Shown here: piece after piece, positions 1-64,000 of the stretch
Layout of the letters: each line of letters opens with the position of its first letter
How positions within the stretch are numbered: the stretch's first letter is position 1
Assembly: GCA_963845735.1 (NCBI GenBank)
Contig: CAWJTR010000001.1
Location: 241,919-305,918, forward strand
Length of the DNA: 64,000 nucleotides
Direction of reading: 5' to 3'
From: an uncultured Alphaproteobacteria bacterium
Lineage (GTDB): Bacteria > Pseudomonadota > Alphaproteobacteria > ATCC43930 > CGMCC-115725
Position numbers and translations under genes: made by a program
Notes under the pieces: model-generated
Database searches by the model: none
What the model was told of the DNA's origin: nothing
The model's input: the letters and a program-made list of their open reading frames with translations, nothing else

Positions 1-446
1 AGATAGTCCCGTGCCGCAAGCACCGCTGTCGGCTGACGGCCGAGCGCCGGGCCGAGGCGCGGCGGTGGGGGGCAGGGGGTGGGCGGCCGCGCCGGGAAAT
101 CGAGCGCCAACAATTCGCCGTCGCGGCTGACGGCGAGATCGCCCGCCTTCTCGGTGCGGAAGACGACGCGCTGCCGATCCGGGCCGCAGCAGATTGAAGA
201 TCGACATAGGCCGCGGCGAGCGTCGCATGGCCGCACAGATCGACCTCGGTGGTCGGCGTGAACCAGCGCAGCCGCCAGCCCTCACTCTCGGGCACGAAGA
301 AAGCCGTCTCCGACAGATTGTTCTCGGCCGCGATCGCCTGCATGACAGTCTCGGGCAGCCAGCTCGTCGAGCGGGCACACCGCCGCCGGGTTGCCGGTGA
401 ACGGCCCGTCGGCAAAGGCGTCGATCTGGTACAGCGGGATGCGCAC
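1..446 (-). pseudogene. PhzF-family isomerase-like protein, 5' part (runs off the left edge); frame broken at ~366 and ~180-205
   Basis: GTG at 444-446, then [28 protein letters not shown]. Homology continues in other frames as [53 protein letters not shown] and [33 protein letters not shown]. Confidence 0.7.
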
Positions 447-454
447 AGCCTTGG

Positions 455-1250
455 TTAGCGTTGTAACGGGTGGGCGTGGTCGAGGGGGCCGTGGCCGCGG
501 CCCAATCCGGGAGCGCTCGCGATCGCGCGCTGGACATAGGCGCGGGCGCGGTCGACGGCGTGTTCGATCTCGAGGCCTTGGGCGAGGCCGGCGGCGATCG
601 CCGAGGCGAGGGTGCAGCCGGTGCCGTGGGTGTGGCGGGTGTCGATGCGCGGGCTCTCCCACACCCTGACGCCCGCCGCGGTCACGAGCACGTCCGACAC
701 GGTGTCTGCCGGCAAGGTGGCCGCCCTTGACCAGCACCGCCCGGCAGCCGAGCGCCAGAAGCTTTTCTCCGGCCGCGCGCATCGCCGCGACATCGCCGAT
801 CGTCGCGCCGCATAGCGTTTCGGCTTCGGGCAGGTTCGGCGTCAGTACCGTGGCGCGAGCGATCAGCAGCCGCTTCAGCGCTTCGATCGCGTCGGGGTCG
901 ATCAGCCGGGCGCCGCCCTTGGCGACCATGACCGGATCGACGACCAGCGGGACCACCGGCGCACGCTGCTGCAATACCGCGGCCACCGTCTCGATCACCG
1001 CGGCATCGTGCAGCATGCCGGTCTTGATCGCATCGGCGCCGATGTCGTCGAGCACCACTTCGATTTGCTTGCGGATGAACTCCGGCGGGATCGGCAGGAC
1101 GCCAAAGACGCCCTCGGTGTTCTGCGCGGTCAGCGCGGTGATCGCCGTCGCCGCGTAGCCGTCGAGCATCGTCACCGTTTTGATGTCGGCCTGGATGCCG
1201 GCGCCGCCCCCGGAATCCGAACCGGCGACAATCAGAACCCGGCCACGCAC
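455..1250 (-). pseudogene. thiD: Hydroxymethylpyrimidine/phosphomethylpyrimidine kinase ThiD, one +1 frame break near 710
   Basis: N-terminus VLIVAGSDSGGGAGIQADIKT...LVKGGHL in ORF 282..1250. C-terminus DTVSDVLVTAAG...THGTGCTLASAIAAGLAQG in ORF 455..793. Length 796 nt (mod 3 = 1). Confidence 0.85.
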
Positions 1251-2653
1251 TATTCCGCCGCCTGCGCCGCGTCCTGGTGCGCCGTCGTCCGTATCGACAA
1301 GGGCGGGTCATCGGCGGCGACCGAGCGGATCGCGGCGCAGATGTCTTCGACCACGGCCGCCACCAATTCCTCGTCCTCGCCCTCGGCCATGACCCGAATG
1401 ACCGGCTCGGTCCCCGATGGCCGGATCACGAGCCGGCCGGCATTGCCGAGCCGGGCCTCGCCGCCGGCTATCGCCTCTTTGACGACGCGCCGGTCGAGCG
1501 GCACGACCTGGCCGTGACGCACGCTGCTCGAATGTTGCGGCACCGGCGTGAACAGCCGGCAGATTTCGCTCGCGGGCCGGCCGGTTTCGACGATCGAGGC
1601 CAGAACCTGAAGCGCGGCGATCAAGCCGTCACCGGTCGTCGCATAATCGGCGAGGATGATATGGCCCGACTGCTCGCCGCCGAGGTTGCAGCCGAGGCTG
1701 CGCATTTTTTCGACGACATAGCGGTCGCCGACCGCGGCCCTGTGCAGCTTGATGTCTTGGCCGGCGAGAAACCGCTCGAGACCGAGGTTGGACATCACGG
1801 TCGCCACCAGCGCCCCGCCCACGAGCCGCCCGGTGCGGGCCAGCCCGGTCGCGATCAGCGCCATCAGCTGGTCGCCGTCGAGAATGACGCCGCGCTCGTC
1901 GGCGATGATCAGCCGATCGGCGTCGCCGTCGAGCGCGATCCCGATATCGGCACGGCGCGCCAGCACCTCGCGCCGCATCTGCTCGGGGGACAGCGCCCCG
2001 CATTCGCGGTTGATGTTGAGCCCGTCGGGCGACACCCCGAGGGCGAAGACCTCGGCGCCCAATTCCCAGAACACCGTCGGCGCGACCTTGTAGGCCGCGC
2101 CATGGGCGCAATCGACGACGATGCGCAGGCCGTCGAGCCGCAGCCCACGCGGAAAACTCTGTTTGACGAATTCGATGTAGCGACCGCCGGCGTCATCGAG
2201 CCGCTTGACCCGACCGAGCTCCGCCGGGATCGCGCGCCGGCTCGGGCCTTTGGGGAGGCAGGCTTCGATCTTCCCCTCGAGCTCGTCTGAGAGTTTGTAG
2301 CCGTCGCGGCCGAAGAGCTTGATGCCGTTATCAACGTACGGATTGTGCGAGGCCGACAGAACAACGCCGATATCTGCACGCAGGCTGCGCGTCAGCATGG
2401 CGATTGCCGGGGTCGGCAGCGGGCCGACCAGCACGACGTCCATGCCCATCGTGACAAATCCGGCGGTCAGCGCCGGTTCGAGCATATATCCCGAAAGCCT
2501 AGTGTCCTTGCCGATGACGACGAGATGCTTGTGCGCGCCGTTCTTAAAGCATTCACCGACGGCCATTGCCACTTTCAGCGCCGTTTCCGGTGTCATCGGC
2601 TCGATGTTTGCAGTCCCGCGGATCCCGTCAGTGCCGAAGAGCTTCCGCGTCAT
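1250..2653 (-). CDS. glmM: Phosphoglucosamine mutase
   Basis: [16 protein letters not shown]..., SASHNP active-site motif, ~467 aa. Its TAG stop overlaps the thiD GTG by 1 nt. Confidence 0.93.
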
Positions 2654-2822
2654 GGCATCCCCAGAGCTGTAAATGTGTCCCCGCGACAATATAAATTCAC
2701 GACAAACGCACAGCAGAGTCAAACGACAATTTCGTTAATGTTAAATAAACGAGGCTCGCGCAGTTCCCCCCATATTCGGGGAGGAACCACGCGAGGGGTG
2801 CGAAAGTAGCCGAGAAAGCCGA

Positions 2823-4751
<1,929 letters not shown>

Positions 4752-4837
4752 GATGAACGCCTTTCCATGCCGAACCAGGCAGCACGCGCTAGATAACCTA
4801 CGCCGATCAAGGCCGGCCCGCGACCATTTTTAGACAG

Positions 4838-6184
4838 TCATGACATAAGCAGCGCGCCGGGTTTAACAACCGCGAAGCCGGCATCGGACAGAGATTTGAC
4901 GGCTCGAAAAACGAGCTGCGGCAACAAACAGACTCCCTCGCGTCGATACCCAAGATGGGGAACGGCAGCGATACCGTTTTCGTCCCACAGCGCCGGCAAA
5001 ATTGGCCGAACCAAGAGCGGCAACCCGGTACTCGGCAGCTCCGGACCCCGGCTACCGAGCTCGGCAACCCCGATTTCACGGAGATAATCGAGAGTGACGG
5101 GGCCAGTCGCGGTCGCGGGCAGCGCGACCTCGAAGCGCCGGTCCCAGACAAGGCTCGTCCCGGGCGAGATTCGGGCCGGGCTCGCGGCTGCGGCGAGCTC
5201 GCGCAAGACAAGATACCGGCCGCGCCACGCGACGAATCGGCAGCCGGCGAGCGTATATCCACCATCGGCATTGCCGGCGAGCACACGAAGCAGTCGGGAG
5301 ACCCGCCGGCGTCGCGGCGGATAGAGGCCACCGCCGAGCATGGCGACGATCGCGCTGAGCGCCTGCTCGGCAATGTCCGCCGGCGCCGCGAGCAGCGGGG
5401 CACAATCGAGCGTCGCGAACCCAGCCGGGTGCACGCTCACCGCACGCGCCAGTAAGGCATCGCGCGCACGTTCTCGGGACATTCGCTCGCGGCCGAGCCT
5501 GCCGACCGCGTCGAGCACCGTTGCGAGATCGGCGTCTGGCGCCGCCGTGGCACCGGCACGCAGGCGTGCGCGCGCGAAAGCGGGGTCGCGATTGCTCGGA
5601 TCGGTGATGAAAGGCTGGCCCTCGGCGGCAAGGGTCGCGGCCAGGCGCGCCTTTGGAATGCCGAGCAGCGGGCGCAAAATACGGCAACAATCGAGTTCGC
5701 GGACCGCCGACATCCCGGCGAGGCCGGCATCGCCGCTTTGCGCGGCGCGGCGGATCAGGTGGGTCTCGGCTTGATCTTCGCGGTGATGCGCGGTCAGCAG
5801 ATGCAGGCAGCCATGCTCGCGGCACCATTGGGCGAGCAGTCGATAGCGGGCCTCCCGCGCCGCCTCCTGAATTCCGGTCGTGGGCTTTTTCCCCTCCCAG
5901 ACCAGGACTTCGTGTCGGATTTTCCGGGCCGACAGCCAGCCGCCGAGCCGGCGGATCTCGGCGCCGCTCTCCGGCCGCAGCCGGTGGTCGACGCTCAGCG
6001 CGCAGACCTCGCCCCGGCGCGAGCGCGCCCAGCGATCCGCCAGAATCGCGAGCGCGAGGCTGTCGGGGCCGCCCGAGACGGCGACAGCGACAAACGGGGC
6101 GCTTTCAAAACAGGCGAGACGGTCGAGCGCGCCGGCAAGCTCGGCGACGCACAGGGGTTGCGCGGAACCTCCCGGGCTCAGCAC
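4838..6184 (-). CDS. tilS: tRNA(Ile)-lysidine synthase
   Basis: PP-loop motif AVSGGPDSLAL. Position directly upstream of ftsH is the conserved arrangement. Confidence 0.85.
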   Translation of the reverse strand: MLSPGGSAQPLCVAELAGALDRLACFESAPFVAVAVSGGPDSLALAILADRWARSRRGEVCALSVDHRLRPESGAEIRRLGGWLSARKIRHEVLVWEGKKPTTGIQEAAREARYRLLAQWCREHGCLHLLTAHHREDQAETHLIRRAAQSGDAGLAGMSAVRELDCCRILRPLLGIPKARLAATLAAEGQPFITDPSNRDPAFARARLRAGATAAPDADLATVLDAVGRLGRERMSRERARDALLARAVSVHPAGFATLDCAPLLAAPADIAEQALSAIVAMLGGGLYPPRRRRVSRLLRVLAGNADGGYTLAGCRFVAWRGRYLVLRELAAAASPARISPGTSLVWDRRFEVALPATATGPVTLDYLREIGVAELGSRGPELPSTGLPLLVRPILPALWDENGIAAVPHLGYRREGVCLLPQLVFRAVKSLSDAGFAVVKPGALLMS

Positions 6185-7239
6185 CCGAGCCGCTTCTTCT
6201 CCTGCGCCGCCCTGTCTTTGATGGCGCTGCTCGAGTGCGGAAATGCATGGTCGAGTTGCATCAGCGCGATGCAGGCATTGTGCTTTTGGTTGGCGCGTTC
6301 GAGCGACATCCCGAGCTTGAGCAGACCGTCAGGCGCCTTCGGCCCCTTCGGATAGCGCTGGTATCCCTCGGCAAAGGCGGCGGCCGCCTCAGAGTATTTG
6401 CCGCGCGCATAAAAGCTTTCGCCCAGCCAATACTGGGCGTTGCCGGCCAACGGATCCTTGGGATGCTGCTGGACAAAGCTGCGTAACGCATCTTCTGCAG
6501 CCGGATAGTCTGCCCGCCGCAGCAGACCGAACGCTGCATTGTATTGCGCGGAGGTCGAGGCAGCAGGCAATGTTCCCTCGCCGGGCGGACGCAAGGTGCC
6601 GCCGCTTGCGGCGCTCGCAATCTGCGGCGTCAATTCGGTCGGCCTCGGGTAAGGCTGGTCCGGCACCGGCCCAGCCGAGCCAGGGGGAGTCAATGTACCA
6701 AAGCTCGCCGATTGATCTGGCGGCGGCAAAGCGCTGGGGGGCGGCGGGCGGCCATAGGGCATCGCCGCCGCGTCGGTCATCGGCGCAGACTCGCCCGCCG
6801 CCATCTCATGACTGCCAGGCGGGCGCCGGGGCGGCGGAGCCTCTGCCGACCCCGATAATTGGGCCTGGCCTTGACCGAGCCGCACGTCGATGTCGCTGTT
6901 TACCTGCTCGAGGCGTTGGCGCAGCTGCTCGACCTCGTTTGTCATATTCTCCACGCGGCCGGTCAGGTCGCGCATCTGCTGCTCGAGCCGATCCATCCGG
7001 ACCTGAAGATTGACGGCGGTACTGGCGCCCCCAACGCCGGCCGGCGCTGTATCGCCGCTGTCGCGATAAACCTGCCGCTGCAGCATGCTGAGATCCCGCT
7101 CGATGCGGTCGAGGCGCTCCTGCGTCGCGGCATCCTGCGCTGCGGCGTCTTGGGCAAAGGCCATCAGCGCCGGCGCCATCGAAAGCATCACCACCAGCAG
7201 GGCCGGACGGGCTTGCGGCAGGAACGAGCGCCGGATCAT
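6178..7239 (-). CDS. ybgF: Tol-Pal system protein YbgF/CpoB (coiled coil plus TPR)
   Basis: Signal peptide MIRRSFLPQARPALLVVMLSMAPALMAFA, coiled-coil N-terminal half, C-terminal TPR (YPKDPLAGNAQYWLGESFY). Last gene of the tol-pal cluster. Start chosen at ATG 7239. Confidence 0.85.
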   Translation of the reverse strand: MIRRSFLPQARPALLVVMLSMAPALMAFAQDAAAQDAATQERLDRIERDLSMLQRQVYRDSGDTAPAGVGGASTAVNLQVRMDRLEQQMRDLTGRVENMTNEVEQLRQRLEQVNSDIDVRLGQGQAQLSGSAEAPPPRRPPGSHEMAAGESAPMTDAAAMPYGRPPPPSALPPPDQSASFGTLTPPGSAGPVPDQPYPRPTELTPQIASAASGGTLRPPGEGTLPAASTSAQYNAAFGLLRRADYPAAEDALRSFVQQHPKDPLAGNAQYWLGESFYARGKYSEAAAAFAEGYQRYPKGPKAPDGLLKLGMSLERANQKHNACIALMQLDHAFPHSSSAIKDRAAQEKKRLGC

Positions 7240-7338
7240 CAGGTAGGCCTCTTGGATGCGCGCTGCGGCCTGGGGGTGGCGCGACGTGCGGGATCGAGCG
7301 ATGCGCATCTACCACGGATGCTAGGGCCGGTTTTAGGC

Positions 7339-7371
7339 AAAAAAAGGGCGCGCCGCGAGCCTCGTCCACCC
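7339..7371 (-). terminator. GC-rich stem followed by a U7 tract (weak intrinsic-terminator-like element) in the pal-ybgF spacer
   Basis: Minus strand reads GGGUGGACGAGGCUCGCGGCGCGCCC then UUUUUUU (A-run 7339-7345 on the plus strand). Confidence 0.25.
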
Positions 7372-7549
7372 GAAACGGCGGATATACGTGCGCCGGGGCT
7401 AGCGGCGCCGGACTGGGTGCACCGGCGAGGCGGTTCGGCAGGTGGGGCCGACGGCACAGGATCAAACGGAAACTCGCGATCAAGGCCAGATTTGATCCGC
7501 CGATTTACGCTCCGGACAACGTCCGGATCGCCGCAAAACAGGTTGGAGA

Positions 7550-7570
7550 TGGCCGGGATGGGCCCGGCCA
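7550..7570 (-). terminator. 8-bp perfect GC hairpin 11 nt downstream of the pal stop
   Basis: TGGCCGGG / CCCGGCCA arms with a 5-nt loop. The U-run is not immediately adjacent, so this is not a canonical terminator. Confidence 0.25.
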
Positions 7571-7580
7571 GGATGCCAGT

Positions 7581-8066
7581 TCAGTTCACTGTGGTGATGG
7601 CGACGCGATTCTGCGCCCAGGCTTCCTCGTTCGAGCCCAGGACGATCGGACGCTCCTTGCCATAGCTGATCGTCGAAATGCGTGATGCCGGAATGCCCGC
7701 GGCGACCAGCACATTCTTGACCGCCGCGGCCCGGCGCTCGCCAAGGGCGAGGTTGTACTCGCGCGTGCCGCGTTCGTCGCAATGACCCTCGATCGTGACC
7801 GAGACGTTCGGGTAGTGCTGCAGCCAACTGGCCTGCCGCTGCAGAATCTGCTGAGCTTCGGAGCTGATATCCGACCGATCGAATTCGAAAAACACCCGGT
7901 CGCCGGCGGTCTGCGCCAAATCCTGCTGTGAACCCGGAACCACCGAACCGACACCGCCGGGCGGACCGCCCGCGCCGGGCGGACCGGGCGGTGGCGCCGG
8001 CGGCGTGCTGCTGCAAGCGGCGAGCAGTAAAAATACTCCCACCAAGCCAATAACTTTCATACGCAT
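7581..8066 (-). CDS. pal: Peptidoglycan-associated lipoprotein Pal (OmpA-like)
   Basis: Lipobox LLLAAC|SS; OmpA_C motifs GHCDERGTREYNLALGERRA. Confidence 0.95.
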   Translation of the reverse strand: MRMKVIGLVGVFLLLAACSSTPPAPPPGPPGAGGPPGGVGSVVPGSQQDLAQTAGDRVFFEFDRSDISSEAQQILQRQASWLQHYPNVSVTIEGHCDERGTREYNLALGERRAAAVKNVLVAAGIPASRISTISYGKERPIVLGSNEEAWAQNRVAITTVN

Positions 8067-8111
8067 ATCGAAAACCCCCGTGAAATGGGATGGAGAGTAT
8101 CCTGCCGCCGC

Positions 8112-9455
8112 TCAACGCAGCAAGGGAGACCAGGCCGGATCCGACGCAGCTCCCGGAGTAGGCACGTCACGCCGGTTGTATCCGGTCAAGTCGATTGTCT
8201 GCAGGTGCGGCGAACCGCCGTAGCCGCGCGAATCGGATGGCCCCTGGGCGAAATACATCAGTACCCGGCCATTAGGCGCCCAGGTCGGCCCCTCGACCAG
8301 AAAACCCTGCGTCAACAGCCGCTCGCCCGAGCCGTCCGGGTGCATCACCCCGATATAGAACGAGCCGGTGCCGATCTTGGTGAAGGCGATCAGATCGCCG
8401 CGCGGTGACCACACCGGTGTGCCGTAGTGGCCCGAGCCAAAGCTGATCCGCCTCGCGCCGCCGCCATCGGCGCTCATCACGTAGAGCTGCTGCGAGCCGC
8501 CGCGATCGGAATTAAACACGATCTGGCTGCCGTCCGGCGAATAGCACGGCGAGGTGTCGATCGCTTGATCATCCGTAAGGCGCGTTGCCCGGTGCGTGCG
8601 CAGATCGAACGTATAAATGTTGGTGGCGCCGTTTTGGGCGCGGCTCAAGACGACCCGATTGCCGTCGGGTGAAAATCGCGGCGCAAAGGTCATGCCGGGA
8701 AAGTCGCCGATCACTTCCTGCTGCCCGGTGTCGATGTTCAGCAGATAGACGCGTGGGGTTTTAGTGGCATAGGACAGGTAGGTGATCTCCTGCGCCGTCG
8801 GCGAGAAGCGCGGGGTCAGCACCAGCGCCCGCCCGTCGGTCAGATATTTGTTGTTGGCGCCATCCTGATCCATGATCGCCAGACGCTTGATCCGGTCCTG
8901 AGCCGGGCCGGACTCGGCGACATAGACGATGCGCGTGTCGAAATATCCCTCTTCCCCGGTGATCCGCTTGTAGATCTCGTCGGCGATGATGTGGGCGATG
9001 CGGCGCCAATTCTGCGGCGTCGTCGTATAACCAAAGCCGGTCAGCTGCTGCTCGGCAAAGACATCCCAAAGCCGGAACTGGACCCCAAGCCTTCCATCAC
9101 CTTGAGTTTGGACCGTGCCGGTGACCAGCGCCTGCGCGTTGAGCTGCCGCCAGTCGCCAAATCGGGGCGCGGTGCTGTCGGTCGCCGATACGTTCTGGAT
9201 AAAGCTTCGCGGATCGATCGGCCGAAACAGTCCCGAGCGTTCGAGATCGGCCGAGATCACGCCGGCGATATTGCTTCCGGCCTGCGCTTCACCGCCGCCC
9301 GCGCCGGCAAAGGCCGGGATCGCGATCGGCATCGGCTGGACTTGGCCGCTGGTAATGTCGATCCGCAGCTCGGCGCGCGCCGGCGCGCCCGTCCACAGCA
9401 GGGCCGTGAGCAAGATCGTCAGTGCGCCGTAAGGAGCGAGGCGGCGTTGGTTCAT
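8112..9455 (-). CDS. tolB: Tol-Pal system beta-propeller protein TolB
   Basis: [16 protein letters not shown]... signal peptide, TolB N-domain and WD40-like repeats (SPDG..., PxWSP). ATG 9455 overlaps the tolA TGA (ATGA). ORF 8112..10181 is this gene plus out-of-frame tolA. Confidence 0.93.
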
Positions 9456-10446
9456 AACAAATCCTTTGGGCTGAAATCGACAACCATGTCCTTCCAGACG
9501 TCGTATTTGTCTGGTGGCAGGCGGAGCGGCCGGCATAGCGGGTTGAAAAAGGCGCGCCGGGCGCTTTCCGCGGCGGCGCGGAAGAACGGGTCGGCGGCGA
9601 GCCCGCCCCTGATCGACGATCGCTGCCTGCTGGACCATGCCGTCGGGTCCGACTTCGACCCGGAGTTCGACGACCAGATCCTTGGCGTCACGTGCGCCCG
9701 CCGGAATGTTCCAGCAGCGCGAGATCTGCTCACGGATCATGTCGACCTCGCTCGCGCTCAGCTGGCTGCCCAAAGGCGCGCGGGGCTGCGACGACGCGGT
9801 TCCCGAAGCGGTCCGCATGCTCTGCGGCGGCTCGTCCGGCGATGGCGCGGTGTCCTGCGCGGCCAGATTTTTCAACAGCGCGTCGAACTGTCCGGGATCG
9901 TATTTCCTGGCTTCAGCCTTTGCCTCGGCCCGCGCGAGTCTGCTGTGGCTTTTCGGGGGTCGGTTCAGGCGCTTCGACCTTCTCGACCGGTTTCGGCGGC
10001 GGTGGCGGCGGCGCCGGCTTGGGCTCGGGCAGCGGAGGCGGCGGCGGGAGTGGCGCCGGCTTCTGCTCCGGCGGCGCCGGCGGAGCCGGGGGGGCCGCGG
10101 CGGCCGAAGGCGGCGGCGCCGGTTGGGGTGGGGTCGGCTCGGGCTCGGGCTTTGGCCCCGGCGGACCCGGCACCGGCACATCCGGCTTGGCCTCGCGTTC
10201 GGGCATATTCGGGTTGGGGTGCGTCGCCCGGGTCTCCGGCCCCATCGTCACCAGCTGAACCGCGATCGGCATCTCCTGCGGCGTCGGTGGATGAAACAGG
10301 GTCGGTAGACCAAAGATGAAAAGGCTGCCGAGGACGAGGTGCAATACCCCCGACAAGGCCAGACCGCGCCGACCGACGCCGTCGGGCATCGCCTCCGGGA
10401 GCTGGGGTTCCGGCGGGAGGGCCGGTTCGGCGATGGCCAGGCTCAT
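9452..10446 (-). pseudogene. tolA: Tol-Pal protein TolA, two +1 frame breaks (~9938 and ~9612)
   Basis: TM anchor plus Pro/Ala/Lys-rich domain II in ORF 9913..10446. Then [22 protein letters not shown]...[23 protein letters not shown] in the 8112..10181 frame. C-terminus [19 protein letters not shown]...DFSPKDLL in ORF 9452..9733. Confidence 0.85.
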
Positions 10447-10470
10447 CCTTGCGCGCCCGCTGACCGGTTC

Positions 10471-10971
10471 TCAGTGCTTTGCAGTCCGTGCCGGGGTCGC
10501 GGCGGCTGCCGCCTCATGGGCGGTCGTGTCCGCCACTCCTGTCGGCGTCTGCGCGATCAGCGAAACCTTGCGAAAGCCCGCAGCGCTGATCAGGCTCATG
10601 ACCTCGAGCACGCGGCCGTAATCGATCGACTTGTCGGCCCTGACATAAACAAGCGCATCGGGGTTGGCGCCGGTGATCGCCTGCAGGCGAGGCACAAGGG
10701 CTTCGGTCGGCAGCTCGGTGTCCTGGATAAAGATCTTGCCCTCGTTGTTAACGGTGATGACCAGCGGCTCTTTCGGCTCGGTGATCGGCGGCGCCTGGGT
10801 CTGGGGCAAGTCGACGGGCACCCCCACGGTCAGCAGCGGGGCCGCGACCATGAAAACGACGAGCAGCACCAGCATGACATCGACGAGCGGCGTCACATTG
10901 ATTTCGGCCATCGGCCGATAGCGCCCGGCGCGGATAACGCGGCCGTTGCCGCTGAGGCTCGACAGCGCCAC
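10471..10971 (-). CDS. tolR: Biopolymer transport protein TolR (ExbD family)
   Basis: MAEINVTPLVDVMLVLLVVFMV motif; position between tolQ and tolA. Confidence 0.9.
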   Translation of the reverse strand: MALSSLSGNGRVIRAGRYRPMAEINVTPLVDVMLVLLVVFMVAAPLLTVGVPVDLPQTQAPPITEPKEPLVITVNNEGKIFIQDTELPTEALVPRLQAITGANPDALVYVRADKSIDYGRVLEVMSLISAAGFRKVSLIAQTPTGVADTTAHEAAAAATPARTAKH

Positions 10972-10974
10972 TGG

Positions 10975-11703
10975 TCAGGGCCTCTCGTCGAGCTGGCGCG
11001 ACAGGATCGCACTGAATTCCGAGGAAAAGGCTTCGAGCCGGCCGGCGTAGCGCCCGAAATCCGTTGCCAGCTTGTTGTAGGCGATGACCGCAGGGATCGC
11101 GGCGACGAGGCCGAGCGCGGTGGCGAACAGCGATTCGGCGATGCCGGGGGCGACGACTGCGAGGCTGGTGTTCTTGGAGGCGGCGATCGACTGAAAGCTG
11201 TCCATGATGCCCCAGACCGTGCCGAACAGCCCGACGAACGGCGCGGTCGCGCCGACCGTGGCGAGAAACGCCATGAAGCGCTCGACCCTCTCCATCTCGC
11301 GGCCGACGGTGACGTTCATGACCCGCTCGATACGCTGCTGCAGGCTCGCGCGCATGATCGCGGTGCCGAGCAGGCCCTTGGCGGCGCTGCGCCGCCACTC
11401 GCGCATCGCCGCCGAAAACACCGCGGTCATCGGATCGGGCGGACGCTGGCCGACGCGCTCGTAAAGATCGTCGAGCGAGCCGCCCGACCAGAAGCTTTCC
11501 TCAAAGCTCGACGCCGCATGGCGCAGGCGGCGGAGCCGGATCACCTTGTCGAATATGACCGCCCACGACCAGAACGACGCGAGCAACAAGATCAGCATGA
11601 CGATTTTGACGATGGCATCTGATTGCAGAAACAACGCAATGATCGAAAGGTCATGGGGAACCGCACCGGCGAGCGGCAGGGTGTCGACAGCGGAAGGCGG
11701 CAT
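10975..11703 (-). CDS. tolQ: Tol-Pal proton channel protein TolQ (MotA/ExbB family)
   Basis: Three TM segments and the conserved GLFGTVWGIM motif. Confidence 0.92.
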   Translation of the reverse strand: MPPSAVDTLPLAGAVPHDLSIIALFLQSDAIVKIVMLILLLASFWSWAVIFDKVIRLRRLRHAASSFEESFWSGGSLDDLYERVGQRPPDPMTAVFSAAMREWRRSAAKGLLGTAIMRASLQQRIERVMNVTVGREMERVERFMAFLATVGATAPFVGLFGTVWGIMDSFQSIAASKNTSLAVVAPGIAESLFATALGLVAAIPAVIAYNKLATDFGRYAGRLEAFSSEFSAILSRQLDERP

Positions 11704-11775
11704 TCTTTGAACCTTTTATGGCGTCTTTTGGACGATCGTCGGTGTGGGCGTCGGCATCGGTGTTGTGCGGCGGCG

Positions 11776-12846
11776 TCACGGCACCTCCTCGGCCTCGTCG
11801 ACGACCGGCAGGCGTGCCAGAAGGTCGAGCTGGGCCGGCAGCACCGCCGGCATCGGCAGGCCAAGATGGCGAAAAGCGAGCTGGGTCAGCATGCGGCCGC
11901 GCGGCGTGCGCTGCACAAACCCTTCCTGGATCAGGTATGGCTCGATGACCTCTTCGACGACGTCACGCTCGTCGCCGAGAGCCGCCGCCATGGTCTCGAC
12001 CCCGACCGGGCCGCCGCCGTAATTCTCGGCGATGCAGCGCAGATAGCGCCGGTCCATGCCGTCGAGCCCGCACCCGTCGACTTCGAGCCGCAACAGCGCC
12101 GCGTCGGCCGCGGCAAGATCGACCATCGCCAGGCCCTCGACCGCGGCAAAGTCGCGAATCCGCCGCAGCAGACGCATCGCCACGCGCGGCGTGCCGCGGG
12201 CGCGGCGGGCGACTTCGGCGGCGCCGTCGGCCCGCAAATCGAAGGCGAGCACCCGGGCGCCGCGGCCGACGATCAGCGCGAGCTCGGCCGGTTCGTAGAA
12301 CAACAGCCGCAGCGGGATGCCAAAGCGCTCGCGCAAAGGTCGGGTGATCAGCCCCGACCGGGTCGTGGCTCCGACCAAGGTGAAGGGCGGCAACGGATAG
12401 CGAATGGAATGAGCGCCCGGCCCCTCGCCAATGATCAGATCGAGGTGAAAATCCTCCATCGCCGGATAGAGGATTTCCTCGACCGAGGGGGCCAGTCGAT
12501 GGATTTCGTCGATGAACAACACGTCGCGCGGCTGGAGATTGGTCAGTAGCGCGGCGAGATCGCCGGCGCGTTGAATGACCGGGCCCGAAGTGGCGCGAAA
12601 GCCCACCCCCATTTCGCGCGCGACGATCTGCGCCAAGGTGGTCTTACCGAGCCCCGGCGGCCCGAACAACAGCACGTGGTCGAGCGCTTCGCCGCGCGCT
12701 TTGGCGGCCTCGATAAAGACGCCCAGATTGTCCCGCAGCTGGCGCTGGCCGACGAATTCGGCCAATGTCAGCGGCCGCAGCGAAGTCTCGGCGGCATCCT
12801 GCTCAGCGCGTTCGGGAGCGATGATGCGTGGCCCGGCCTCGCTCAT
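11776..12846 (-). CDS. ruvB: Holliday junction DNA helicase RuvB
   Basis: [13 protein letters not shown] Walker A, DEIHRL, 356 aa. Confidence 0.97.
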
Positions 12847-12859
12847 GACCCGACAGCTC

Positions 12860-13471
12860 TCATGGGGCGCGCTCCTGGAGCGCCGCGCGGATCAGCGCAT
12901 CGACCCCGGCGCCGCTGCCGAGCCGGTTCATCGCCATCCCTACCGCAGCAAAGGCTTCGGCGCGCCCCCATTGGAGATTGACCAGCGCCGAAACGGCGTC
13001 GGCGGCTGGGCCGGTATCGGCGATGGCGGCGGATGGCGGCGGCGCCGACAGCGAGGGCGCCGGGACGAGCCCGCTGACTTTGTCCTTGAGCTCGTTGACG
13101 ATGCGCGCGGCGAGCCTGGGTCCGACTCCGTCGGCACGCGCCAGCACCGCGCGATCTTGGGCGAAAATGGCGAGACCGAGTTCCTCGGCAGGCACCGCTG
13201 ACAGGATCGAAAGGGCGAGTCGCGCGCCCACCCCCTGAACCGTCGTCAGCAGCCGGAACCAGTCGCGTTCGGACGCGTCAATAAAGCCGTAGAGGTGGAT
13301 GTGGTCCTCGCGCACATGCGTCTCGATCAACAGGCGCGCGGGTGCGCCCGCCGGCGGCAATCGGCCGATCGTCCGGGTCGAGCAGAAGGCGAGATAACCG
13401 ACGCCGCCGACGTCGATGACCGCGCTGTCCTCGCCGACCGAATCGACGATCCCGGCGAGCCGGGCGATCAT
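12860..13471 (-). CDS. ruvA: Holliday junction branch migration protein RuvA
   Basis: [26 protein letters not shown]..., HhH motifs, 203 aa. Confidence 0.95.
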
Positions 13472-13961
13472 CGGATTGCTTCCCAGGCGCGGCGGGTCAG
13501 TGCGAGGTGGGCATGACAGATCGCCACGGCAAGCGCATCGGCGGCGTCGGCCGCGCCGGTCTCGCAGCCCGGCAGGATCCGCCGAACCATCATCTGCACT
13601 TGCGACTTCTCGGCATGCCCCGCCCCGACGACCGCCTTTTTGATCAAATTCGCCGAATATTCGGCGACCGGCAGCCCGCGCTCGGCCGGAGCCAGCAGCA
13701 CGACGCCGCGGGCGACGCCGAGCTTCAAGGTCGAAGCCGGGTTGCGATTGACGAAGGTCTCCTCGACCGCGGCCTCGTCAGGGTGAAAGCGTTCGAGCAC
13801 ATCGCCGATCTGGCGAAACAGCGACACCAGTCGCATCGCCAGCGGCTGATCGGTCGCGGCGTGCGCCACGCCGTCGCGACATGGGTAAGACGATTGCCGT
13901 CGACGTCGATAACTCCCCAGCCGGTATGCCTCAGCCCGGGATCGAGCCCCAAGACGCGCAT
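13468..13961 (-). pseudogene. ruvC: Crossover junction endodeoxyribonuclease RuvC, one frame break near 13873 (looks like a 1-nt deletion)
   Basis: [29 protein letters not shown] in ORF 13725..13961; the rest ([12 protein letters not shown]...[14 protein letters not shown]...[14 protein letters not shown]) in ORF 13468..13869. Length 494 nt (mod 3 = 2). Confidence 0.88.
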
Positions 13962-14031
13962 CGCCTAGAACCCCTCCCCCCGGGCCGGGGGGAAAGGGAG
14001 CACGAAGTCCGCCCGGCTCGATCGGTCATTC

Positions 14032-14781
14032 TCAGGCGCCGAGCCGCGCCATTACGTCCTCAGCCACTTCGAAATTGGCGTAGACGTTCTGGACATCGTC
14101 GCTGTCCTCGAGCGTCTCGAGCAGCTTGAAGAGCGCGATCGCGTTGTCCTCGTCGATCGGCGCCGTCGTCTTTGGCCGCCAGGCGAGCCGGGCCGAAGCA
14201 GCCGGGCCGAAATGCTGTTCGAGCGCGTCGCGCACAGTGTTGAAATCGTCGGCCGCGCTGGTCACGAGATGCTGCTCGGCATCGCTTTCGACATTGTCGG
14301 CGCCGGCCTCGATGACCGCCTCGAACATGTCGTCGGCGCCGGCCGCTCCCGCCGGATAGACGATCTCGCCGACGCGATCGAACAGGAAACCGACGCTGTT
14401 GGTCTCGCCGAGCGCGCCCCCGGCCTTGGTAAAGGCGGCGCGGATTTCGCTCGCGGTGCGGTTGCGGTTGTCGGTCAGCGCCTCGACGATGACCGCGGTC
14501 CCGCCCGGCCCGTAGCCCTCGTAGCGCACCTCGTCATAGGCCGAATCGGCCTCACCGCCGGCGCCGCGCCGAATCGCGCGGTCGACCGTGTCCTTCGGCA
14601 TGTTGGCCTGGCGGGCGGCCAGCACCGCCGCGCGCAGCCGCGGGTTCGCAGCGGGATCGGGCAGTCCGGTACGGGCCGCAGTCGTCAATTCCCGGATGAT
14701 CTTGGTGAAGACCTTGCCGCGCTTTTTGTCCTGCGCGCCCTTCCGGTACATGATGTTTTTAAATTGCGAGTGGCCTGCCAT
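14032..14781 (-). CDS. YebC/PmpR-family DNA-binding transcriptional regulator
   Basis: [31 protein letters not shown]..., 249 aa from ATG 14781. Confidence 0.93.
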
Positions 14782-14931
14782 CGATCTCCGCGCAGCTCCC
14801 CGTCGGCCTCGGGTGTGAAACCCTTCATAGGGGCTGTCAGACCGGGCTAACAATCCAATATGGCAGGATTGGGGCATCTGGGCCGCGATCCGAGCGGCCT
14901 TGCGAACCGCCCAATTCCTGCTAGTTCGAGC

Positions 14932-15748
14932 TCAGTAGCGCGGCAGCTGTTGCATCAGGCGCCCGCCGATTCGCACCGGCTCGACCCGGCGGGCGAGCCC
15001 GCTATCGTCGTCGGTCTCGAGCAATATGCCGCACAAGGTGCCCTCGCCCTCGGCGACCTGCGGTCGCTCGCCCGGCATCTTGGTGACAAAGCGGCGCACC
15101 ACCGGGCCTTTTTGCAGCCCGATCACCGAATCATAGTCACCGCACATCCCGGCATCGGTCTGATAGGCGGTGCCGCCCGGCAGGATCTGAGCGTCGGCCG
15201 TCGGGACGTGGCAATGCGTGCCGAACACGGCCGAGACGCGGCCGTCGGCAAAATGGCCGAGCGCCATCTTCTCGCTCGACGCCTCGGCATGAAAATCGAC
15301 GAGGATCGCCGCCACGCCGCCACCGAGCGGATGATCGGCGAGGATCGCATCGAGCCGGGCAAAGGGGTCGTCGAGCGCGTCCATGAACAGCCGGCCCATC
15401 AGGTTGATCACCAGCGCGTTGCGACCGCCGCCCACCGGGTGCAGCCGCCAGCCGGCGCCGGGCGTTCCGGGAGGAAAATTCGCCGGACGCAGCACGCACG
15501 GGTCGCGGTCGATATAAGGGATCAGCTCGCGCTGGTCCCAGACGTGATTGCCGGTCGTCAGAATGTCGACGCCGCACTCGTAGAATTCGCCGCTGATGCC
15601 GCTCGGTCAGGCCGAAACCGCCGGCCGCGTTCTCGGCATTGACGACGACGAGATCGAGGGCGAGTTCGCGCCGCAGCGCCGGCACATGCAGTTTGACCGC
15701 ATCGCGGCCCGGACGCCCCATCACGTCGCCGCAAAACAGGATTTTCAC
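14932..15748 (-). pseudogene. YmdB-like metallophosphoesterase (TIGR00282 type), one +1 frame break near 15601
   Basis: MKILFCGDVMGRPGR...VVVNAENAAGGFGLTE, then GISGEFYECGVDILTTGNHVWDQRE...VLRPANFP...FHAEASSEKMALGHF in another frame. Confidence 0.85.
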
Positions 15749-15779
15749 GATGATCGCACCGCGCGCTCGGCCCCTGGAT

Positions 15780-15960
15780 CAGAGCTGCGGGAGTGGAGCC
15801 GCCTCGGCCGTTGGCGCGCAATCCCACCGTGGCCCGCCGTAGCAGGTGGGCGCCACGTGTCGAAGCCACGACTCCGACAGAGATAGCTCCCAAGAGGTAG
15901 GTATCGGCCCCGGGGTAACATGCGGCCTGACGCACCGCGCAGCCCCACCCCGCAGCGGCA
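15780..15960 (-). ncRNA. ssrS: Candidate 6S RNA (ssrS) in the 215-nt zapA / ymdB-like spacer
   Basis: The minus-strand transcript has a long closing helix: 5' GCUGCGGGGUGGGGC pairs with 3' GCUCCACUCCCGCAGC. It also has a distal helix (GGCGCCCACC...GGUGGGAUUGCGCGCC) and GCCGAUAC and GUGGCGCC blocks like E. coli 6S. In E. coli, ssrS lies directly downstream of zapA. Confidence 0.5.
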
Positions 15961-15963
15961 AAG

Positions 15964-16302
15964 CTAGGGGCTCTCCAGCCGCGCCGCAATAGCCTCGATC
16001 CGCTGGGCGATGCCGTGGACACTGCTCGCCGCCGCGTCGGCGTCGTCGGCAGCTTCGGTTTCGGCGGAGCGCACGCGGCTCTGCTCCTGCTGCAACGCCT
16101 CGTTGGCGTCGGACAATTCGTCGGCAATGACGAGGGCCGCGAGCAGCAGCAACCGGCCTTCCCCGACCTGGCCGATGCTTTTTGCGAACTCACCGACCCG
16201 CGCGTCGACATATTGGGCGAGCCGCCGAATGCGCGGCTCCTGCCCGTCGTCGCAGGTGATCTTGTAAGGGCGGCCGTTGACCGTAACCGCGACTTCGCTC
16301 AT
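15964..16302 (-). CDS. zapA: Cell division protein ZapA
   Basis: MSEVAVTVNGRPYKITCDDGQEPRIRRLAQYVDARV...LLLAALVIADEL, 112 aa. Confidence 0.9.
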   Translation of the reverse strand: MSEVAVTVNGRPYKITCDDGQEPRIRRLAQYVDARVGEFAKSIGQVGEGRLLLLAALVIADELSDANEALQQEQSRVRSAETEAADDADAAASSVHGIAQRIEAIAARLESP

Positions 16303-16303
16303 C

Positions 16304-16510
16304 TCACCCCTCCCCCCCAAGCGCCCGGCCGATCCGGGCGAGAGCGCCATCGACCCGGGCACCGATCTCGCCGGCGGCGGCGCGCAGCTGTGCAACCTCG
16401 GCCTCGGGCGCGCGCGGCAGCGCTCGATCCGCCGCGCCGCCGACGCGCGCGGCTTCGAGGCGGGCAACGGCCCGTTCGAGCCGCTCGAGCGCCTCGTCGA
16501 GGCGACTCAT
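16304..16510 (-). CDS. Small coiled-coil protein (DUF4164-like), conserved partner upstream of zapA
   Basis: MSRLDEALERLERAVARLEAA...QLRAAAGEIGARVDGALARIGRALGG, 68 aa. It is the C-terminal end of ORF 16304..18253. Confidence 0.65.
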   Translation of the reverse strand: MSRLDEALERLERAVARLEAARVGGAADRALPRAPEAEVAQLRAAAGEIGARVDGALARIGRALGGEG

Positions 16511-16518
16511 CCTGCCCC

Positions 16519-17480
16519 TCAGCGCACCCGTTCGTATTTCTGCAATGAGCGGATGTAATCGGGACGCGGCTTGTCCGGAAAGAATTGCGGCCACTGCGTC
16601 CACGACACCTCGCCGACATAGAGATCGCCGCGGCTGTCGACGGTGAGCCCGTGCGGCCCGAGAAACGCGGTCGGCGCGGTTCCGGCATGCATGTCGCCGA
16701 AGCGCGACAACAGCTTGCCCTGGTTGTCGACGATGCTGACCCGCGGACCGAGGTTCGGGCTGTTGCGGTTGACTGGCTGCACCGGCCCGAGCTCGCCGAT
16801 GTAGCAGACCGGGTGGCGGGCATAATCCATGTAGAGACCGCACGGCCGGTGCAGATTGTTCCACTGGGTTTCGTACTTGCCGTTGCCGTCGAACACCTGG
16901 ACGCGATGGTTCTCGCGATCGGCGACATAAACCCAGCCGTCTGCAGTCAGTGCAGATGTTGTGCACGATGTTGAACTCGCCGGGGTTGGTGCCGGGGTCG
17001 CCCCACGACATCAGCAATTTGCCGTCGGGCGAATATTTGTGGACTTTCGCGTTGCCGTAGCCGTCGGAGACGTAGATCTCGCCCTTTGGCGACAGCGCGG
17101 TGTGGGTGCAGCGGTGGAACGGCTCGCCGCTCATATAGGGCGCGGGCTTGCCGGGGACGCCGATCTCGAGCAGCACCTTGCCGTCGAGCGAGCATTTACG
17201 GACGAAATGGCCGCCATCGTCGGTCAGATAGATCGAATCATCCGGGCCCCATATGGACGCCGTGGGCGCGCGGGAATTGGCCTTCGCCCCAGGAGCGCAG
17301 GAATTTGCCGTCGCGGTCGAACACCATGACCGGATGGTCGCCCCGGTTGAAGACATAGACGTTGTCCTTGGCGTCGACGCCAACCGCACCGACTTCCTTG
17401 AACGACCATTTGTCAGGCAGTTTCGCCCAGTCCTCGATAATCCGATATTTGTAGTCGCCGTCGCCAACGATAATCGCCAT
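16519..17480 (-). pseudogene. NHL-repeat / six-bladed beta-propeller protein (peptidylglycine amidating-lyase-like), paralog B, two +1 frame breaks (~17243, ~16946)
   Basis: MAIIVGDGDYKYRIIEDWAKLPDKW...HGVHMGP | DDSIYLTDDGGHFVRKC...NIVHNICTD | ADGWVYVADRENHRVQVFDGNGKYE...LQKYERVR across three frames. Collinear with paralog A. Confidence 0.8.
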
Positions 17481-17490
17481 GCCATTCTCC

Positions 17491-18441
17491 TCAGTGCACG
17501 CGTTCGTATTTCTGCAAGGCCCGTAACCCTGGCGGATGCGGCTCGCCCGGGAACAGCCCCGGCCACAAGGTCCAGCACACCTCGCCGACATAGAGATCGC
17601 CGCGCGAGTCGACCGCGAGGCCGTGCGGCCCGATAAACGAGGTCGGCGCCGTCCCGGCAAACGGGTCGCCGATCCGCGACAACAGCTTGCCCTGATTGTC
17701 GACGATGCTGACCCGCGGCCCGAGATTGGCGTTGAGGCGGTTGACCGAAAGCTCGCCGATGTAGCAGACCGGGTGATGCGTGTACGGCATGTAGAGGCCG
17801 CACGGGCGGTGCAGATTGTTCCACTGCGTCTCGTATTTGCCGTTGCCGTCGAACACCTGGACCCGGTGGTTCTCGCGGTCGGCGACATAGACCCAGCCAT
17901 CGGCGTCGGCGCAGATATTGTGGACGAGGTTGAACTGGCCGGCATCGCTGCCGGGCTCGCCCCACGACATCAAAAGCTTGCCGTCCGGCGAATATTTGTG
18001 GACGCGGGCGTTGCCGTAGCCGTCCGAGACATAGATCTCGCCCTTTGGCGACAGTGCTGTATGGGTGCAGCGGTTGAACGGCTCGCCGCTCAGATAGGGC
18101 GCCGGCGTGCCGGGCACACCCAGCTCCAGCAACACCTTGCCGTCTTCGAGCCGACATTTCCGCACGAAATGGCCGCCATCGTCGGTCAGATAGATCGAAT
18201 CGTCGGGACCCATATGGACGCCATGGGCGCGCGGGTACTGCCCCTCGCCCCACGAGCGCAGGAAATTGCCCTGGCGGTCGAACACCATGATCGGATGCTC
18301 GCCGCGCCCAAAGGCGTAAACGTTGTCGTTCTTGTCGACCCCGACCGCGGCGACCTCCTTGAACGACCAGCCGTCGGGAAGCTTGGCCCAGTTTTCCTTG
18401 ATCTCGTATTTGTAATCACCCTGGCCAACGATAATCGCCAT
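17491..18441 (-). CDS. NHL-repeat / six-bladed beta-propeller protein, paralog A (intact)
   Basis: MAIIVGQGDYKYEIKENWAKLPDGW...VADRENHRVQVFDGNGKYETQW..., 316 aa from ATG 18441. Confidence 0.8.
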   Translation of the reverse strand: MAIIVGQGDYKYEIKENWAKLPDGWSFKEVAAVGVDKNDNVYAFGRGEHPIMVFDRQGNFLRSWGEGQYPRAHGVHMGPDDSIYLTDDGGHFVRKCRLEDGKVLLELGVPGTPAPYLSGEPFNRCTHTALSPKGEIYVSDGYGNARVHKYSPDGKLLMSWGEPGSDAGQFNLVHNICADADGWVYVADRENHRVQVFDGNGKYETQWNNLHRPCGLYMPYTHHPVCYIGELSVNRLNANLGPRVSIVDNQGKLLSRIGDPFAGTAPTSFIGPHGLAVDSRGDLYVGEVCWTLWPGLFPGEPHPPGLRALQKYERVH

Positions 18442-18615
18442 TGCTCGCGTCCCCTCTCGTGCGGTCGATGCGGCCGCGGAAAACCCGGCTTTGCCGAGGT
18501 TAGCGAAGCGCACGCGCGTGAAACAATCCTCACGACCGGGCCCGGATCGCGCTTGCCCTCGCCTCGGCCCCGGGCGAAGCGCTTTACCCGCATTTCGGCA
18601 TTACCGTCGAGAGGG

Positions 18616-18645
18616 TTGCACAGGCCGCCCGCTCGCTCCTATAGA
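18616..18645 (+). promoter_or_regulatory. Sigma70-like promoter candidate for gap (TTGCAC-N18-TATAGA)
   Basis: TTGCAC at 18616-18621 and TATAGA at 18640-18645. A strong SD, GGGAGGAG, lies at ~18661-18668 before ATG 18675. Confidence 0.3.
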
Positions 18646-18674
18646 TTGGCGAAAGCCTTCGGGAGGAGCGGGCC

Positions 18675-19691
<1,017 letters not shown>

Positions 19692-19767
19692 TAGGCGGCT
19701 CCGGATAAACACAGAACGGGCGGCTTTCTCCCTCGCCCCGCCTCCGGGGAGAGGGCCGGAACCGGTT

Positions 19768-20996
19768 CTAACCCTGCGCCGGCGCCCGCCGCACGGCGCA
19801 GGCGGCAACGGCCGAGCCCAATGCGATCGTGACAAACGCCGCGCGCCAACCGGCAACGCTCCCGGCCCCGCCGAACCAGTCGAGCGCCAAGCCGACGGCC
19901 ACCGGGCCGAGAAAACCGGTGCCATAGCCGGCGAGCGCGTAGATGGCGAGCGCCGCTCCGCGCCGGGCCGGATCGGCCGCCGACACGACCCCGCCGGCGA
20001 GCGCCCCGACATCGGCAAAGCTGGTGAATCTGAACCAGGATCAGCAGCGCCATTACGATCCCGCTCGGGCCGCCCGCAGTCGCCGCCAGCGCCAGACAGA
20101 CGACAACCGAGAAAATGCAGGCCGCGATGATCGTGCGCTGCCGACCGTGGCGCATCGCGAGCTCAGCCACTGCGATGCTGACCGGCAAGCCTGCCAGCGA
20201 AGCCAGACCGGCGACAACGCCGAGTGGCGGCAGCCTCAGCCCGTTGCCCGGCAGGCTCAACGCCCAGGCGAGATAGGCGACAAACCAGACGCGCACGGCA
20301 AACACTTCCCAGGTGTTGCCGGCGAACCCCGCCACATACGCCATCACTGCCCGATTGCGCAGCACCGGCCGGAATTCGAGCAGGCGCGCTGCAGCCGCGA
20401 GCGCCGGGCGCGCTGGGGCGGCAGGCAGCAGAGCGAGGGCGCCGATCGCCAGCAGCTGCCCGATCCCGCCGGCGATAAATGTCGCCCGCCAGCCGAAGAC
20501 GGCGTCGACCACACCGGCGATCAGCAGCGACGCGGCGCTGCCGACGGCGTAGCACGATGTGTAGAGCGCGGCGGCGCGGGCCTGGCGCCCCGGCGCCACC
20601 CGGTCGACCAGGAGCTTGAGGCCCGGCATATGGACGCCGGCAAAGGCGATCCCGCCGAGGAACCGCAGCACCATCGCCGCGGCAAAACCATGCGCCCAGG
20701 CGGCAAAGGCAAAGCTGGCGGCAGCGCCGAGCCCGGCGCTCACCAGATAAAGCCGCCGACCCTCGAACTGGTCGCTCGCACTCCCCAGCAGCGGCGTCCA
20801 GGGTCGTGGCATAGGTCACCAGCGGGGCGAGGTTCGCCACCAGCCCGAACACCAGGATGGCGGTGCTCCTGCCCGCGAAACTGCCCGGCCCGTGCCGCAG
20901 CGTATCGGCGACTGCGATCGCCGCCGGGCTGGGCGGGGCGAGCCGTGAAATGCCGCGATCTCGGCGCGGATCGACCATGCCCCAACTCGCCTCCAT
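19768..20996 (-). pseudogene. MFS transporter, two +1 frame breaks (~20798, ~20027)
   Basis: Multiple TM helices continue across ORFs 20163..20996, 19688..20812 and 19768..19986. Length mod 3 = 2. Confidence 0.7.
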
Positions 20997-21202
20997 TGCT
21001 GCCCTTGCCGGTCCTGATTTCTGCTATCCTCGGCCGACCGCCCGGCGCCCCGCCGCAGGCATGCTAGCGGGAAAGCCGTGCCGACCCATGCGACAATGCT
21101 TCGGCATGAGCCGAACTGATCGAATCAGAAGGCTGGATCGGGCGCGCCGCGCTCGCCCGATGACAAGAGCCGGTAATCATCGTCCATTCGCTCGATCAGG
21201 CG

Positions 21203-21595
21203 GTGGCGGCGCTAAAGGCGGCGGCGCGGGCCGGCCGCCCGGTCATCCTAGTGAGCGCGCCCGAGGCCGGCATCTATGCCGGGCCGGGCTGGTTCCGGGC
21301 GTTGGTCGAGGCGGCGCGCGAGGCCGTACCTGATGCCCGCTTCTCGGCCATCCTCGATTGCGGCGACCAGGCCGGCGCCGCACTGGCGGCGATCCGCGCG
21401 CAAATCGAGCGCGTGATCTTCACCGGCCGGGCAGATGTCGCGAGCCGCCTCGCCGACATCGCCCGACAACACGGCGTGCGGCTCGAAACCACCCGCCCGG
21501 CCGCGGTGCTCGACCTCGGCGCCGATTTCTTCGCCTCGGCGGAGAGCGTCGAGCAGCGTTGCGCCGATATTCTCGTCGACCAGGCGCGAAATTGA
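21203..21595 (+). CDS. Conserved hypothetical protein. The true start is possibly ATG 21160, with a +1 break near 21170.
   Basis: The in-frame upstream peptide PVIIVHSLDQAVAALKAAARAGRPVILVSAP has no canonical start. ATG 21160 (MTR) is one frame off. Confidence 0.5.
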   Translation: MAALKAAARAGRPVILVSAPEAGIYAGPGWFRALVEAAREAVPDARFSAILDCGDQAGAALAAIRAQIERVIFTGRADVASRLADIARQHGVRLETTRPAAVLDLGADFFASAESVEQRCADILVDQARN

Positions 21596-21608
21596 GGGGG
21601 CGACCGTC

Positions 21609-22541
21609 ATGAGCGCAGAGCCACATGCTAAATCGGCTCGCTTGCAGGAACTGATCCATCGCCGCGACAAGGTTTTGGCGGTCCTCCACCCGCCGACTGC
21701 GGCGCATGCCCGGATCATGGAGAAGGCCGGTTGCGAGGCGTTGTTTGTCGGCACCGGCGGGGTCGTCGGCGCCTATACCGGTCTAGCGGATGTCGGCACC
21801 GCGACGATGACCGAATGCGTGACGATCGCCGGCTGGATCGCCGAGAGCGTGTCCATCCCGGTGATCATGGACGGCGACACCGGTCACGGCGGCATCATGG
21901 CAGTGCGCCGGATGATCCGCGAATGCATCCGCGCCGGCGTTGCCGGAATCCGCATCGACGACCAGCCGATCGAAGGCAAGCGCAAGACGCAGAGCGCCGG
22001 CGTCGAGGTCGTGCCGCTCGACCAGGCGATCGCGCGCTACCGTGCAGCGGTCGACATGAAGAACGAGCTCGACCCGAAATTCGTGGTGATGGCGCAGTGC
22101 TACGCCCGCGACGCCACCGGCGGCACGTTGCAAGACACGATTGCGCGGTTGCGGGCTTACCGCGAGGAAGCCGGCGTCGACTGGGTGCAGTTCGAATCAC
22201 CCCATTCCACCGACGAAATCAGAGCGGCGCGCGCTGCGGTAACGGGGCCGTTTTCGTTCATGAAGGGCAAGCTCGGCCGCTATCTCGATCTCGACGAGCA
22301 TCTGGCGCTCGGCGTCACCATCGCCTGGTATCCCGGGTTCACCCATAACGTCACCTGGGCGGCGTTGTGGGACTTCATGACCGCGTTCCAGTCGGGTGGC
22401 GTGAAGGCCTGGGATGCCTTTGTCGAGAGCCGCCGTGACAAGCCCTATCCCACTCCCGAGATGCCGGAGGATGGCGAAAGCGGAGCAAAGCAGCAGGTGC
22501 TCGAGCAACGCTATTTTTCGTCGGGCGATCGCCGACGATAG
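21609..22541 (+). CDS. Isocitrate lyase / PEP mutase superfamily enzyme
   Basis: VIMDGDTGHGG and IRIDDQ motifs typical of the ICL/PEPM fold; 310 aa from ATG 21609. Confidence 0.75.
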   Translation: MSAEPHAKSARLQELIHRRDKVLAVLHPPTAAHARIMEKAGCEALFVGTGGVVGAYTGLADVGTATMTECVTIAGWIAESVSIPVIMDGDTGHGGIMAVRRMIRECIRAGVAGIRIDDQPIEGKRKTQSAGVEVVPLDQAIARYRAAVDMKNELDPKFVVMAQCYARDATGGTLQDTIARLRAYREEAGVDWVQFESPHSTDEIRAARAAVTGPFSFMKGKLGRYLDLDEHLALGVTIAWYPGFTHNVTWAALWDFMTAFQSGGVKAWDAFVESRRDKPYPTPEMPEDGESGAKQQVLEQRYFSSGDRRR

Positions 22542-22572
22542 ATGTCAAGGTCCATTCGAAGCGAGGTGAGCC

Positions 22573-23721
22573 ATGGCGCGCGACGGTTTCAGGATCTTCA
22601 ACTCCGACACCCATGTCGGCCCGGACGCGCGCATTCTTGCCGGCTATCTGAGCCAAGCCGAAAAGGACCGGCTGCGAGACTGGGACGCGTACAAGTCCCA
22701 GGGCCGCTCCGGCCAGGTGACCTACACCAAGGGCCAGCGTCGCTATCGCCGCCGGCTAGGGATGGCCGAACCCGACCAAGCGCCGAGCGGATACATGGCC
22801 GGCTTCACCGGCGTGAAGCGGTCGCGCGAACCCTCGCCGCTGGTCGATGCCGACCCCGGAGAGCGCATCAAGGACATGGATCATGAGGGCGTCGATGTAA
22901 ACCTGACCTTGCCCTCGGGCTGGTTCGGCACCTGGACGGCCGGCGACGATGTGATCCTCGAAATGGCGATGTACCGCGCCTATCACCGCTGGATGGCAGA
23001 CTATTGCGGCGCCTACCCGAACCGGCTCGGCGGGGTGATCCTGGCCGCGGCGCGCGATATCGAGGGAGCGCTCGGCGAGATCCGCCGCTGGGGTCAAGCC
23101 GCTTGGGCCTGGGGGATAATGGTCTACGCCCCGGTTGGCATGCCGCTCGACCACCCGGCGCTGGAGCCGCTCTACGCCAAAGCCGCCGAACTCGACCTTG
23201 CCGTCGTGCTTCACACCTTCACGGTGATGCCGCCTTATGCGCCGGGCGGACAGGATACCTGGGACAATCTGTGGCTGCAGCGCTCGGCCGCCCACCCCTG
23301 GTGCGGCATGCGCAATATGGCGGCGATGATCGGCAGCGGGGTGATGGACCGCTACCCGACCTTGCGGGTGGGCACATTGGAGGCCGGGCACGGCTGGCTG
23401 CCGTTCTGGATGGCGCGGCTCGACGAGCACGCCGAGACGATCAAAGCGGCACTCCCCCAACTCGATCACAAGCCGAGCGAATACGTCACCGGCGGGCGCT
23501 ATTTCCAGAGCATCGAGATCCCGGAGGGCGCCAGGCTGACCAACGCCGTCATCGATCTGGTCGGCGATCACGTGCTGATGTACGCGTCGGACTATCCCCA
23601 CGGCGAAAGCCACTTTCCCGAGTCGGTCTCGCTGGTGGCGGACTGGGCGATGGACACGGAGCGAAAGCGGAAGCTGCTGTGGGACAATGCCACCCGCTTC
23701 TACGCACGCGCTTCAGTCTGA
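22573..23721 (+). CDS. Amidohydrolase-2 (ACMSD-like, metal-dependent TIM-barrel hydrolase) family protein
   Basis: FNSDTHVGP near the N-terminus, YASDYPHGESHFPES near the C-terminus, 382 aa. Confidence 0.75.
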   Translation: MARDGFRIFNSDTHVGPDARILAGYLSQAEKDRLRDWDAYKSQGRSGQVTYTKGQRRYRRRLGMAEPDQAPSGYMAGFTGVKRSREPSPLVDADPGERIKDMDHEGVDVNLTLPSGWFGTWTAGDDVILEMAMYRAYHRWMADYCGAYPNRLGGVILAAARDIEGALGEIRRWGQAAWAWGIMVYAPVGMPLDHPALEPLYAKAAELDLAVVLHTFTVMPPYAPGGQDTWDNLWLQRSAAHPWCGMRNMAAMIGSGVMDRYPTLRVGTLEAGHGWLPFWMARLDEHAETIKAALPQLDHKPSEYVTGGRYFQSIEIPEGARLTNAVIDLVGDHVLMYASDYPHGESHFPESVSLVADWAMDTERKRKLLWDNATRFYARASV

Positions 23722-24047
23722 CCCCGACTATCCATCAGATTTATCAGGAACCGCCGATCCAATTATCGGGAACGTCGCGGTCGGCTTTCCTCGGCTCTAC
23801 GCCGCCGACGGGAAGGCCCTGAGCCCCAGCCGACGAGGGACAGCGCCCCAAACCGCCGCTTCTCCGACACGCCCGGGAAATCCCCGGCGATAATTGCCAG
23901 TCACATTTTACGATGACGGGAAAACGGGGACGCGTCGGCTGTCCTTTTTGTTCGGCTCTCACTCTGCTTTCGATAGCGCAAATTCGGAAATATCCTGCAG
24001 AACCTTTTTTATCTCGTCAGGTATTTCATCGACTTTCATTGCTTCCA

Positions 24048-24611
24048 CTATTGATGCTGCGAAGTTACCGAACCACCATATTCACTTTGTAAATATTGAT
24101 TGAACATGCTTACGGCTTCTTTTCCGGGGATCACATTTAGTCTTTCACCTACATCATCCCAACAAGCTTCCAATTCGTTCAAGGCGGCTTCAGCTACAGT
24201 GGCCTGAGATAGTTTAGGGGAATTCATGCGCTCAAATCGCCCGCGCTCTGCCACATACTGCCCGCTTACATAACTTTTCTTAACATGGGCAAAGTCATCA
24301 AGCAATGTAACTACATCGCCACAATAGGCCGTATCAACTCCAGTTCTTTTCGCTTGATCGGCCACTCTGCGCGCTGCCGCCCGATCCATTGCTGCCGGAA
24401 CCAGCAGGAAATTCTCGATCTCCTTGCGTTTGTGTATGGACACATAGTCACAAAACGTCTGACACTCTGACCTAATTGCCTCACGTTCCCGATCGCACCG
24501 ATAATCCTTGTCCATTAACGCTGCGCCCGCGATTTGTCCGCCTAGGGTGATTTCCATTCCTCTCTTCAAGTTCCTAATCCGTTCGGGGTTAAACCCCCTC
24601 ACAGGAATCAC
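24048..24611 (-). CDS. C-terminal TOPRIM/DUF4435-like nuclease portion (AriB/OLD-like). It is in frame with the upstream ATPase ORF and separated from it by a single TGA.
   Basis: AALMDKDYRCD (DxD-type acidic motif) and KRKEIENFLLVP (the ENYLL-like motif of DUF4435). GTG 24611 is 4 codons after TGA 24624-24626, in the same frame. Confidence 0.6.
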   Translation of the reverse strand: MIPVRGFNPERIRNLKRGMEITLGGQIAGAALMDKDYRCDREREAIRSECQTFCDYVSIHKRKEIENFLLVPAAMDRAAARRVADQAKRTGVDTAYCGDVVTLLDDFAHVKKSYVSGQYVAERGRFERMNSPKLSQATVAEAALNELEACWDDVGERLNVIPGKEAVSMFNQYLQSEYGGSVTSQHQ

Positions 24612-24623
24612 CGCGAAGTCGCT

Positions 24624-25748
24624 TCAATTCGCGACATTAGTTAATCCAAGCTTTCGCGCGAATCGGGAGAGTATTTGGAAATCGTCGCCTTCGACAAACA
24701 ACGCTCTTCGCGTCTTGGCGAGCTGAGTTAAAATCGGATTGAGGTTTGATCCTAGAGCGGTAAATACATCACCCAGTTCTGATGGATCTCTAATTCGGCG
24801 GCCGCTTCTCCGTCGCTTGTTAACGAGGATGATGTCGTCCGTTTCCGCTTCGGTGATAATCTCCGTCGAGTGCGTCGCGATAAGAATGTCTGGCCCCAAA
24901 TCTCTCAAGAGTCCGAGCAATTGGCGTTGGAGATCGGAATGTAGGTATATATCTGGCTCATCGATCAAAAATAGCGCCGTGTCGTTCGATTGGATCAGGT
25001 GCGTCAGCATTTGGCACCAGACCTGAAATCCAAACCCTGACCAAAAAATTTCACGGGGTATCCGCTCCTCGGGGCAAAACATGTGGAGGAGTGGTTTGTC
25101 GTCAATCCGATCCACCCGTGGACGTTCTATGTCCATCCCAGGCCACGTTCGAAGCAATGCCGTCCGAAATGCGTCGAATTTTTCTGGATAGTGATACCAT
25201 ATATTACGGAAATTACGAGATGCCGTGTAATTAAAAAGCGCAAGCCGCGCAGCTTCTTTATCGTATAACCTCTCATTGTGCTCGACTGGGCCAAGAATCG
25301 GTACGAAACCAATAGAACAATTGAATTGTAGCTTGAAGATGCCCGGGGTGGCTATTGATCTGCCTTGAGCGTCAGGAATTAAATAACACGATCCTTGTTC
25401 TGGGAAATATAGTAATAGCTCGTTGCCGTTAGAGAGTGTGAACCTTATTGTAGCTACCTCTGAATCGTCATAGTTATAGAAGATATTTTCCTCTGCAATC
25501 GAGATTGTGCGTAGATCAATGATATGCCCAAGAGTTCTCCCTTGGGGCCCTCTAATGATTTCGGCCCTGCGACTTGTCGCCTTTCGCATCGCAGCAGCCA
25601 GGATGCGAAACGCCGCCAATATTGTAGACTTACCGGAATTATTCGGACCGACCAGAATATTAAAGTGACGGAGATGTAGGGAAAACGTCTCGAAGACTTT
25701 AAATATTGTAAAGTCGACACGAACGAACTGATGATGAGTGTTGGCCAT
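24624..25748 (-). CDS. ABC/SMC-type (AAA_15/21-like) ATPase of OLD / PARIS-AriA type. It ends 21 codons after the start of a TOPRIM-like domain.
   Basis: Walker A GPNNSGKST (aa 34-42), signature-like WSGFGFQ, Walker B LFLIDEPD (aa 259-266), H-loop ATHS. Then ALFVEGDDFQIL (TOPRIM Glu motif) before the TGA. Confidence 0.75.
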   Translation of the reverse strand: MANTHHQFVRVDFTIFKVFETFSLHLRHFNILVGPNNSGKSTILAAFRILAAAMRKATSRRAEIIRGPQGRTLGHIIDLRTISIAEENIFYNYDDSEVATIRFTLSNGNELLLYFPEQGSCYLIPDAQGRSIATPGIFKLQFNCSIGFVPILGPVEHNERLYDKEAARLALFNYTASRNFRNIWYHYPEKFDAFRTALLRTWPGMDIERPRVDRIDDKPLLHMFCPEERIPREIFWSGFGFQVWCQMLTHLIQSNDTALFLIDEPDIYLHSDLQRQLLGLLRDLGPDILIATHSTEIITEAETDDIILVNKRRRSGRRIRDPSELGDVFTALGSNLNPILTQLAKTRRALFVEGDDFQILSRFARKLGLTNVAN

Positions 25749-25793
25749 GTGTGTGCGGGTCAGAACGAGCCCGAAAACCTGTTTCGACGCAAC

Positions 25794-25802
25794 ATTATAT
25801 CA
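25794..25802 (-). promoter_or_regulatory. Extended -10 element TGATATAAT upstream of the islet ATPase gene
   Basis: The minus strand reads TGATATAAT about 46 nt upstream of ATG 25748. The -35 region is weak (TTCCCC). Confidence 0.3.
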
Positions 25803-25993
25803 TCGAAGCGAGCGTGGGGAAAAGCGCATCGCATTTCGACCGTCACCGGATGAGGTTCAATCACCGTGGCGGCGATCGGGCCGTGCCGGGAAGGGACAAA
25901 CGAACTGTCTCGGGCGCTCACCCTGCGCGACCCGCGGCTTTCTCTCGCTGCGGGTAGCCTCTATCATCCCCCAGCCAACCGGAGGACCCGCCA

Positions 25994-27061
25994 ATGTCTG
26001 CTCATGCCGCTGACGCCACTGCGCCTGCTCAACAAACCAGGTGGCCGAATTATCGGGAGGGCGATTTCGTCATCCGGAATTATGTGTTCCGCAGCGGCGA
26101 GACCTTGCCCGAGCTGAAGCTCCACTACCGCACCCTGGGAACGGCGAAGCGCAACGCCGCGGGCAAGATCGTCAACGGCGTGCTGCTGTTGCAGGGCAAT
26201 ACCGGCACCGGCGCCAATTGGCTGCGCCCGAGCCTCGCCGACGAGCTGTTCGGGCCCGGGCAGCCGCTCGATGCGGCGGAGTACTTCATGATCATGCCGG
26301 ACGCGATCGGGCGCGGCGGATCGAGCAAGCCGTCGGACGGGCTCAAGGGGAAATTTCCCCGCTACCGCTATCATGACATGGTCGAGTCCGGCTATCGGCT
26401 GATCAGCGAAGGCCTCGATGTCGCCCATCTGCGCCTCGTGATCGGCAGCTCGATGGGCGGCATGCATGCCTGGATGTGGGCCGAGATGTACCCCGATTTG
26501 ATGGACGGGGTGGTGCCGATCTCGTGCCAGCCGGTCGAGATCAGCGGCCGCAACTGGCTCGGCCGCCGCGCCCAGGCCGAGGCGATCCGCCACGACCCGG
26601 ACTGGAACAACGGCTTCTACGAGACGAACCCGCGCCACTACATCTACGCCGCGGCCGGGAATTTCGGCACCGAGAGCCCGACCCGGATCCAGGAAATGGC
26701 GCCAACTCTCGCCGCCGCCAACGCGCTCTACGAGCAGCGCCTCGCCCAGGCCGCCAAGGGCGACGCCAACAACTCGCTCTGGGCGATCGAGGCGATCATG
26801 GACTACAACCCCGAGCCCGATCTCGACAAGATCAAGGCCAAGGTGATGCTGATCAACAACGCCGAGGATCACGCCAATCCGCCCGAGCTCGGCACCGTCG
26901 AGCGGGCGATGAAGCGGGTCGCGCACGGCCGCTATGTGCTGATCCCGGCGGGCCCGAACACACACGGGCACTTCAGCCATTTCTACGCCGAGCTGTGGAA
27001 GCCCTATCTGATCGAGTTCATGAAAACCCTTGGCGCCCCGCTGCAGGCGGCGGCCGAATAG
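25994..27061 (+). CDS. Alpha/beta hydrolase, homoserine O-acetyltransferase (MetX)-like family
   Basis: GNTGTGANW, nucleophile elbow GSSMGG, 355 aa. Confidence 0.75.
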   Translation: MSAHAADATAPAQQTRWPNYREGDFVIRNYVFRSGETLPELKLHYRTLGTAKRNAAGKIVNGVLLLQGNTGTGANWLRPSLADELFGPGQPLDAAEYFMIMPDAIGRGGSSKPSDGLKGKFPRYRYHDMVESGYRLISEGLDVAHLRLVIGSSMGGMHAWMWAEMYPDLMDGVVPISCQPVEISGRNWLGRRAQAEAIRHDPDWNNGFYETNPRHYIYAAAGNFGTESPTRIQEMAPTLAAANALYEQRLAQAAKGDANNSLWAIEAIMDYNPEPDLDKIKAKVMLINNAEDHANPPELGTVERAMKRVAHGRYVLIPAGPNTHGHFSHFYAELWKPYLIEFMKTLGAPLQAAAE

Positions 27062-27084
27062 GCAAGCAGGCTGTCGGCGGCATC

Positions 27085-27829
27085 ATGGGCCTGCTCGACG
27101 GACGGGTGGCGCTGGTAACCGGCGGCAGCAAGGGTCTCGGTGCTTCGATCGCGCGACTGTTTGCCCAGGCGGGAGCACGGGTCGTCGTCACCTTTGCCAA
27201 TGATGCGGCGGCGGCCGAAGGGCTGGTCGCGAGCCTACCCGGCGAGGGCCACCGTGCCAGCCGCACTGCGGCGCAGGACACCGACGCAATCGAAAACCTT
27301 GCCGCCGAGGTTAGCCGTATCGAGGGCCGGCTCGACATCCTGGTCAACAACGCCGGCAGCACCCGGGTGATCCCGCATGCCGATCTGCGCGCGCTCGACG
27401 ACGAATTTTTCGATTTCGTTTTGGCGGTGAATCTGCGCGGACCATTTGCGACGGTGCGCGCCTTTCAGTCCTTGCTGAAGGCGGGCGGGCATGGGCTCGT
27501 CGTCAATGTCGGCTCGGTATCGGGGGTGCGCGGCGGCGGCAGCAACATCGCCTATGCCGCCGCCAAGGCCGGGTTTCACGCGATGACGATGTCGCTGGCG
27601 CGCGCGCTCGCCCCCGACGATCCGGGTGGTCGCCGTCGCGCCAAGCCTGTTGGAAACACCGATGACGCGGATGTGGACGCCCGAGCAGCGCGCGGCGCGC
27701 ATCGCCAGCAATCCGCTCAAGCGCATCGGCCAGCCCGAGGAGACGGCAGCGGTGATCCTAGGGCTGGCGACGACGATGACCTTTGTCAACGGCACGGTCA
27801 TCCCGGTCGACGGCGGTAGCCTGCTGTAA
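27085..27829 (+). pseudogene. SDR-family oxidoreductase, one +1 frame break near 27619
   Basis: LVTGGSKGLG, NNAG, YAAAKAG in the 26476..27819 frame. IRVVAVAPSLLETPM...VNGTVIPVDGG in ORF 27626..27829. Confidence 0.85.
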
Positions 27830-27858
27830 CCGTCGGACCGGGGTTGATCGATTTAAGA

Positions 27859-28488
27859 CTACCTTACCGGTGAGAACGCCGCCGGGACCAGCAGCTTGTT
27901 TTCCTGCCGGATCGGCCGCACCCCGGCCTGCGGCGGCCACGCTTGGCCGGGCCGGCGCAATTCTTCGCGGATCCGGGCGCGCTCGTTGAGATCCTTGTAC
28001 ACCCAGGTGTGGACGAACTTGTTGAGCCCGCCGAGCTCGCTCGTCCAGCAGGCCGCCAAGGGGGAGAGCTTCTCGCGGTCGGGAACGGCCTTGGCCCACG
28101 CCTCGAGCACCTTCGGGAGGTCGCCCGGGGCGTAAGTGTAGGTGCGCATCTCATACACGTTCCCGGTGCCGTAATTCCGGCTGCCCAGAGCGTGCATGAA
28201 CGGCGCCGGGTTCATGATCTCGGCCTCCTGCGCCACGATGAACTCGCCGCCCCCGGGGAGCGCGTTGCGCTCGGCGTCTTGCGACATCGCTGCGCGTACG
28301 GAGGTGCGGTGCCGCAAATCGTCGTAGGGATAGACGTGGATCACCTGATTGAGCGGACCGAACTCGGTGTGCCAGAAGCCCCCCAATTTCGAGTGCTTTT
28401 CCCGAGCGGGCAGCCGCTTGGCATAGCGCTCTTCAAATTCGGCCACGGTCCCGGGGCGCAGGGTATAGGTACGGACTTCATAGATCAT
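27859..28488 (-). CDS. NIPSNAP-domain protein (two tandem NIPSNAP repeats)
   Basis: MIYEVRTYTLRPGTVAEFE... and a second repeat, NVYEMRTYTYAPGDLPKVLE; 209 aa from ATG 28488. Confidence 0.8.
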   Translation of the reverse strand: MIYEVRTYTLRPGTVAEFEERYAKRLPAREKHSKLGGFWHTEFGPLNQVIHVYPYDDLRHRTSVRAAMSQDAERNALPGGGEFIVAQEAEIMNPAPFMHALGSRNYGTGNVYEMRTYTYAPGDLPKVLEAWAKAVPDREKLSPLAACWTSELGGLNKFVHTWVYKDLNERARIREELRRPGQAWPPQAGVRPIRQENKLLVPAAFSPVR

Positions 28489-28718
28489 CGACGCATCCTC
28501 CAAGTGACAGGGGTTGGCGAGGTGATATGCCAGCGCACCGACAGGGGATTCTGCCGGACATTTCCCACATGGACGGCTCATCCGCCCTTGTTCCGGGATA
28601 GAATAGTGCCGCCGAGGGGTTTTGCGAAGCCGCGTTATGAGGCGGTGACCGCATGGGAGGCTAGCAACAATCAGCGCCGGTGGCTTTGACTGAAACAACC
28701 TATCGAAGGAGCAGCGTC

Positions 28719-29892
28719 ATGCCTCAACTGCCGCAAATCGACGAATTGCTGAAGACCGCCGCCGATCGGGGGGATGTGCCGGGAGTCGTGGCGATGGCGG
28801 CGACGCGTGAGGGTCCGGTCTATCAGGGCGCCTTTGGCCGGCGCGCTCTGCCCGATGGCGCCGCGATGACCGCGGACACGGTGTTCTGGATCGCCTCGAT
28901 GACCAAGGCGATCACCTCGACGGCGGCGATGCAGCTCGTCGAGCAGGGAAAGCTCGCGCTCGATGGGCCGATCGCCGGGGTGCTTCCCGAACTCGCCGCA
29001 CCTCAGGTGCTCGAAGGCTTCGACGCCGCCGGCGAGCCGCGGCTTCGTCCGGCGCGGCGGCCGATCACCCTGCGCCACCTGATCACCCACACCGCCGGCT
29101 TTGTCTACGACATATGGAACGCTGATCTGGGCCGCTACATGGAGAGGAGGGGAATACCCGGGATCATCTCCTGCGAGAACGCGGCGCTGGCATTGCCGCT
29201 GATCTTCGATCCGGGCGACAAATGGGATTACGGCATCAACATCGACTGGGTCGGCAAGGCGGTCGAGCGCGGTCAGCGGTCAGAGACTCGGCGACTATCT
29301 CGCCGAGCACCTGTTCGGCCCGATCGGCATGAACGACACCGGCTTCAAGCTGACCCCGGAGCGCCGCGCCCGGCTCGTCGGCATGCATGCCCGCGGCGAG
29401 GACGGCGCGCTGGCGCCGATCCCGTTCGAAATGCCGCAGGAACCCGAATTCGAGATGGGCGGCGGCGGGCTCTACGGCACCGCGGCGGATTATCTGGCGT
29501 TCGAGCGGCTGTTCCTCGACGAGGGGCGCGCCGCCGGCGGCGCTCAGGTGCTGAAGCCCGAGACGGTCGGGCTGATGGCGCAGAACGCGATCGGCGAGCT
29601 CAATGTGCAGCTGCTGAAGACCGCCGCCCCGGCCTCTTCGAACGACGCCGAGTTCTTCCCCGGCATGGTGAAGAAATGGGGTCTCGGCTTCATGATCTCG
29701 ACCGCGCAGGTGCCGGACGGCCGCAGCCCCGGCAGCCTCGCCTGGGCCGGACTGGGCAACACCTATTTCTGGATCGACCCGGCCAAGGGCGTCGCCGGGG
29801 TGATCCTGATGCAGCTGCTGCCGTTCGCCGACGCCAAGGCGCTGGCGATATTCGACCGCTTCGAAAAGGCGGTCTACGCAGCGCTGACTTAG
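28719..29892 (+). pseudogene. Serine hydrolase, beta-lactamase class C / esterase family, one +1 frame break near 29271
   Basis: SxxK motif ASMTKAITS. After VGKAVER the frame shifts to VSGQRLGDYLAEHLFGPIGMNDTGF...WAGLGNTYFWIDP (ORF 29329..29892). Confidence 0.85.
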
Positions 29893-30032
29893 CTCAGCGA
29901 TCGTGTGTGGTCCGCGCGGAAACTCGTCAGGCGGATCCCGAAGACGACGTCTTCATAGCGTTACCCGTACAATAGCGCTTCAGCAACTCGATCTGCAGGC
30001 GATCGAGCGGCGATAAAGGAAGCGGTTGGCGC

Positions 30033-30200
30033 CTATTTGATCTTCGCCTCTTTGAACAATACGTGCTTGCGGGCGACAGGGTCGAACTTTTTCAATTCCA
30101 GTTTAGCGGTTTTGGTCCGCGGGTTTTTCTTTGTTACATAGTAAAACCCGGTATCGGCGCTGCTCACGAGCTTGATCAGGACGGTGCTGGTCTTGGCCAT
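30033..30200 (-). CDS. rpmG: 50S ribosomal protein L33
   Basis: Hand translation: [55 protein letters not shown] (55 aa). Below the ORF-track length cut-off. Confidence 0.9.
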
Positions 30201-30215
30201 GGCGAAACCCCAGGT

Positions 30216-31868
30216 TCAGGGATTGTGTGGTCCGGAAGATAGCGATCCGTCGACTCCTGTCAAGGAGGGCTCGGCCGAGACCGGCGCCGTACCGATGGAC
30301 CGCGCCGCCAGGTTCGGGGCGGCGCCGATGACGTGCGCCGCCTGCCTGTAAAGGACGGGGTCGGCCAGAAGACGCTTAGCCACCGCGAGGTCGATTGCCC
30401 GGTCGCCGTTGCGAGGTGGACACGAGCGGCGCAATTGGCTCCAGCCGCTCCCGTCGAGCGCGGCGCGCGGCTCGGCGGTCAGCGGGGAGACTGCCGACAA
30501 TCCGACGGCACGCTGCAATGCGATCTGGATCGATTGGTCGTCGTTGCCGAGATCGCTGGTGCATACGGTCGGCACCACTCCGCGCGCGTTCAACAAATAG
30601 CCGGCGGGTGCGACCAACTGAGCCCAGGTCAGGGTCAGTTCGCCATTATTGGGCAGTCGCAGGACGGTTTGCACCGTGCCCTTGCCGTATGAGGCGGTAC
30701 CGACGACGACCGCCCGTCCGGAATCTTGTAACGCCGCCGCGACGATTTCGGAGGCCGAGGCGGATCCGCCGTTGACCAGTACGATGATCGGTATCCGCGG
30801 CGCGATGCTGTCGCCTGAAGCCTCGAAAAACTGGCGGCTCGCGGGGTTGCGCCCGATGGTCGCCACGATTGGGCCCTTGGCGATGAACACGTCGGAGAGG
30901 CTCACCGCCTGGTCGAGCAGCCCGCCGGTATCGCCGCGCAGATCGAGGACGATGCCGCGCAGCTGCGGCCCCATTTCGCGCTTTACCGCGTCGAGATCCT
31001 CTACCAGCTGCTGCGTCGTGTTCTGGTTGAAGCTGGATATGTGAAAGATGGCGACACCGTTATCGCGCGACAGCGTCACGGTGGGCTCGACCATCAGTGT
31101 ACGCCGAAGCCGGTAATAACGGCTTCCGATCGCGCCGGGGCGATCGATGCCAACCTCCACGGTGCTTAATACCGTGCCGCGGAGCAAGTGGATCACGTCG
31201 CTCCGCGAGCGGCCGGCAGTCGGCTGACCGTTGATCGCTATAATTGTGTCGCCGGCACGGATGCCGGCCAGATCGGCGGGTCCACCCGGCACAACTTGGA
31301 TGATCCGGAACCGGTCCGGAGCCGGATCGAGAGTTACGCCAATTCCGCCGAAGCCATCGCGGGCAGCGCGCTGATCGCGGGCGGCTGCGGGCGTGGCATA
31401 GCGAGAAAATCGGTCCAGCGAGTAGGTAATCCCGTAGAACAAGGTCTCGTCGAGCGTGTCCTCTGACACTGCCGCCACGATCGGGGACGTTTTCTTAGCA
31501 TCGGCAACCAGATGGCCCAGCCATCCGCCCCAAAGATGGGGGTCATCGCCGGACGGGCTTGGATAGGTCGCGATTTCGCGTCCGCCGTAATCGAGCGCGA
31601 TCTCGGTACTGTCCTGGGGCCCGGGCGTCTCCAGCACCGCGAATTTTGGATCGAGCTGGGAGAGGCGGGCCGCAGCGGCGAGAGAGAGCTTACGGCTTGA
31701 GACCGGCACAATGTAGAGCTCGGCAATTTGATCGAGGCCGCGCCCGAACAACCGTCCAGTCGGATCAGCTGGCAACGGGTGTAGCTCCGAGCAGGCCGTA
31801 AGCAGGACGACGAGGGCGAAGAAGCCCGCCGGTGCAAGCCCAGCGGCTTGACGCAACGACATCGGCAT
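30216..31868 (-). CDS. S41-family peptidase with PDZ domain (lipoprotein-like N-terminus)
   Basis: LLTAC lipobox-like, PDZ GGPADLAGIRAGDTIIAINGQP, S41 core VLVNGGSASASEIVAAALQD. Confidence 0.8.
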   Translation of the reverse strand: MPMSLRQAAGLAPAGFFALVVLLTACSELHPLPADPTGRLFGRGLDQIAELYIVPVSSRKLSLAAAARLSQLDPKFAVLETPGPQDSTEIALDYGGREIATYPSPSGDDPHLWGGWLGHLVADAKKTSPIVAAVSEDTLDETLFYGITYSLDRFSRYATPAAARDQRAARDGFGGIGVTLDPAPDRFRIIQVVPGGPADLAGIRAGDTIIAINGQPTAGRSRSDVIHLLRGTVLSTVEVGIDRPGAIGSRYYRLRRTLMVEPTVTLSRDNGVAIFHISSFNQNTTQQLVEDLDAVKREMGPQLRGIVLDLRGDTGGLLDQAVSLSDVFIAKGPIVATIGRNPASRQFFEASGDSIAPRIPIIVLVNGGSASASEIVAAALQDSGRAVVVGTASYGKGTVQTVLRLPNNGELTLTWAQLVAPAGYLLNARGVVPTVCTSDLGNDDQSIQIALQRAVGLSAVSPLTAEPRAALDGSGWSQLRRSCPPRNGDRAIDLAVAKRLLADPVLYRQAAHVIGAAPNLAARSIGTAPVSAEPSLTGVDGSLSSGPHNP

Positions 31869-31973
31869 CGAGGAACCCCCGAAATCCTCGCGGCAACCCG
31901 CCCGATGATCCGCCAGCCTCGGCCTAAATCCCCGTTGCTGGGGCGCTCATGCTAGATTGGTGCGGGTCCGCGA

Positions 31974-34211
31974 TCAACCGCGCCGGCCGGCGCGACCGCG
32001 GCGCGCGGCCGTTCTCTCGTCCTCGATCCGAAACAGCAAACGACCGCCGATCGCATCGGCCTCGACAAGCCGCACCGTCGCCGCATCACCCAGCCGGAAG
32101 ATCCGCCCATAGCGCCGGCCGACGAGCCGCGGCACCTTCTCGCTCCGGTCGTAATAATCGCCCGGCAAGGTCGATATCGGCACGAGCCCGGTGGCGCCGC
32201 TCTCGACCAGGGTGACGAACAGCCCAAACTCGGCGACACCACTAATGCGGGCGGAGAAGAGGCCGCCGATCGCGTCGGCGACGAGGATCGTGCGATAGCG
32301 CTCGATTGCGGCGCGCTCGGCCGCAGCGGCACGGCGCTCTGTCATCGAAATATGCTCGCCGACGACCGCCAACCGGTCGTGGTCGATATCGGAGGGCAGC
32401 GCGCCGGCGCCGAAATCGCTTCCGGTCGCGTTGGCGCCGGCGATCAATGCGCGATGGACGAGAAGATCGGCATAGCGGCGGATCGGCGAGGTGAAATGCG
32501 CATAGCGCCGCAGCCCCAGACCGAAATGGCCGATATTGTCCGGGCTGTAGGCAGCCTGCGCCTGGCAACGCAGCACGAGGTCATTGACCAGCGCCGCCAC
32601 CGGGGTCGCCTCCGCCCGGCGCAACAGCCGGTTGAACAACTCGGGCCTTGGCGCCTGGCCCTTGGCAAAGGCGAGGCCGGGAATGCCGAGTTCGTCGAGA
32701 AAGTCGCGCAATGCCGCGACCTTTGCCGGATCGGGCGCATCGTGGATCCGGTACATGCAAGGTTGCCGCCGCGCCTCGAGTTCTTCCGCGGCGGCGACAT
32801 TGGCGAGGATCATGAATTCCTCGATCAGCCGATGGCTGTCGAGCCGCAAGGCCGGAACGACCGCGACCGGACGCCTTTCGGCATCGAGCACGATCCGATC
32901 CTCGCGGATGTCGAGCTCGATGGCGCCACGCGCGGCGCGGGCCCGGGCGAGAGCGTCGAAGGCGCCATAGAGTGCAGCCATCGTCTCGGGCGAGACGGTC
33001 GAGGGCAAATCCCCGCGCCCGTCCCGGGCCGCCTGGATCTCCTCATAGGTGAGGCGTGCGACCGAGCGCATGACTCCGCGCAGGAAGCGGTGGCGGCGCT
33101 TGCGACCGGCAATGTCGATCCGCAGATCAACGGCGAGGCAGGCGCGATCGACGCCGGGCTTCAAGGAGCACAGCTCGTTCGACAGCGCCTCGGGCAACAT
33201 CGGGACGACCCGATCGGGAAAGTACACCGAATTGCCGCGCCGCTCGGCCTCGCGATCCAGCGCGCTGCCGGGACGGACATACCAGGCGACGTCGGCGATG
33301 GCGACGACAAGGTGCCAGCCGCCGGAGTTGGCCGGGTCGGAATCGGGTTCAGCCCACACGGCGTCGTCAAAATCGCGGGCATCGCTGCCGTCGATCGTGA
33401 CCAGCGGCAGGTCCCGCAGGTCGGTGCGCCCGACCGGGCTTACCGGCGGCGCGGCTTCGGCCTCGGCGATGGCGGCATCCGGAAACTCGGTCGGGATGTC
33501 GAACGACGCGATCGCCAAAAGGCTGATCGCACCGGGATCCGAAGGCGCGCCCAGCCGCTCGACGACGCGCGCCCGCGGCAACCCCAATCGGCGGACCGCA
33601 AGTTCCCCGGCGACGACGAGCTCGCCGTCATCGGCTCCGCCAGTATCGCGCTCAGCGACCCGATATTCAGTTTTGTTGCGGCGGTCGGCCGGCACCACCC
33701 GCCCGCCCTCGCGGTCTTTCTGAAAGACGCCGACGATCCGTTCGCCGCTGGAATCGAGCCGGCGCATGACCCGCGCCTCGATCTCGCCGGTTTCGAGCGA
33801 AACCAGCCGCGCCGCCGCGCGGCCACCGACCGGGATCGCCTCACCGCCCTCCTCCGCAAGTCTAACGACCGGCGCCGGATCGGGTCCTGGCCAGGCCACG
33901 GGTCGGGCTAGCGGAACGCCGTCCTCGTCGGTGCCGAACCGTTCGACGACGGTGACCTCTGGGATTGGCGGACCTCCGACCAGGCGCCGGTTGGCGGCAC
34001 GGGTCACCGATCCCGACCGCTCGATCTGGCGCAACATGTCGCGCAGCGCCGGCCGATCGGCGGGAGGGACGCCAAATGCGCGGGCAATCTCGCGTTTGCC
34101 GACTGCCGACGGGCTCTCGCGGATGAACTCGACCACCTCCCGTTCCGACGGCAACACCCCGAGATGACGCTGTTGCCTCGGCTTGGAAGTCGTCGACGGG
34201 GGTCGCGGCAT
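31974..34211 (-). CDS. rnr: Ribonuclease R
   Basis: RNB domain (DFDDAVW, VYFPDRVVPMLP), C-terminal S1 domain and basic tail, 745 aa. Confidence 0.93.
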   Translation of the reverse strand: MPRPPSTTSKPRQQRHLGVLPSEREVVEFIRESPSAVGKREIARAFGVPPADRPALRDMLRQIERSGSVTRAANRRLVGGPPIPEVTVVERFGTDEDGVPLARPVAWPGPDPAPVVRLAEEGGEAIPVGGRAAARLVSLETGEIEARVMRRLDSSGERIVGVFQKDREGGRVVPADRRNKTEYRVAERDTGGADDGELVVAGELAVRRLGLPRARVVERLGAPSDPGAISLLAIASFDIPTEFPDAAIAEAEAAPPVSPVGRTDLRDLPLVTIDGSDARDFDDAVWAEPDSDPANSGGWHLVVAIADVAWYVRPGSALDREAERRGNSVYFPDRVVPMLPEALSNELCSLKPGVDRACLAVDLRIDIAGRKRRHRFLRGVMRSVARLTYEEIQAARDGRGDLPSTVSPETMAALYGAFDALARARAARGAIELDIREDRIVLDAERRPVAVVPALRLDSHRLIEEFMILANVAAAEELEARRQPCMYRIHDAPDPAKVAALRDFLDELGIPGLAFAKGQAPRPELFNRLLRRAEATPVAALVNDLVLRCQAQAAYSPDNIGHFGLGLRRYAHFTSPIRRYADLLVHRALIAGANATGSDFGAGALPSDIDHDRLAVVGEHISMTERRAAAAERAAIERYRTILVADAIGGLFSARISGVAEFGLFVTLVESGATGLVPISTLPGDYYDRSEKVPRLVGRRYGRIFRLGDAATVRLVEADAIGGRLLFRIEDERTAARRGRAGRRG

Positions 34212-36901
34212 CTAGCGCGGCTGCGCACCTGAGCGCGGACGCGGCTTCTTGGCAGCTCTGGGGCTGGCGGCCTCGTTTTTGGCTGCAACCGTTCGCCGTG
34301 AAGCAGCGCCCCGTTGTGATGCGGCGGCTGCCCTTCGTCGCTTTTGGCGGTGGCGGCCTTGGTTGCGGCCGGCTTGCCCGCCTTGCGTTGGCGCGACTTG
34401 CCTTTATCACGTCGCTCTGCAAGCAGTCGTATCGCCTCATCGAGTGCGAAAATCTCCGGATCCGCAGTTTTCGGCAACGTCGCGAAGACGCCGTCATGGC
34501 TGACATAGGGGCCGTAGCGCCCTTGATAGAGCGCCACGACGCCGCCATCGGGATGCGGTCCGAGCTCGCGCAGCGGCTGTGGCGCGTTGCGCCGCCGCTC
34601 CGCCGCCGGCTCGGCCAAGAGGACGACCGCGCGATTGGCTCCGATCGTCAACACGTCGTCATCGGGCGCCAGAGATTTGAAGGTCGTACCATGCTTGATG
34701 TAGGGGCCGAACCGCCCAATCCCGGCGGTGATCACTTGGCCGGTCTCGGGATGGCGCCCGAGCTCGCGCGGCAGCGCCAAAAGACGCAATGCGGTGTCGA
34801 GATCGACATCGGCCGGTTTGAGCGGACGGGGCAGGGCGACCCGCTTGGGCTTCGCATCCCCGTCGCCGGCGCCGAGCTGGATGTAATGACCGAAGGGGCC
34901 TTTCTTCAACGTCACCTCCGACCCGCTCGCAGGGTCGGTCCCGAGTTCGGCATCAGCGGCGTCGGTTTCGGCCCCATCCTCGATTGCGAGCGGGCGGGTA
35001 TAGCGGCAGTTCGGATAGTTCGCGCAGCCGATAAAGGCGCCGAACTTGCCGAGCTTCAGGCTGAGCCTGCCGGCGCCGCAGACCGGGCACAGGCGCGGGT
35101 CGCGTCCCGAGTCGTCGATCGGAAAGAAATGCCGCCCGAGATCGGCGTCGAGTGCGGTCAGAACTTGGCTGATCGTCAATTCCTTGGTGCCGTCGACCGC
35201 GGTCGAAAAATCCCGCCAGAAATTGCGCAGCAGCTCCTTCCAATCGACCCGCCCGCCGGAGACTTCATCGAGCTGGTTTTCCAGATCGGCGGTGAAATTG
35301 TATTCGACATAGCGCTCGAAGAAGTTCGTCAGAAAGGCGGTGACGAGCCGGCCCCGGTCCTCCGGCAGAAAACGCCGCTTTTCGAGCCGGACATAAGCGC
35401 GGTCCTGCAGGACCTGCAGGATCGAGGCATAGGTCGAGGGGCGGCCGATGCCGAGTTCCTCGAGCTTTTTGACCAGGCTCGCCTCGGTGTAACGCGGCGG
35501 CGGTTGAGTGAAGTGTTGGATCGGCACGACCTCGCCGCGAGCAAGGCGCTCGCTCTTGTGCATTTGCGGCAGCCTGGCGCTTTCGCCCTCCTCTTCTGCG
35601 CTGTCGTCGCGATCCTCCTGGTAGAGCGCCAGAAATCCGTCGAACAGCACGACCGAGCCAGTCGCCCGCAGACGCAGCCGCCCGCTCGAATCGGCGATGT
35701 CGACAGTGACCTGTTCGAGCAGCGCCGAAGCCATCTGGCTGGCCAATGTCCGCTTCCAGATCAGTTCGTAGAGCCGGCGCTGGTCGCGGTCGAGGTAAGC
35801 CGCGACATCGGCAGGCCTGCGGCCGAGATCGGTCGGGCGGATCGCCTCGTGCGCCTCCTGCGCATTCTTGGCTTGGCTGCGATAAATCCGCGGCGCGTCG
35901 GGCACGTATTTCGCCCCGAATTCTTTGCCGATCAGCTGGCGAGCGGCGGCGATGGCCTCGCCTGAGATGGCGACGCCATCGGTGCGCATATAGGTGATCA
36001 GCCCGACCGTCTCACCGCCGAGATCGACCCCCTCGTAGAGCCGCTGGGCGATCTGCATCGTGCGGCTGGCCGACAGGCCGAGCTTGCGCGAAGCCTCCTG
36101 TTGCAGGGTCGAGGTTGTAAACGGCGGGAATGGGTTGCGACGGACCTGCCGGCTCTCGATCTCGGCGACCGCAAAACTCGACGCCCGCAAGATCGCATCG
36201 GCGGCGGCGCGCGCCTTTTCCTCGGTGTCGAGATCGAAACGTTCGAGGCGCTTGCCGTCGAGATGGGTCAGGCGCGCAGTGAAGCTCTGTCCAGCCTCGG
36301 TCGTGAAGGTGACCTCGACGGTCCAATACTCGCGCGACTTGAACGCCTCGATCTCGGCTTCGCGTTCGCAGATCAGGCGCAGTGCGACGGATTGGACGCG
36401 GCCGGCCGAGCGGCTGCCCGGCAATTTGCGCCACAGTACCGGCGACAGGGTGAAGCCGACGAGGTAATCGAGCGCGCGGCGCGCCAGATAGGCGTCAACC
36501 AGCTCGCGGTCGATCTCGCGCGGGCGGCGGAACGCCTCGACGACGGCGTTCTTGGTCACCTCGTTGAAGACGACGCGCTTGACGTCGACGTCCTTTAGCG
36601 CCCGGCGCGATTTGAGCACCTCCTGGACGTGCCACGAGATCGCCTCACCCTCACGGTCGGGATCGGTGGCGAGGAACAGGCCGTCGGCGCCCCGCATCGC
36701 CTGAACGATGTTCTTCATATGCTTTTCGGATTTGCCGTCGACCTCCCACGACATGGCGAAATCCGCGTCGGGCAGAACCGAGCCGTCTTTGGCCGGAAGG
36801 TCGCGCACATGGCCGTAACTGGCGACGACCCTGTAGTCGTTGCCGAGATATTTGTTGATGGTCTTCGCCTTTGCCGGCGATTCGACGACGACGACTTTCA
36901 T
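34212..36901 (-). CDS. topA: DNA topoisomerase I. The ORF as given runs to 34004, but the 3' tail looks frame-shifted near ~34300-34330.
   Basis: MKVVVVESPAKAKTINKYLG, TOPRIM and Tyr-domain motifs, C-terminal zinc ribbons. An alternative frame gives ...TVAAKNEAASPRAAKKPRPRSGAQPR and a TAG at 34212-34214 that abuts the rnr ATG. Confidence 0.9.
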
Positions 36902-36963
36902 GAGCCCGTTCGGTGGTGATCGCGCGGCGGTGATCTCACATCGTCAAGTTGTCAGGGCGATAC

Positions 36964-38157
36964 TCAGCGCAGCGAGACGAGATTGCCGGGATGGCGCTCG
37001 ACCCGCCCGGCCAGTTCCAGCTCGAGGAGGAGGGTGGCGACCGCGGAAGCTGTCAATTGGCATTGGCGCACCAGTTCGTCAACCGCGACCGGTGTCGGCC
37101 CCAGGCTTTCGAGGATCATGTTCAGCGCGTCCTCATCGTCGGCCGGCTCTCCCGCGCCGCCCGGGGGCCAGTTCGCCGGCCAGCTTTCTTCGGCCGGCAG
37201 CGGCAGCGGTGTCAGTGGGCGCGGCGGCGGCGCGGCCCGCACCAGCGGCCCGAGTTGCGACAGCACATCCTCGGCCGTCTCGGTCAAGGTAGCGCCTCGG
37301 CGCAACAGATCATTCGCGCCGCGACAGCGCGGGTCGAGCGGCGATCCCGGCACGGCAAAAACCTCGCGGCCCTGCTCGAGCGCATAGCGCGCGGTGATCA
37401 GCGAGCCAGAGCGGGCGGCGGCTTCGACGACCAGGACGCCGAGCGCCATCCCGGAGATGATCCGGTTGCGGCGCGGGAAATGGCGGGCCTGCGGCTCGCT
37501 GCCGAGCGGCAACTCGGCGACGATCGCCCCTTGCCGGCGCAGTGCGTCGTAGAGCCCGCGATTCTCCTCGGGATAGACGATATCGACGCCGCCGGCGACG
37601 ACCGCGACAGTGCCGGTCTCGATCCCGCCCAAATGGGCAGCGGCGTCGATGCCACGGGCAAGGCCGGAGACGACGACGAGTCCGCCCTGGCCGAGGCCGG
37701 CGGCGAGTTCGCGGGCGAGACGCCGGCCGTTAGCAGAGGCATTGCGCGCGCCGACGACCGCTATCATCGGCCGATCCAGCAGCTCGACCCGTCCGAGCAC
37801 GCTCAGGATCGGCGGCGCGTCTTCAATAGCGCTCAGCGCGCTCGGGTAAGCGGGTTCGCCCCAGCAGACGAGCCGCGCGCCGATGCGATGCAGCGCGGTA
37901 AGTTCGGCCTCGATCGCCGCGCGCGTCGGCGCGGTCACCGTCTTGGCGCGCTCACTGCGCCGGGCCAGTCGAGGCAATGCCTCGAGCGCGGCCCGGGCCG
38001 AACCGAAGCGGCGCAGCATTGCGAAGAAACTGATCGGGCCGACCGATTCGGTGCGGCATAGCCGCAGCCAGTCGAGGCGCTCCTCGGGATCGAGCTCGCG
38101 CGAGGCCAAGCCGACCTCAGCTTTTCCTAAAAGAGATCCGGCTTTCCCTGCCGGCAA
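36964..38157 (-). CDS. dprA: DNA-processing protein DprA (Smf)
   Basis: [14 protein letters not shown], Rossmann-like DprA core, C-terminal winged helix. The start may lie downstream of 38157, because it overlaps the plsY end by 41 nt. Confidence 0.88.
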
Positions 38158-38705
38158 TCAGGCGCCGGATATTGGCCTGGTGCCGCAGGATGAGCAGCAG
38201 TGCGATCGCTGCGATCAGGAGGGCCGTCGCCCGATCGGCGAGGAACGGCGCTATCGCTGCGCTGGCGACCGCGGCGATCAGCGCCGCGAGCGAGGAATAG
38301 CGGGAGTAGAAGGCGACAGCGAGCCAGATCAATCGCGGCAACGAGCGCCACCGGCCACGCCAACGCCATCAGCACGCCGAGCGCGGTCGCAACACCTTTA
38401 CCGCCGCGAAAACCAAGCCACACCGGGAACATATGGCCGAGAATCGCACACAGCCCGGCGACCAGCGCCGCCTGTGGCGCCCAGCGCTGAGCAATCGCCG
38501 CCGCCGCCAACCCCTTGCCCACATCGAATAGCAGGGTCAACGCTGCCAGACCCTTGCTGCCGGTGCGCAACACGTTGGTCGCGCCGATATTGCCGGAGCC
38601 CATGCGGCGAAGGTCGCCCTGGCCGGCGAGCCTCGTCAGCACCAAGCCGAAAGGGATCGAGCCCAGCAGGTAACCGAGAATGGCGGGAGCGAGAAAAACG
38701 ATCAT
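38117..38705 (-). pseudogene. plsY: Glycerol-3-phosphate acyltransferase PlsY, one +1 frame break near 38340
   Basis: [28 protein letters not shown] in ORF 38127..38705. C-terminus [17 protein letters not shown]...[16 protein letters not shown] in ORF 38117..38341. Confidence 0.88.
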
Positions 38706-38711
38706 CGGCGC

Positions 38712-40021
38712 TCAGTCCCGGCGCTGGAAGATCGTGCGCCCGTCGACGATCGTGCGCTTCACCCGGCCCTGTACGGAGCGGCCGTCGAACGGGGCGTTTT
38801 TTGATTTCGAGCGGAACTCGTCGGTGCAGATCTGCCAAGTCTGATCCGGGTCGAACAACACCAGATCTGCGGGCGACCCGGGCGTTGAGCCGCCCGACCG
38901 GGAGGCGCAGGATGCGGGCCGCGTTCCAGCTCAGCCGCGCCATCAGTTCGAGCAGGCCGAGATGGCGGTTGTGATAAAGCTCGAGTGACAATGCCAGCAA
39001 GGTTTCGAGCCCGACGGTCCCGTAGGCGGCCGAGCTGAACGGCAGCCGCTTGGAATCCTGGTCCCACGGCGCATGGTCGCTGGCGATCGCGTCAATGGTG
39101 CCGTCGCGCAGCCCCTCGACGATGGCTCGCCGGTCTCCTTCGCTGCGCAACGGGGGCGACAGCTTGGCGAAGGTCCGATACTCGCCGATCGCGGTCTCGT
39201 TCAACACGAAATAGGGGGGCGCCGTATCGCAGGTCACCGGCAGCCCTTGCGCCTTGGCGCGCCGAATCGCCCCGACCCCGGCCGCGGTCGACAGATGGGC
39301 GGCGTGGTAGCGTGCGCCGGTGATCTCGACGAGCCTAAGGTCGCGCTCGATCATGATGATCTCGGCCGCCGGCGTGATTGCCGACAGGCCCAGCCGGGTG
39401 GCGATCTCGCCTTCGTTGACCTCGCCCGCTCCGGCAAGGCTCGGTTCTTCCGGATGTTGTAGCACCAGCAGGTCGAAGCTGCGGGCGTAGGACAATACGC
39501 GGCGCATGACGAGCGCATCGGCAACCGCCTTGACCCCGTCGGTAAAGCCGAGCGCGCCGTTGGCGGCGAGCAAGCCCATTTCGGTCAGCTGACGCCCCCC
39601 CAGCCCCTTGGTCGCCGCGGCGTAGGTGTGGACCTTGGCGAGCTTGACCTCGCGCGCCCGGCGGGCCAGGAACTCGACGACCGAAATATCGTCAACCGGC
39701 GGGTCGGTATTGGGGAGCGCGACCATCGTCGTCACCCCGCCGGCCGCTGCGGCCTGCCCGCCGCTCTCGATCGATTCCATGTGTTCGGCGCCGGGCTCGC
39801 GCAACTGCACACGCATATCGACGAGGCCGGGAGCCAGGCACAGCCCCTCGGCCATTACCGTCTCGAAATCCCCCTCGCAGGCGGAGAGAGTTCCCACCGA
39901 CCGCCCGGATTCGTTCGCCCTCGACGAGCAGGTCGCCGACCGCGTCGAGCCCGCTCGCGGGATCGAGCAGCCGGGCGCCACGAATCAACACTCGGGGAGC
40001 GCCCGCCGTGGCAGCGTTCAC
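38712..40021 (-). pseudogene. Dihydroorotase-like protein (PyrC' type; HxH metal motif replaced), two +1 frame breaks (~39872 in a C5/G5 run, ~38881)
   Basis: N-terminus RVLIRGARLLDPASG... in ORF 39692..40021, core in ORF 38398..39981. C-terminus GSPADLVLFDPDQTW...GRVKRTIVDGRTIFQRRD in a third frame. GLVDMRVQLREPG stands where catalytic DHOases have DxHxH. Confidence 0.8.
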
Positions 40022-40983
40022 GGCAGCGGCGGGCCGTTGCCGAGATCGCGGGTCAGGATCTCGAGGCAGGCCATGCGGACGGCGACCCCCATCTCGACCT
40101 GATGGCGGATCAGGCTGCGATCGATGTCGTCGGCGATCTCGCTGCCGATCTCGACGCCGCGGTTCATCGGCCCCGGATGCATGATCAGCGCGTCGGGCTT
40201 GGCCGCGCGCAATTTGTCGTAGTCGAGCCCGAAGAAATGAAAATATTCACGGGTAGAGGGTACGAACGAGCCGTGCATGCGCTCGCTCTGCAGGCGCAGC
40301 ATCATCACGATGTCGACATCGGCCAGTCCTTTGGCCATGTCGTGAAACACCTCGACGCCGAGCCGCTCGATCTCGGCCGGCAGCAGGGTACGCGGCGCTA
40401 CCACCCGAACCTGCGCCCCCATGATATTCAGCAGCGCGATGTTCGAACGCGCGACACGGCTGTGCAGAACATCGCCGCAGATCGCGACGGTCAGGCTGCC
40501 GAGCCGCCCCTTGCGCCGGCGGATCGTCAGCGCGTCGAGCAACGCCTGGGTCGGGTGCTCGTGGCTGCCGTCGCCGGCATTGACGACGGAGCAGTCGACC
40601 TTTTCCGACAGCAACTGTACCGCCCCCGATTCGGGATGGCGCACCACCAGCACGTCGGGGTGCATCGCGTTCAGGGTCATCGCCGTGTCGATCAAGGTCT
40701 CGCCCTTGACCATCGAACTAACCGCCACCGCCATGTTGATGACGTCGGCGCCGAGCCTTTTGCCGGCGACCTCGAACGAGGTGCGAGTACGGGTCGAATT
40801 CTCGAAAAAGCAGTTGATTATCGTCCGCCCGCGCAACAGCGAGCGCTTTTTTTCGGCCTGTCGGTTCAGTTCGACATAGCCGTCGGCGAGGTCGAGAAAC
40901 TGTTCGATCTCCGCCGGCGACAATCCCTCGATGCCGAGGAGGTGGCGGTGCCGGAACGCGGTGTCGCAAGCGGCTCCCTGCAT
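40018..40983 (-). CDS. pyrB: Aspartate carbamoyltransferase catalytic subunit
   Basis: [35 protein letters not shown]; 321 aa from ATG 40983. Confidence 0.95.
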
Positions 40984-41108
40984 GAGCCCGGGACTATAGG
41001 AGACGCGCAGTCGCCCCGCAAGGCTCGGCGAGGCCTTGTGTCCGGCCTGACGACGCGGCCGAGCGAATTGTTCCGGCGCAATTGTTGGATCTGACCCGAA
41101 CGCGCCTT

Positions 41109-41828
41109 TTACGCGGCGTCGTGAAAAATGATGCCGAGGGTGTAGCGCTCGCCGCTGCGGATCCGGCTGACGCCGTGGCGCATGGTCACGCGATAGGCGC
41201 CGTGGGTGCCGTCGACCGGGCGATGATGCACCGGAAAGATCACCACCTCGCCCTGTCGCAATGGCACCACCTCGCCGCGCGACTGGAGCCGCGGCCGCTG
41301 CTCGACCAATAGAAACTCGCCACCGGTAAAATCCGCGGACGGATCGCTGAGCAGCACCGTCAGCTGCAATGGGAAGACCAGGGGGCCATAAAGATCCTGG
41401 TGCAGGCAGTTGTAGTCGCCGACGCCATATTTGAGGATCAGCGGCGTCGGCCGTTCCTGGCCCGCGTGGTGGCACTCGGCGAGATAATCATCGAGCGCCG
41501 CTGGAAACTTTCCCTTTTCGCACAGCCGCTGATGCCAGCGATTGGCGATCGGCGCCAGGCGCGGGTAGATCGTACGGCGCAGCGCCGCGACCAACCCCGG
41601 CAGCGGGTAGCGAAAATATTTGTATTCGCCGCGCCCATAGGCGTGATGCTGCATGACGATCCGCCGGCGAAAGCTATCGTCGTCGCAATAAAGCCCGGCG
41701 AGTTCACGGCATTCCTCGGTGGTCAGCAGCGCCGGGACGGTGGCATAGCCGCGCTCGTCGAGCGCTGCCGCCACCGCCGGCCAATCGACTGCGGCGACGC
41801 GGTCGGCCGCCGCGTCAGGCGGCTTCAT
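41109..41828 (-). CDS. 2OG-Fe(II) oxygenase (prolyl-hydroxylase-like, COG3826-type), coupled to ada
   Basis: HxD LHQD and distal His in FPVHHRP. The start overlaps the ada stop by 14 nt. Confidence 0.7.
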
Positions 41829-42876
41829 CGGCCGCCGCTTGCCGCTCGCGTTCGATCAATGCGCGCTTGCGCTCCAACCCCCAGCGATACCCGGCGAGAT
41901 CGCCGTCCTCGCGGATTACCCGATGGCATGGCACCAGCAACGCCAGGTTATTAGCGGCACAGGCCTGCGCCACCGCGCGGACAGCCCTCGGCTGGCCCAA
42001 TGCGCGCGCGATCTCGGAATAGGTCGCGGTCCGGCCGAGCGGGATCTTTTGCAGGGCCCGCCATACCCGCGTCTGGAACGCCGTGCCGCGGATGTCGAGC
42101 GGCAGGTCGAGCGTGTGTCCGGGCGCGGTGATGAAGCGCACGACCTGGTTGGCCCATTCGGTGAGGCTGGCATCGTCGGCGACGACCGACGCCGCCGGGA
42201 AGCGTTCCCGCACCATTGCAGCGAGACGCTCGCGGTCATCGCCAAGCGCCGTCATGCACACCCCACGGGCGGTCGCGGCGACCAGCGCCCAGCCGAGCGG
42301 CGTCGGTACCGTCACAAAGCGGATCGTCTCGCCGCCGCCGGAGCGACGCCGCGCCCCGGGGGTCATCCCCAGCGCCGACGGCGCCGCCTCATAGGCGCGC
42401 GAGCTCGAGCCGAACCCCGAGGCGTAGATCGCCTCGGCCACCTTCTCCCCGGCATCGAGCCTTTGAGCAAGACGGGAAAGCCGGTGGGTGCGGGCGTAGT
42501 CGCGCGGGGTGGCGCCGGTGATCTGCTTGAACACCCGGTGAAAGTGAAAGCGGCTGATCGCGGCGGCGTCGGCGAGTTCGGCCAAGCTCGGCATCGTCTC
42601 GCTGGTCCGCAGCAGCGCGCAAGCCTTCTCGATCGCCGCGATGTGGCGCGAGGCGGTCGAGGCGTCGGTCGGGCGGCAGCGCTTGCACGCCCGGAACCCA
42701 GCCGCCTCCGCCGCAGCGACCGTCTCGAAGAACACAGCGTTGGCGCGCAATGGTCGTCGCGACGCACAACCCGGCCGGCAATAGACGCCGGTCGTCCTGA
42801 CCCCATAAAAAAAACTGCCGTCGGCGCCGGCGTCGCGGCCTTCCACCGCCGCCCAGCACTTGTCGAAATCGAGCAT
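41815..42876 (-). CDS. ada: Bifunctional Ada: AraC-type regulator plus methylated-DNA--protein-cysteine methyltransferase
   Basis: N-terminal Cys4 motif (YCRPGCASR...CKRCRP), AraC HTH, C-terminal PCHRV active site. Confidence 0.9.
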   Translation of the reverse strand: MLDFDKCWAAVEGRDAGADGSFFYGVRTTGVYCRPGCASRRPLRANAVFFETVAAAEAAGFRACKRCRPTDASTASRHIAAIEKACALLRTSETMPSLAELADAAAISRFHFHRVFKQITGATPRDYARTHRLSRLAQRLDAGEKVAEAIYASGFGSSSRAYEAAPSALGMTPGARRRSGGGETIRFVTVPTPLGWALVAATARGVCMTALGDDRERLAAMVRERFPAASVVADDASLTEWANQVVRFITAPGHTLDLPLDIRGTAFQTRVWRALQKIPLGRTATYSEIARALGQPRAVRAVAQACAANNLALLVPCHRVIREDGDLAGYRWGLERKRALIERERQAAADEAA

Positions 42877-42950
42877 CGTCGTCTCCTGCGCATCATCGAT
42901 ATGCGAAAGATGGCGCGGAGCTGCTTTGGGCTCTATCCGGCGATTGCTTT

Positions 42951-43907
42951 CTAATTCCTGGCGCCGACGTAACGTTTGGGCAGCATCGCGTGGATGCCTT
43001 TGTTGCCGTCCACCAGTTGGGTCACCCGCATGTCGACGGCGAGGCTGCAGAACATGTAGGCGTCCTCGCGGCCGAGGCCCATGCGCTCACCGATCAAGAT
43101 GATCATCTGGCGCAATGCGGTTTTGGCGGCATCGTCGAGGTCTTCGTCAAACCCCATCGTGATCAGATGCGTCGGCGTTTCCGCGCGGGGAAGATCGATC
43201 TTCATGTCCTTGCGCAGGGTCAGCCGGAAGGTGCCGGTCAGTGCGGTTTCGAGCGCGGTCACGCACACTTCGCCATCGCCCTGCACGCCGTGGCCGTCGC
43301 CGGCCGAGAACAAGGCGCCCGGCGTCCATACCGGCAGATGCAAGGTGGTACCGGCGGTCAATTCCTTCAGATCCATATTGCCGCCGAACTCGCGCGGCAC
43401 GATCGAGGTCACCGCGCCGTAAGTCGGCGGCGGCGCCACCCCCATCACTCCAAAGAACGGAGCGAGCTCGATCTCGGCGCCCCACGGCACGGTGGCGATG
43501 CCGCGCTGGCGGTCGATCGCGGTGTGCCAGGTCCGGCGCACCGGGAAATCCTCCGGCAATGTGCCCGATAACGGTCGGATGCGGGTGTAGCCCCAATTCT
43601 GTCGGGGATCGATCGATAGGATCTCGATCGCCAGGGTGTCGCCGGGCTCCGCGCCCGCGACCGCGATCGGCCCGGTCAGGATGTGCGCGCCGAGCTTCGG
43701 CTCCAGTCCGCGATGGATCGCGAGGTGATCGGGGAGAATGTCAAACCGGCCATCTGGCGGCAGCACGTCGGGGCCGCCCGAGACGGCGTCGACGGTCACG
43801 GTGTCGCCCGAGGCAACATTCAGCACCGGCTTCAGCCCGGCGTCGAAATACCCCCAGTGGCAGGTCTCGGGGCTGGCCCGCAAGACATGATGCTGCGACA
43901 TCGGCAA
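42951..43907 (-). CDS. Acetamidase/formamidase family protein
   Basis: FmdA/AmdA-like sequence (SGDTVTVDAVSGG, GNMDLKELTAGTTLHLPV), 318 aa. Confidence 0.8.
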   Translation of the reverse strand: MPMSQHHVLRASPETCHWGYFDAGLKPVLNVASGDTVTVDAVSGGPDVLPPDGRFDILPDHLAIHRGLEPKLGAHILTGPIAVAGAEPGDTLAIEILSIDPRQNWGYTRIRPLSGTLPEDFPVRRTWHTAIDRQRGIATVPWGAEIELAPFFGVMGVAPPPTYGAVTSIVPREFGGNMDLKELTAGTTLHLPVWTPGALFSAGDGHGVQGDGEVCVTALETALTGTFRLTLRKDMKIDLPRAETPTHLITMGFDEDLDDAAKTALRQMIILIGERMGLGREDAYMFCSLAVDMRVTQLVDGNKGIHAMLPKRYVGARN

Positions 43908-44068
43908 TCTCCCTGCGCTGATCGATCCGCGATCTTAAATGCAGCAGCTCCTGCTGTGCAGGCTTTTCGCTGTATCGCGTCGCCGGTTTCGTCATCCCTG
44001 GCGCAGGCCGGGACCTAGGGCAGAAGGGATGCCGGCCTACAGCGGCATGACAAGGGGGAGGGGCCGCG

Positions 44069-44796
44069 CTACTCGCGCCGGAAGGTGACCACCAGCACGT
44101 CGCGATAGGCCGGGAGCAGCGGATCGAGCGGCACGACCGCGGTGACGCCGTGAAAAACCCGGCTGTCGTCGACCAATGCCGAGTTCGAGCGGCTGGGTCA
44201 AGGTGAAGCTGCCGAGCGGTCGCTTTGCCGGGTCGTAGATCGTGGTCTTGCCGCTGGCTATGTTCTCGCGCCTGATCATCAGCACCAGCACCCAATCGAC
44301 CCCGTCGCGGTGCATACCCTCCGGGGTCGGGTGGCCCTTTTGCCCGACTTGCGCTTCGATGCGGAACTGGTGCAGTTCGACATGCCAGGCCTCGGGCCGG
44401 ACCGCTGCCGGGGTCATTCGATCGAACAGCTCGTGGCTGGTGCGCAAGATCGCCTTGAGCGTCGGATGATCGGCGACGGCATCGGTTACCGGTTCGAACC
44501 AACGCTCGATGCCGCCGTTCAGCGCGTTGTAATCCCTGGCTCTGATAATGCGGCTGATGCGGCTTGCGCATGATCCCCATCGGGGTCGCGCGCAAAGCGG
44601 CAAAGCGGCGGCGGCGATAGCGCCCGCCATCGGCCATATAAGTATCGACGCCGAGATCATTCCAGCTGGCGGCAAAGGATTCCCAATCGCGCAATTCGGG
44701 CTCGCCTAGCAATGCGCGCATCTGCGGCGCCCGGACAAAGGCAAAGCCGTCCTGTTCGATCGCGCCGGCAAGCTTTCCCAGCGACTCGCCCATCAC
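44069..44796 (-). pseudogene. 2OG-Fe dioxygenase family protein (PF10014-like), two +1 frame breaks (~44538, ~44177)
   Basis: RYRRRRFAALRATPMGIMRKPHQPHYQS | RDYNALNGGIERWFEPV...PTPEGMHRDGVDWVLVLMIRREN...TQPLELG | LVDDSRVFHGVTAVVPLDP...VVTFRRE across three frames. Confidence 0.8.
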
Positions 44797-44803
44797 CCCT
44801 CTC

Positions 44804-45841
44804 TCACAACACCGCTTCGGCGATCACCCGCAACGCCGCGGCGTCGGCGCCTGCCAGCACCAGCGAGCCGACCCGGTGATCCCTGGCGATCTCTTTCCAC
44901 GCCTGCAGCCGGTCGCGGACGCGCTCCTTCGGCCCGATCAGCGAGGTCTCGTCGATCAGCGCGTCGGGCACAGCCGTTTCGGCCTCCTTGCGCCGTCCGG
45001 CGAGATAATGGTCCTGGATCGTTGCCGCCGCCGCCTCGTAGCCCATGCGTTTTGCCAGATCGTTGTAGAAATTCTTCGAGCGAGCGCCCATGCCGCCGAT
45101 GTAGAGCGCGAGATTGGGCCTGATCGCGTCGCGGCAGGCCGCAATATCGTCGCCGATGCTGACGCGGATATAGGGAGCAAGATCGAAATCGGCGAGGGTT
45201 TTCCCGTTACCGGCCTTGGCTATCCCTTCGCGCACCGGCCCGGCGATCGCGTCGGCCTGTTCGGGCGACATGAAGAACGGCAAGGTTCCGTCCGCGACCT
45301 CGCCGGCCGTCCGCAGCCCCGCCGGAGCGATCGCCGCGGTGTAGATCTTCAGGCTGGGGTCGCCGTGGATGGTGCTGCGCAGCGCCTTGCCCAGCCCGGT
45401 CGAACCGGGCCCGGTGTACGGGATTTGATAGTGCTCGCCGTGATATTCGAGCGGCGCCTTGCGCTCGAGGATCTGGCGGATGATCGCGATGTATTCGCGG
45501 GTGCGGGCGAGCGGCTTGCCGAACGGCACGCCGTGCCAGCCTTCGACCACCTGCGGCCCCGACGGCCCGATGCCGCACAAAAAGCGGTTGCCCGAGAGCG
45601 CCTGCAAGGTCATCGCCGTCATCGCCGCGCAGGCAGGGGTGCGCGCCGGCATCTGCATAATGGCGGTGCCGGCCTTGATGCGTTTGGTCTGCGCCAGGAC
45701 CCAGGCGACCGGCGACACCGCGTCGGTGCCATAGGCCTCGCCGCACCATACCGCCTCGTAGCCGAGCCGTTCGGCCTCCAACACGAGATCCATATCGATC
45801 CCGGCGGTGGGCGACACCCTGAGGGTCATGGCCAGTTTCAT
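44804..45841 (-). CDS. LLM-class (luciferase-like) F420/flavin-dependent oxidoreductase
   Basis: Luciferase-like TIM-barrel sequence, 345 aa, intact. Confidence 0.8.
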   Translation of the reverse strand: MKLAMTLRVSPTAGIDMDLVLEAERLGYEAVWCGEAYGTDAVSPVAWVLAQTKRIKAGTAIMQMPARTPACAAMTAMTLQALSGNRFLCGIGPSGPQVVEGWHGVPFGKPLARTREYIAIIRQILERKAPLEYHGEHYQIPYTGPGSTGLGKALRSTIHGDPSLKIYTAAIAPAGLRTAGEVADGTLPFFMSPEQADAIAGPVREGIAKAGNGKTLADFDLAPYIRVSIGDDIAACRDAIRPNLALYIGGMGARSKNFYNDLAKRMGYEAAAATIQDHYLAGRRKEAETAVPDALIDETSLIGPKERVRDRLQAWKEIARDHRVGSLVLAGADAAALRVIAEAVL

Positions 45842-46665
45842 CGAACCTTCTCCGCGGCGTGGGCAACGCGCTCTACGGCGCGCAGCCAGTCGTCTAGCGC
45901 GCGCTCGGCGGGTTCGACCAGCACGTGGCCGACTCCAGCCTCGCTATAGCCGGCGAGCCGAGCGGTAAGCGCGCCCTCGTCCTTGCCGTCCCAGCCGTTG
46001 CGCACCGAGATCGCGAATTCCGGTTCCGGCCGCTGCGCCCGCAGCCGATGCACGATCGGCGCCGCCGCCTCGGGCGATACCCGCGAGCCATGCCAACCAT
46101 CGAGCCTCATCGCGCGCTTCAATGCGGGCTCCGAGCTGCCGCCGATCCAGATCGGGATCGGCTTGACCGGCTGCGGGAGCATGCGCATTTCCTCGATGAC
46201 CGCCGGGATGTTGCGCGCCGGGAATGTCACCGGGTCCTGGCTCCACACCGCCCGCATCATCGCGATGCCTTCGTCCATCCGCCGGCCGCGCTCGCGAAAC
46301 GGCACGCCCAGCGCGGCGAATTCGGCTTCCAGCCAGCCGACCCCGGCGCCGAGGATCAGCCGCCCCTCCGACAGGTTCTGCAACGTCGCCAATTCCTTGG
46401 CGAGCGGCAACGGATGGCGCATCGGCAATACCAGGACGCTGGTGCCGAGCCCGATCCTTTTGGTGTACGCCGCTGCCCAGGTCAGGGTCAGGACCGGATC
46501 GTAGAACAGCGCCGAAGGCGGGTAGGGCGCGTCCTTCGGCACGATGATGTGCTCGCTGGTCCAGGCGTCGGCAAAGCCCAGCTCCTCGGCCTGGATCGCC
46601 GCGCGCCGGATCGCCTCCGGCCCCGCCTTGCGCCCGATATGCGGCAGATGAATTCCGATCTTCAT
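45838..46665 (-). CDS. LLM-class F420/flavin-dependent oxidoreductase (TIGR03619-like)
   Basis: MKIGIHLPHIGRKAGPEAI...WTSEHI..., 275 aa. Overlaps the downstream LLM gene by 4 nt. Confidence 0.8.
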   Translation of the reverse strand: MKIGIHLPHIGRKAGPEAIRRAAIQAEELGFADAWTSEHIIVPKDAPYPPSALFYDPVLTLTWAAAYTKRIGLGTSVLVLPMRHPLPLAKELATLQNLSEGRLILGAGVGWLEAEFAALGVPFRERGRRMDEGIAMMRAVWSQDPVTFPARNIPAVIEEMRMLPQPVKPIPIWIGGSSEPALKRAMRLDGWHGSRVSPEAAAPIVHRLRAQRPEPEFAISVRNGWDGKDEGALTARLAGYSEAGVGHVLVEPAERALDDWLRAVERVAHAAEKVR

Positions 46666-46886
46666 TTTCCGGTTCTCCCGGAGCGACCGTTTCCGCGGTC
46701 ACCCATTTAATCGCGACGCTGGCAGCCCGTTGGTTCGGTGTGTCCTCGGCTCCCGCGATGATAGCATCAGTCCGCTCAACCTACAGCCGGGGACGGGCAG
46801 TGGGCGGCGAAAAAGGCCGTCAGCGGTGCCCTTCTTGACCTGAGTTATTTGCCGGAGCGGCCAGAAGGCCTGATAGTCTTCGGGCG

Positions 46887-47894
46887 ATGAGCGTCGCCAC
46901 CTGGATCCATGAATTCAATGCGGCCCCGGCGGGTGCATTGCCGCGCAATGTCTATCGCTATGTGCTCTCTACCAGCGCGCCGCACCAGCTGGCGCTGCTG
47001 GCGCTGACGGCTGGCGTCGCTTTGCTTGAAGTGGTCCCGCTCGAATTGCAGCGACGGATCGTCAACGATCTGGTCAAGCACCGCCCCTATTCCTGGGTCG
47101 TTGGTTTGTGCGCGGTCTACGCTGGAGTCGTCATCGTCCAAGGCAGCGCCAAGCTTGGGCTCAACATTTATCGCGGCTGGGTCGGGGAGCAGGCCAAGCG
47201 CGATTTGCGCCACCGCGTACACACCGTTGTCGAAACTCCATCCACCGCCTCGCCGGCGGCGGAAGCGCAGGGCATCGTGATCTCGATGATCGTCGCCGAG
47301 GTCGAACCGATCGGCGGCTTTGTCGGCGAGAGCGTGTCGGAGCCGCTGCTGCAGGGTGGCATCATGGCCTCGGTGCTCGCCTATCTGATCCATATCGATC
47401 CGTGGATGGCGCTCGCGGCCATCGGGCTCTTCATCCCGCAGCTGATATTTGTTCCGCTGCTGCAATCGGCGGTCAACCGGCGCACCGGCGCGCGCATCCA
47501 GGTGTTGCGCCAGCTCGGTATCGCGATGATCGACCGGGATGACGACGCCGAGGACGAACGACGAATTGACCAAGCGTTCGCGCTCGATATGGGAATCTTT
47601 AAGATAAAATTTACGATGAATTTCTTGATGAACCTTTGCAATCACCTGCAGCGCGTATCGGCCTTACTCGTCGGCGGCTGGTGGGTGTATACCAACCACC
47701 TCGAAATTGGCGGCGTGGTCGCCTTCATCTCGGGGATCGGGCGGTTGAACGATCCGTGGGGCGACCTGGTCAATTACTTCCGCGACCTCAATGTCACCCA
47801 GGTCAAATACCGCCTGCTGGCCGACGCGGTCGATCAGCTGGCCCCAGCCGGCCCCGACCGCGCTGTTGGGCCCTTGACTGCAGCGGCCGGTTGA
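46887..47894 (+). CDS. ABC-exporter-type six-transmembrane-domain protein without a nucleotide-binding domain
   Basis: ABC_membrane-like TM organisation ending ...NVTQVKYRLLADAVDQL, where an NBD would normally begin. A stop follows, and the next gene is an MFS transporter. Confidence 0.6.
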   Translation: MSVATWIHEFNAAPAGALPRNVYRYVLSTSAPHQLALLALTAGVALLEVVPLELQRRIVNDLVKHRPYSWVVGLCAVYAGVVIVQGSAKLGLNIYRGWVGEQAKRDLRHRVHTVVETPSTASPAAEAQGIVISMIVAEVEPIGGFVGESVSEPLLQGGIMASVLAYLIHIDPWMALAAIGLFIPQLIFVPLLQSAVNRRTGARIQVLRQLGIAMIDRDDDAEDERRIDQAFALDMGIFKIKFTMNFLMNLCNHLQRVSALLVGGWWVYTNHLEIGGVVAFISGIGRLNDPWGDLVNYFRDLNVTQVKYRLLADAVDQLAPAGPDRAVGPLTAAAG

Positions 47895-47975
47895 CGGCCC
47901 GGTGGTCCAGCGCCTATTCGTTCAACCAACGCGAACGAAAGGGCCGCCGGCGACGGCCGGAGAGGGGAGTAAGAA

Positions 47976-49532
47976 ATGCTTGGACAGACTTCGGACGATT
48001 TGCTGGCGTTGTTCGATACGGCACCGCTCAACCGCCGCTATTGGGTCAGCTTTGTGCTGCTCTCGGCGCTGTTCGTCCTCGAATTCTTCGATTTTCTGGT
48101 GGTTGGTTACCTGCTTGCGGTGCTCGGACCGCAATGGCACCTGACCTACGGCCAATCGGCGCTGATCCTTTACAGCGGGGGCATTGGCTCGATCCTGGGT
48201 GCGCTGGTCTTCGGCGGGTTCGCCGATATGTGGGGCCGCAAGTCTCAGATGATCATCGGCACCTTTATCTGTGCCGTTGCCGCTGGCCTGATCGGCCTCG
48301 TGCCGAGCGGGTCGTGGCAGACCTTTGCGTTCCTGCGCTTTTTTGTCGGTGTCGGCCTGACAGCGGGTGTGACACCCTCCCTGACGATCCTGGTCGAGCT
48401 GACCCCGACCCGGCGCCGCACCCTGCTGACCAGCTTCTACATCGTCTTCGCGTCGGCGGGCGGTCTGCTCGCCTCGACCACCTCGGCGGCGCTGCTCTCG
48501 GCGCTTGGGTGGCGCGGCGTCGCGATGCTCGGCGTTGCACCGGCCTTTGTCGGCATACTCATCTGGATCTTCGTGCCCGAGTCGGTGCGGTGGCTCGTGG
48601 CCAAGGGGCGATTCGCCGAAGCCCGGACCGGGGTCGCGCAACAGCTCGACCTCCCACTCCAATCGGTTCCGTTGCCGACCGTCCGGCCAGCAATCCAGCC
48701 GCGCGGGAAGCTATCGGAACTTTATCATCAGCCTCGCATGTTCTGGGAGACCGTGCTGATCTGGGGCGGCTCTTCGACGGCAGGCTACGGCGTCTATCTG
48801 TGGGGACCGACGATCGTCGCAATGGTGCTCAAGGTTCCGGTCCCGCAGGCCGCCGCGTATTTTATTTTCGTCGCCCTTGGGGGCGTCGTCGGCAAGATTT
48901 TCGTTACCTTCCTGGCGCCGCTGATGGGCCGGCGTCCGCTCGGCGTCCTTTGGGGGTTCGGCGGGGTCATCGCGCTCGCGGCCGCAGGCTACTACCACGA
49001 TGTCGTCGTCGTCGGTTTGCCGCTGATGGTGATTTTGCTGTGTGCCTCGACTTTCTTCATCGAAGGCGGTTTCTCGAACCTTGCCCCGTACACGGTCGAG
49101 AGCTATGGCGTGAACCTTGGCGCCCGTGCCTCGGGTCTAGGCCAGGCGGCGAACGGAGTCGGCAAGATCCTCGGCCCGTTGAGCTTGGCGCTGATCGCCG
49201 GCACCAGCAACATCCTGTCGCCCAAGGCAACGGCGGATGCGGTGCTGCCGGCCTACCTGTTCCTCGCCTTCTGCATGGCGCTGGTCGGATTGTCGTTTCT
49301 GATCCTGGGGGTCGAGACCCACGGCAGGGCGATGGGGGTCGGCGCCGACGCCAGATTCGACCCGGCGGCGGCCGTCGGTGCTCGGCACCGAGGCACGCTG
49401 AGGCAGCCGGCTACGGCGCGCGCGCGGCTTCGCGGCAGACGCCGACGCGGCGTGCGTTCTTGCCCCAATAAAAGAGCGGCGGCTCGCCGGCAGCGATGCC
49501 GCTGCGCAGCGCTACGGCGCGCGCCAGCATGA
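47976..49532 (+). CDS. MFS transporter (sugar-porter-like). The 3' ~130 nt are probably out of frame.
   Basis: 12 TM helices and a GRK-type loop motif (ADMWGRKS). The tail after ILGVETHGRAMG is Arg-rich nonsense and overlaps the convergent Nudix gene by 122 nt. A G5 run at ~49337 gives an alternative stop at 49399-49401. Confidence 0.8.
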   Translation: MLGQTSDDLLALFDTAPLNRRYWVSFVLLSALFVLEFFDFLVVGYLLAVLGPQWHLTYGQSALILYSGGIGSILGALVFGGFADMWGRKSQMIIGTFICAVAAGLIGLVPSGSWQTFAFLRFFVGVGLTAGVTPSLTILVELTPTRRRTLLTSFYIVFASAGGLLASTTSAALLSALGWRGVAMLGVAPAFVGILIWIFVPESVRWLVAKGRFAEARTGVAQQLDLPLQSVPLPTVRPAIQPRGKLSELYHQPRMFWETVLIWGGSSTAGYGVYLWGPTIVAMVLKVPVPQAAAYFIFVALGGVVGKIFVTFLAPLMGRRPLGVLWGFGGVIALAAAGYYHDVVVVGLPLMVILLCASTFFIEGGFSNLAPYTVESYGVNLGARASGLGQAANGVGKILGPLSLALIAGTSNILSPKATADAVLPAYLFLAFCMALVGLSFLILGVETHGRAMGVGADARFDPAAAVGARHRGTLRQPATARARLRGRRRRGVRSCPNKRAAARRQRCRCAALRRAPA

Positions 49533-50128
49533 AGCGGGTAACGTCGCGCAGCCCGTCCTCCAGATCGCCGGTGCCCAAGGGGTGCCAGCGCACGTCTTCG
49601 AGTTCCGTGCTCGCCATCGGCTCCCCAAAGACGCTTTCACCGTCCGCCAGAAAGAACCGGGTGTTGAAACGGCGGCTCGAATGCGACGGGGTGATCGCTC
49701 GACCGACATAGGTCAGCAGATCCATCGCCGCCGCGAGGCCGCGCCGGCGGTAGGCCCGCTCGATCGCGCCCTCCGCTGGCGTGCTCAAATCCGACGACGT
49801 GGCCTCGGCCGGACGGCCGACCAGGACGCCCACTTCCTCCCAGGTCTCCCGCAGCGCCGCCCTGGCCGCCCGCGCGAGCCTCGGAGCGAGCCAGCTCGGT
49901 CGCGGTCTCGACCATCCAGGGACGCCGATCCGGCGGGTCGATGGCGCCGCCGGGAAAGACATAGACGCCAGGCATGAACCGCGCGGCGAGCGGACGGCGG
50001 CCGACCAGGACTTCGAGCGTGGCGCCCGCGCCGCGCAGCAGGACCAGCGAGGCAGCGTCGCGCGGCCGCACCGCCGATTTTCGTTCTGTCGTCGACGCTC
50101 GAAATTCCTGGACCGGCGCATCGTTCAT
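49411..50128 (-). pseudogene. NUDIX hydrolase, one +1 frame break near 49888
   Basis: MNDAPVQEF...LVGRRPLAARFMPGVYVFPGGAID in ORF 49637..50245. Nudix box LRETWEEVGV and the remainder are in ORF 49411..50121. Confidence 0.8.
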
Positions 50129-50174
50129 CGCGGCACTATGCGCGAATTCGCGCCGGCGGCTCCAGCGATTGCCG

Positions 50175-50541
50175 TCACCCAGGGTTACGGCGGGCGCGCT
50201 CGATCGCGGCGATCCAGGTTTCGATCGCCCGGCGTAGCTCGCCAAAGCCGTAATGCTCGGGACGCGAATCCTCGATGACGGCGTTGCGGATCGTAACTCG
50301 ATCAGGGGAGATCGCGATCGGAATAGGCATTGCCTACCGCTGCCGGCTGCGGCGCTTCGCCGCGCTCCACCGCGCTAATCTCGGCCACCAATGCCCGGGC
50401 AGCGGCAAGATCGCCCTGCACGTCGCTTTGCAGAAAGCTCGCCAGAATTTCGCCGTGGCGGCCGCTGCCTGGACGTGCGCGGCCTTCGAGGTGTCCCGTC
50501 CGGTGCCGCCGGACGGTGATAAGTCCGGGCGGAGACATCAC
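50175..50541 (-). pseudogene. Small unknown protein (~121 aa after repairing a +1 break in a G4 run at ~50306). Candidate immunity partner of the EndoU-like gene.
   Basis: The start (GTGATG) overlaps the EndoU TGA. Sequence ...LASFLQSDVQGDLAAARALVAEISAVERGE...DL | PDRVTIRNAVIEDSRPEHYGFGELRRAIETWIAAIERARRNPG. Confidence 0.45.
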
Positions 50542-51035
50542 GGGCCGCGCAGCGGGTAGGCCGCGTCAATTCGGCCGCGTTGATACCAGCCCTCGATCGC
50601 AAAGCCGTGTCCCGAATCACCGGAAAACTCGCCATCGCCGCGCATTTGTCCGTGATGGAAGGCGGCGAGCACCGCCTCGATGACCTCGTCATCGGACATC
50701 GCGTCCGGGAAAAAGGTCGAGGAAGCCCGCTTGTCGATCCATTCACCGCTCGCCGGATCGCGCAGAGCAACACGGGCGCGATAGACGCCGTTCGCGTCCG
50801 GCGGCTGGACGATCCGCAGCACGCGAGCACTCGGCGGGTCGACCCCGTTCGGCCGGTGGTGATAGCCGACCGCCTCCCCGCGGCGGTTGATTGCGCCGGT
50901 CTGGATATGGGCAATGTTGATCGGCGGATCGGTTGCCGTCCATTGGCCCGCCGGCGCGATGTCGCGGGCAGAAAGCCCCGCCGACAGCAGAACCAGCAGT
51001 GCTGACACGAAGATCGCGTGCGAGAAGCGCTTCAT
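50538..51035 (-). CDS. Secreted EndoU-family (EndoU_bacteria-like) ribonuclease toxin-domain protein
   Basis: Sec signal peptide MKRFSHAIFVSALLVLLSAGLSA. Then AHIQTGAINRRGEAVGYHH...DANGVYRARV...KRASSTFFPDAMSDDEVIEAVLAAF...GFAIEGWYQRGRIDAAYPL matches the characteristic HIxxGEinxxGxaxGxHH...STFFP...I.sAyP pattern. Confidence 0.7.
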   Translation of the reverse strand: MKRFSHAIFVSALLVLLSAGLSARDIAPAGQWTATDPPINIAHIQTGAINRRGEAVGYHHRPNGVDPPSARVLRIVQPPDANGVYRARVALRDPASGEWIDKRASSTFFPDAMSDDEVIEAVLAAFHHGQMRGDGEFSGDSGHGFAIEGWYQRGRIDAAYPLRGP

Positions 51036-51068
51036 CGCATCCCGGTGTTGCGCGGCGAAAATGACGGA

Positions 51069-51392
51069 TCACCGCCCCGCGAACACGTCCTTTGCCACCA
51101 ATGCCGCGGTCATCGCCGCCGGCCACCCGGCGTAGAAGGCGAGATGGGTGATCAGCTCACCCAACTCCTCCTTGCTGAGCCCGTTATCGAGTGCGCGGCC
51201 GAGATGCCCGACCAGTTGCCTCTCGCGTCCGAGCGCGACCAGGGTCGCCACCGTGATCAGGCTGCGGTCGCGTTTCGACAGGCCTGGGCGCTCCCAGACA
51301 TCGCCATAGACAACCTTGTCAGCGAGATCGATCAGTTTCGGCACGATCGGCCGAACCTGTTCGCGCGCTGGTGAGGGCGGGGTTACCGGCAT
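51069..51392 (-). CDS. Carboxymuconolactone decarboxylase (AhpD-like) family protein
   Basis: YGDVWERPGLSKRDRSLITVATLVALGR...ELITHLAFYAGWP, 107 aa. Confidence 0.85.
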   Translation of the reverse strand: MPVTPPSPAREQVRPIVPKLIDLADKVVYGDVWERPGLSKRDRSLITVATLVALGRERQLVGHLGRALDNGLSKEELGELITHLAFYAGWPAAMTAALVAKDVFAGR

Positions 51393-51416
51393 GAGTTTTC
51401 TCCGTTGTAGGGCGAA

Positions 51417-53003
51417 TTAAGGGACGTGCCACTCGACGTTGTCGTCGAGCGGGATGACCGGGCGTGGCAGCCGCTTCCATTCGAAGCGGCTCAGAACAGG
51501 CGAGGTCAGGCCGGGCAGGTCGACCTCGACGATCTGGTCCGGGCCGAAAAACTCGTCGAAGCCGCCGCGGAAATGGCCGCGCGACTTGACCACGACCGAG
51601 CGCGCGCGCCCGATATCGAGCCCCATCATTTCGAAGAAGATCGGGTCGGCGCACTGCACCCGATGTGAGATGACGACGACCGTGACGCCGCCGACTTGCA
51701 ACGCCGCGCACGGCCCGAGCTCAAGCCGCATGCCGGCATAGATGCCGCGGCGGCCGACGCAATTGCCGTCGGTCAGCGACATGACCCGAGCCGGAGCCGA
51801 CCAGGGCTCCGAGAATTTGGTGGATTCCTCTCGATTGAAACGCGCGTCGAACTGGTAATGCCGCCCGTAGCGGTGCGCCTCGGCAGCAAGTGGCGGGTCA
51901 TAAAACACGCCGAGCAGCGCATCGCGGACCCCGGCCTCGTAAAATGCGCGCAGCAGAAAGACCGTGTTGCCGCGCCCGCCGCCGCCCGGGTTGTCGGCGA
52001 CATCGGCAAAGGCGAGCGCCGGCAGCGAGGGATCGCGCCCGACTGCGAGGGCCTTCGCCACCGCGTCGTCGAGCGAGGTGAGATGTGGATAAAAGCGCGC
52101 CCGGTTGGCCCAGCCGAGTGCGGCGATTTCGCGGGCGAGTGTCTCGGCGGCGCGCTTGTCGTGCCGCGCGGTCACGACCACGCTCAGCCCACAGGTGGCG
52201 GCATCGGCAAAGGCAAAGCCGCCCATCGCCGAGACGTTCATGATCTCCGGGTTCATGCGCCGCTGGCCGAGATCGATCATCTCGGCATAAGGGCCGGCGG
52301 CGGTCAGCAACGTCACGGTCGGCGGCACGATCGGCAGGCGGATGAAGGCCGCCCGCGGCCGGAGCCCGGCCAGCATATCGCGGATCGCCGCGGCCGCCTC
52401 GGCGCCGCGCTCGCGCATGTCGAGATGCGGGTTGGTGCGATAGCCGATAAAGGCGTCGATCGACCGCACCATGCGTTCGGAAACATTGGCGTGCAGGTCG
52501 AGCGTCGCTGCGATCGGCACGTCGGGTCCGACGATCTCGCGCACCTTCTCGAACAGCTCCCCGTCGGGATCGTCCTCCTCCGTCGTCAGCGCCGCACCGT
52601 GCGAGCAAATATAGACGGCGTCGACCGGCAACGCCGCTTTGAGCCGGTGCGCGATCGTGTCGAGCAGTTCGACAAAAAAACCATGCTCGACCGGCCCGTT
52701 GGGCTCGGTCATCGCCAGCGCGATGCCGACCGGCGTCCACGGGCCCGAGGCATCCATTGCCGCGACGAAACCCGGCGTTTCGGGCAGCATGACCGGCGCT
52801 GGCGCGCGCGCTTCGGCGACGATCGCATCGCCTTCGAGATAGGTGCGCGCGGTGAAGTGTGCCTTGGTCGCGACCGGCGCGAATTTGTTGCACTCGATCG
52901 AAAAGCCGAGCAGCGCCACGCGGGGGCCCCTACCATCCCCCGCTCGCGGCGGAGGGTAGGGCAGGGGTGACACGGGCGAAGGTGGATCGGGCATGCCGGG
53001 CAC
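51417..53003 (-). CDS. M81-family metallopeptidase (MlrC-like)
   Basis: DUF1485/MlrC N- and C-domain-like sequence (ALLGFSIECNKF...; VVKSRGHFRGGF). The exact start is uncertain. Confidence 0.75.
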   Translation of the reverse strand: MPGMPDPPSPVSPLPYPPPRAGDGRGPRVALLGFSIECNKFAPVATKAHFTARTYLEGDAIVAEARAPAPVMLPETPGFVAAMDASGPWTPVGIALAMTEPNGPVEHGFFVELLDTIAHRLKAALPVDAVYICSHGAALTTEEDDPDGELFEKVREIVGPDVPIAATLDLHANVSERMVRSIDAFIGYRTNPHLDMRERGAEAAAAIRDMLAGLRPRAAFIRLPIVPPTVTLLTAAGPYAEMIDLGQRRMNPEIMNVSAMGGFAFADAATCGLSVVVTARHDKRAAETLAREIAALGWANRARFYPHLTSLDDAVAKALAVGRDPSLPALAFADVADNPGGGGRGNTVFLLRAFYEAGVRDALLGVFYDPPLAAEAHRYGRHYQFDARFNREESTKFSEPWSAPARVMSLTDGNCVGRRGIYAGMRLELGPCAALQVGGVTVVVISHRVQCADPIFFEMMGLDIGRARSVVVKSRGHFRGGFDEFFGPDQIVEVDLPGLTSPVLSRFEWKRLPRPVIPLDDNVEWHVP

Positions 53004-53075
53004 CGGGAGTGGTTTCCGTCTGCCGAGATCCTAGGCTAGACTTCGGCCGACCGCCACCGGTGAAGGCACAACAAC

Positions 53076-54312
53076 ATGCCGGCCATCGACGGACAGCGCG
53101 TCGTCGCCGACCTCCGTCGGCTTGCTGAATTCGGGCGCTATAAAACTGGTGTCCATCGCCCGACTTATTCGCCGGCCGATGTCGAGTTCGCGGCATTGGC
53201 TCGCCGGAAAGCTGCGCGAGGCCGGGCTCGAGCCGGTGATCGACGGCATCGGCAATGTGATCGGCCGCAATCCCCGGGCGCGGCGGCGGCTGCTGGTCGG
53301 CTCACACAGCGAGACCCAGCCCTATGGCGGCTGGCTCGATGGCGCCTTGGGGGTGATTTACGGGCTGGAACTGGCCTGCGCCTTCGCCGCCGACCCGGAT
53401 TGCGTCGAGCTCGGTATCGAGGTCGCCGCCTGGGCCGACGAGGAGGGCCATTACGGCGGCTATCTCGGCAGCCGCTCGTTCGTCGGCGCGCTCGACGAGG
53501 ACGAGATCGACCAGGCGCGAGGCCGCGACGACGGGACGCCGTTGCGCGAGGCGCTGGCGCGGGCCGGGTTCGCCGGCCGGCCGCGCGAACATTTCGAACC
53601 CGGCCGCCATATCGGTTATCTCGAAGCGCACATCGAGCAGGGCGACACCCTCGACACGAGCGGGCTGCGTATCGGTGTCGTCGAGGCGATCGTGGGCATC
53701 CGTAATTTCCGGCTCTCCTTGATCGGCGAGCAGAACCATGCCGGCACGACGCGGATGATCAGGCGCAAGGATGCCGGGGTGGCGATGGTGCAACTGGCCA
53801 CGCGCATCCACGATCGTTTCCCCGAGATCGCCGGCCCGCGTACGGTGTGGACGATCGGCCGTATGCTGTTGGAGCCGAACGCGCCCTCGGTCGTCCCCGG
53901 CCATGCCGAAATGCAGGTTCAGTTCCGCGATACCGACCCAGGGCGCCTCGACCTGTTCGAGAAGAAATTGCGCGAGCTCGTGGACGAAGCCGACCGCGCG
54001 GGGCCCTGCCATTGCGCGCTAGAGCCGATCGGGCGGACCGAGCCGCGGCCGATGGATAAGGGCTTTCAGGCGCTGATCGAGGCGGCGGCCGAGGACCATG
54101 CGCCCGGCATGCACATGCGCATGCCGAGTGCGGCCGGCCATGACGCCGCGATCCTGTCCGAACGCATGCCCGCCGGGATGATGTTCATCCCCAGTCTCGG
54201 CGGCATCAGCCATCACTGGTCGGAAGACACCAAGGAAGAAGACATCGTCCTCGGCGCCCAAATCTTCGCCGACGCCGCAGCGCGCATCCTGCGGTCGGCC
54301 GATCGATTCTAA
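53076..54312 (+). pseudogene. Zn-dependent hydantoinase/carbamoylase-family amidase (M20), one +1 frame break near 53187
   Basis: MPAIDGQRVVADLRRLAEFGRYKTGVHRPTYSPADVE in ORF 53076..53705, then SRHWLAGKLREAGLEPVIDGIGNVIGR...GSHSETQPYGGWLDGALG in ORF 53122..54312. Confidence 0.85.
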
Positions 54313-54316
54313 GCGC

Positions 54317-55670
54317 ATGGTCGCGTCGGAACACGATCTCAAAGCACGGGCGATCGGCCACGCCTGTCTGGTGCTTTATCGGGAAGGGGCGAGCCCGCTG
54401 TTGCTGACCGACCCCGTGGCTTGTCGGCTCCGTCTATTGGCGAAGCTGGTGGTTGCAGAACTATCCGAGCGTCGATGAAATCAACTGGCTAGCGACCAGC
54501 ACTCATGTTTATGTCACCCACGAGCACCCCGATCATTTCCACATGCCGTCGATCCGCCGTCTCGGCGCCGGCCCGGCTTACCTGTTTCCAGCTCTGGCCG
54601 AGCGCGGTTATCTCGACTATCTCGCCGGGAGAGGCTACCGCTCGGAAAGCGTCGAGCCGCTGCGGTGGCGACAAATCGACCAAGGCGTGTCGATCTTGTC
54701 GATTCCGCTATGGAACGACGATAGCCTGCTGCTTATCGACACTCCGAACGCGTTGATCCTTAACCTCAACGATGCAAAGCCGCTCCCGCCGGTGCTGCGC
54801 GCCCTTCACCGCGCCGCCCAGCGCATCGCCAAACCGCGGGTGCTGCTGTGCAGCTATTCGCCAGCGAGCGTAATCAACAGCTTTCTCGACGAAAACGGAA
54901 TCGTCCCGCTCAGGCACCCTCGACAATACGTTGACTATATCTGCTGATTATGCGAGCGGATCGAGATCAACTACTACATGCCGTTCGCGAGTCAGGCCTT
55001 CTTTCTCCGAGCCGACAGCCGCGGGGCTAACGACTATCGCACAACCTATGAGCATCTTTGCCGGTATTGGCAATCAAATGCCCGGCTGCTGCCTCCCTAT
55101 ACGACCCCCGACCTCGCCGATTTCACCCATACCTCGATCCCGCCCGAACACTATCGGCCGATGTCGCCGGCAAAGCTCGAAGCTGTGACCGGGCAGCGCG
55201 CAGCCGAGGAGGAGACGGCGGAGATTTCAGCCGCGGAAGTAGCGCTGCTCGCGCGCAAGCTGAACGCTTTTCGCTGGCTGTTATGGCTGCTGTTTCGGCG
55301 CAGGTTCGCCTTTCGGCTCGGCGAGCATTGCTTCGAGTACGATCCGGCGCACGGGTGGCTTCGCGACCGCGGCATCACCCGCGGAGGACAGGGAGATTTC
55401 GTCGTCGAAGTGCCGAAGCTGACAATGAAGGAGGCTCTGCGGAACAACCACCTCACCGATCTCGGCATCACGATGTTCGTTCGCATCCGGCCGCTGCGGA
55501 GGATAGATCCCCGAAAAGCCTACGGCCTGTTCGTGCTTTTCCAATTCGACGATTACGGGCACCTCGCCGGTATCGGAGCGCTGCTGCGCTGGCTGCGGCG
55601 CGGAATCAGATATTCGTTCGTTTTGCGGCTTCACCCGCCGCCGCGGCCGGTGGCCCCTCGGGCCGGCTAG
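54317..55670 (+). pseudogene. MBL-fold hydrolase-like protein with an unknown C-terminal extension; +1 break near 54416 and an in-frame TGA at 54945-54947
   Basis: MVASEHDLKARAIGHACLVLYREGASPLLLTDP | WLVGSVYWRSWWLQNYPS...YVTHEHPDHFH...QYVDYIC * LCERIEINYYMPFASQAFFL... ORFs 54453..54947 and 54978..55670 share one frame. Confidence 0.65.
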
Positions 55671-55699
55671 GCTGGGACGATCAGGCGGGGCCGTCGTGA

Positions 55700-57061
55700 T
55701 CAGCCGGGGTGGGCGCCGGCCTCGCGACGCACGGCCCGCTGCAGATAGTCCACCGCCGCTTCGAGCTGGGCGTCCTTGGCGGTGCCGATGATTAGCGGCT
55801 TGATCGGATGCTCAGTCGTCTCGAGACCGCCCTGCGAAATGGCGGCCGGTTCGCCGGCAGCGACGGGGTTGAGCGAGCCGCCATTCTTCAGCGCGCGGTA
55901 GAGGTCGCTTTCGTGGCTGAGGACGGCGTTGGCCACCTGCTCGCTCTTTGGCAGGCTGACGACGACATCTGGGTTGATCCCCTGGCCCTGGATCGAGCGG
56001 CCGGACGGCGTGTAGTAGAGCGCCGTCGTCAAGCGCAGGGCGCCGTGTCCGCCGTCGAGCGGAATGATCGTCTGCACTGAGCCCTTGCCGAAGCTACGGG
56101 TGCCCATGATCGTCGCGCGGTGATCGTCTTGCAGCGCTCCGGCGACGATTTCCGCGGCGGAAGCCGTCGCGCTGTTGATCAGCACGACGATCGGGACCCC
56201 CTGGATCAGGTCGCCGGCGACCGGCGCGCGGTAGACGCGATCGTCGTCGCTGTTGCGGCCCTTGGTCGTGACCACGATGCCGCCGTCGATAAACTCGCCG
56301 GTCACATCGACCGAGGCGTCGAGCAGGCCGCCGGGATCGTTACGCAAATCGACGACAAGGCCGTTCAGCCGGCCCTGCGCCTGCTGCTTGAGCCGGGCGA
56401 TGGCATCGGCGAGTTCGGCTGCCGTGTTCTCGGAGAAGGTGGTGATGCGGACATAGCCGATCCTGTCCGACTTGAGCGCCGACTTGACCGAGACGACGTG
56501 GATGATGTTCCGGGTCAAAGTCAGATCGAAGGGCGGCCGGTCGCTACGCGCGATCTGAAGCGTCACCTTGGAGCCTGCAGAGCCGCGCAGCCGCTTGACG
56601 ATCGCCTCGACATCCATGCCGGTCGTCGGCTGCCCGTCGATCTTGACGATGCGGTCACCGGGTTCGATCCCGGCATTGGCGGCCGGGGTGCCGTCGATCG
56701 GCGCGATGACTTCGGGCACCTTTCCTTCCAATGTCAGCTCGATGCCGATGCCGCCGAACTCGCCGCGCGTCACTGCGGACATCTGCTGGTATTGGTCTTG
56801 GTCCATGTAATCGGAATGCGGGTCGAGCCGGGTCAGCATGCCCTTTAGGGCGTCTTCGGTCAGCTCGTCGCTGGTCACCGGCTCGACATAGCTTTTCTGG
56901 ACTTGTCGAGCGACTTGTTGCAGCAGGCTGAAATCGGCGGGATCGCGGGATGCGGCGGCGGTGCCGGCTCCGGCGCTGTCGCAGCCGTAAAGAGTGAGCG
57001 CCATCAGGGCGGCGGCAGTGGCCCTGACGGCCGAACGGTGCAGGCGTGAGGTCGCAATCAT
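55700..57061 (-). CDS. S41-family carboxy-terminal processing peptidase (CtpA-like) with PDZ domain
   Basis: TRGEFGGIGIEL, PDZ GTPAANAGIEPGDRIVKIDGQP, VLINSATASAAEIVAGALQD. Start chosen at ATG 57061 (lipoprotein-like LTLYGC). Confidence 0.88.
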   Translation of the reverse strand: MIATSRLHRSAVRATAAALMALTLYGCDSAGAGTAAASRDPADFSLLQQVARQVQKSYVEPVTSDELTEDALKGMLTRLDPHSDYMDQDQYQQMSAVTRGEFGGIGIELTLEGKVPEVIAPIDGTPAANAGIEPGDRIVKIDGQPTTGMDVEAIVKRLRGSAGSKVTLQIARSDRPPFDLTLTRNIIHVVSVKSALKSDRIGYVRITTFSENTAAELADAIARLKQQAQGRLNGLVVDLRNDPGGLLDASVDVTGEFIDGGIVVTTKGRNSDDDRVYRAPVAGDLIQGVPIVVLINSATASAAEIVAGALQDDHRATIMGTRSFGKGSVQTIIPLDGGHGALRLTTALYYTPSGRSIQGQGINPDVVVSLPKSEQVANAVLSHESDLYRALKNGGSLNPVAAGEPAAISQGGLETTEHPIKPLIIGTAKDAQLEAAVDYLQRAVRREAGAHPG

Positions 57062-57368
57062 CGGAGCCTTCGCGGCAAACGACCCGTCATCGACGGGTCG
57101 GGAAATCGGTTCCGGATGATCCTGCTCCGCTGCCGCCGTAGCGCGTGGCAGAGCCGCTATCCGGTCGCCGAAAATGTAGTCTTCCGCAGGCAGCGTTCCA
57201 GGGGCTCTCCTCATCGATGACGCTGGGCGCCACCGTAAGCCGCCTTGCGGTAATCGCGGCCGCGACGGAAATCTGCGGGTTGGCCGCACCCAACATTGGT
57301 TCCCACCTGGGCGCGATCGAGGCTATATACCCGCGCGCCAAGGGGCTCGGGCGCAAGGAAGGAATACG

Positions 57369-58157
57369 ATGGCGAGCGGGAGATCGGCCGCGGATCGGCT
57401 GACGGTGCAAGGGATCGAGCTCGAAGTGCTGCGCCGCGGGGCGGGGCGTGCGGCGCTGTTGCTGCACGGCTTCGACACCGTCGACGCCGAGGCGCCCTTT
57501 CTCGACCTGCTCGGCCGCCACATCGAGATCGTCGCGCCCTCCTCGCCCGGGTTCGGCCATTCGCCGCGGCCGCGCGATTTCGACACGGTCTATGATCTCG
57601 TCCATCTCTACCTTGCCGTTCTCGACGCGCTGCCGGGCGACAAGGTGAGCCTGATCGGCTTTTCGTTCGGCGGCTGGCTCGCGGCGGAAATCGCTGCGGC
57701 ATGCAGCCATCGGCTCGACAAGCTCGTTCTTGTCGATCCGGTCGGCATCAAGATCAGCGACCGCGAGACCCCGGACATCCTCGACATCTTCAACAAATCG
57801 CCCGACGAGGTTCGCCGGCGCAGCTGGCACGACCCCGACACGTTCGCGCCCGATTTCAACGCGATGTCGGATGAGGCTCTGGTTGTCCACGCGCGCAACC
57901 GCGAGGCGCTGTGTCTCTATGCCTGGCACCCCTATATGTACAACCCGCAGCTGCCGCGTTGGCTCGGCCGGATCAATGCGCCGACCCTGTTGTTGTGGGG
58001 GGCGAGCGACGGAGTGGTCAGCCCCGATTACGGCCGCGCCTATGCCGGAATGATCCCAGGCTCCCGCTTCGAGCTGATCGAGCGCGCCGGCCACCATCCC
58101 GAGATCGAGCAGCCTGCGGCTTTTGCAGAGCGCGTGGCCCGTTTCCTCGAGCAATAA
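57369..58157 (+). CDS. Alpha/beta hydrolase
   Basis: LLLHGF and nucleophile elbow GFSFGG, 262 aa. Confidence 0.8.
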   Translation: MASGRSAADRLTVQGIELEVLRRGAGRAALLLHGFDTVDAEAPFLDLLGRHIEIVAPSSPGFGHSPRPRDFDTVYDLVHLYLAVLDALPGDKVSLIGFSFGGWLAAEIAAACSHRLDKLVLVDPVGIKISDRETPDILDIFNKSPDEVRRRSWHDPDTFAPDFNAMSDEALVVHARNREALCLYAWHPYMYNPQLPRWLGRINAPTLLLWGASDGVVSPDYGRAYAGMIPGSRFELIERAGHHPEIEQPAAFAERVARFLEQ

Positions 58158-58170
58158 TCGGATTCAAAAG

Positions 58171-59376
58171 ATGCGAGCTTGGTATCACTGCGAGAACGTC
58201 TACCCCTTTGTGCCGCAGGAGGTTCTTGACGCAGCGCCGTCGGTGCGCGCGAGCCTGCCCAACAGATATTGCGATCCGAAGATCTCGGCGAATTTGTTCG
58301 AGGAATGCCTCGACGAGCACCTGTTGTGCGACGATCTCGGCGTCAACGTAGTCTCGATCGAGCATCATTCCGGCATCAACAGCCTCTACGGCGCGAGCCC
58401 GATGATCCTCGGCATACTCGCCCGGCAGACCAGGAAGGTCCGCATCCTCAGCCTCGGCACCCTGATCACGATCCGCCCCGACCCGGTGCGCATCGCCGAG
58501 GAATATGCGACCGCAGACGTAATTTCGCGTGGGCGGCTCGACATCGGCTTCGTCAAATCGGGCGACAGCGAGATGGTCTCGGGCAACGCCAACCCGGTCG
58601 GCTATGTCGACCGATTCTGGGAGGCGATCGACCTTATTCAAAAGACCTTGACCTCGCATGACGGCCCGTTCAGCTGGGAGGGCAAGCACTACACCCACCG
58701 CCACGTCAACATCTGGCCGCCGGTCTACCAGCGTCCGCACCCGCCGATGTGGGCCGCGACCGGCGATCCCGAGACTTCGGCCGAGCTCGGCCGGCGAGGC
58801 ATGGTCAACGCGCTGGTCTTGCGCGGCCCCGAGGCCAGCAAGCGCGCCTTCGACGCCTATCGCGCCGCGCGCAGCGAGGCCGGACTGCCGGCGCCCGGCA
58901 CCGACCGTTTCGCCTATGCGGCACTCGCCTATGTCGGCGACACCGACGAGGAGGGCATCCGCGTCGGCAGCAAATTGCTGTGGTTCCTGAATACCAGCCT
59001 CAAGCAGTCGCCGCAGATGTCGAAATTCTTGCCGGGACGCACGCCGCCCGAGGTCTCCGCTCAGAATTACCGCAGCGAGCCGCGCCCAGGGAGCCAAGCC
59101 AATATGCGTCCGGGCCAAAGCCTGATCGGCATCACCGCCGAGCAGGCGATCGCTCGTGGCATCCTGTGCGCTGGCAACCCCGACACGGTCTACAAGCAGA
59201 TCATGGACATCTACGACAAGGTCGGCGGCTTCGCCAATTTCATCTTTATCGGACGCTCGGGCTTTCTCGACCACCAGGAAGCCGAAAAAGGCATCCGCCT
59301 GATGGCCAACGAGGTCGTGCCGCGTCTGCCCGCCGCAACGCCTACCCCGGAGCCCGCCCGCGAGGCCGCGGAATAG
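58171..59376 (+). CDS. LLM-class flavin-dependent oxidoreductase
   Basis: Luciferase-like sequence from MRAWYHCENVYPFVPQE..., 401 aa. Confidence 0.75.
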   Translation: MRAWYHCENVYPFVPQEVLDAAPSVRASLPNRYCDPKISANLFEECLDEHLLCDDLGVNVVSIEHHSGINSLYGASPMILGILARQTRKVRILSLGTLITIRPDPVRIAEEYATADVISRGRLDIGFVKSGDSEMVSGNANPVGYVDRFWEAIDLIQKTLTSHDGPFSWEGKHYTHRHVNIWPPVYQRPHPPMWAATGDPETSAELGRRGMVNALVLRGPEASKRAFDAYRAARSEAGLPAPGTDRFAYAALAYVGDTDEEGIRVGSKLLWFLNTSLKQSPQMSKFLPGRTPPEVSAQNYRSEPRPGSQANMRPGQSLIGITAEQAIARGILCAGNPDTVYKQIMDIYDKVGGFANFIFIGRSGFLDHQEAEKGIRLMANEVVPRLPAATPTPEPAREAAE

Positions 59377-59538
59377 GGTCTCGCTGCGTCATCCGCTGCG
59401 GCAAAACCCGTACGCGTGTGAATAGCCTGGAGCAATAACGGGAACAGCGGGCGGCGCGGCCGCCGCCGCTTGCCGGCCGGCGAATCACCCCTATACTCCG
59501 CGGCCCCGCTACTCCTCGCTCAGGTAATTCATCCGCAA

Positions 59539-60534
59539 ATGGCGCAAGCTAGTATTGATGTTGTCGGTATCGGCAATGCGATTGTCGATGTGATCGCGCG
59601 TGCCGATGAAGCGTTTTTGCAGAAAGAGGCGCTGGTCAAGGGAACGATGGCGCTGATCGATGCCGAGCGCGCCGATGCACTTTATCGGATGATGGGACCG
59701 GCGATCGAGGCTTCCGGTGGATCGGCGGGCAACACGATGGCCGGCATCGCCTCGCTCGGCGGCAATGGCGCCTTTATCGGCAAGGTGCGCGACGATCTGC
59801 TGGGCGAGGTCTACCGCCACGATCTGACCGCGCAAGGGGTGCGTTTCGACACGCCCGCGGCAACCAGCGGCCCCGGCACCGCGCGCTGCTTGATTCTGGT
59901 CACGTCGGACGGGCAACGTACGTTGAACACCTATCTGGGCGCCTGCGTGGCGCTCGGGCCCGACGACATCGACGCCGACATCCTCGGCGCGGCTCAGGTG
60001 ACCTATCTCGAAGGCTATCTGTTCGACCCGCCGCTGGCGCAGCAAGCGTTTCGCAAGGCCGCCGCAGTCGCCCATGCCGCCGGGCATCAGGTCGCGCTGT
60101 CGCTGTCCGACCCGTTTTGCGTCGAGCGCCATCGCGCGGCGTTTCGCGATCTCGTCGACGGTCATGTCGACATCCTGTTCGCCAACGAGATCGAGATCTG
60201 CTCGCTTTACGAGACCAATGACTTTGCCGCGGCGGCGGCGGCGGTGCGTGGCCATGTCGCGATCGCAGCCCTGACCCGCAGCGCCGCCGGCAGCGTCATC
60301 TTGGCCAACAGCGAGGAGCATCGGGTCGCGGCGGCGCCGGTCGCACGGGTCGTCGACACCACCGGAGCGGGCGATCTCTACGCCAGCGGTTTTCTCTACG
60401 GCTTGACCCACGGTCTGCCGCTCCCCACCTGCGGCAGGATCGGCAGCTTGTGCGCTGCCGAAATCATTAGCCATGTCGGCGCCCGTCCCGAGACCGCTCT
60501 GTCGCGTCTCGTTGCGGAGGCCGGCATGGTCTGA
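59539..60534 (+). CDS. PfkB-family carbohydrate/adenosine kinase
   Basis: VVGIGNAIVDV at the N-terminus and DTTGAGDLYASGFLYG (PfkB signature 2), 331 aa from ATG 59539. Confidence 0.85.
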   Translation: MAQASIDVVGIGNAIVDVIARADEAFLQKEALVKGTMALIDAERADALYRMMGPAIEASGGSAGNTMAGIASLGGNGAFIGKVRDDLLGEVYRHDLTAQGVRFDTPAATSGPGTARCLILVTSDGQRTLNTYLGACVALGPDDIDADILGAAQVTYLEGYLFDPPLAQQAFRKAAAVAHAAGHQVALSLSDPFCVERHRAAFRDLVDGHVDILFANEIEICSLYETNDFAAAAAAVRGHVAIAALTRSAAGSVILANSEEHRVAAAPVARVVDTTGAGDLYASGFLYGLTHGLPLPTCGRIGSLCAAEIISHVGARPETALSRLVAEAGMV

Positions 60535-60584
60535 GCCTCATCCCATTGCCTTGGCCGCCGGCCGGGGAGCCGGCAGGTTTCCGC

Positions 60585-62411
60585 ATGGATATCCGCAACA
60601 TCGCCATCATCGCTCATGTCGACCATGGCAAGACAACCCTGGTCGACGCGATGCTGCGCCAATCAGGCGCCTTTCGCGCCAATCAGCAGGTCGCCGAGCG
60701 GGCGCTCGATTCGAACGAGCTCGAGCGCGAACGCGGCATCACGATCCTGGCGAAATGCACCTCGGTCCTGTGGCGCGACGTGCGCATCAACATCGTCGAC
60801 ACCCCGGGCCATGCCGATTTCGGCGGCGAGGTCGAGCGCATCCTCAGCATGGTCGACGGCGTCCTGGTGTTGGTCGACGCCGCCGAGGGGCCGATGCCGC
60901 AGACCAAATTCGTGCTTGGCAAGGCCTTGCGTCAAGGCCTGCGCCCGATCGTCGTGATCAACAAAGTCGACCGGCCCGACGCCCGCGCCGGCATGGTCCA
61001 TAACGAGATCTTCGACCTGTTCGCAGTGCTCGACGCGAGCGAGGCGCAGCTTGATTTCCCGACGGTTTTCGCCTCCGGCCGCAGCGGCTGGGCGGTGACC
61101 GATCTCGATGCCCCGCGCCGCGATCTGGCGCCGTTGTTCGAACTGATCCTGGCGCATGTGCCGCCGCCTAAGGCCGATCCCGACGCGCCATTTTCGATGC
61201 TGGCGACGACCTTGGACTACGACCCCTATCTCGGTCGGGTGCTGACCGGGCTTATCCATTCGGGCGTGGCGCGGCTCAACATGCCGGTCAAGTCGCTGGC
61301 CCGCGACGGCCGCATCATCGAGCAGGCGCGGCTGACCAAATTGCAGGCGTTTCGCGGCCTCGACCGGCGCCCTATCGAGGAGGCCCAAGCCGGCGACATC
61401 ATCGCCGTCGCCGGACTGACGCAGACCACCGTCGCCGACACGATCTGCGCCCCGGACGTCGTGACGCCGCTTCCAGCGGATCCGATCGACCCGCCGACCC
61501 TGGCGATGACCTTTTCGGTCAACGACAGCCCGCTCGCCGGGCGCGAGGGGACAAAGGTCACCTCGCGGATGATCGGCGAGCGCCTGTTTCGCGAGGCGGA
61601 GGGCAATGTCGCGATCCAAGTCACTCAAAGTTCTCAGAAGGATGCGTTCGAGGTCGCCGGCCGCGGCGAATTGCAGCTCGGCGTCCTGATCGAGACGATG
61701 CGGCGCGAGGGCTACGAGATGTCGATCTCGCGCCCGCGGGTCTTGTTCAGGACCGACCCGGCGACGCGCCAACGGCTGGAGCCGATCGAGGAGGTCGTGG
61801 TCGACGTCGACGAGGAATTTGCCGGCATCGTCGTCGACAAGATGAGCCGCCGCAAGGCCGAGATGCAAGAGATGCGGCCTTCGGGCGGCGGCAAATTGCG
61901 CCTCACCTTTCTCGGGCCGACGCGCGGGCTGATCGGCTATCAGGGCGAGTTTCTGACCGATACTCGCGGCACCGGGGTGATGAGCCGGCTGTTCCACGGC
62001 TACGCTCCGCACAAGGGGTCGATCGAGGGCAGGCGCAACGGCGTCCTGGTATCGACCGCCAACGGGGTCGCGATCGCCTATGCGCTGTGGAACCTCGAAG
62101 AGCGCGGGCCGATGTTCATCGAACCCGGGGCGCAGATCTATGAGGGGATGATCATCGGCGCCCACACTCGCGGCAACGACCTCGACGTCAACCCGGCCAA
62201 GGGCAAGCAGCTGACCAACATCCGCACCACGGCCAAGGACGAGGCGGTGCGGCTGACCCCGCCGCAGATCATGAGCCTCGAACAGGCGATCGCCTATGTC
62301 GGCGACGACGAACTGGTCGAGGTCACCCCGAAATCGATCCGCTTCAGGAAGCGGCTGCTTGATCCGAACGACCGCAAGCGGGCCAACCGCGCCGCGGCGG
62401 CCGCTGAGTAG
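60585..62411 (+). CDS. typA: Translational GTPase TypA/BipA
   Basis: [38 protein letters not shown]; 608 aa. Confidence 0.96.
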
Positions 62412-62435
62412 TGGGCGGGGGCGGAAAAGCTGCAC

Positions 62436-62750
62436 TCAACAGCCGCTCTCGATCCGCCGCGCGATCCATTGATTGAGACTGACGCCCTCGGCTTGGGCGC
62501 GCGTTGCCGCGCGCCGGTGCGTCTCTGGGCTCACGCGAAGAAGTATCTTGCCGGTATGCGGCCGGTCCGGCGCCTCACCGCGTTCCGCGCAGAAGGCAAG
62601 ATAATCTTCGATGCTGTCGCGGAAGGCCTGCTCGACTTCGGCGAAGGTCCCGCCCTCAAAGGTAACGACATCGCGAAGCCCGGCGACTCGACCCAGGAAA
62701 GTTCCACCGTCGGCCTCGACGGTTCCAATGTACCCTTTGTATTCGAGCAT
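62436..62750 (-). CDS. hicB: Type II antitoxin HicB (with C-terminal ribbon-helix-helix)
   Basis: MLEYKGYIGTVEADGGTFLGRV...YLAFCAERGEAP...GKILLRVSPETHRRAATRAQAEGVSLNQWI. Confidence 0.85.
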   Translation of the reverse strand: MLEYKGYIGTVEADGGTFLGRVAGLRDVVTFEGGTFAEVEQAFRDSIEDYLAFCAERGEAPDRPHTGKILLRVSPETHRRAATRAQAEGVSLNQWIARRIESGC

Positions 62751-62755
62751 CGGTG

Positions 62756-63019
62756 TTATTCCTCCTCTGGTTTCACGCCTGCAGCGGCGAGGAAATCTCG
62801 CACGGCGCGCACGAGCCCGCGCTTGGTTTCGGGGATTGGATGTGGTCGGTGGAACACCGCCCGCACGCCGCCCAGCGCGATTCGCACACGGCTTCCCGCT
62901 CCTTCACTGATCTCGGCTCCGACGGCCCGCAATAGCGCCTCGATCTCGTTCCAGCGAAGGTCAGCAGGGGTCTGTTCCGCAAAGATCTGAGCGAGGGTAC
63001 GGCGGTGGCGGCGATTCAT
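62756..63019 (-). CDS. hicA: Type II toxin HicA (mRNA interferase family)
   Basis: MNRRHRRTLAQIFAEQTPADLRWNEIEALLRAVGAEISEGAGSRVRIALGGVRAVFHRPHP. Stops 5 nt before hicB. Confidence 0.8.
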   Translation of the reverse strand: MNRRHRRTLAQIFAEQTPADLRWNEIEALLRAVGAEISEGAGSRVRIALGGVRAVFHRPHPIPETKRGLVRAVRDFLAAAGVKPEEE

Positions 63020-63027
63020 GCGATCAT

Positions 63028-63047
63028 GATATCGAAAATAGATATCG
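63028..63047. promoter_or_regulatory. Paired GATATCG motifs 9-28 nt upstream of the hicA start (candidate HicB operator)
   Basis: GATATCG at 63028-63034 and at 63041-63047, 13 bp apart. Each contains the palindrome GATATC. Confidence 0.3.
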
Positions 63048-63218
63048 CTAAGAACCGAATCAATGCCCTCATGCCGGATCGCGGTTTGACTTTCGCGGGC
63101 GGCCGGTTGTACCTTTTGGCGCTTCCTGAGAATGCGGGCGAAGTCGCCCCGGCCCCGCCACCTTCGTGCGCGGACAGCCCTATCGGGACAACAACAACAT
63201 GAAACGGACCCATATCTG

Positions 63219-63836
63219 ATGAGCAGCAAGCGTCAGGAACCGAAATACAAGATCAACCGCCGTCTCGGCGTCAACCTGTGGGGCCGGCCCAAAAGCCCAC
63301 TCAATCGTCGCGAATACGGCCCCGGCCAGCACGGCCAGCGGCGCAAGAAGCCGTCGGATTTCGGCACGCAGCTGGCTGCCAAACAAAAGCTGAAGGGCTA
63401 CTACGCCAATCTTGGCGAGCGTCAGTTCCGCCGGCTCTATGAGGAAGCAGTGCGCCGCCGCGGCGACACCGGCGACAATCTGATCGAGCTGCTCGAACGC
63501 CGGCTCGACGCGGTCGTCTATCGCATGAAGCTGGTGCCGACACCGTTTGCCGCGCGCCAGTTGGTCAATCACGGGCATGTCCGGGTCAACAGCCGGCGGG
63601 TGACGATCCCGTCCTATCTGGTTCGCGATGGCGACGAAATCGAGCTCGGCGCCAAGGCCAAGGCGATGGCGCTCGTGCTCGAGGCGGCGAAGTCGGGCGA
63701 GCGGGACGTTCCCGACTATGTCGAGATCGACCACGACCGCATGAAGGGCCGCTTCATCCGCGCGCCCAAGCCCGGCGACGTGCCCTATCCGGTAACGATG
63801 GAGCCCAATCTCGTCGTCGAATACTACTCGCGCTGA
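63219..63836 (+). CDS. rpsD: 30S ribosomal protein S4
   Basis: [27 protein letters not shown]...S4 domain [33 protein letters not shown], 205 aa. Confidence 0.96.
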
Positions 63837-64000
63837 ACACGGCTGCGATGCCGGTGGATCGTGGTGATCCGCCGGCCGAGGGTTCGCCGCCAGGCACGGC
63901 CTGCCGGTCGAAAGCCTGCGCGCCCCAAGCGGCTTTTTCGTGGGGGCGATCCTGCTGTCCGACCCCGTAGCCGGCGGCGACGCGCTTGGCTCGTCCCGTG

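Follow-up and report, generated by a model that had tools for sequence, protein, structure and literature searches.

An inactivated OLD-like ATPase-TOPRIM gene in a low-GC cassette at a variable chromosomal junction of a soil alphaproteobacterium

The 64,000-nucleotide window, by which we mean the whole stretch of DNA that was analysed, contains a pseudogene of a single-chain ABC-ATPase-TOPRIM protein that resembles the OLD-family nucleases and that fills a low-GC cassette of 1.92 kb. We consider it probable that this is a horizontally acquired single-gene defence cassette, located in an amidohydrolase/hydrolase hotspot of a Stellaceae-like soil alphaproteobacterium, and that its gene belongs to an OLD-family clade in which an ATPase, a two-metal TOPRIM and a helical domain are combined, the copy in the window having been inactivated. 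The gene is dead or dying, by way of a stop and a frameshift. In kind the system is already known, and this is a decayed and unremarkable representative of it. The positions of all features are collected in Table 1.

Table 1. Cassette, flanking genes, pseudogene, domains and lesions, with positions in the 64-kb window.
Feature	Position	Strand	Basis or remark
Left flank, Amidohydro_2 gene (1.6e-26), core gene, native GC	22573..23721	+	Pfam-type domain match
Low-GC single-gene cassette, 1,922 bp	23889..25810	-	Promoter-like box, gene, palindrome; unit common to unrelated locus
G+C-rich palindrome/hairpin, terminator-like	23926..23946	.	Just past the stop codon of the gene
Pseudogene of 595-aa single-chain ABC-ATPase-TOPRIM (OLD-family-like) protein	23959..25748	-	Translation; DNA alignment with L001
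C-terminal helical domain, residues 451-595	23962..24398	-	Conserved W530, G542-K543 (K543 24120-24122); end out of frame in window
2-bp insertion, placed to within a few bases	24060..24061	-	Shifts frame near codon 562; last ~34 residues lost
TOPRIM core, residues 347-450	24399..24710	-	Broken by TGA at codon 375
TOPRIM acidic residues	E353 24690-24692; D356; D413-x-D415 24504-24512; K442-E443-x-E445-N446 24411-24425	-	Nearly invariant
In-frame TGA, codon 375	24624..24626	-	CGA (Arg) in relatives
ABC/SMC-type ATPase domain, residues 1 to ~335	24744..25748	-	Pfam AAA_21, AAA_15; family profile
ATPase motifs	Walker A 25623-25649; signature-like SGFGFQ 25023-25040; Walker B 24951-24974; H-loop 24867-24878	-	
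Extended -10-like box TGATATAAT	25794..25802	-	46 nt upstream of ATG; consensus match only
Right flank, alpha/beta-hydrolase gene ('MetX-like'), Abhydrolase_1 (1.5e-14)	25994..27061	+	Domain match

An earlier note on this DNA had proposed a low-GC islet of ~1.9 kb at 23890-25810, wedged between an amidohydrolase and a MetX-like hydrolase gene, with one real reading frame on the minus strand and with neither an integrase, a tRNA nor a flanking direct repeat, and all of this was borne out. The GC content of the cassette is 0.475 against 0.658 for the window, in which it is the sole low-GC stretch. In 300-bp windows the values range from 0.43 to 0.52 between ~23900 and 25800 and from 0.61 to 0.70 in the flanks, and in 1-kb bins the two islet values are 0.485 and 0.502, the next lowest across the window being 0.597. 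The domain matches confirm the identity of both neighbours, which are intact in the window. The coding content of the islet consists of an ORF of 374 aa (24624..25748, minus strand), which runs into an in-frame TGA, and an ORF beyond it (24048..24611, minus strand), all remaining islet ORFs being 95 aa or shorter. The exact limits were obtained from a local alignment with L086, a locus with a different genomic context and a gene product 89% identical to that of the window; this alignment ends precisely at 25810 and 23889. Both the promoter-like box TGATATAAT and the palindrome are kept in L086 as well as in L001 (see below), the former being absent from the output of a simple promoter scan because it lacks a -35 hexamer. 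The marks of an integrase-borne genomic island (integrase, tRNA or att site, direct repeats) were not found: there is no recombinase or integrase ORF within or beside the islet, no tRNA across the whole window, no Rfam match and no convincing direct or inverted repeat around the islet, only short ones at chance level, and the ends of the cassette show neither a duplicated target site nor terminal inverted repeats.

The lesions became clear by comparison with a metagenome contig, L001, which has an intact copy of the gene in the same islet at the same locus and can be aligned collinearly with the window from end to end. The intact gene in relatives measures 595 codons, and the window product is 95% identical to the intact protein P0001. 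The frame of ~566 codons that was described before, with one implied lesion, needs revision, as it requires read-through of the TGA and ends early by a second lesion, the 2-bp frameshift near codon 562. The arginine at position 375 is invariant in 25 close homologues, and the change to TGA is unique to the branch of the window; it falls inside the TOPRIM fold, 21 residues past the catalytic glutamate. The two extra bases are likewise found in the window only (alignment with L001 and L086), and the shifted frame reads IVEAMKVDEIPDEIKKVLQDISEFALSKAE followed by a stop, which matches the C-terminus of P0001. All catalytic residues are still present in the window copy, and the changes on its branch are mostly synonymous (34 synonymous and 8 non-synonymous codon changes), which indicates that the inactivation is recent.

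Two other explanations of the TGA were rejected. Programmed read-through or selenocysteine insertion does not agree with the plain CGA-encoded arginine of the relatives and with the presence of the frameshift as a second lesion, and a stop-made split into two proteins, like AriA and AriB, does not agree with a stop that lies inside the TOPRIM fold, after strand 1 and before strand 2. It is also rather unlikely that the stop and the 2-bp insertion arose through faulty sequencing or assembly and that the real organism has an intact gene for a working 595-aa putative defence nuclease. The data in which the errors would have arisen are not free of them, considering that related long-read MAG assemblies show many 1-bp gaps relative to the window in core genes and that the hydrolase neighbour in L006 is broken into shifted ORFs, and the lesions aside, the window copy has kept every conserved catalytic residue, with no excess of amino-acid changes on the branch. 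Nevertheless, errors would have had to strike one gene twice, independently, and to spare both flanking genes. Moreover, one of the lesions replaces C by T in a CGA codon, a change that is classic for genuine mutation and unlike the usual indel error, and the other is an insertion of 2 bp outside any homopolymer, which represents the sole coding-region indel relative to the short-read contig L001. As a recent pseudogene, the window copy is of interest only as an illustration of how defence genes turn over, and has no further importance for function.

The N-terminal part of the protein shows the ABC-type ATPase organization that is characteristic of the OLD family, with a Walker A, a signature-like motif, a Walker B and an H-loop. 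Every motif that had been quoted from the translation was recovered (GPNNSGKST, WSGFGFQ, LFLIDEPD, ATHS, ALFVEGDDFQIL, LMDKDYRCD and KEIENFLLVP), and the proposed ABC/SMC-type ATPase was identified with Pfam AAA_21 (1.5e-20) and AAA_15 (9.2e-16). The residues of the ATPase motifs are invariant in 62 diverse relatives. As full-length proteins, the relatives matched the PADLOC models of AriAB, GajA and Old throughout the family. In a search of the PDB with the family profile, the ATPase matched PtuA, GajA and the Thermus OLD protein (E 1e-15 to 1e-17), and AriA with an E-value of 2.6e-10.

The suggested TOPRIM/DUF4435-like module stood up through the relatives, although not in the window copy itself, and the C-terminal region proved longer (~245 aa) than the ~215 aa that had been given for the TOPRIM part. 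Because the last 260 aa of the window product alone yielded no match to Pfam or PADLOC at E-values up to 10, TOPRIM and DUF4435 included, the identity of this part was established through its relatives. Their C-terminal domains gave weak PADLOC matches to AriAB (23 out of 30), AriB (13 out of 30) and Old (2 out of 30), and Pfam matches to OLD-like_TOPRIM (12 out of 30, likewise weak) and DUF4435 (3 out of 30); the same domains alone were matched by no GajA model. The C-terminal family profile, when compared to all PDB sequences at E-values up to 10, gave chance matches only and did not find the solved AriB, GajA and OLD TOPRIM domains. With the profile of the entire family, the alignment covers GajA from the Walker B up to and including its TOPRIM glutamate, with E353 in the column of that residue, and in the Thermus OLD structure (6p74) it continues past the DxD region to residue 433. 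The TOPRIM of the OLD family, with a glutamate after strand 1, a DxD after strand 3 and extra acidic residues for a second metal, is thus recognizable via the relatives. Beyond the TOPRIM core the protein continues in the helical domain, which is the only part that P0221 has in common with it (hhalign probability 97.4%).

The predicted structure is in line with this assignment. An AlphaFold model based on an alignment of 62 diverse sequences reached a pLDDT of 93.6 (an earlier alignment of 25 close homologues gave a poor ATPase and a pLDDT of 70), and its TOPRIM core has the order b1-a-b2-a-b3-a-b4, in which E353 and D413-x-D415 occupy their canonical positions. A structural comparison by Foldseek, of the kind that the earlier note had called for, recovered the Thermus OLD, GajA and AriB: 6p74 and GajA were matched over the full length (E ~1e-13), 6p74 being among the top full-length matches, and the AriB chain 8v47_H was matched with an E-value of 2.9e-3. 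The whole-model list was dominated by matches to the ATPase only (PtuA, Rad50), and the whole-model TM-scores against OLD and GajA were low (0.30-0.34), which may reflect a different orientation of the domains.

Comparison with the described classes of OLD-like systems shows that the family shares traits with several of them. Like the class 1 proteins (P2 Old, the Thermus scotoductus OLD of 6p74 and the class 1 OLD of Vibrio cholerae) it is encoded by a single gene without a partner, the neighbours in the window being metabolic; the similarity extends to the profile and Foldseek matches with 6p74 and to the OLD-like_TOPRIM annotations mentioned above. On the other hand, the identity is only ~16%, the Old model of PADLOC matches few of the C-terminal domains and the family is absent from phage records. 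With GajA of the Gabija system (class 2) the ATPase and the first TOPRIM strand can be aligned and the Foldseek match is full-length, but the C-terminal domain alone is not recognized by the GajA models, and a GajB/UvrD-like helicase was found neither beside the gene in the window nor in eight other contexts. An association with a retron (class 3) was not observed either, as the islet holds no reverse transcriptase ORF and no Rfam match; the reverse transcriptase of L008 (see below) replaces the OLD-like gene and does not accompany it.

The resemblance to PARIS (AriA plus AriB, or merged AriAB; class 4) lies in the combination of an ABC ATPase with a TOPRIM that may be of the DUF4435 type. PARIS is known to occur as a single polypeptide (PMC11464382, PMC9122126), and the family might represent a fused PARIS in the strict sense, with an AriA-like sensor that would hold an AriB-like tRNA nuclease until Ocr-type anti-restriction proteins free it to cleave tRNA-Lys-type anticodon loops. 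We regard this as doubtful. AriAB is indeed the best PADLOC family over the 62 relatives (best E 3.3e-33), all of which match it when searched as full-length proteins, with partial coverage of the model. With the C-terminal domain alone, matches to Old or GajA are much rarer than those to AriAB and AriB, and the five acidic residues have the spacing of those of AriB (E26/D30/D88/E90/E122; PMC11464382). P0001 scores 52 bits on PDLC02981, to be read against published thresholds for the merged AriAB profiles of 80 and 20 bits (PMC9122126), either of which could be that of PDLC02981. However, only 28% of the AriAB model (positions 332-526 of 694) is spanned by the match, which also scores far lower than a true member would. 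Furthermore, DUF4435 is rarer than OLD-like_TOPRIM among the C-terminal domains, and PF14491 (DUF4435), for which a PARIS assignment asks at least 27 bits, was found in 3 of the 62 full-length relatives and never in the window copy. The ATPase is nearer to those of PtuA, GajA and the Thermus OLD than to AriA and is shorter as well (~330 aa, against 464 aa in the solved AriA chains), the solved AriB is missed by the family profile at the sequence level, and the family consists of solitary chromosomal genes not found on phages, prophages or satellites.

Considering the above, membership of a large OLD-family clade remains the preferred reading, and a mode of action may be proposed for the intact members by analogy with P2 Old/Thermus OLD, GajA and PARIS. 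The ATPase heads would dimerise on ATP and serve as a sensor or gate, and a phage cue would free or activate the TOPRIM site, which is predicted to comprise E353/D356, D413/D415 and E443/E445, and to which the helical domain would contribute K543. Once activated, this site would cut nucleic acid and halt the infection, with the cell itself probably being sacrificed; its substrate could be DNA, as for OLD classes 1 and 2, or tRNA, as for AriB. The putative defence role is based on homology and gene neighbourhoods.

The family itself is large. We recovered 3077 matches, and at 50% identity and E<=1e-30 the family comprises 613 clusters of ~595-aa single-chain proteins that can be aligned end to end down to 30% identity. 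Its members are frequent among soil Proteobacteria, Bradyrhizobium, Nordella and Cupriavidus being examples. It is labelled 'ATP-dependent nuclease' at NCBI and mostly transporter ATPase EcfA2 at JGI, and the Pfam TOPRIM models miss most of its members. The supposition that the gene might be a divergent or undescribed variant is therefore right as to divergence only: the family is divergent and large, but not of an unseen kind, its architecture being that of the OLD-family nucleases. The gene forms a solitary low-GC islet in five other contexts and is solitary in L001-L005 and L086, and distant members adjoin toxin-antitoxin and other defence-type genes. The family was not encountered in 50,697 phage records and is almost absent from plasmids. 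PARIS and P2 Old, unlike this family, are typically carried by mobile elements.

The chromosomal and solitary nature of the genes could point to a role outside defence, either as a housekeeping OLD-like ATPase (like the cell-cycle protein Cran1 of archaea) or as a selfish, addiction-type gene, and some OLD-family ATPases are reported to have non-defence roles (PMC12796447). Such a role is nonetheless highly improbable given the patchy distribution of the family, its persistently foreign GC content, the defence-island type of neighbours in other genomes, the DRT reverse transcriptase that takes the place of the gene at the same site in a sibling genome, and the ease with which the gene was lost here via pseudogenisation.

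A putative function in defence makes the intact members worthwhile subjects for experiment. Stand-alone OLD-type nucleases were described in 2023 as the least understood class, with P2 Old as the only one shown to be anti-phage by then (PMC10568477); a class 1 enzyme of Vibrio cholerae has been reported since that review (PMC12392090). An intact member would be a reasonable candidate to ask whether a single chromosomal OLD-type protein can defend alone, and which of the two, tRNA or DNA, is cut when an AriB-like active site forms part of a single chain. Testing one is worth the effort because the clade is large, common in soil Proteobacteria, mostly labelled EcfA2 at JGI and, in most members, overlooked by the Pfam TOPRIM models.

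Horizontal acquisition of the islet, without mobility genes, is supported by the different cargo at the junction in the closest genomes and by the occurrence of the same cassette in the unrelated locus L086, in agreement with what the earlier note had assumed. Near-identical genomes have three low-GC cargoes at the amidohydrolase/hydrolase junction: the OLD-like gene, a DRT of type RT_UG13a (L008; 3.8e-194), which is a UG13 defence reverse transcriptase, and a GH19-like gene (L006). In both L006 and L008 the right-flank hydrolase follows the variable segment. The presence of other cargo in sibling genomes identifies the site as a variable hotspot, and the fact that the breakpoints differ between genomes suggests that exchange probably proceeded by recombination in the flanks. 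Sampling is thin: the junction is carried by four genomes, on which the hotspot rests because a metagenome scan with the amidohydrolase, which has relatives in 80 genome loci, returned 80 loci that all lacked both the hydrolase junction and the OLD-like gene. Like core-genome defence hotspots, the site has variable cargo between the same pair of flanking genes; it differs from them in having no integrase, tRNA or repeats and in its varying breakpoints. As such, the locus is a small and clean case of single-gene cargo being swapped at a defence hotspot without mobility genes.

At unrelated sites in the chromosome the 1,922-bp unit has the same ends, and it is accompanied there by neither a recombinase nor repeats nor a duplication of the target. 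One could speculate that it is a self-sufficient mobile cassette whose own ATPase-TOPRIM enzyme perhaps aids a homing-like insertion, or, alternatively or in addition, that the clade is a distinct fifth OLD-type lineage whose ATPase is compact, whose active site resembles that of AriB and whose trigger and substrate are its own, but we give these ideas very little credence. A resolvase remnant upstream of the cassette was not found by tblastn of the window. A resolvase gene does adjoin the homologue in L087, and an 18-nt match was seen, by eye only, in L004 when such a remnant was traced.

The G+C content drops to 0.43-0.52 at ~23900-25800, versus 0.61-0.70 in the surroundings (300-bp windows), and in 1-kb bins the islet forms a pair of 0.485 and 0.502, every other bin in the 64 kb being at least 0.597. 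The two profiles agree that the low-GC islet described in the earlier note is real, and it is the sole one of its kind within the 64-kb window. Its only long frame lies on the minus strand (24624..25748, 374 aa) and is followed, after an in-frame TGA, by an ORF at 24048..24611; the motifs quoted previously were all found in the translation. No tRNA and no match to an Rfam family were found in the window and no convincing repeats flank the islet, in keeping with the earlier statement that an integrase, a tRNA and flanking direct repeats were not seen.

The read-through product has more than 3000 relatives, the best of which are intact proteins of 590-605 aa. When 1.84 billion representatives were searched exhaustively with phmmer, the family comprised 613 clusters (E<=1e-30), most of which are of 575-605 aa and can be aligned over their whole length down to 30% identity; members from cultured genomes go by the name of 'ATP-dependent nuclease' at NCBI and mostly by that of EcfA2 at JGI. 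As had been proposed, an ABC/SMC-type ATPase makes up the N-terminal 300 residues: they match Pfam AAA_21 (1.5e-20) and AAA_15 (9.2e-16), and 62 relatives that are 29-63% identical show no variation in the Walker A, the SGFGFQ signature-like motif, the Walker B or the H-loop His. Taken alone, the last 260 residues of the window copy match nothing in Pfam or PADLOC, but the TOPRIM module that had been assigned to them is borne out by the domains of the relatives, by profile alignment and by the topology of the AlphaFold model. When C-terminal domains were scanned singly, the Pfam model OLD-like_TOPRIM was matched by 12 of 30 (best 3.4e-6) and DUF4435 by 3 of 30; in PADLOC, AriAB was matched by 23 of 30 (best 7e-10), AriB by 13 of 30 (best 2e-9) and Old by just 2 of 30. 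Conserved columns are E353-G-x-D356, G385, D413-R-D415, K442-E443-x-E445-N446, W530 and G542-K543. The full-length family profile aligned with GajA from the Walker B to the first TOPRIM strand, with E353 on the TOPRIM glutamate column of GajA, and with the Thermus scotoductus OLD protein (6p74) over profile positions 252-410. The AlphaFold model (diverse alignment; pLDDT 93.6, pTM 0.86) has strands at 348-353, 379-383, 407-412 and 435-438 with helices between them, and a helical bundle at 451-591. The C-terminal region as modelled is a TOPRIM core, in which strand 1 is followed by the Glu and strand 3 by DxD, plus a helical domain; in OLD nucleases a TOPRIM core is followed by a helical domain (PMC6755086). 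In Foldseek the best full-length matches included 6p74 and GajA (both at E about 1e-13), and an earlier model also matched AriB chain 8v47_H (E 2.9e-3). The protein P0240 (597 aa) has the ATPase module in common with the family (44% identity), but its C-terminal half is unrelated (probability of 0.3% in hhalign), and P0221 (964 aa) retains just the helical C-terminal domain (hhalign probability 97.4%), which suggests that effector domains have been swapped on the ATPase of the family.

According to the context-based OLD scheme (PMC10568477) the gene is of class 1, being a stand-alone gene both in the window and in every other context examined. No helicase adjoins it, which excludes class 2, and it has neither a reverse transcriptase nor a retron RNA as a neighbour, which excludes class 3. 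The acidic-residue intervals of the family (60 and 30-32) are spaced like the 62 and 34 of AriB (E26/D30/D88/E90/E122; PMC11464382), whereas those of the Burkholderia pseudomallei (Bp) OLD are 55 and 53, and the TOPRIM domain leans towards the AriB/DUF4435 type. Given this leaning and the existence of single-chain forms of PARIS (PMC11464382, PMC9122126), one might consider the gene a PARIS member in the strict sense, but the AriAB model is matched over 28% only, Pfam DUF4435 is rarely matched by the family, and the ATPase scores nearer to PtuA, GajA and OLD than to AriA and is far shorter than the latter. On these grounds the product was filed as an OLD-family single-chain ATPase-TOPRIM protein, with class 1 and the merged class 4 as candidates. 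The gene adds a further member to an already known type of system; that it represents a single-gene cassette able to mobilise itself, or else a separate, fifth lineage of OLD proteins, is very unlikely. What this analysis establishes is the pairing of the two domains, the conservation of the two-metal site, the solitary state of the cassette, the hotspot and both lesions. By analogy with P2 Old / Thermus OLD, GajA and PARIS, ATP would make the ATPase heads engage, these heads would gate the nuclease, the TOPRIM site would be switched on by a phage cue, and cleavage of DNA or tRNA would abort the infection. The AriB-like site argues for RNA as the substrate; the class-1-like context and the Pfam OLD-like matches argue for DNA.

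The closest relative of the read-through product is P0001, an intact protein of 595 aa (95% identity) encoded on L001, a 3.7-kb metagenome contig that is collinear with window 22954-26535 and on which the identical pair of genes flanks the islet. In a base-by-base alignment codon 375 is TGA in the window (24624-24626) versus CGA (Arg) in L001, and near 24060 the window has 2 extra bases, which shift the frame at around codon 562. The shifted frame still gives the family C-terminus (..IVEAMKVDEIPDEIKKVLQDISEFALSKAE) up to a stop at 23959-23961, and the true gene therefore spans 23959..25748, thus 595 codons instead of the 566 counted in the earlier note. Judged by its sequence, the window copy is a pseudogene that bears two lesions; the system is inactive and a 374-aa ATPase fragment is the most that could be produced. 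A working two-part system made by the stop was ruled out, as the stop sits 21 residues past the glutamate of the TOPRIM fold and separates its strand 1 from its strand 2. With the third copy, in locus L086, as outgroup for assigning changes to branches, both the stop and the 2-bp insertion are confined to the window branch. Considering this, the similar codon changes in the window branch (34 synonymous, 8 non-synonymous) and the intact L001 branch (23 and 7), and the catalytic residues, all of which are kept, the inactivation is recent. Related MAGs carry many small indels, and the two lesions could in principle be assembly errors, but this is unlikely given that they are independent and lie within one gene, that the first turns the C of a CGA into T and that the 2-bp insertion is not in any homopolymer. 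The observation and interpretation that we started from were essentially right; added here are a second lesion, the length of the intact gene, the family size, the precise bounds of the cassette, and its hotspot.

The gene in L086 (89% identical to P0001) has a wholly different neighbourhood, and its DNA similarity to the window is bounded exactly by 25810 and 23889, limits that equal the islet coordinates reported before. The transferred unit thus measures 1,922 bp and is made up of the gene, 62 bp upstream of it that contain a TGATATAAT box, and 70 bp on the downstream side with a G+C-rich palindrome; terminal repeats and a target duplication were not found on it. The copies of Bradyrhizobium, Nordella and two MAG contigs are likewise solitary islets, of 44-52% GC in surroundings of 60-66% GC, and distant members adjoin toxin-antitoxin pairs, a second AAA_21 ATPase, and PRTase-CE, NADAR and PLD-SNF2 genes. 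The family occurs in 0 of 50,697 phage records and, within the plasmid set, on two Cupriavidus records only (2.5-2.8 Mb). In locus L087 a small serine recombinase gene lies 4 bp upstream of the gene for P0004, an 80%-identical homologue; 18 nt of the recombinase 3' end (CGCAGCTACAACGTCAG) are also present upstream of the homologue in locus L004, and together these could be the trace of an earlier cassette vehicle. In Bradyrhizobium (L002) a 212-aa ORF begins 24 bp past the homologue; it has no Pfam match, was not seen in the other contexts and, because of its native GC, is probably outside the cassette.

From the closest amidohydrolase loci the host was judged to be a Stellaceae-like soil alphaproteobacterium. 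Amidohydrolase products 97-98% identical to that of the window are encoded by just the three closest of 80 genome loci, two of which (L006 and L008) retain the hydrolase gene downstream, lack the OLD-like gene and have different low-GC cargo at the amidohydrolase/hydrolase junction. The reverse transcriptase gene of L008 fills the site of the OLD-like gene and is itself a low-GC single-gene islet. Homology to L006 stops at window 23712, among the final amidohydrolase codons, and is back at 25884; homology to L008 stops at 23777 and is back at 26041, within the hydrolase gene. The breakpoints thus vary among genomes, a pattern that fits replacement via recombination in the flanks and is at odds with a site-specific integrase.

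Features flanking the islet, at the corresponding junction in related genomes and beside homologues
Feature	Record	Coordinates	Strand	Match
Amidohydro_2 gene, flank	window	22573..23721		
Alpha/beta-hydrolase gene, flank	window	25994..27061		
Reverse transcriptase, 632 aa	L008 (MAG CAVZFB010000062.1)	7309-9207	+	PADLOC RT_UG13a (DRT) 3.8e-194
GH19-like (chitinase/lysozyme-like) gene, 246 aa, low-GC	L006 (MAG CAVVPS010000016.1)	7139-7879	-	weak, 1.9e-6
Small serine recombinase, 158 aa	L087	1126-1602	+	Resolvase + HTH_7
212-aa ORF	L002 (Bradyrhizobium CP028461)	9833-10471	+	

The hydrolase gene beside the cargo of L006 is split into shifted ORFs, reflecting either decay or indel errors in the assembly. 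The window is without ~100 bp of the intergenic DNA of L001 (L001:2762-2862), just 3' of the amidohydrolase gene, and the deletion point (window 23777/23778) is also the end of the homology to L008. Among the closest relatives, L007 (contig CAVTFD010000041.1) stops at the amidohydrolase 3' end, approximately the start of the variable segment, and this contig end may be an assembly break from strain variation at the hotspot.

Follow-up and report, generated by a model that had tools for sequence, protein, structure and literature searches.

A putatively exported EndoU ribonuclease and its overlapping YacL/UPF0231-like partner: a candidate RNase/inhibitor pair in an uncultured alphaproteobacterium

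An EndoU-family gene and its overlapping partner

The stretch of DNA analysed here, referred to as the window, comprises 64,000 nucleotides of a contig from an uncultured Alphaproteobacteria bacterium. An EndoU-family RNase gene is followed in it by an overlapping partner gene, with a carboxymuconolactone-decarboxylase-family (CMD) gene upstream and a NUDIX-domain gene downstream (Table 1).

Table 1. Features of the EndoU locus, numbered by position in the window.
Feature	Position	Strand	Remarks
EndoU-family RNase gene	50538..51035	-	165-aa ORF including signal peptide; stop TGA 50540-50538
Predicted Sec signal peptide, aa 1-23	50967..51035	-	Hydropathy heuristic and alignment
TGATG stop/start overlap coupling the two genes	50536..50540	-	TGA 50540-50538, ATG 50538-50536
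Partner gene, YacL/UPF0231-like putative EndoU inhibitor	50175..50538	-	120 aa with the extra base left out
1-nt insertion splitting the partner frame	50320..50321	.	One G in relatives, GG in the window; aligned to L001-L004 and L007
NUDIX-domain gene, downstream	49411..50128	-	Frame disrupted in the window by one extra, private nucleotide at 49893
CMD-family gene, upstream	51069..51392	-	Pfam CMD, 79 bits; 33 nt from the EndoU start

The 165-aa product matched the Pfam family EndoU_bacteria (PF14436) with 71.5 bits (E=1.1e-19) over residues 41-162, spanning profile positions 5-128 of 129. This score exceeds the gathering threshold of the model (25.3 bits) and thereby qualifies the protein as a family member. 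Judged by its sequence it is a bona fide EndoU_bacteria protein, and the bacterial EndoU toxin pattern that the first-pass annotation had recognised was confirmed. H43, H59, K102, S106 and T107 were invariant in an alignment of 27 EndoU family members, and five remote stand-alone EndoUs and one Rhs C-terminal EndoU domain had the same residues. The identification had been made to depend on an HMM match and on the catalytic histidines, and both were found. With residues mapped onto the solved enzymes by motif order and spacing rather than by structural superposition, the window set appears to fit the Tox-EndoU signature of H,H,[SNT],[SNT] (PMC3482391) and the His-His-Lys triad of CdiA-CT STECO31 (PMC9086364). 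A total of 351 EndoU homologues were found, with lengths of 153-205 aa among the 120 listed, and a dN/dS of 0.19 indicated purifying selection on the EndoU gene. By family precedent the first gene would encode a small EndoU endoribonuclease with metal-independent His/His/Lys chemistry, and we infer RNase activity for the window protein on this basis.

Structure prediction had been suggested for both proteins. The AF2 model of the partner was confident (pLDDT 89, pTM 0.84), but the model of the EndoU protein was poor (mean pLDDT 62), with values below 50 for residues 17-64, the segment holding both catalytic histidines. No significant match was obtained when this low-confidence model was compared with PDB folds, the highest-probability leading match being the SARS-CoV-2 Nsp15 endoribonuclease (probability 0.72, E=0.19, TM 0.30). 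A profile sequence search of the PDB with the EndoU family returned a chance match alone (E=0.21, a TonB-dependent receptor), and the NCBIfam search of the window proteins gave noise only.

The N-terminus of the EndoU protein has the parts of a predicted Sec signal peptide, with an n-region of MKRFSH, an h-region of AIFVSALLVLLSAGL, a c-region of LSA and predicted cleavage before RD. This call was made with a hydropathy heuristic, not a trained predictor, and the N-terminal maximum reached a mean Kyte-Doolittle value of 2.74 over a 12-aa window. Hydrophobic N-terminal segments were observed in 117 of the 120 listed EndoU homologues compared with 1 of 120 partner proteins. In the alignment the segment was variable in sequence and always hydrophobic, and a small -3/-1 site upstream of a conserved W-T-x-T-x-P motif was present in 117/117 EndoU homologues. 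The signal peptide described earlier as lying directly before the EndoU domain was thus recovered, and by the same heuristic the putative RNase carries a Sec signal and the putative inhibitor none, which is the arrangement of a barnase-barstar-type pair. Given this signal peptide, we propose that the enzyme would be exported to the periplasm and possibly beyond; its final location and its biological target are both putative.

The ORF downstream is a real gene with its start within the TGATG overlap; it was intact in relatives and under purifying selection. The overlap had been described before and was found again in the sequence. Among 40 related loci the junction read T(G/A)ATG in about 30, a few had an NTGA overlap, and the remainder had gaps of 5-38 nt. 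Most of these 40 loci encoded an intact partner of 118-131 aa, and the dN/dS of the partner, from an analysis in which 34 loci passed the intactness filter, was 0.29. A total of 327 partner homologues were found.

As assembled, the window holds the partner frame of about 120 aa (previously given as ~121 aa) split into two ORFs, 50302..50541 and 50175..50330. A +1 break had been placed in a G4 run near 50306. The break is present, but its site is the GG at 50320-50321 (plus strand) and not the G4 at 50305-50308, because five close relatives have a single C there (on the coding strand, TATT-CC-GATC in the window and TATT-C-GATC in the relatives). At the corrected junction the product reads ...GNAYS-IAISPDRVTIRN..., matching the relatives, and this single base aside the window partner showed 88-92% amino-acid identity to them.

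The interrupted frame could also mean that the locus is decaying in this genome, with the partner a genuine pseudogene and the pair non-functional here. A real frameshift would leave the genome with an unprotected RNase gene, which would count against our main reading. We give decay little credence, and the frameshift is probably a single-base assembly error, because two neighbouring genes also carry private 1-nt insertions: three such insertions were observed in 6.3 kb (53188, 50321 and 49893), each inside a conserved gene, with the M20 peptidase (53188) and NUDIX (49893) genes hit by the other two. All five close relatives likewise showed scattered private 1-nt indels of their own (2-14 in each MAG over the same stretch), the pattern of error-prone assemblies. 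Moreover, the EndoU gene is intact with all of its catalytic residues and would be hazardous without its partner, which is otherwise conserved. Programmed frameshifting was rejected, as the partner occupies a single frame in most relatives and the window alone has the extra base.

Neighbourhood and co-occurrence of the two genes

The identified neighbours comprised an MFS transporter, the NUDIX and CMD-family genes, and M81/MlrC, M20 and S41 peptidases, while the ORFs at 46887..47894 and 54978..55670 had no Pfam match. No delivery domain, secretion-system gene or lysis gene was found in the immediate neighbourhood, in agreement with the earlier description of the EndoU domain as standing alone. 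The NUDIX gene, whose intact orthologue in the close relative L001 matched Pfam NUDIX with 31 bits, adjoined the pair in 38 of 41 related loci but was absent beside the remote pairs examined. A functional tie was therefore rejected, and its position is probably a matter of synteny rather than of membership in the module. The CMD gene, present in 21 of the related loci, is context and not a part of the module. When the intervals between the MlrC, CMD, EndoU, partner and NUDIX genes were scanned, neither promoter-like sites nor terminators were found, so co-transcription of the pair is presumed.

At 41/41 loci of related, Stellaceae-like Alphaproteobacteria, the partner was observed directly after the EndoU gene. 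Within the remote partner subgroup A6, to which this count applies, an EndoU ORF lay directly upstream and on the same strand at 61/61 informative metagenome loci, and among other remote relatives EndoU was also upstream of the partner in 9/9 informative contexts, the neighbours differing from one context to the next. The proposed pairing had implied that the downstream ORF should be conserved along with the EndoU gene, and this was seen in the related loci and in remote relatives with unrelated neighbours alike. Large proteins with this EndoU domain at their C-terminus preceded the partner in 2 of the 9 remote contexts, one being an RHS-repeat protein and the other at least 244 aa long. A gap of 12 nt separates the partner relative P0375 from the RHS_repeat protein (E=3e-40) before it, which ends in EndoU_bacteria (E=2.1e-25). 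The EndoU end plus extra N-terminal sequence was also seen in two more proteins encoded upstream, one at least 812 aa and the other 307 aa in length.

The RHS-repeat protein is a classic polymorphic toxin. Because the carriers vary (stand-alone Sec proteins, RHS proteins and other large proteins), the association tracks the EndoU domain rather than the route of delivery. An immunity protein would be expected to behave in this way, and a chaperone would not. Constant adjacency of this kind is, in comparative sequence terms, the signature of a cognate immunity or inhibitor protein. A gene directly downstream of the toxin domain, as found at all of the loci counted above, holds the position of the cognate gene in polymorphic toxins, and its immunity function is putative. 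The module was commonest as a minimal Sec-exported RNase without a carrier domain, a format stably inherited in soil Alphaproteobacteria and in Acidobacteriota (Thermoanaerobaculia). The candidate toxin/immunity pair of the first-pass annotation thus gained support from the EndoU match, the catalytic residues and the constant adjacency, and the comparative support for a toxin/immunity (RNase/inhibitor) pair is as strong as such evidence gets.

We consider it likely that the locus encodes an exported EndoU RNase and a coupled cytoplasmic inhibitor that follow barnase-barstar logic and form an old, portable module. The cassette is a real two-gene unit in which the partner almost certainly serves as a protective inhibitor of the exported EndoU-type RNase. 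The two genes would be translationally coupled, the second starting in the stop codon of the first, and the product of the second would be cytoplasmic, about 120 aa long and YacL/UPF0231-like in its fold. The partner may bind and neutralise EndoU protein that has folded before export or re-enters the cell, which would protect the producer's own RNA, and we infer that the inhibition is physical. Presence of the same EndoU and partner clades in RHS-type toxins suggests that the pair is an old and portable RNase/immunity module, which in the Stellaceae-like lineage would be a stably inherited chromosomal pair.

The pair could also be a diffusible, bacteriocin-like toxin with its immunity protein: the exported 140-aa EndoU domain would enter competitor cells and kill them, and the partner would guard against sisters only. 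Such a role would agree with the characterised EndoU_bacteria proteins, which are antibacterial toxins (BC_0920, MafB, CdiA-CT STECO31 and GN05224; PMC9990079; PMC4287609), with the finding of both clades, EndoU and partner, in an Rhs C-terminal domain and the gene after it, and with Sec-only ('T2SS') export being among the toxin-domain delivery modes of Zhang et al. (PMC3482391). However, the mature protein is the catalytic domain alone, without a receptor-binding or translocation module, and secretion-system and lysis genes are absent nearby. The locus was also syntenic and of a single type in the 41 related genomes, with the EndoU gene under the purifying selection described above and mean identities to the window of 80% for the mature EndoU, 73% for the partner, 73% for NUDIX and 70% for MFS, so that the pair was about as well conserved as its flanking genes or better. 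On balance we regard a bacteriocin-like role as unlikely.

In polymorphic systems the toxin and immunity types typically differ from strain to strain, often within islands that hold orphan cassettes. The lineage showed the opposite pattern, its one chromosomal site being syntenic and occupied by a single type throughout. The window protein likewise consists of a signal peptide and an EndoU domain only and is not a multidomain toxin. Being syntenic and conserved in the lineage, the pair is more like barnase-barstar than a hypervariable weapon, and for this lineage the term weapon is less certain than that of an exported RNase with a self-protecting inhibitor.

The partner family and its link to YacL/UPF0231

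The downstream ORF had at first been assigned to no family, a statement that our searches revise. The UPF0231 model (PF06062; gathering threshold 25 bits) matched the window partner with 25.1 bits when the frame was joined and 12.5 bits as assembled, and the close homologue P0121 with 23.8 bits. Matches at E<=0.1 were observed for 28 of 29 partner family members, and the model also matched 34 of 58 proteins in a broad partner sample. Remote EndoU-linked relatives of the partner scored 30-37 bits. E. coli YacL scored 137 bits against the same model, compared with 25-37 bits for the EndoU-linked partners. In hhalign comparisons the broad partner alignment matched E. coli YacL with E=5.8e-5 and a probability of 66%, whereas the narrow Stellaceae alignment gave an insignificant E=0.39, so that the signal came from the broad alignment only. 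These matches point to a divergent YacL/UPF0231-like protein in a distant, superfamily-level relationship.

Some partner members already bear the label 'YacL family' (JGI, NCBI), and a literature search found no paper assigning the partner to YacL/UPF0231. None of the NCBIfam YacL equivalog models came near threshold for the partners. DUSAM/DUF2379 was rejected as the partner family, its weak NCBIfam matches not being reproducible across the family. The profile sequence search of the PDB with the partner family found nothing, and fold searches with the confident partner model were uninformative both in the PDB (best match Pur-alpha, E=0.16, TM 0.40) and in the viral BFVD (best E=7e-3, TM 0.44, uncharacterised proteins). 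No solved immunity protein in the PDB matched the partner by sequence or fold.

Likeness to YacL/UPF0231 extends to length (about 110-125 aa) and to the Pfam matches. The EndoU-linked partner clade has near-invariant D-x-Q and G-N-A motifs, at which E. coli YacL has other residues (G-N-A aligns with GHE). Unlike the window partner, E. coli yacL has no EndoU neighbour and sits between acnB and speD. The only experimental datum on the family is the binding of E. coli YacL to RNA polymerase and NusG (PMC8196013). Together with the basic character of the partner in this lineage and its dissimilarity to any known immunity protein, this binding would suit a YacL-like accessory factor associated with RNA polymerase, an export chaperone or a regulator that is merely co-transcribed with the EndoU gene. 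Every informative locus examined, however, has the partner just after the EndoU domain whatever the carrier, the motifs peculiar to the EndoU-linked clade suggest a different function, and the bit scores given above separate the clade from canonical YacL. An accessory role is therefore very improbable in our judgement.

A tentative and rather doubtful extension of the RNase/inhibitor reading is that the UPF0231/YacL superfamily consists at its root of EndoU-RNase inhibitors, with enterobacterial YacL as an orphan, exapted descendant. A parallel would be E. coli Syd, a member of the SUKH immunity superfamily (PMC3113570). If true, this origin would open a first way into the function of a conserved but uncharacterised E. 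coli protein and would add a widespread EndoU immunity family that is absent from published catalogues. The link between the partner and UPF0231/YacL, distant but reproducible, would offer a family of unknown function a directly testable biochemical role.

Comparison with known RNase and immunity systems

On its own the EndoU gene is unremarkable, because RNase toxin/immunity pairs are familiar and genome annotations routinely carry the label 'EndoU domain-containing protein'. Out of the ordinary are the distant YacL/UPF0231 link, the minimal Sec-exported format and the constancy of the partner family, which was tied to one EndoU clade at every informative locus examined, across distant phyla and delivery formats, and is uncatalogued as EndoU immunity.

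The EndoU polymorphic toxins (CdiA-CT/CdiI of STECO31, MafB/MafI of MGI-1 in NEM8013, BC_0920 and Rhs-EndoU) share with the window protein the PF14436 domain and the His/His/Lys/Ser-Thr set, and their immunity gene is immediately downstream, as is the window partner. The window protein differs in having no RHS, CdiA, MafB or LXG carrier, and its locus shows conservation and synteny in place of polymorphism. For Tox-EndoU the published immunity families are Imm-SUKH, Imm-SuFu and Imm28 (PMC3482391), and the partner family lies outside this list. The partner is also dissimilar to CdiI of STECO31, with no PDB match by sequence or fold.

A type II toxin-antitoxin system was considered and rejected. 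In such systems the toxin is cytoplasmic and the labile antitoxin, usually encoded upstream, autoregulates through a DNA-binding domain. At the window locus the toxin has an export signal, the toxin gene precedes the partner gene, and the partner had no DNA-binding domain match.

Barnase and barstar are a secreted RNase of Bacillus amyloliquefaciens and its intracellular inhibitor. The window pair resembles them in having a small putative RNase, which would fall within the BECR fold assemblage, with a predicted Sec signal and no delivery domain, a small cytoplasmic protein encoded alongside with a proposed role in producer protection, and stable chromosomal inheritance. The minimal Sec-exported format suggests that diderm soil bacteria have an RNase biology of the barnase kind, acting outside the cell or in the periplasm, and a tight new RNase-inhibitor pair could serve as a genetic tool in the manner of barnase-barstar. 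The resemblance is functional only, as the window proteins had no Pfam or NCBIfam match to either the barnase or the barstar family, the Pfam matches being to EndoU_bacteria and UPF0231 only. The window genes also differ from barnase-barstar in being overlapping and co-directional. Charge differs as well: barnase-barstar combines an acidic inhibitor with a basic RNase, whereas median pI values in the Stellaceae-like lineage were basic for the partner (9.1) and near neutral for the mature RNase (7.2).

Pairing of EndoU with a downstream partner

A first-pass annotation had read a 165-aa secreted EndoU protein and an overlapping small ORF as a candidate toxin/immunity pair. The EndoU domain was confirmed by a Pfam match over residues 41-162 (71.5 bits, E = 1.1e-19; gathering score 25.3), and a search of ~5.8 billion proteins returned 351 homologues. 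Among the 120 matches listed, lengths were 153-205 aa (nearly all 160-180), PF14436 was found in every one, and the named sources were Stellaceae or uncultured Alphaproteobacteria MAGs. Six residues were invariant in an alignment of 27 homologues (H43, H59, H60, K102, S106, T107), including the predicted catalytic histidines H43 and H59; alignment with remote relatives showed that H60 is not conserved beyond the Stellaceae-like lineage. The order H...H...K...S/T is that of the published EndoU catalytic signature, with which the window protein agrees (PMC3482391, PMC9086364). Since the AF2 model was mediocre (pLDDT 62) and its best EndoU-like fold match, Nsp15, was not significant, family membership rests on the HMM and motifs rather than on fold.

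The first ~25 residues were variable in sequence and hydrophobic in all members of the 27-homologue alignment. A hydropathy scan (12-residue window, mean hydropathy at least 2.0, near the N-terminus) detected such a segment in 117 of 120 homologues, consistent with the Sec signal peptide predicted earlier. All 117 homologues with a W-T-x-T-x-P motif had a small -3/-1 site just before it; the window protein begins MKRFSH / AIFVSALLVLLSAGL / SA|RD, with the bar at the predicted cleavage site.

The earlier description holds in outline: the EndoU stop TGA (50540-50538) overlaps an ATG (50538-50536) as TGATG, from which the partner frame runs 78 codons to a stop, with a second frame continuing 51 codons more to 50175. 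A +1 break had been placed in a G4 run (50305-50308); the five close relatives aligned (L001-L004 and L007; identical to the window at 88-94% of nucleotides across 6.3 kb) locate the extra base in a GG instead, with TATT-CC-GATC in the window versus TATT-C-GATC in all five. The corrected junction, ...GNAYS-IAISPDRVTIRN..., matches the relatives. Two further 1-nt insertions private to the window fall within the same 6.3 kb, and the five related assemblies each have between 2 and 14 private 1-nt indels in this stretch. Three frameshifts in three nearby conserved genes, together with the indel-prone nature of all the assemblies, point to probable assembly errors rather than pseudogenes, and ORF calls across the window should therefore be treated with caution.

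Coordinates of the features discussed in the window
Feature	Position	Strand	Remarks
EndoU gene	50538..51035	minus	165-aa ORF, Pfam EndoU_bacteria (PF14436) match
1-nt insertion in partner frame	GG at 50320-50321	plus	alignment with 5 relatives
NUDIX gene	49411..50128	minus	broken by private 1-nt insertion at 49893
M20 peptidase gene	about 53076..54312	plus	broken by private 1-nt insertion at 53188
ORF in window-specific ~1.4 kb	54978..55670		230 aa, no Pfam match

When one genome per species was scanned, 42 loci were recovered, all from Stellaceae or uncultured alphaproteobacterial MAGs. All 41 complete loci had a same-strand partner homologue starting no more than ~60 nt from the EndoU stop, and ~30 loci had a T(G/A)ATG overlap. 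In most loci one uninterrupted ORF of 118-131 aa encoded the partner; a few relatives (L004, L007, L008, L024, L031) had frameshifts of their own. The locus was single-type, syntenic and slow-evolving in this lineage, with the gene order MFS / NUDIX / partner / EndoU / CMD / MlrC. The mature EndoU domain averaged 80% identity to that of the window and the partner 73%; the averages for the flanking genes were 73% (NUDIX), 70% (MFS), 94% (CMD) and 88% (MlrC). Both EndoU and partner are real genes under purifying selection (median pairwise dN/dS 0.19 and 0.29, respectively). Two MAGs each contained two contigs with a near-identical EndoU-partner-NUDIX region (L005/L006 and L020/L022), which may reflect either a mixture of strains within the bin or real duplication.

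Remote pairs and their carriers

The decisive evidence for the pairing came from contigs carrying remote relatives of the partner, ten in number and sharing roughly 25-35% identity with the window partner. Nine were informative, and in all nine an EndoU_bacteria domain was encoded directly upstream of the partner, with different neighbour genes each time. Six of these EndoUs were stand-alone proteins of 161-177 aa, one protein was 307 aa, one was at least 244 aa with EndoU at its end, and one, at least 868 aa, combined RHS repeats (E = 3e-40) with an EndoU domain at its C-terminus (E = 2.1e-25). The stand-alone proteins also had hydrophobic signal-like N-terminal segments, and both they and the Rhs C-terminal domain could be aligned to the window protein across every conserved motif. 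One remote partner subgroup was used to scan metagenomes, yielding 80 loci, whose upstream ORFs were scored with an EndoU HMM built for this analysis. Of these loci, 61 extended at least 450 nt upstream, and all 61 had a same-strand EndoU ORF immediately before the partner; one such ORF was at least 812 aa long and ended in an EndoU domain. Among the 19 truncated loci, EndoU was seen in what remained of the upstream sequence in 12.

The downstream ORF was thus conserved with the EndoU gene in every informative related, metagenome and remote locus, and the partner tracks the EndoU clade regardless of carrier. A cognate immunity protein or inhibitor behaves in this way, unlike a secretion chaperone or an operon neighbour with no link to the toxin, and the toxin/immunity reading is supported. 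Apart from where the frameshift lies, the earlier observation was confirmed.

Other features were observed at remote pairs. One stand-alone EndoU (L046, 2504-3001) has a lipobox-like N-terminus, MNLKLLIPLSLAWLLLLGC..., and part of the family may consist of lipoproteins instead of soluble exported proteins. Two further candidates for conflict-system genes encode a DA1-like (PF12315) protein immediately after the partner at one locus (L050, 1072-1818) and an HNH-domain protein upstream of the 307-aa EndoU protein (L133, 911-1387).

Identity and proposed role of the partner

Partner homologues numbered 327, about as many as in the EndoU family. UPF0231 (YacL) matches were sub-threshold for the fragments as assembled, and the correctly joined partner scored 25.1 bits (E = 2.5e-5), with 28 of 29 family members matching at E ≤ 0.1. 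Scanning 1.84 billion cluster representatives in full with HMMER gave 229 partner-profile relatives at E ≤ 0.001, mostly of 105-125 aa. A UPF0231 match was found in 34 of 58 sequences of a broad sample (best E-value 3.9e-9), and their alignment matched E. coli YacL with E = 5.8e-5 (hhalign). Remote relatives scored 30-37 bits against UPF0231, versus 137 bits for E. coli YacL, and some relatives already bear the label 'YacL family protein' (NCBI or JGI). By these sequence comparisons the partner appears to be a divergent member of a YacL-like superfamily. It gave no match to solved structures and no significant match to viral structure models. Three long proteins, P0287 (1149 aa), P0300 (735 aa) and P0321 (2230 aa), each had 5-10 separate weak partner-profile matches, and may be repeat/low-complexity artefacts or arrays of partner-like modules.

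Published Tox-EndoU immunity families are Imm-SUKH, Imm-SuFu and Imm28 (PMC3482391), and four EndoU toxins have been tested experimentally (BC_0920, MafB and two CdiA-CTs; PMC9990079). The sole known property of E. coli YacL is binding to RNA polymerase and NusG (PMC8196013), and no EndoU gene lies beside yacL in E. coli. D-x-Q and G-N-A motifs were near-invariant in the EndoU-linked clade, whereas E. coli YacL has other residues at these positions, with GHE aligned to G-N-A. A parallel is E. coli Syd, which belongs to the SUKH immunity superfamily (PMC3113570). Our full-text search of a limited collection found no paper linking YacL/UPF0231/COG3112 to EndoU or immunity. The EndoU gene by itself is unremarkable; its near-obligate pairing with a YacL-like partner, and the consequence for UPF0231, are modestly novel and readily testable.

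For RNase activity, partner binding and what becomes of the exported enzyme, we infer the following. The EndoU product would be exported via Sec after translation, and the partner, produced from the same mRNA through translational coupling and predicted to be cytoplasmic because only 1 of 120 partners had a hydrophobic N-terminal segment (hydropathy scan), would bind and block the RNase domain, protecting the producer. A barnase-barstar-like role, with an extracellular or periplasmic RNase and a self-protecting inhibitor, seems most likely. A targeted antibacterial weapon ranks lower because the pair is single-type, syntenic and slow-evolving and the mature EndoU protein has no uptake module; when fused to RHS carriers, the same module does clearly seem to act as a weapon. 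Counting against the barnase-barstar-like reading are the basic partner (median pI 9.1) with a near-neutral RNase (median pI 7.2) and the poor EndoU model.

Flanking differences from close relatives

Collinearity of the window with its relatives stops at 47966. A second MFS-transporter paralogue, 73-74% identical, is present in L001 (7159-8483) and likewise in L002-L004 and L007, adjoining the MFS gene shared with the window (48075-49401); the window may lack this tandem copy or differ there. Alignments to these five otherwise collinear loci also jump from 54293 to ~55697, and the ~1.4 kb between (54293-55697), which the five lack, may have been inserted here or deleted there.
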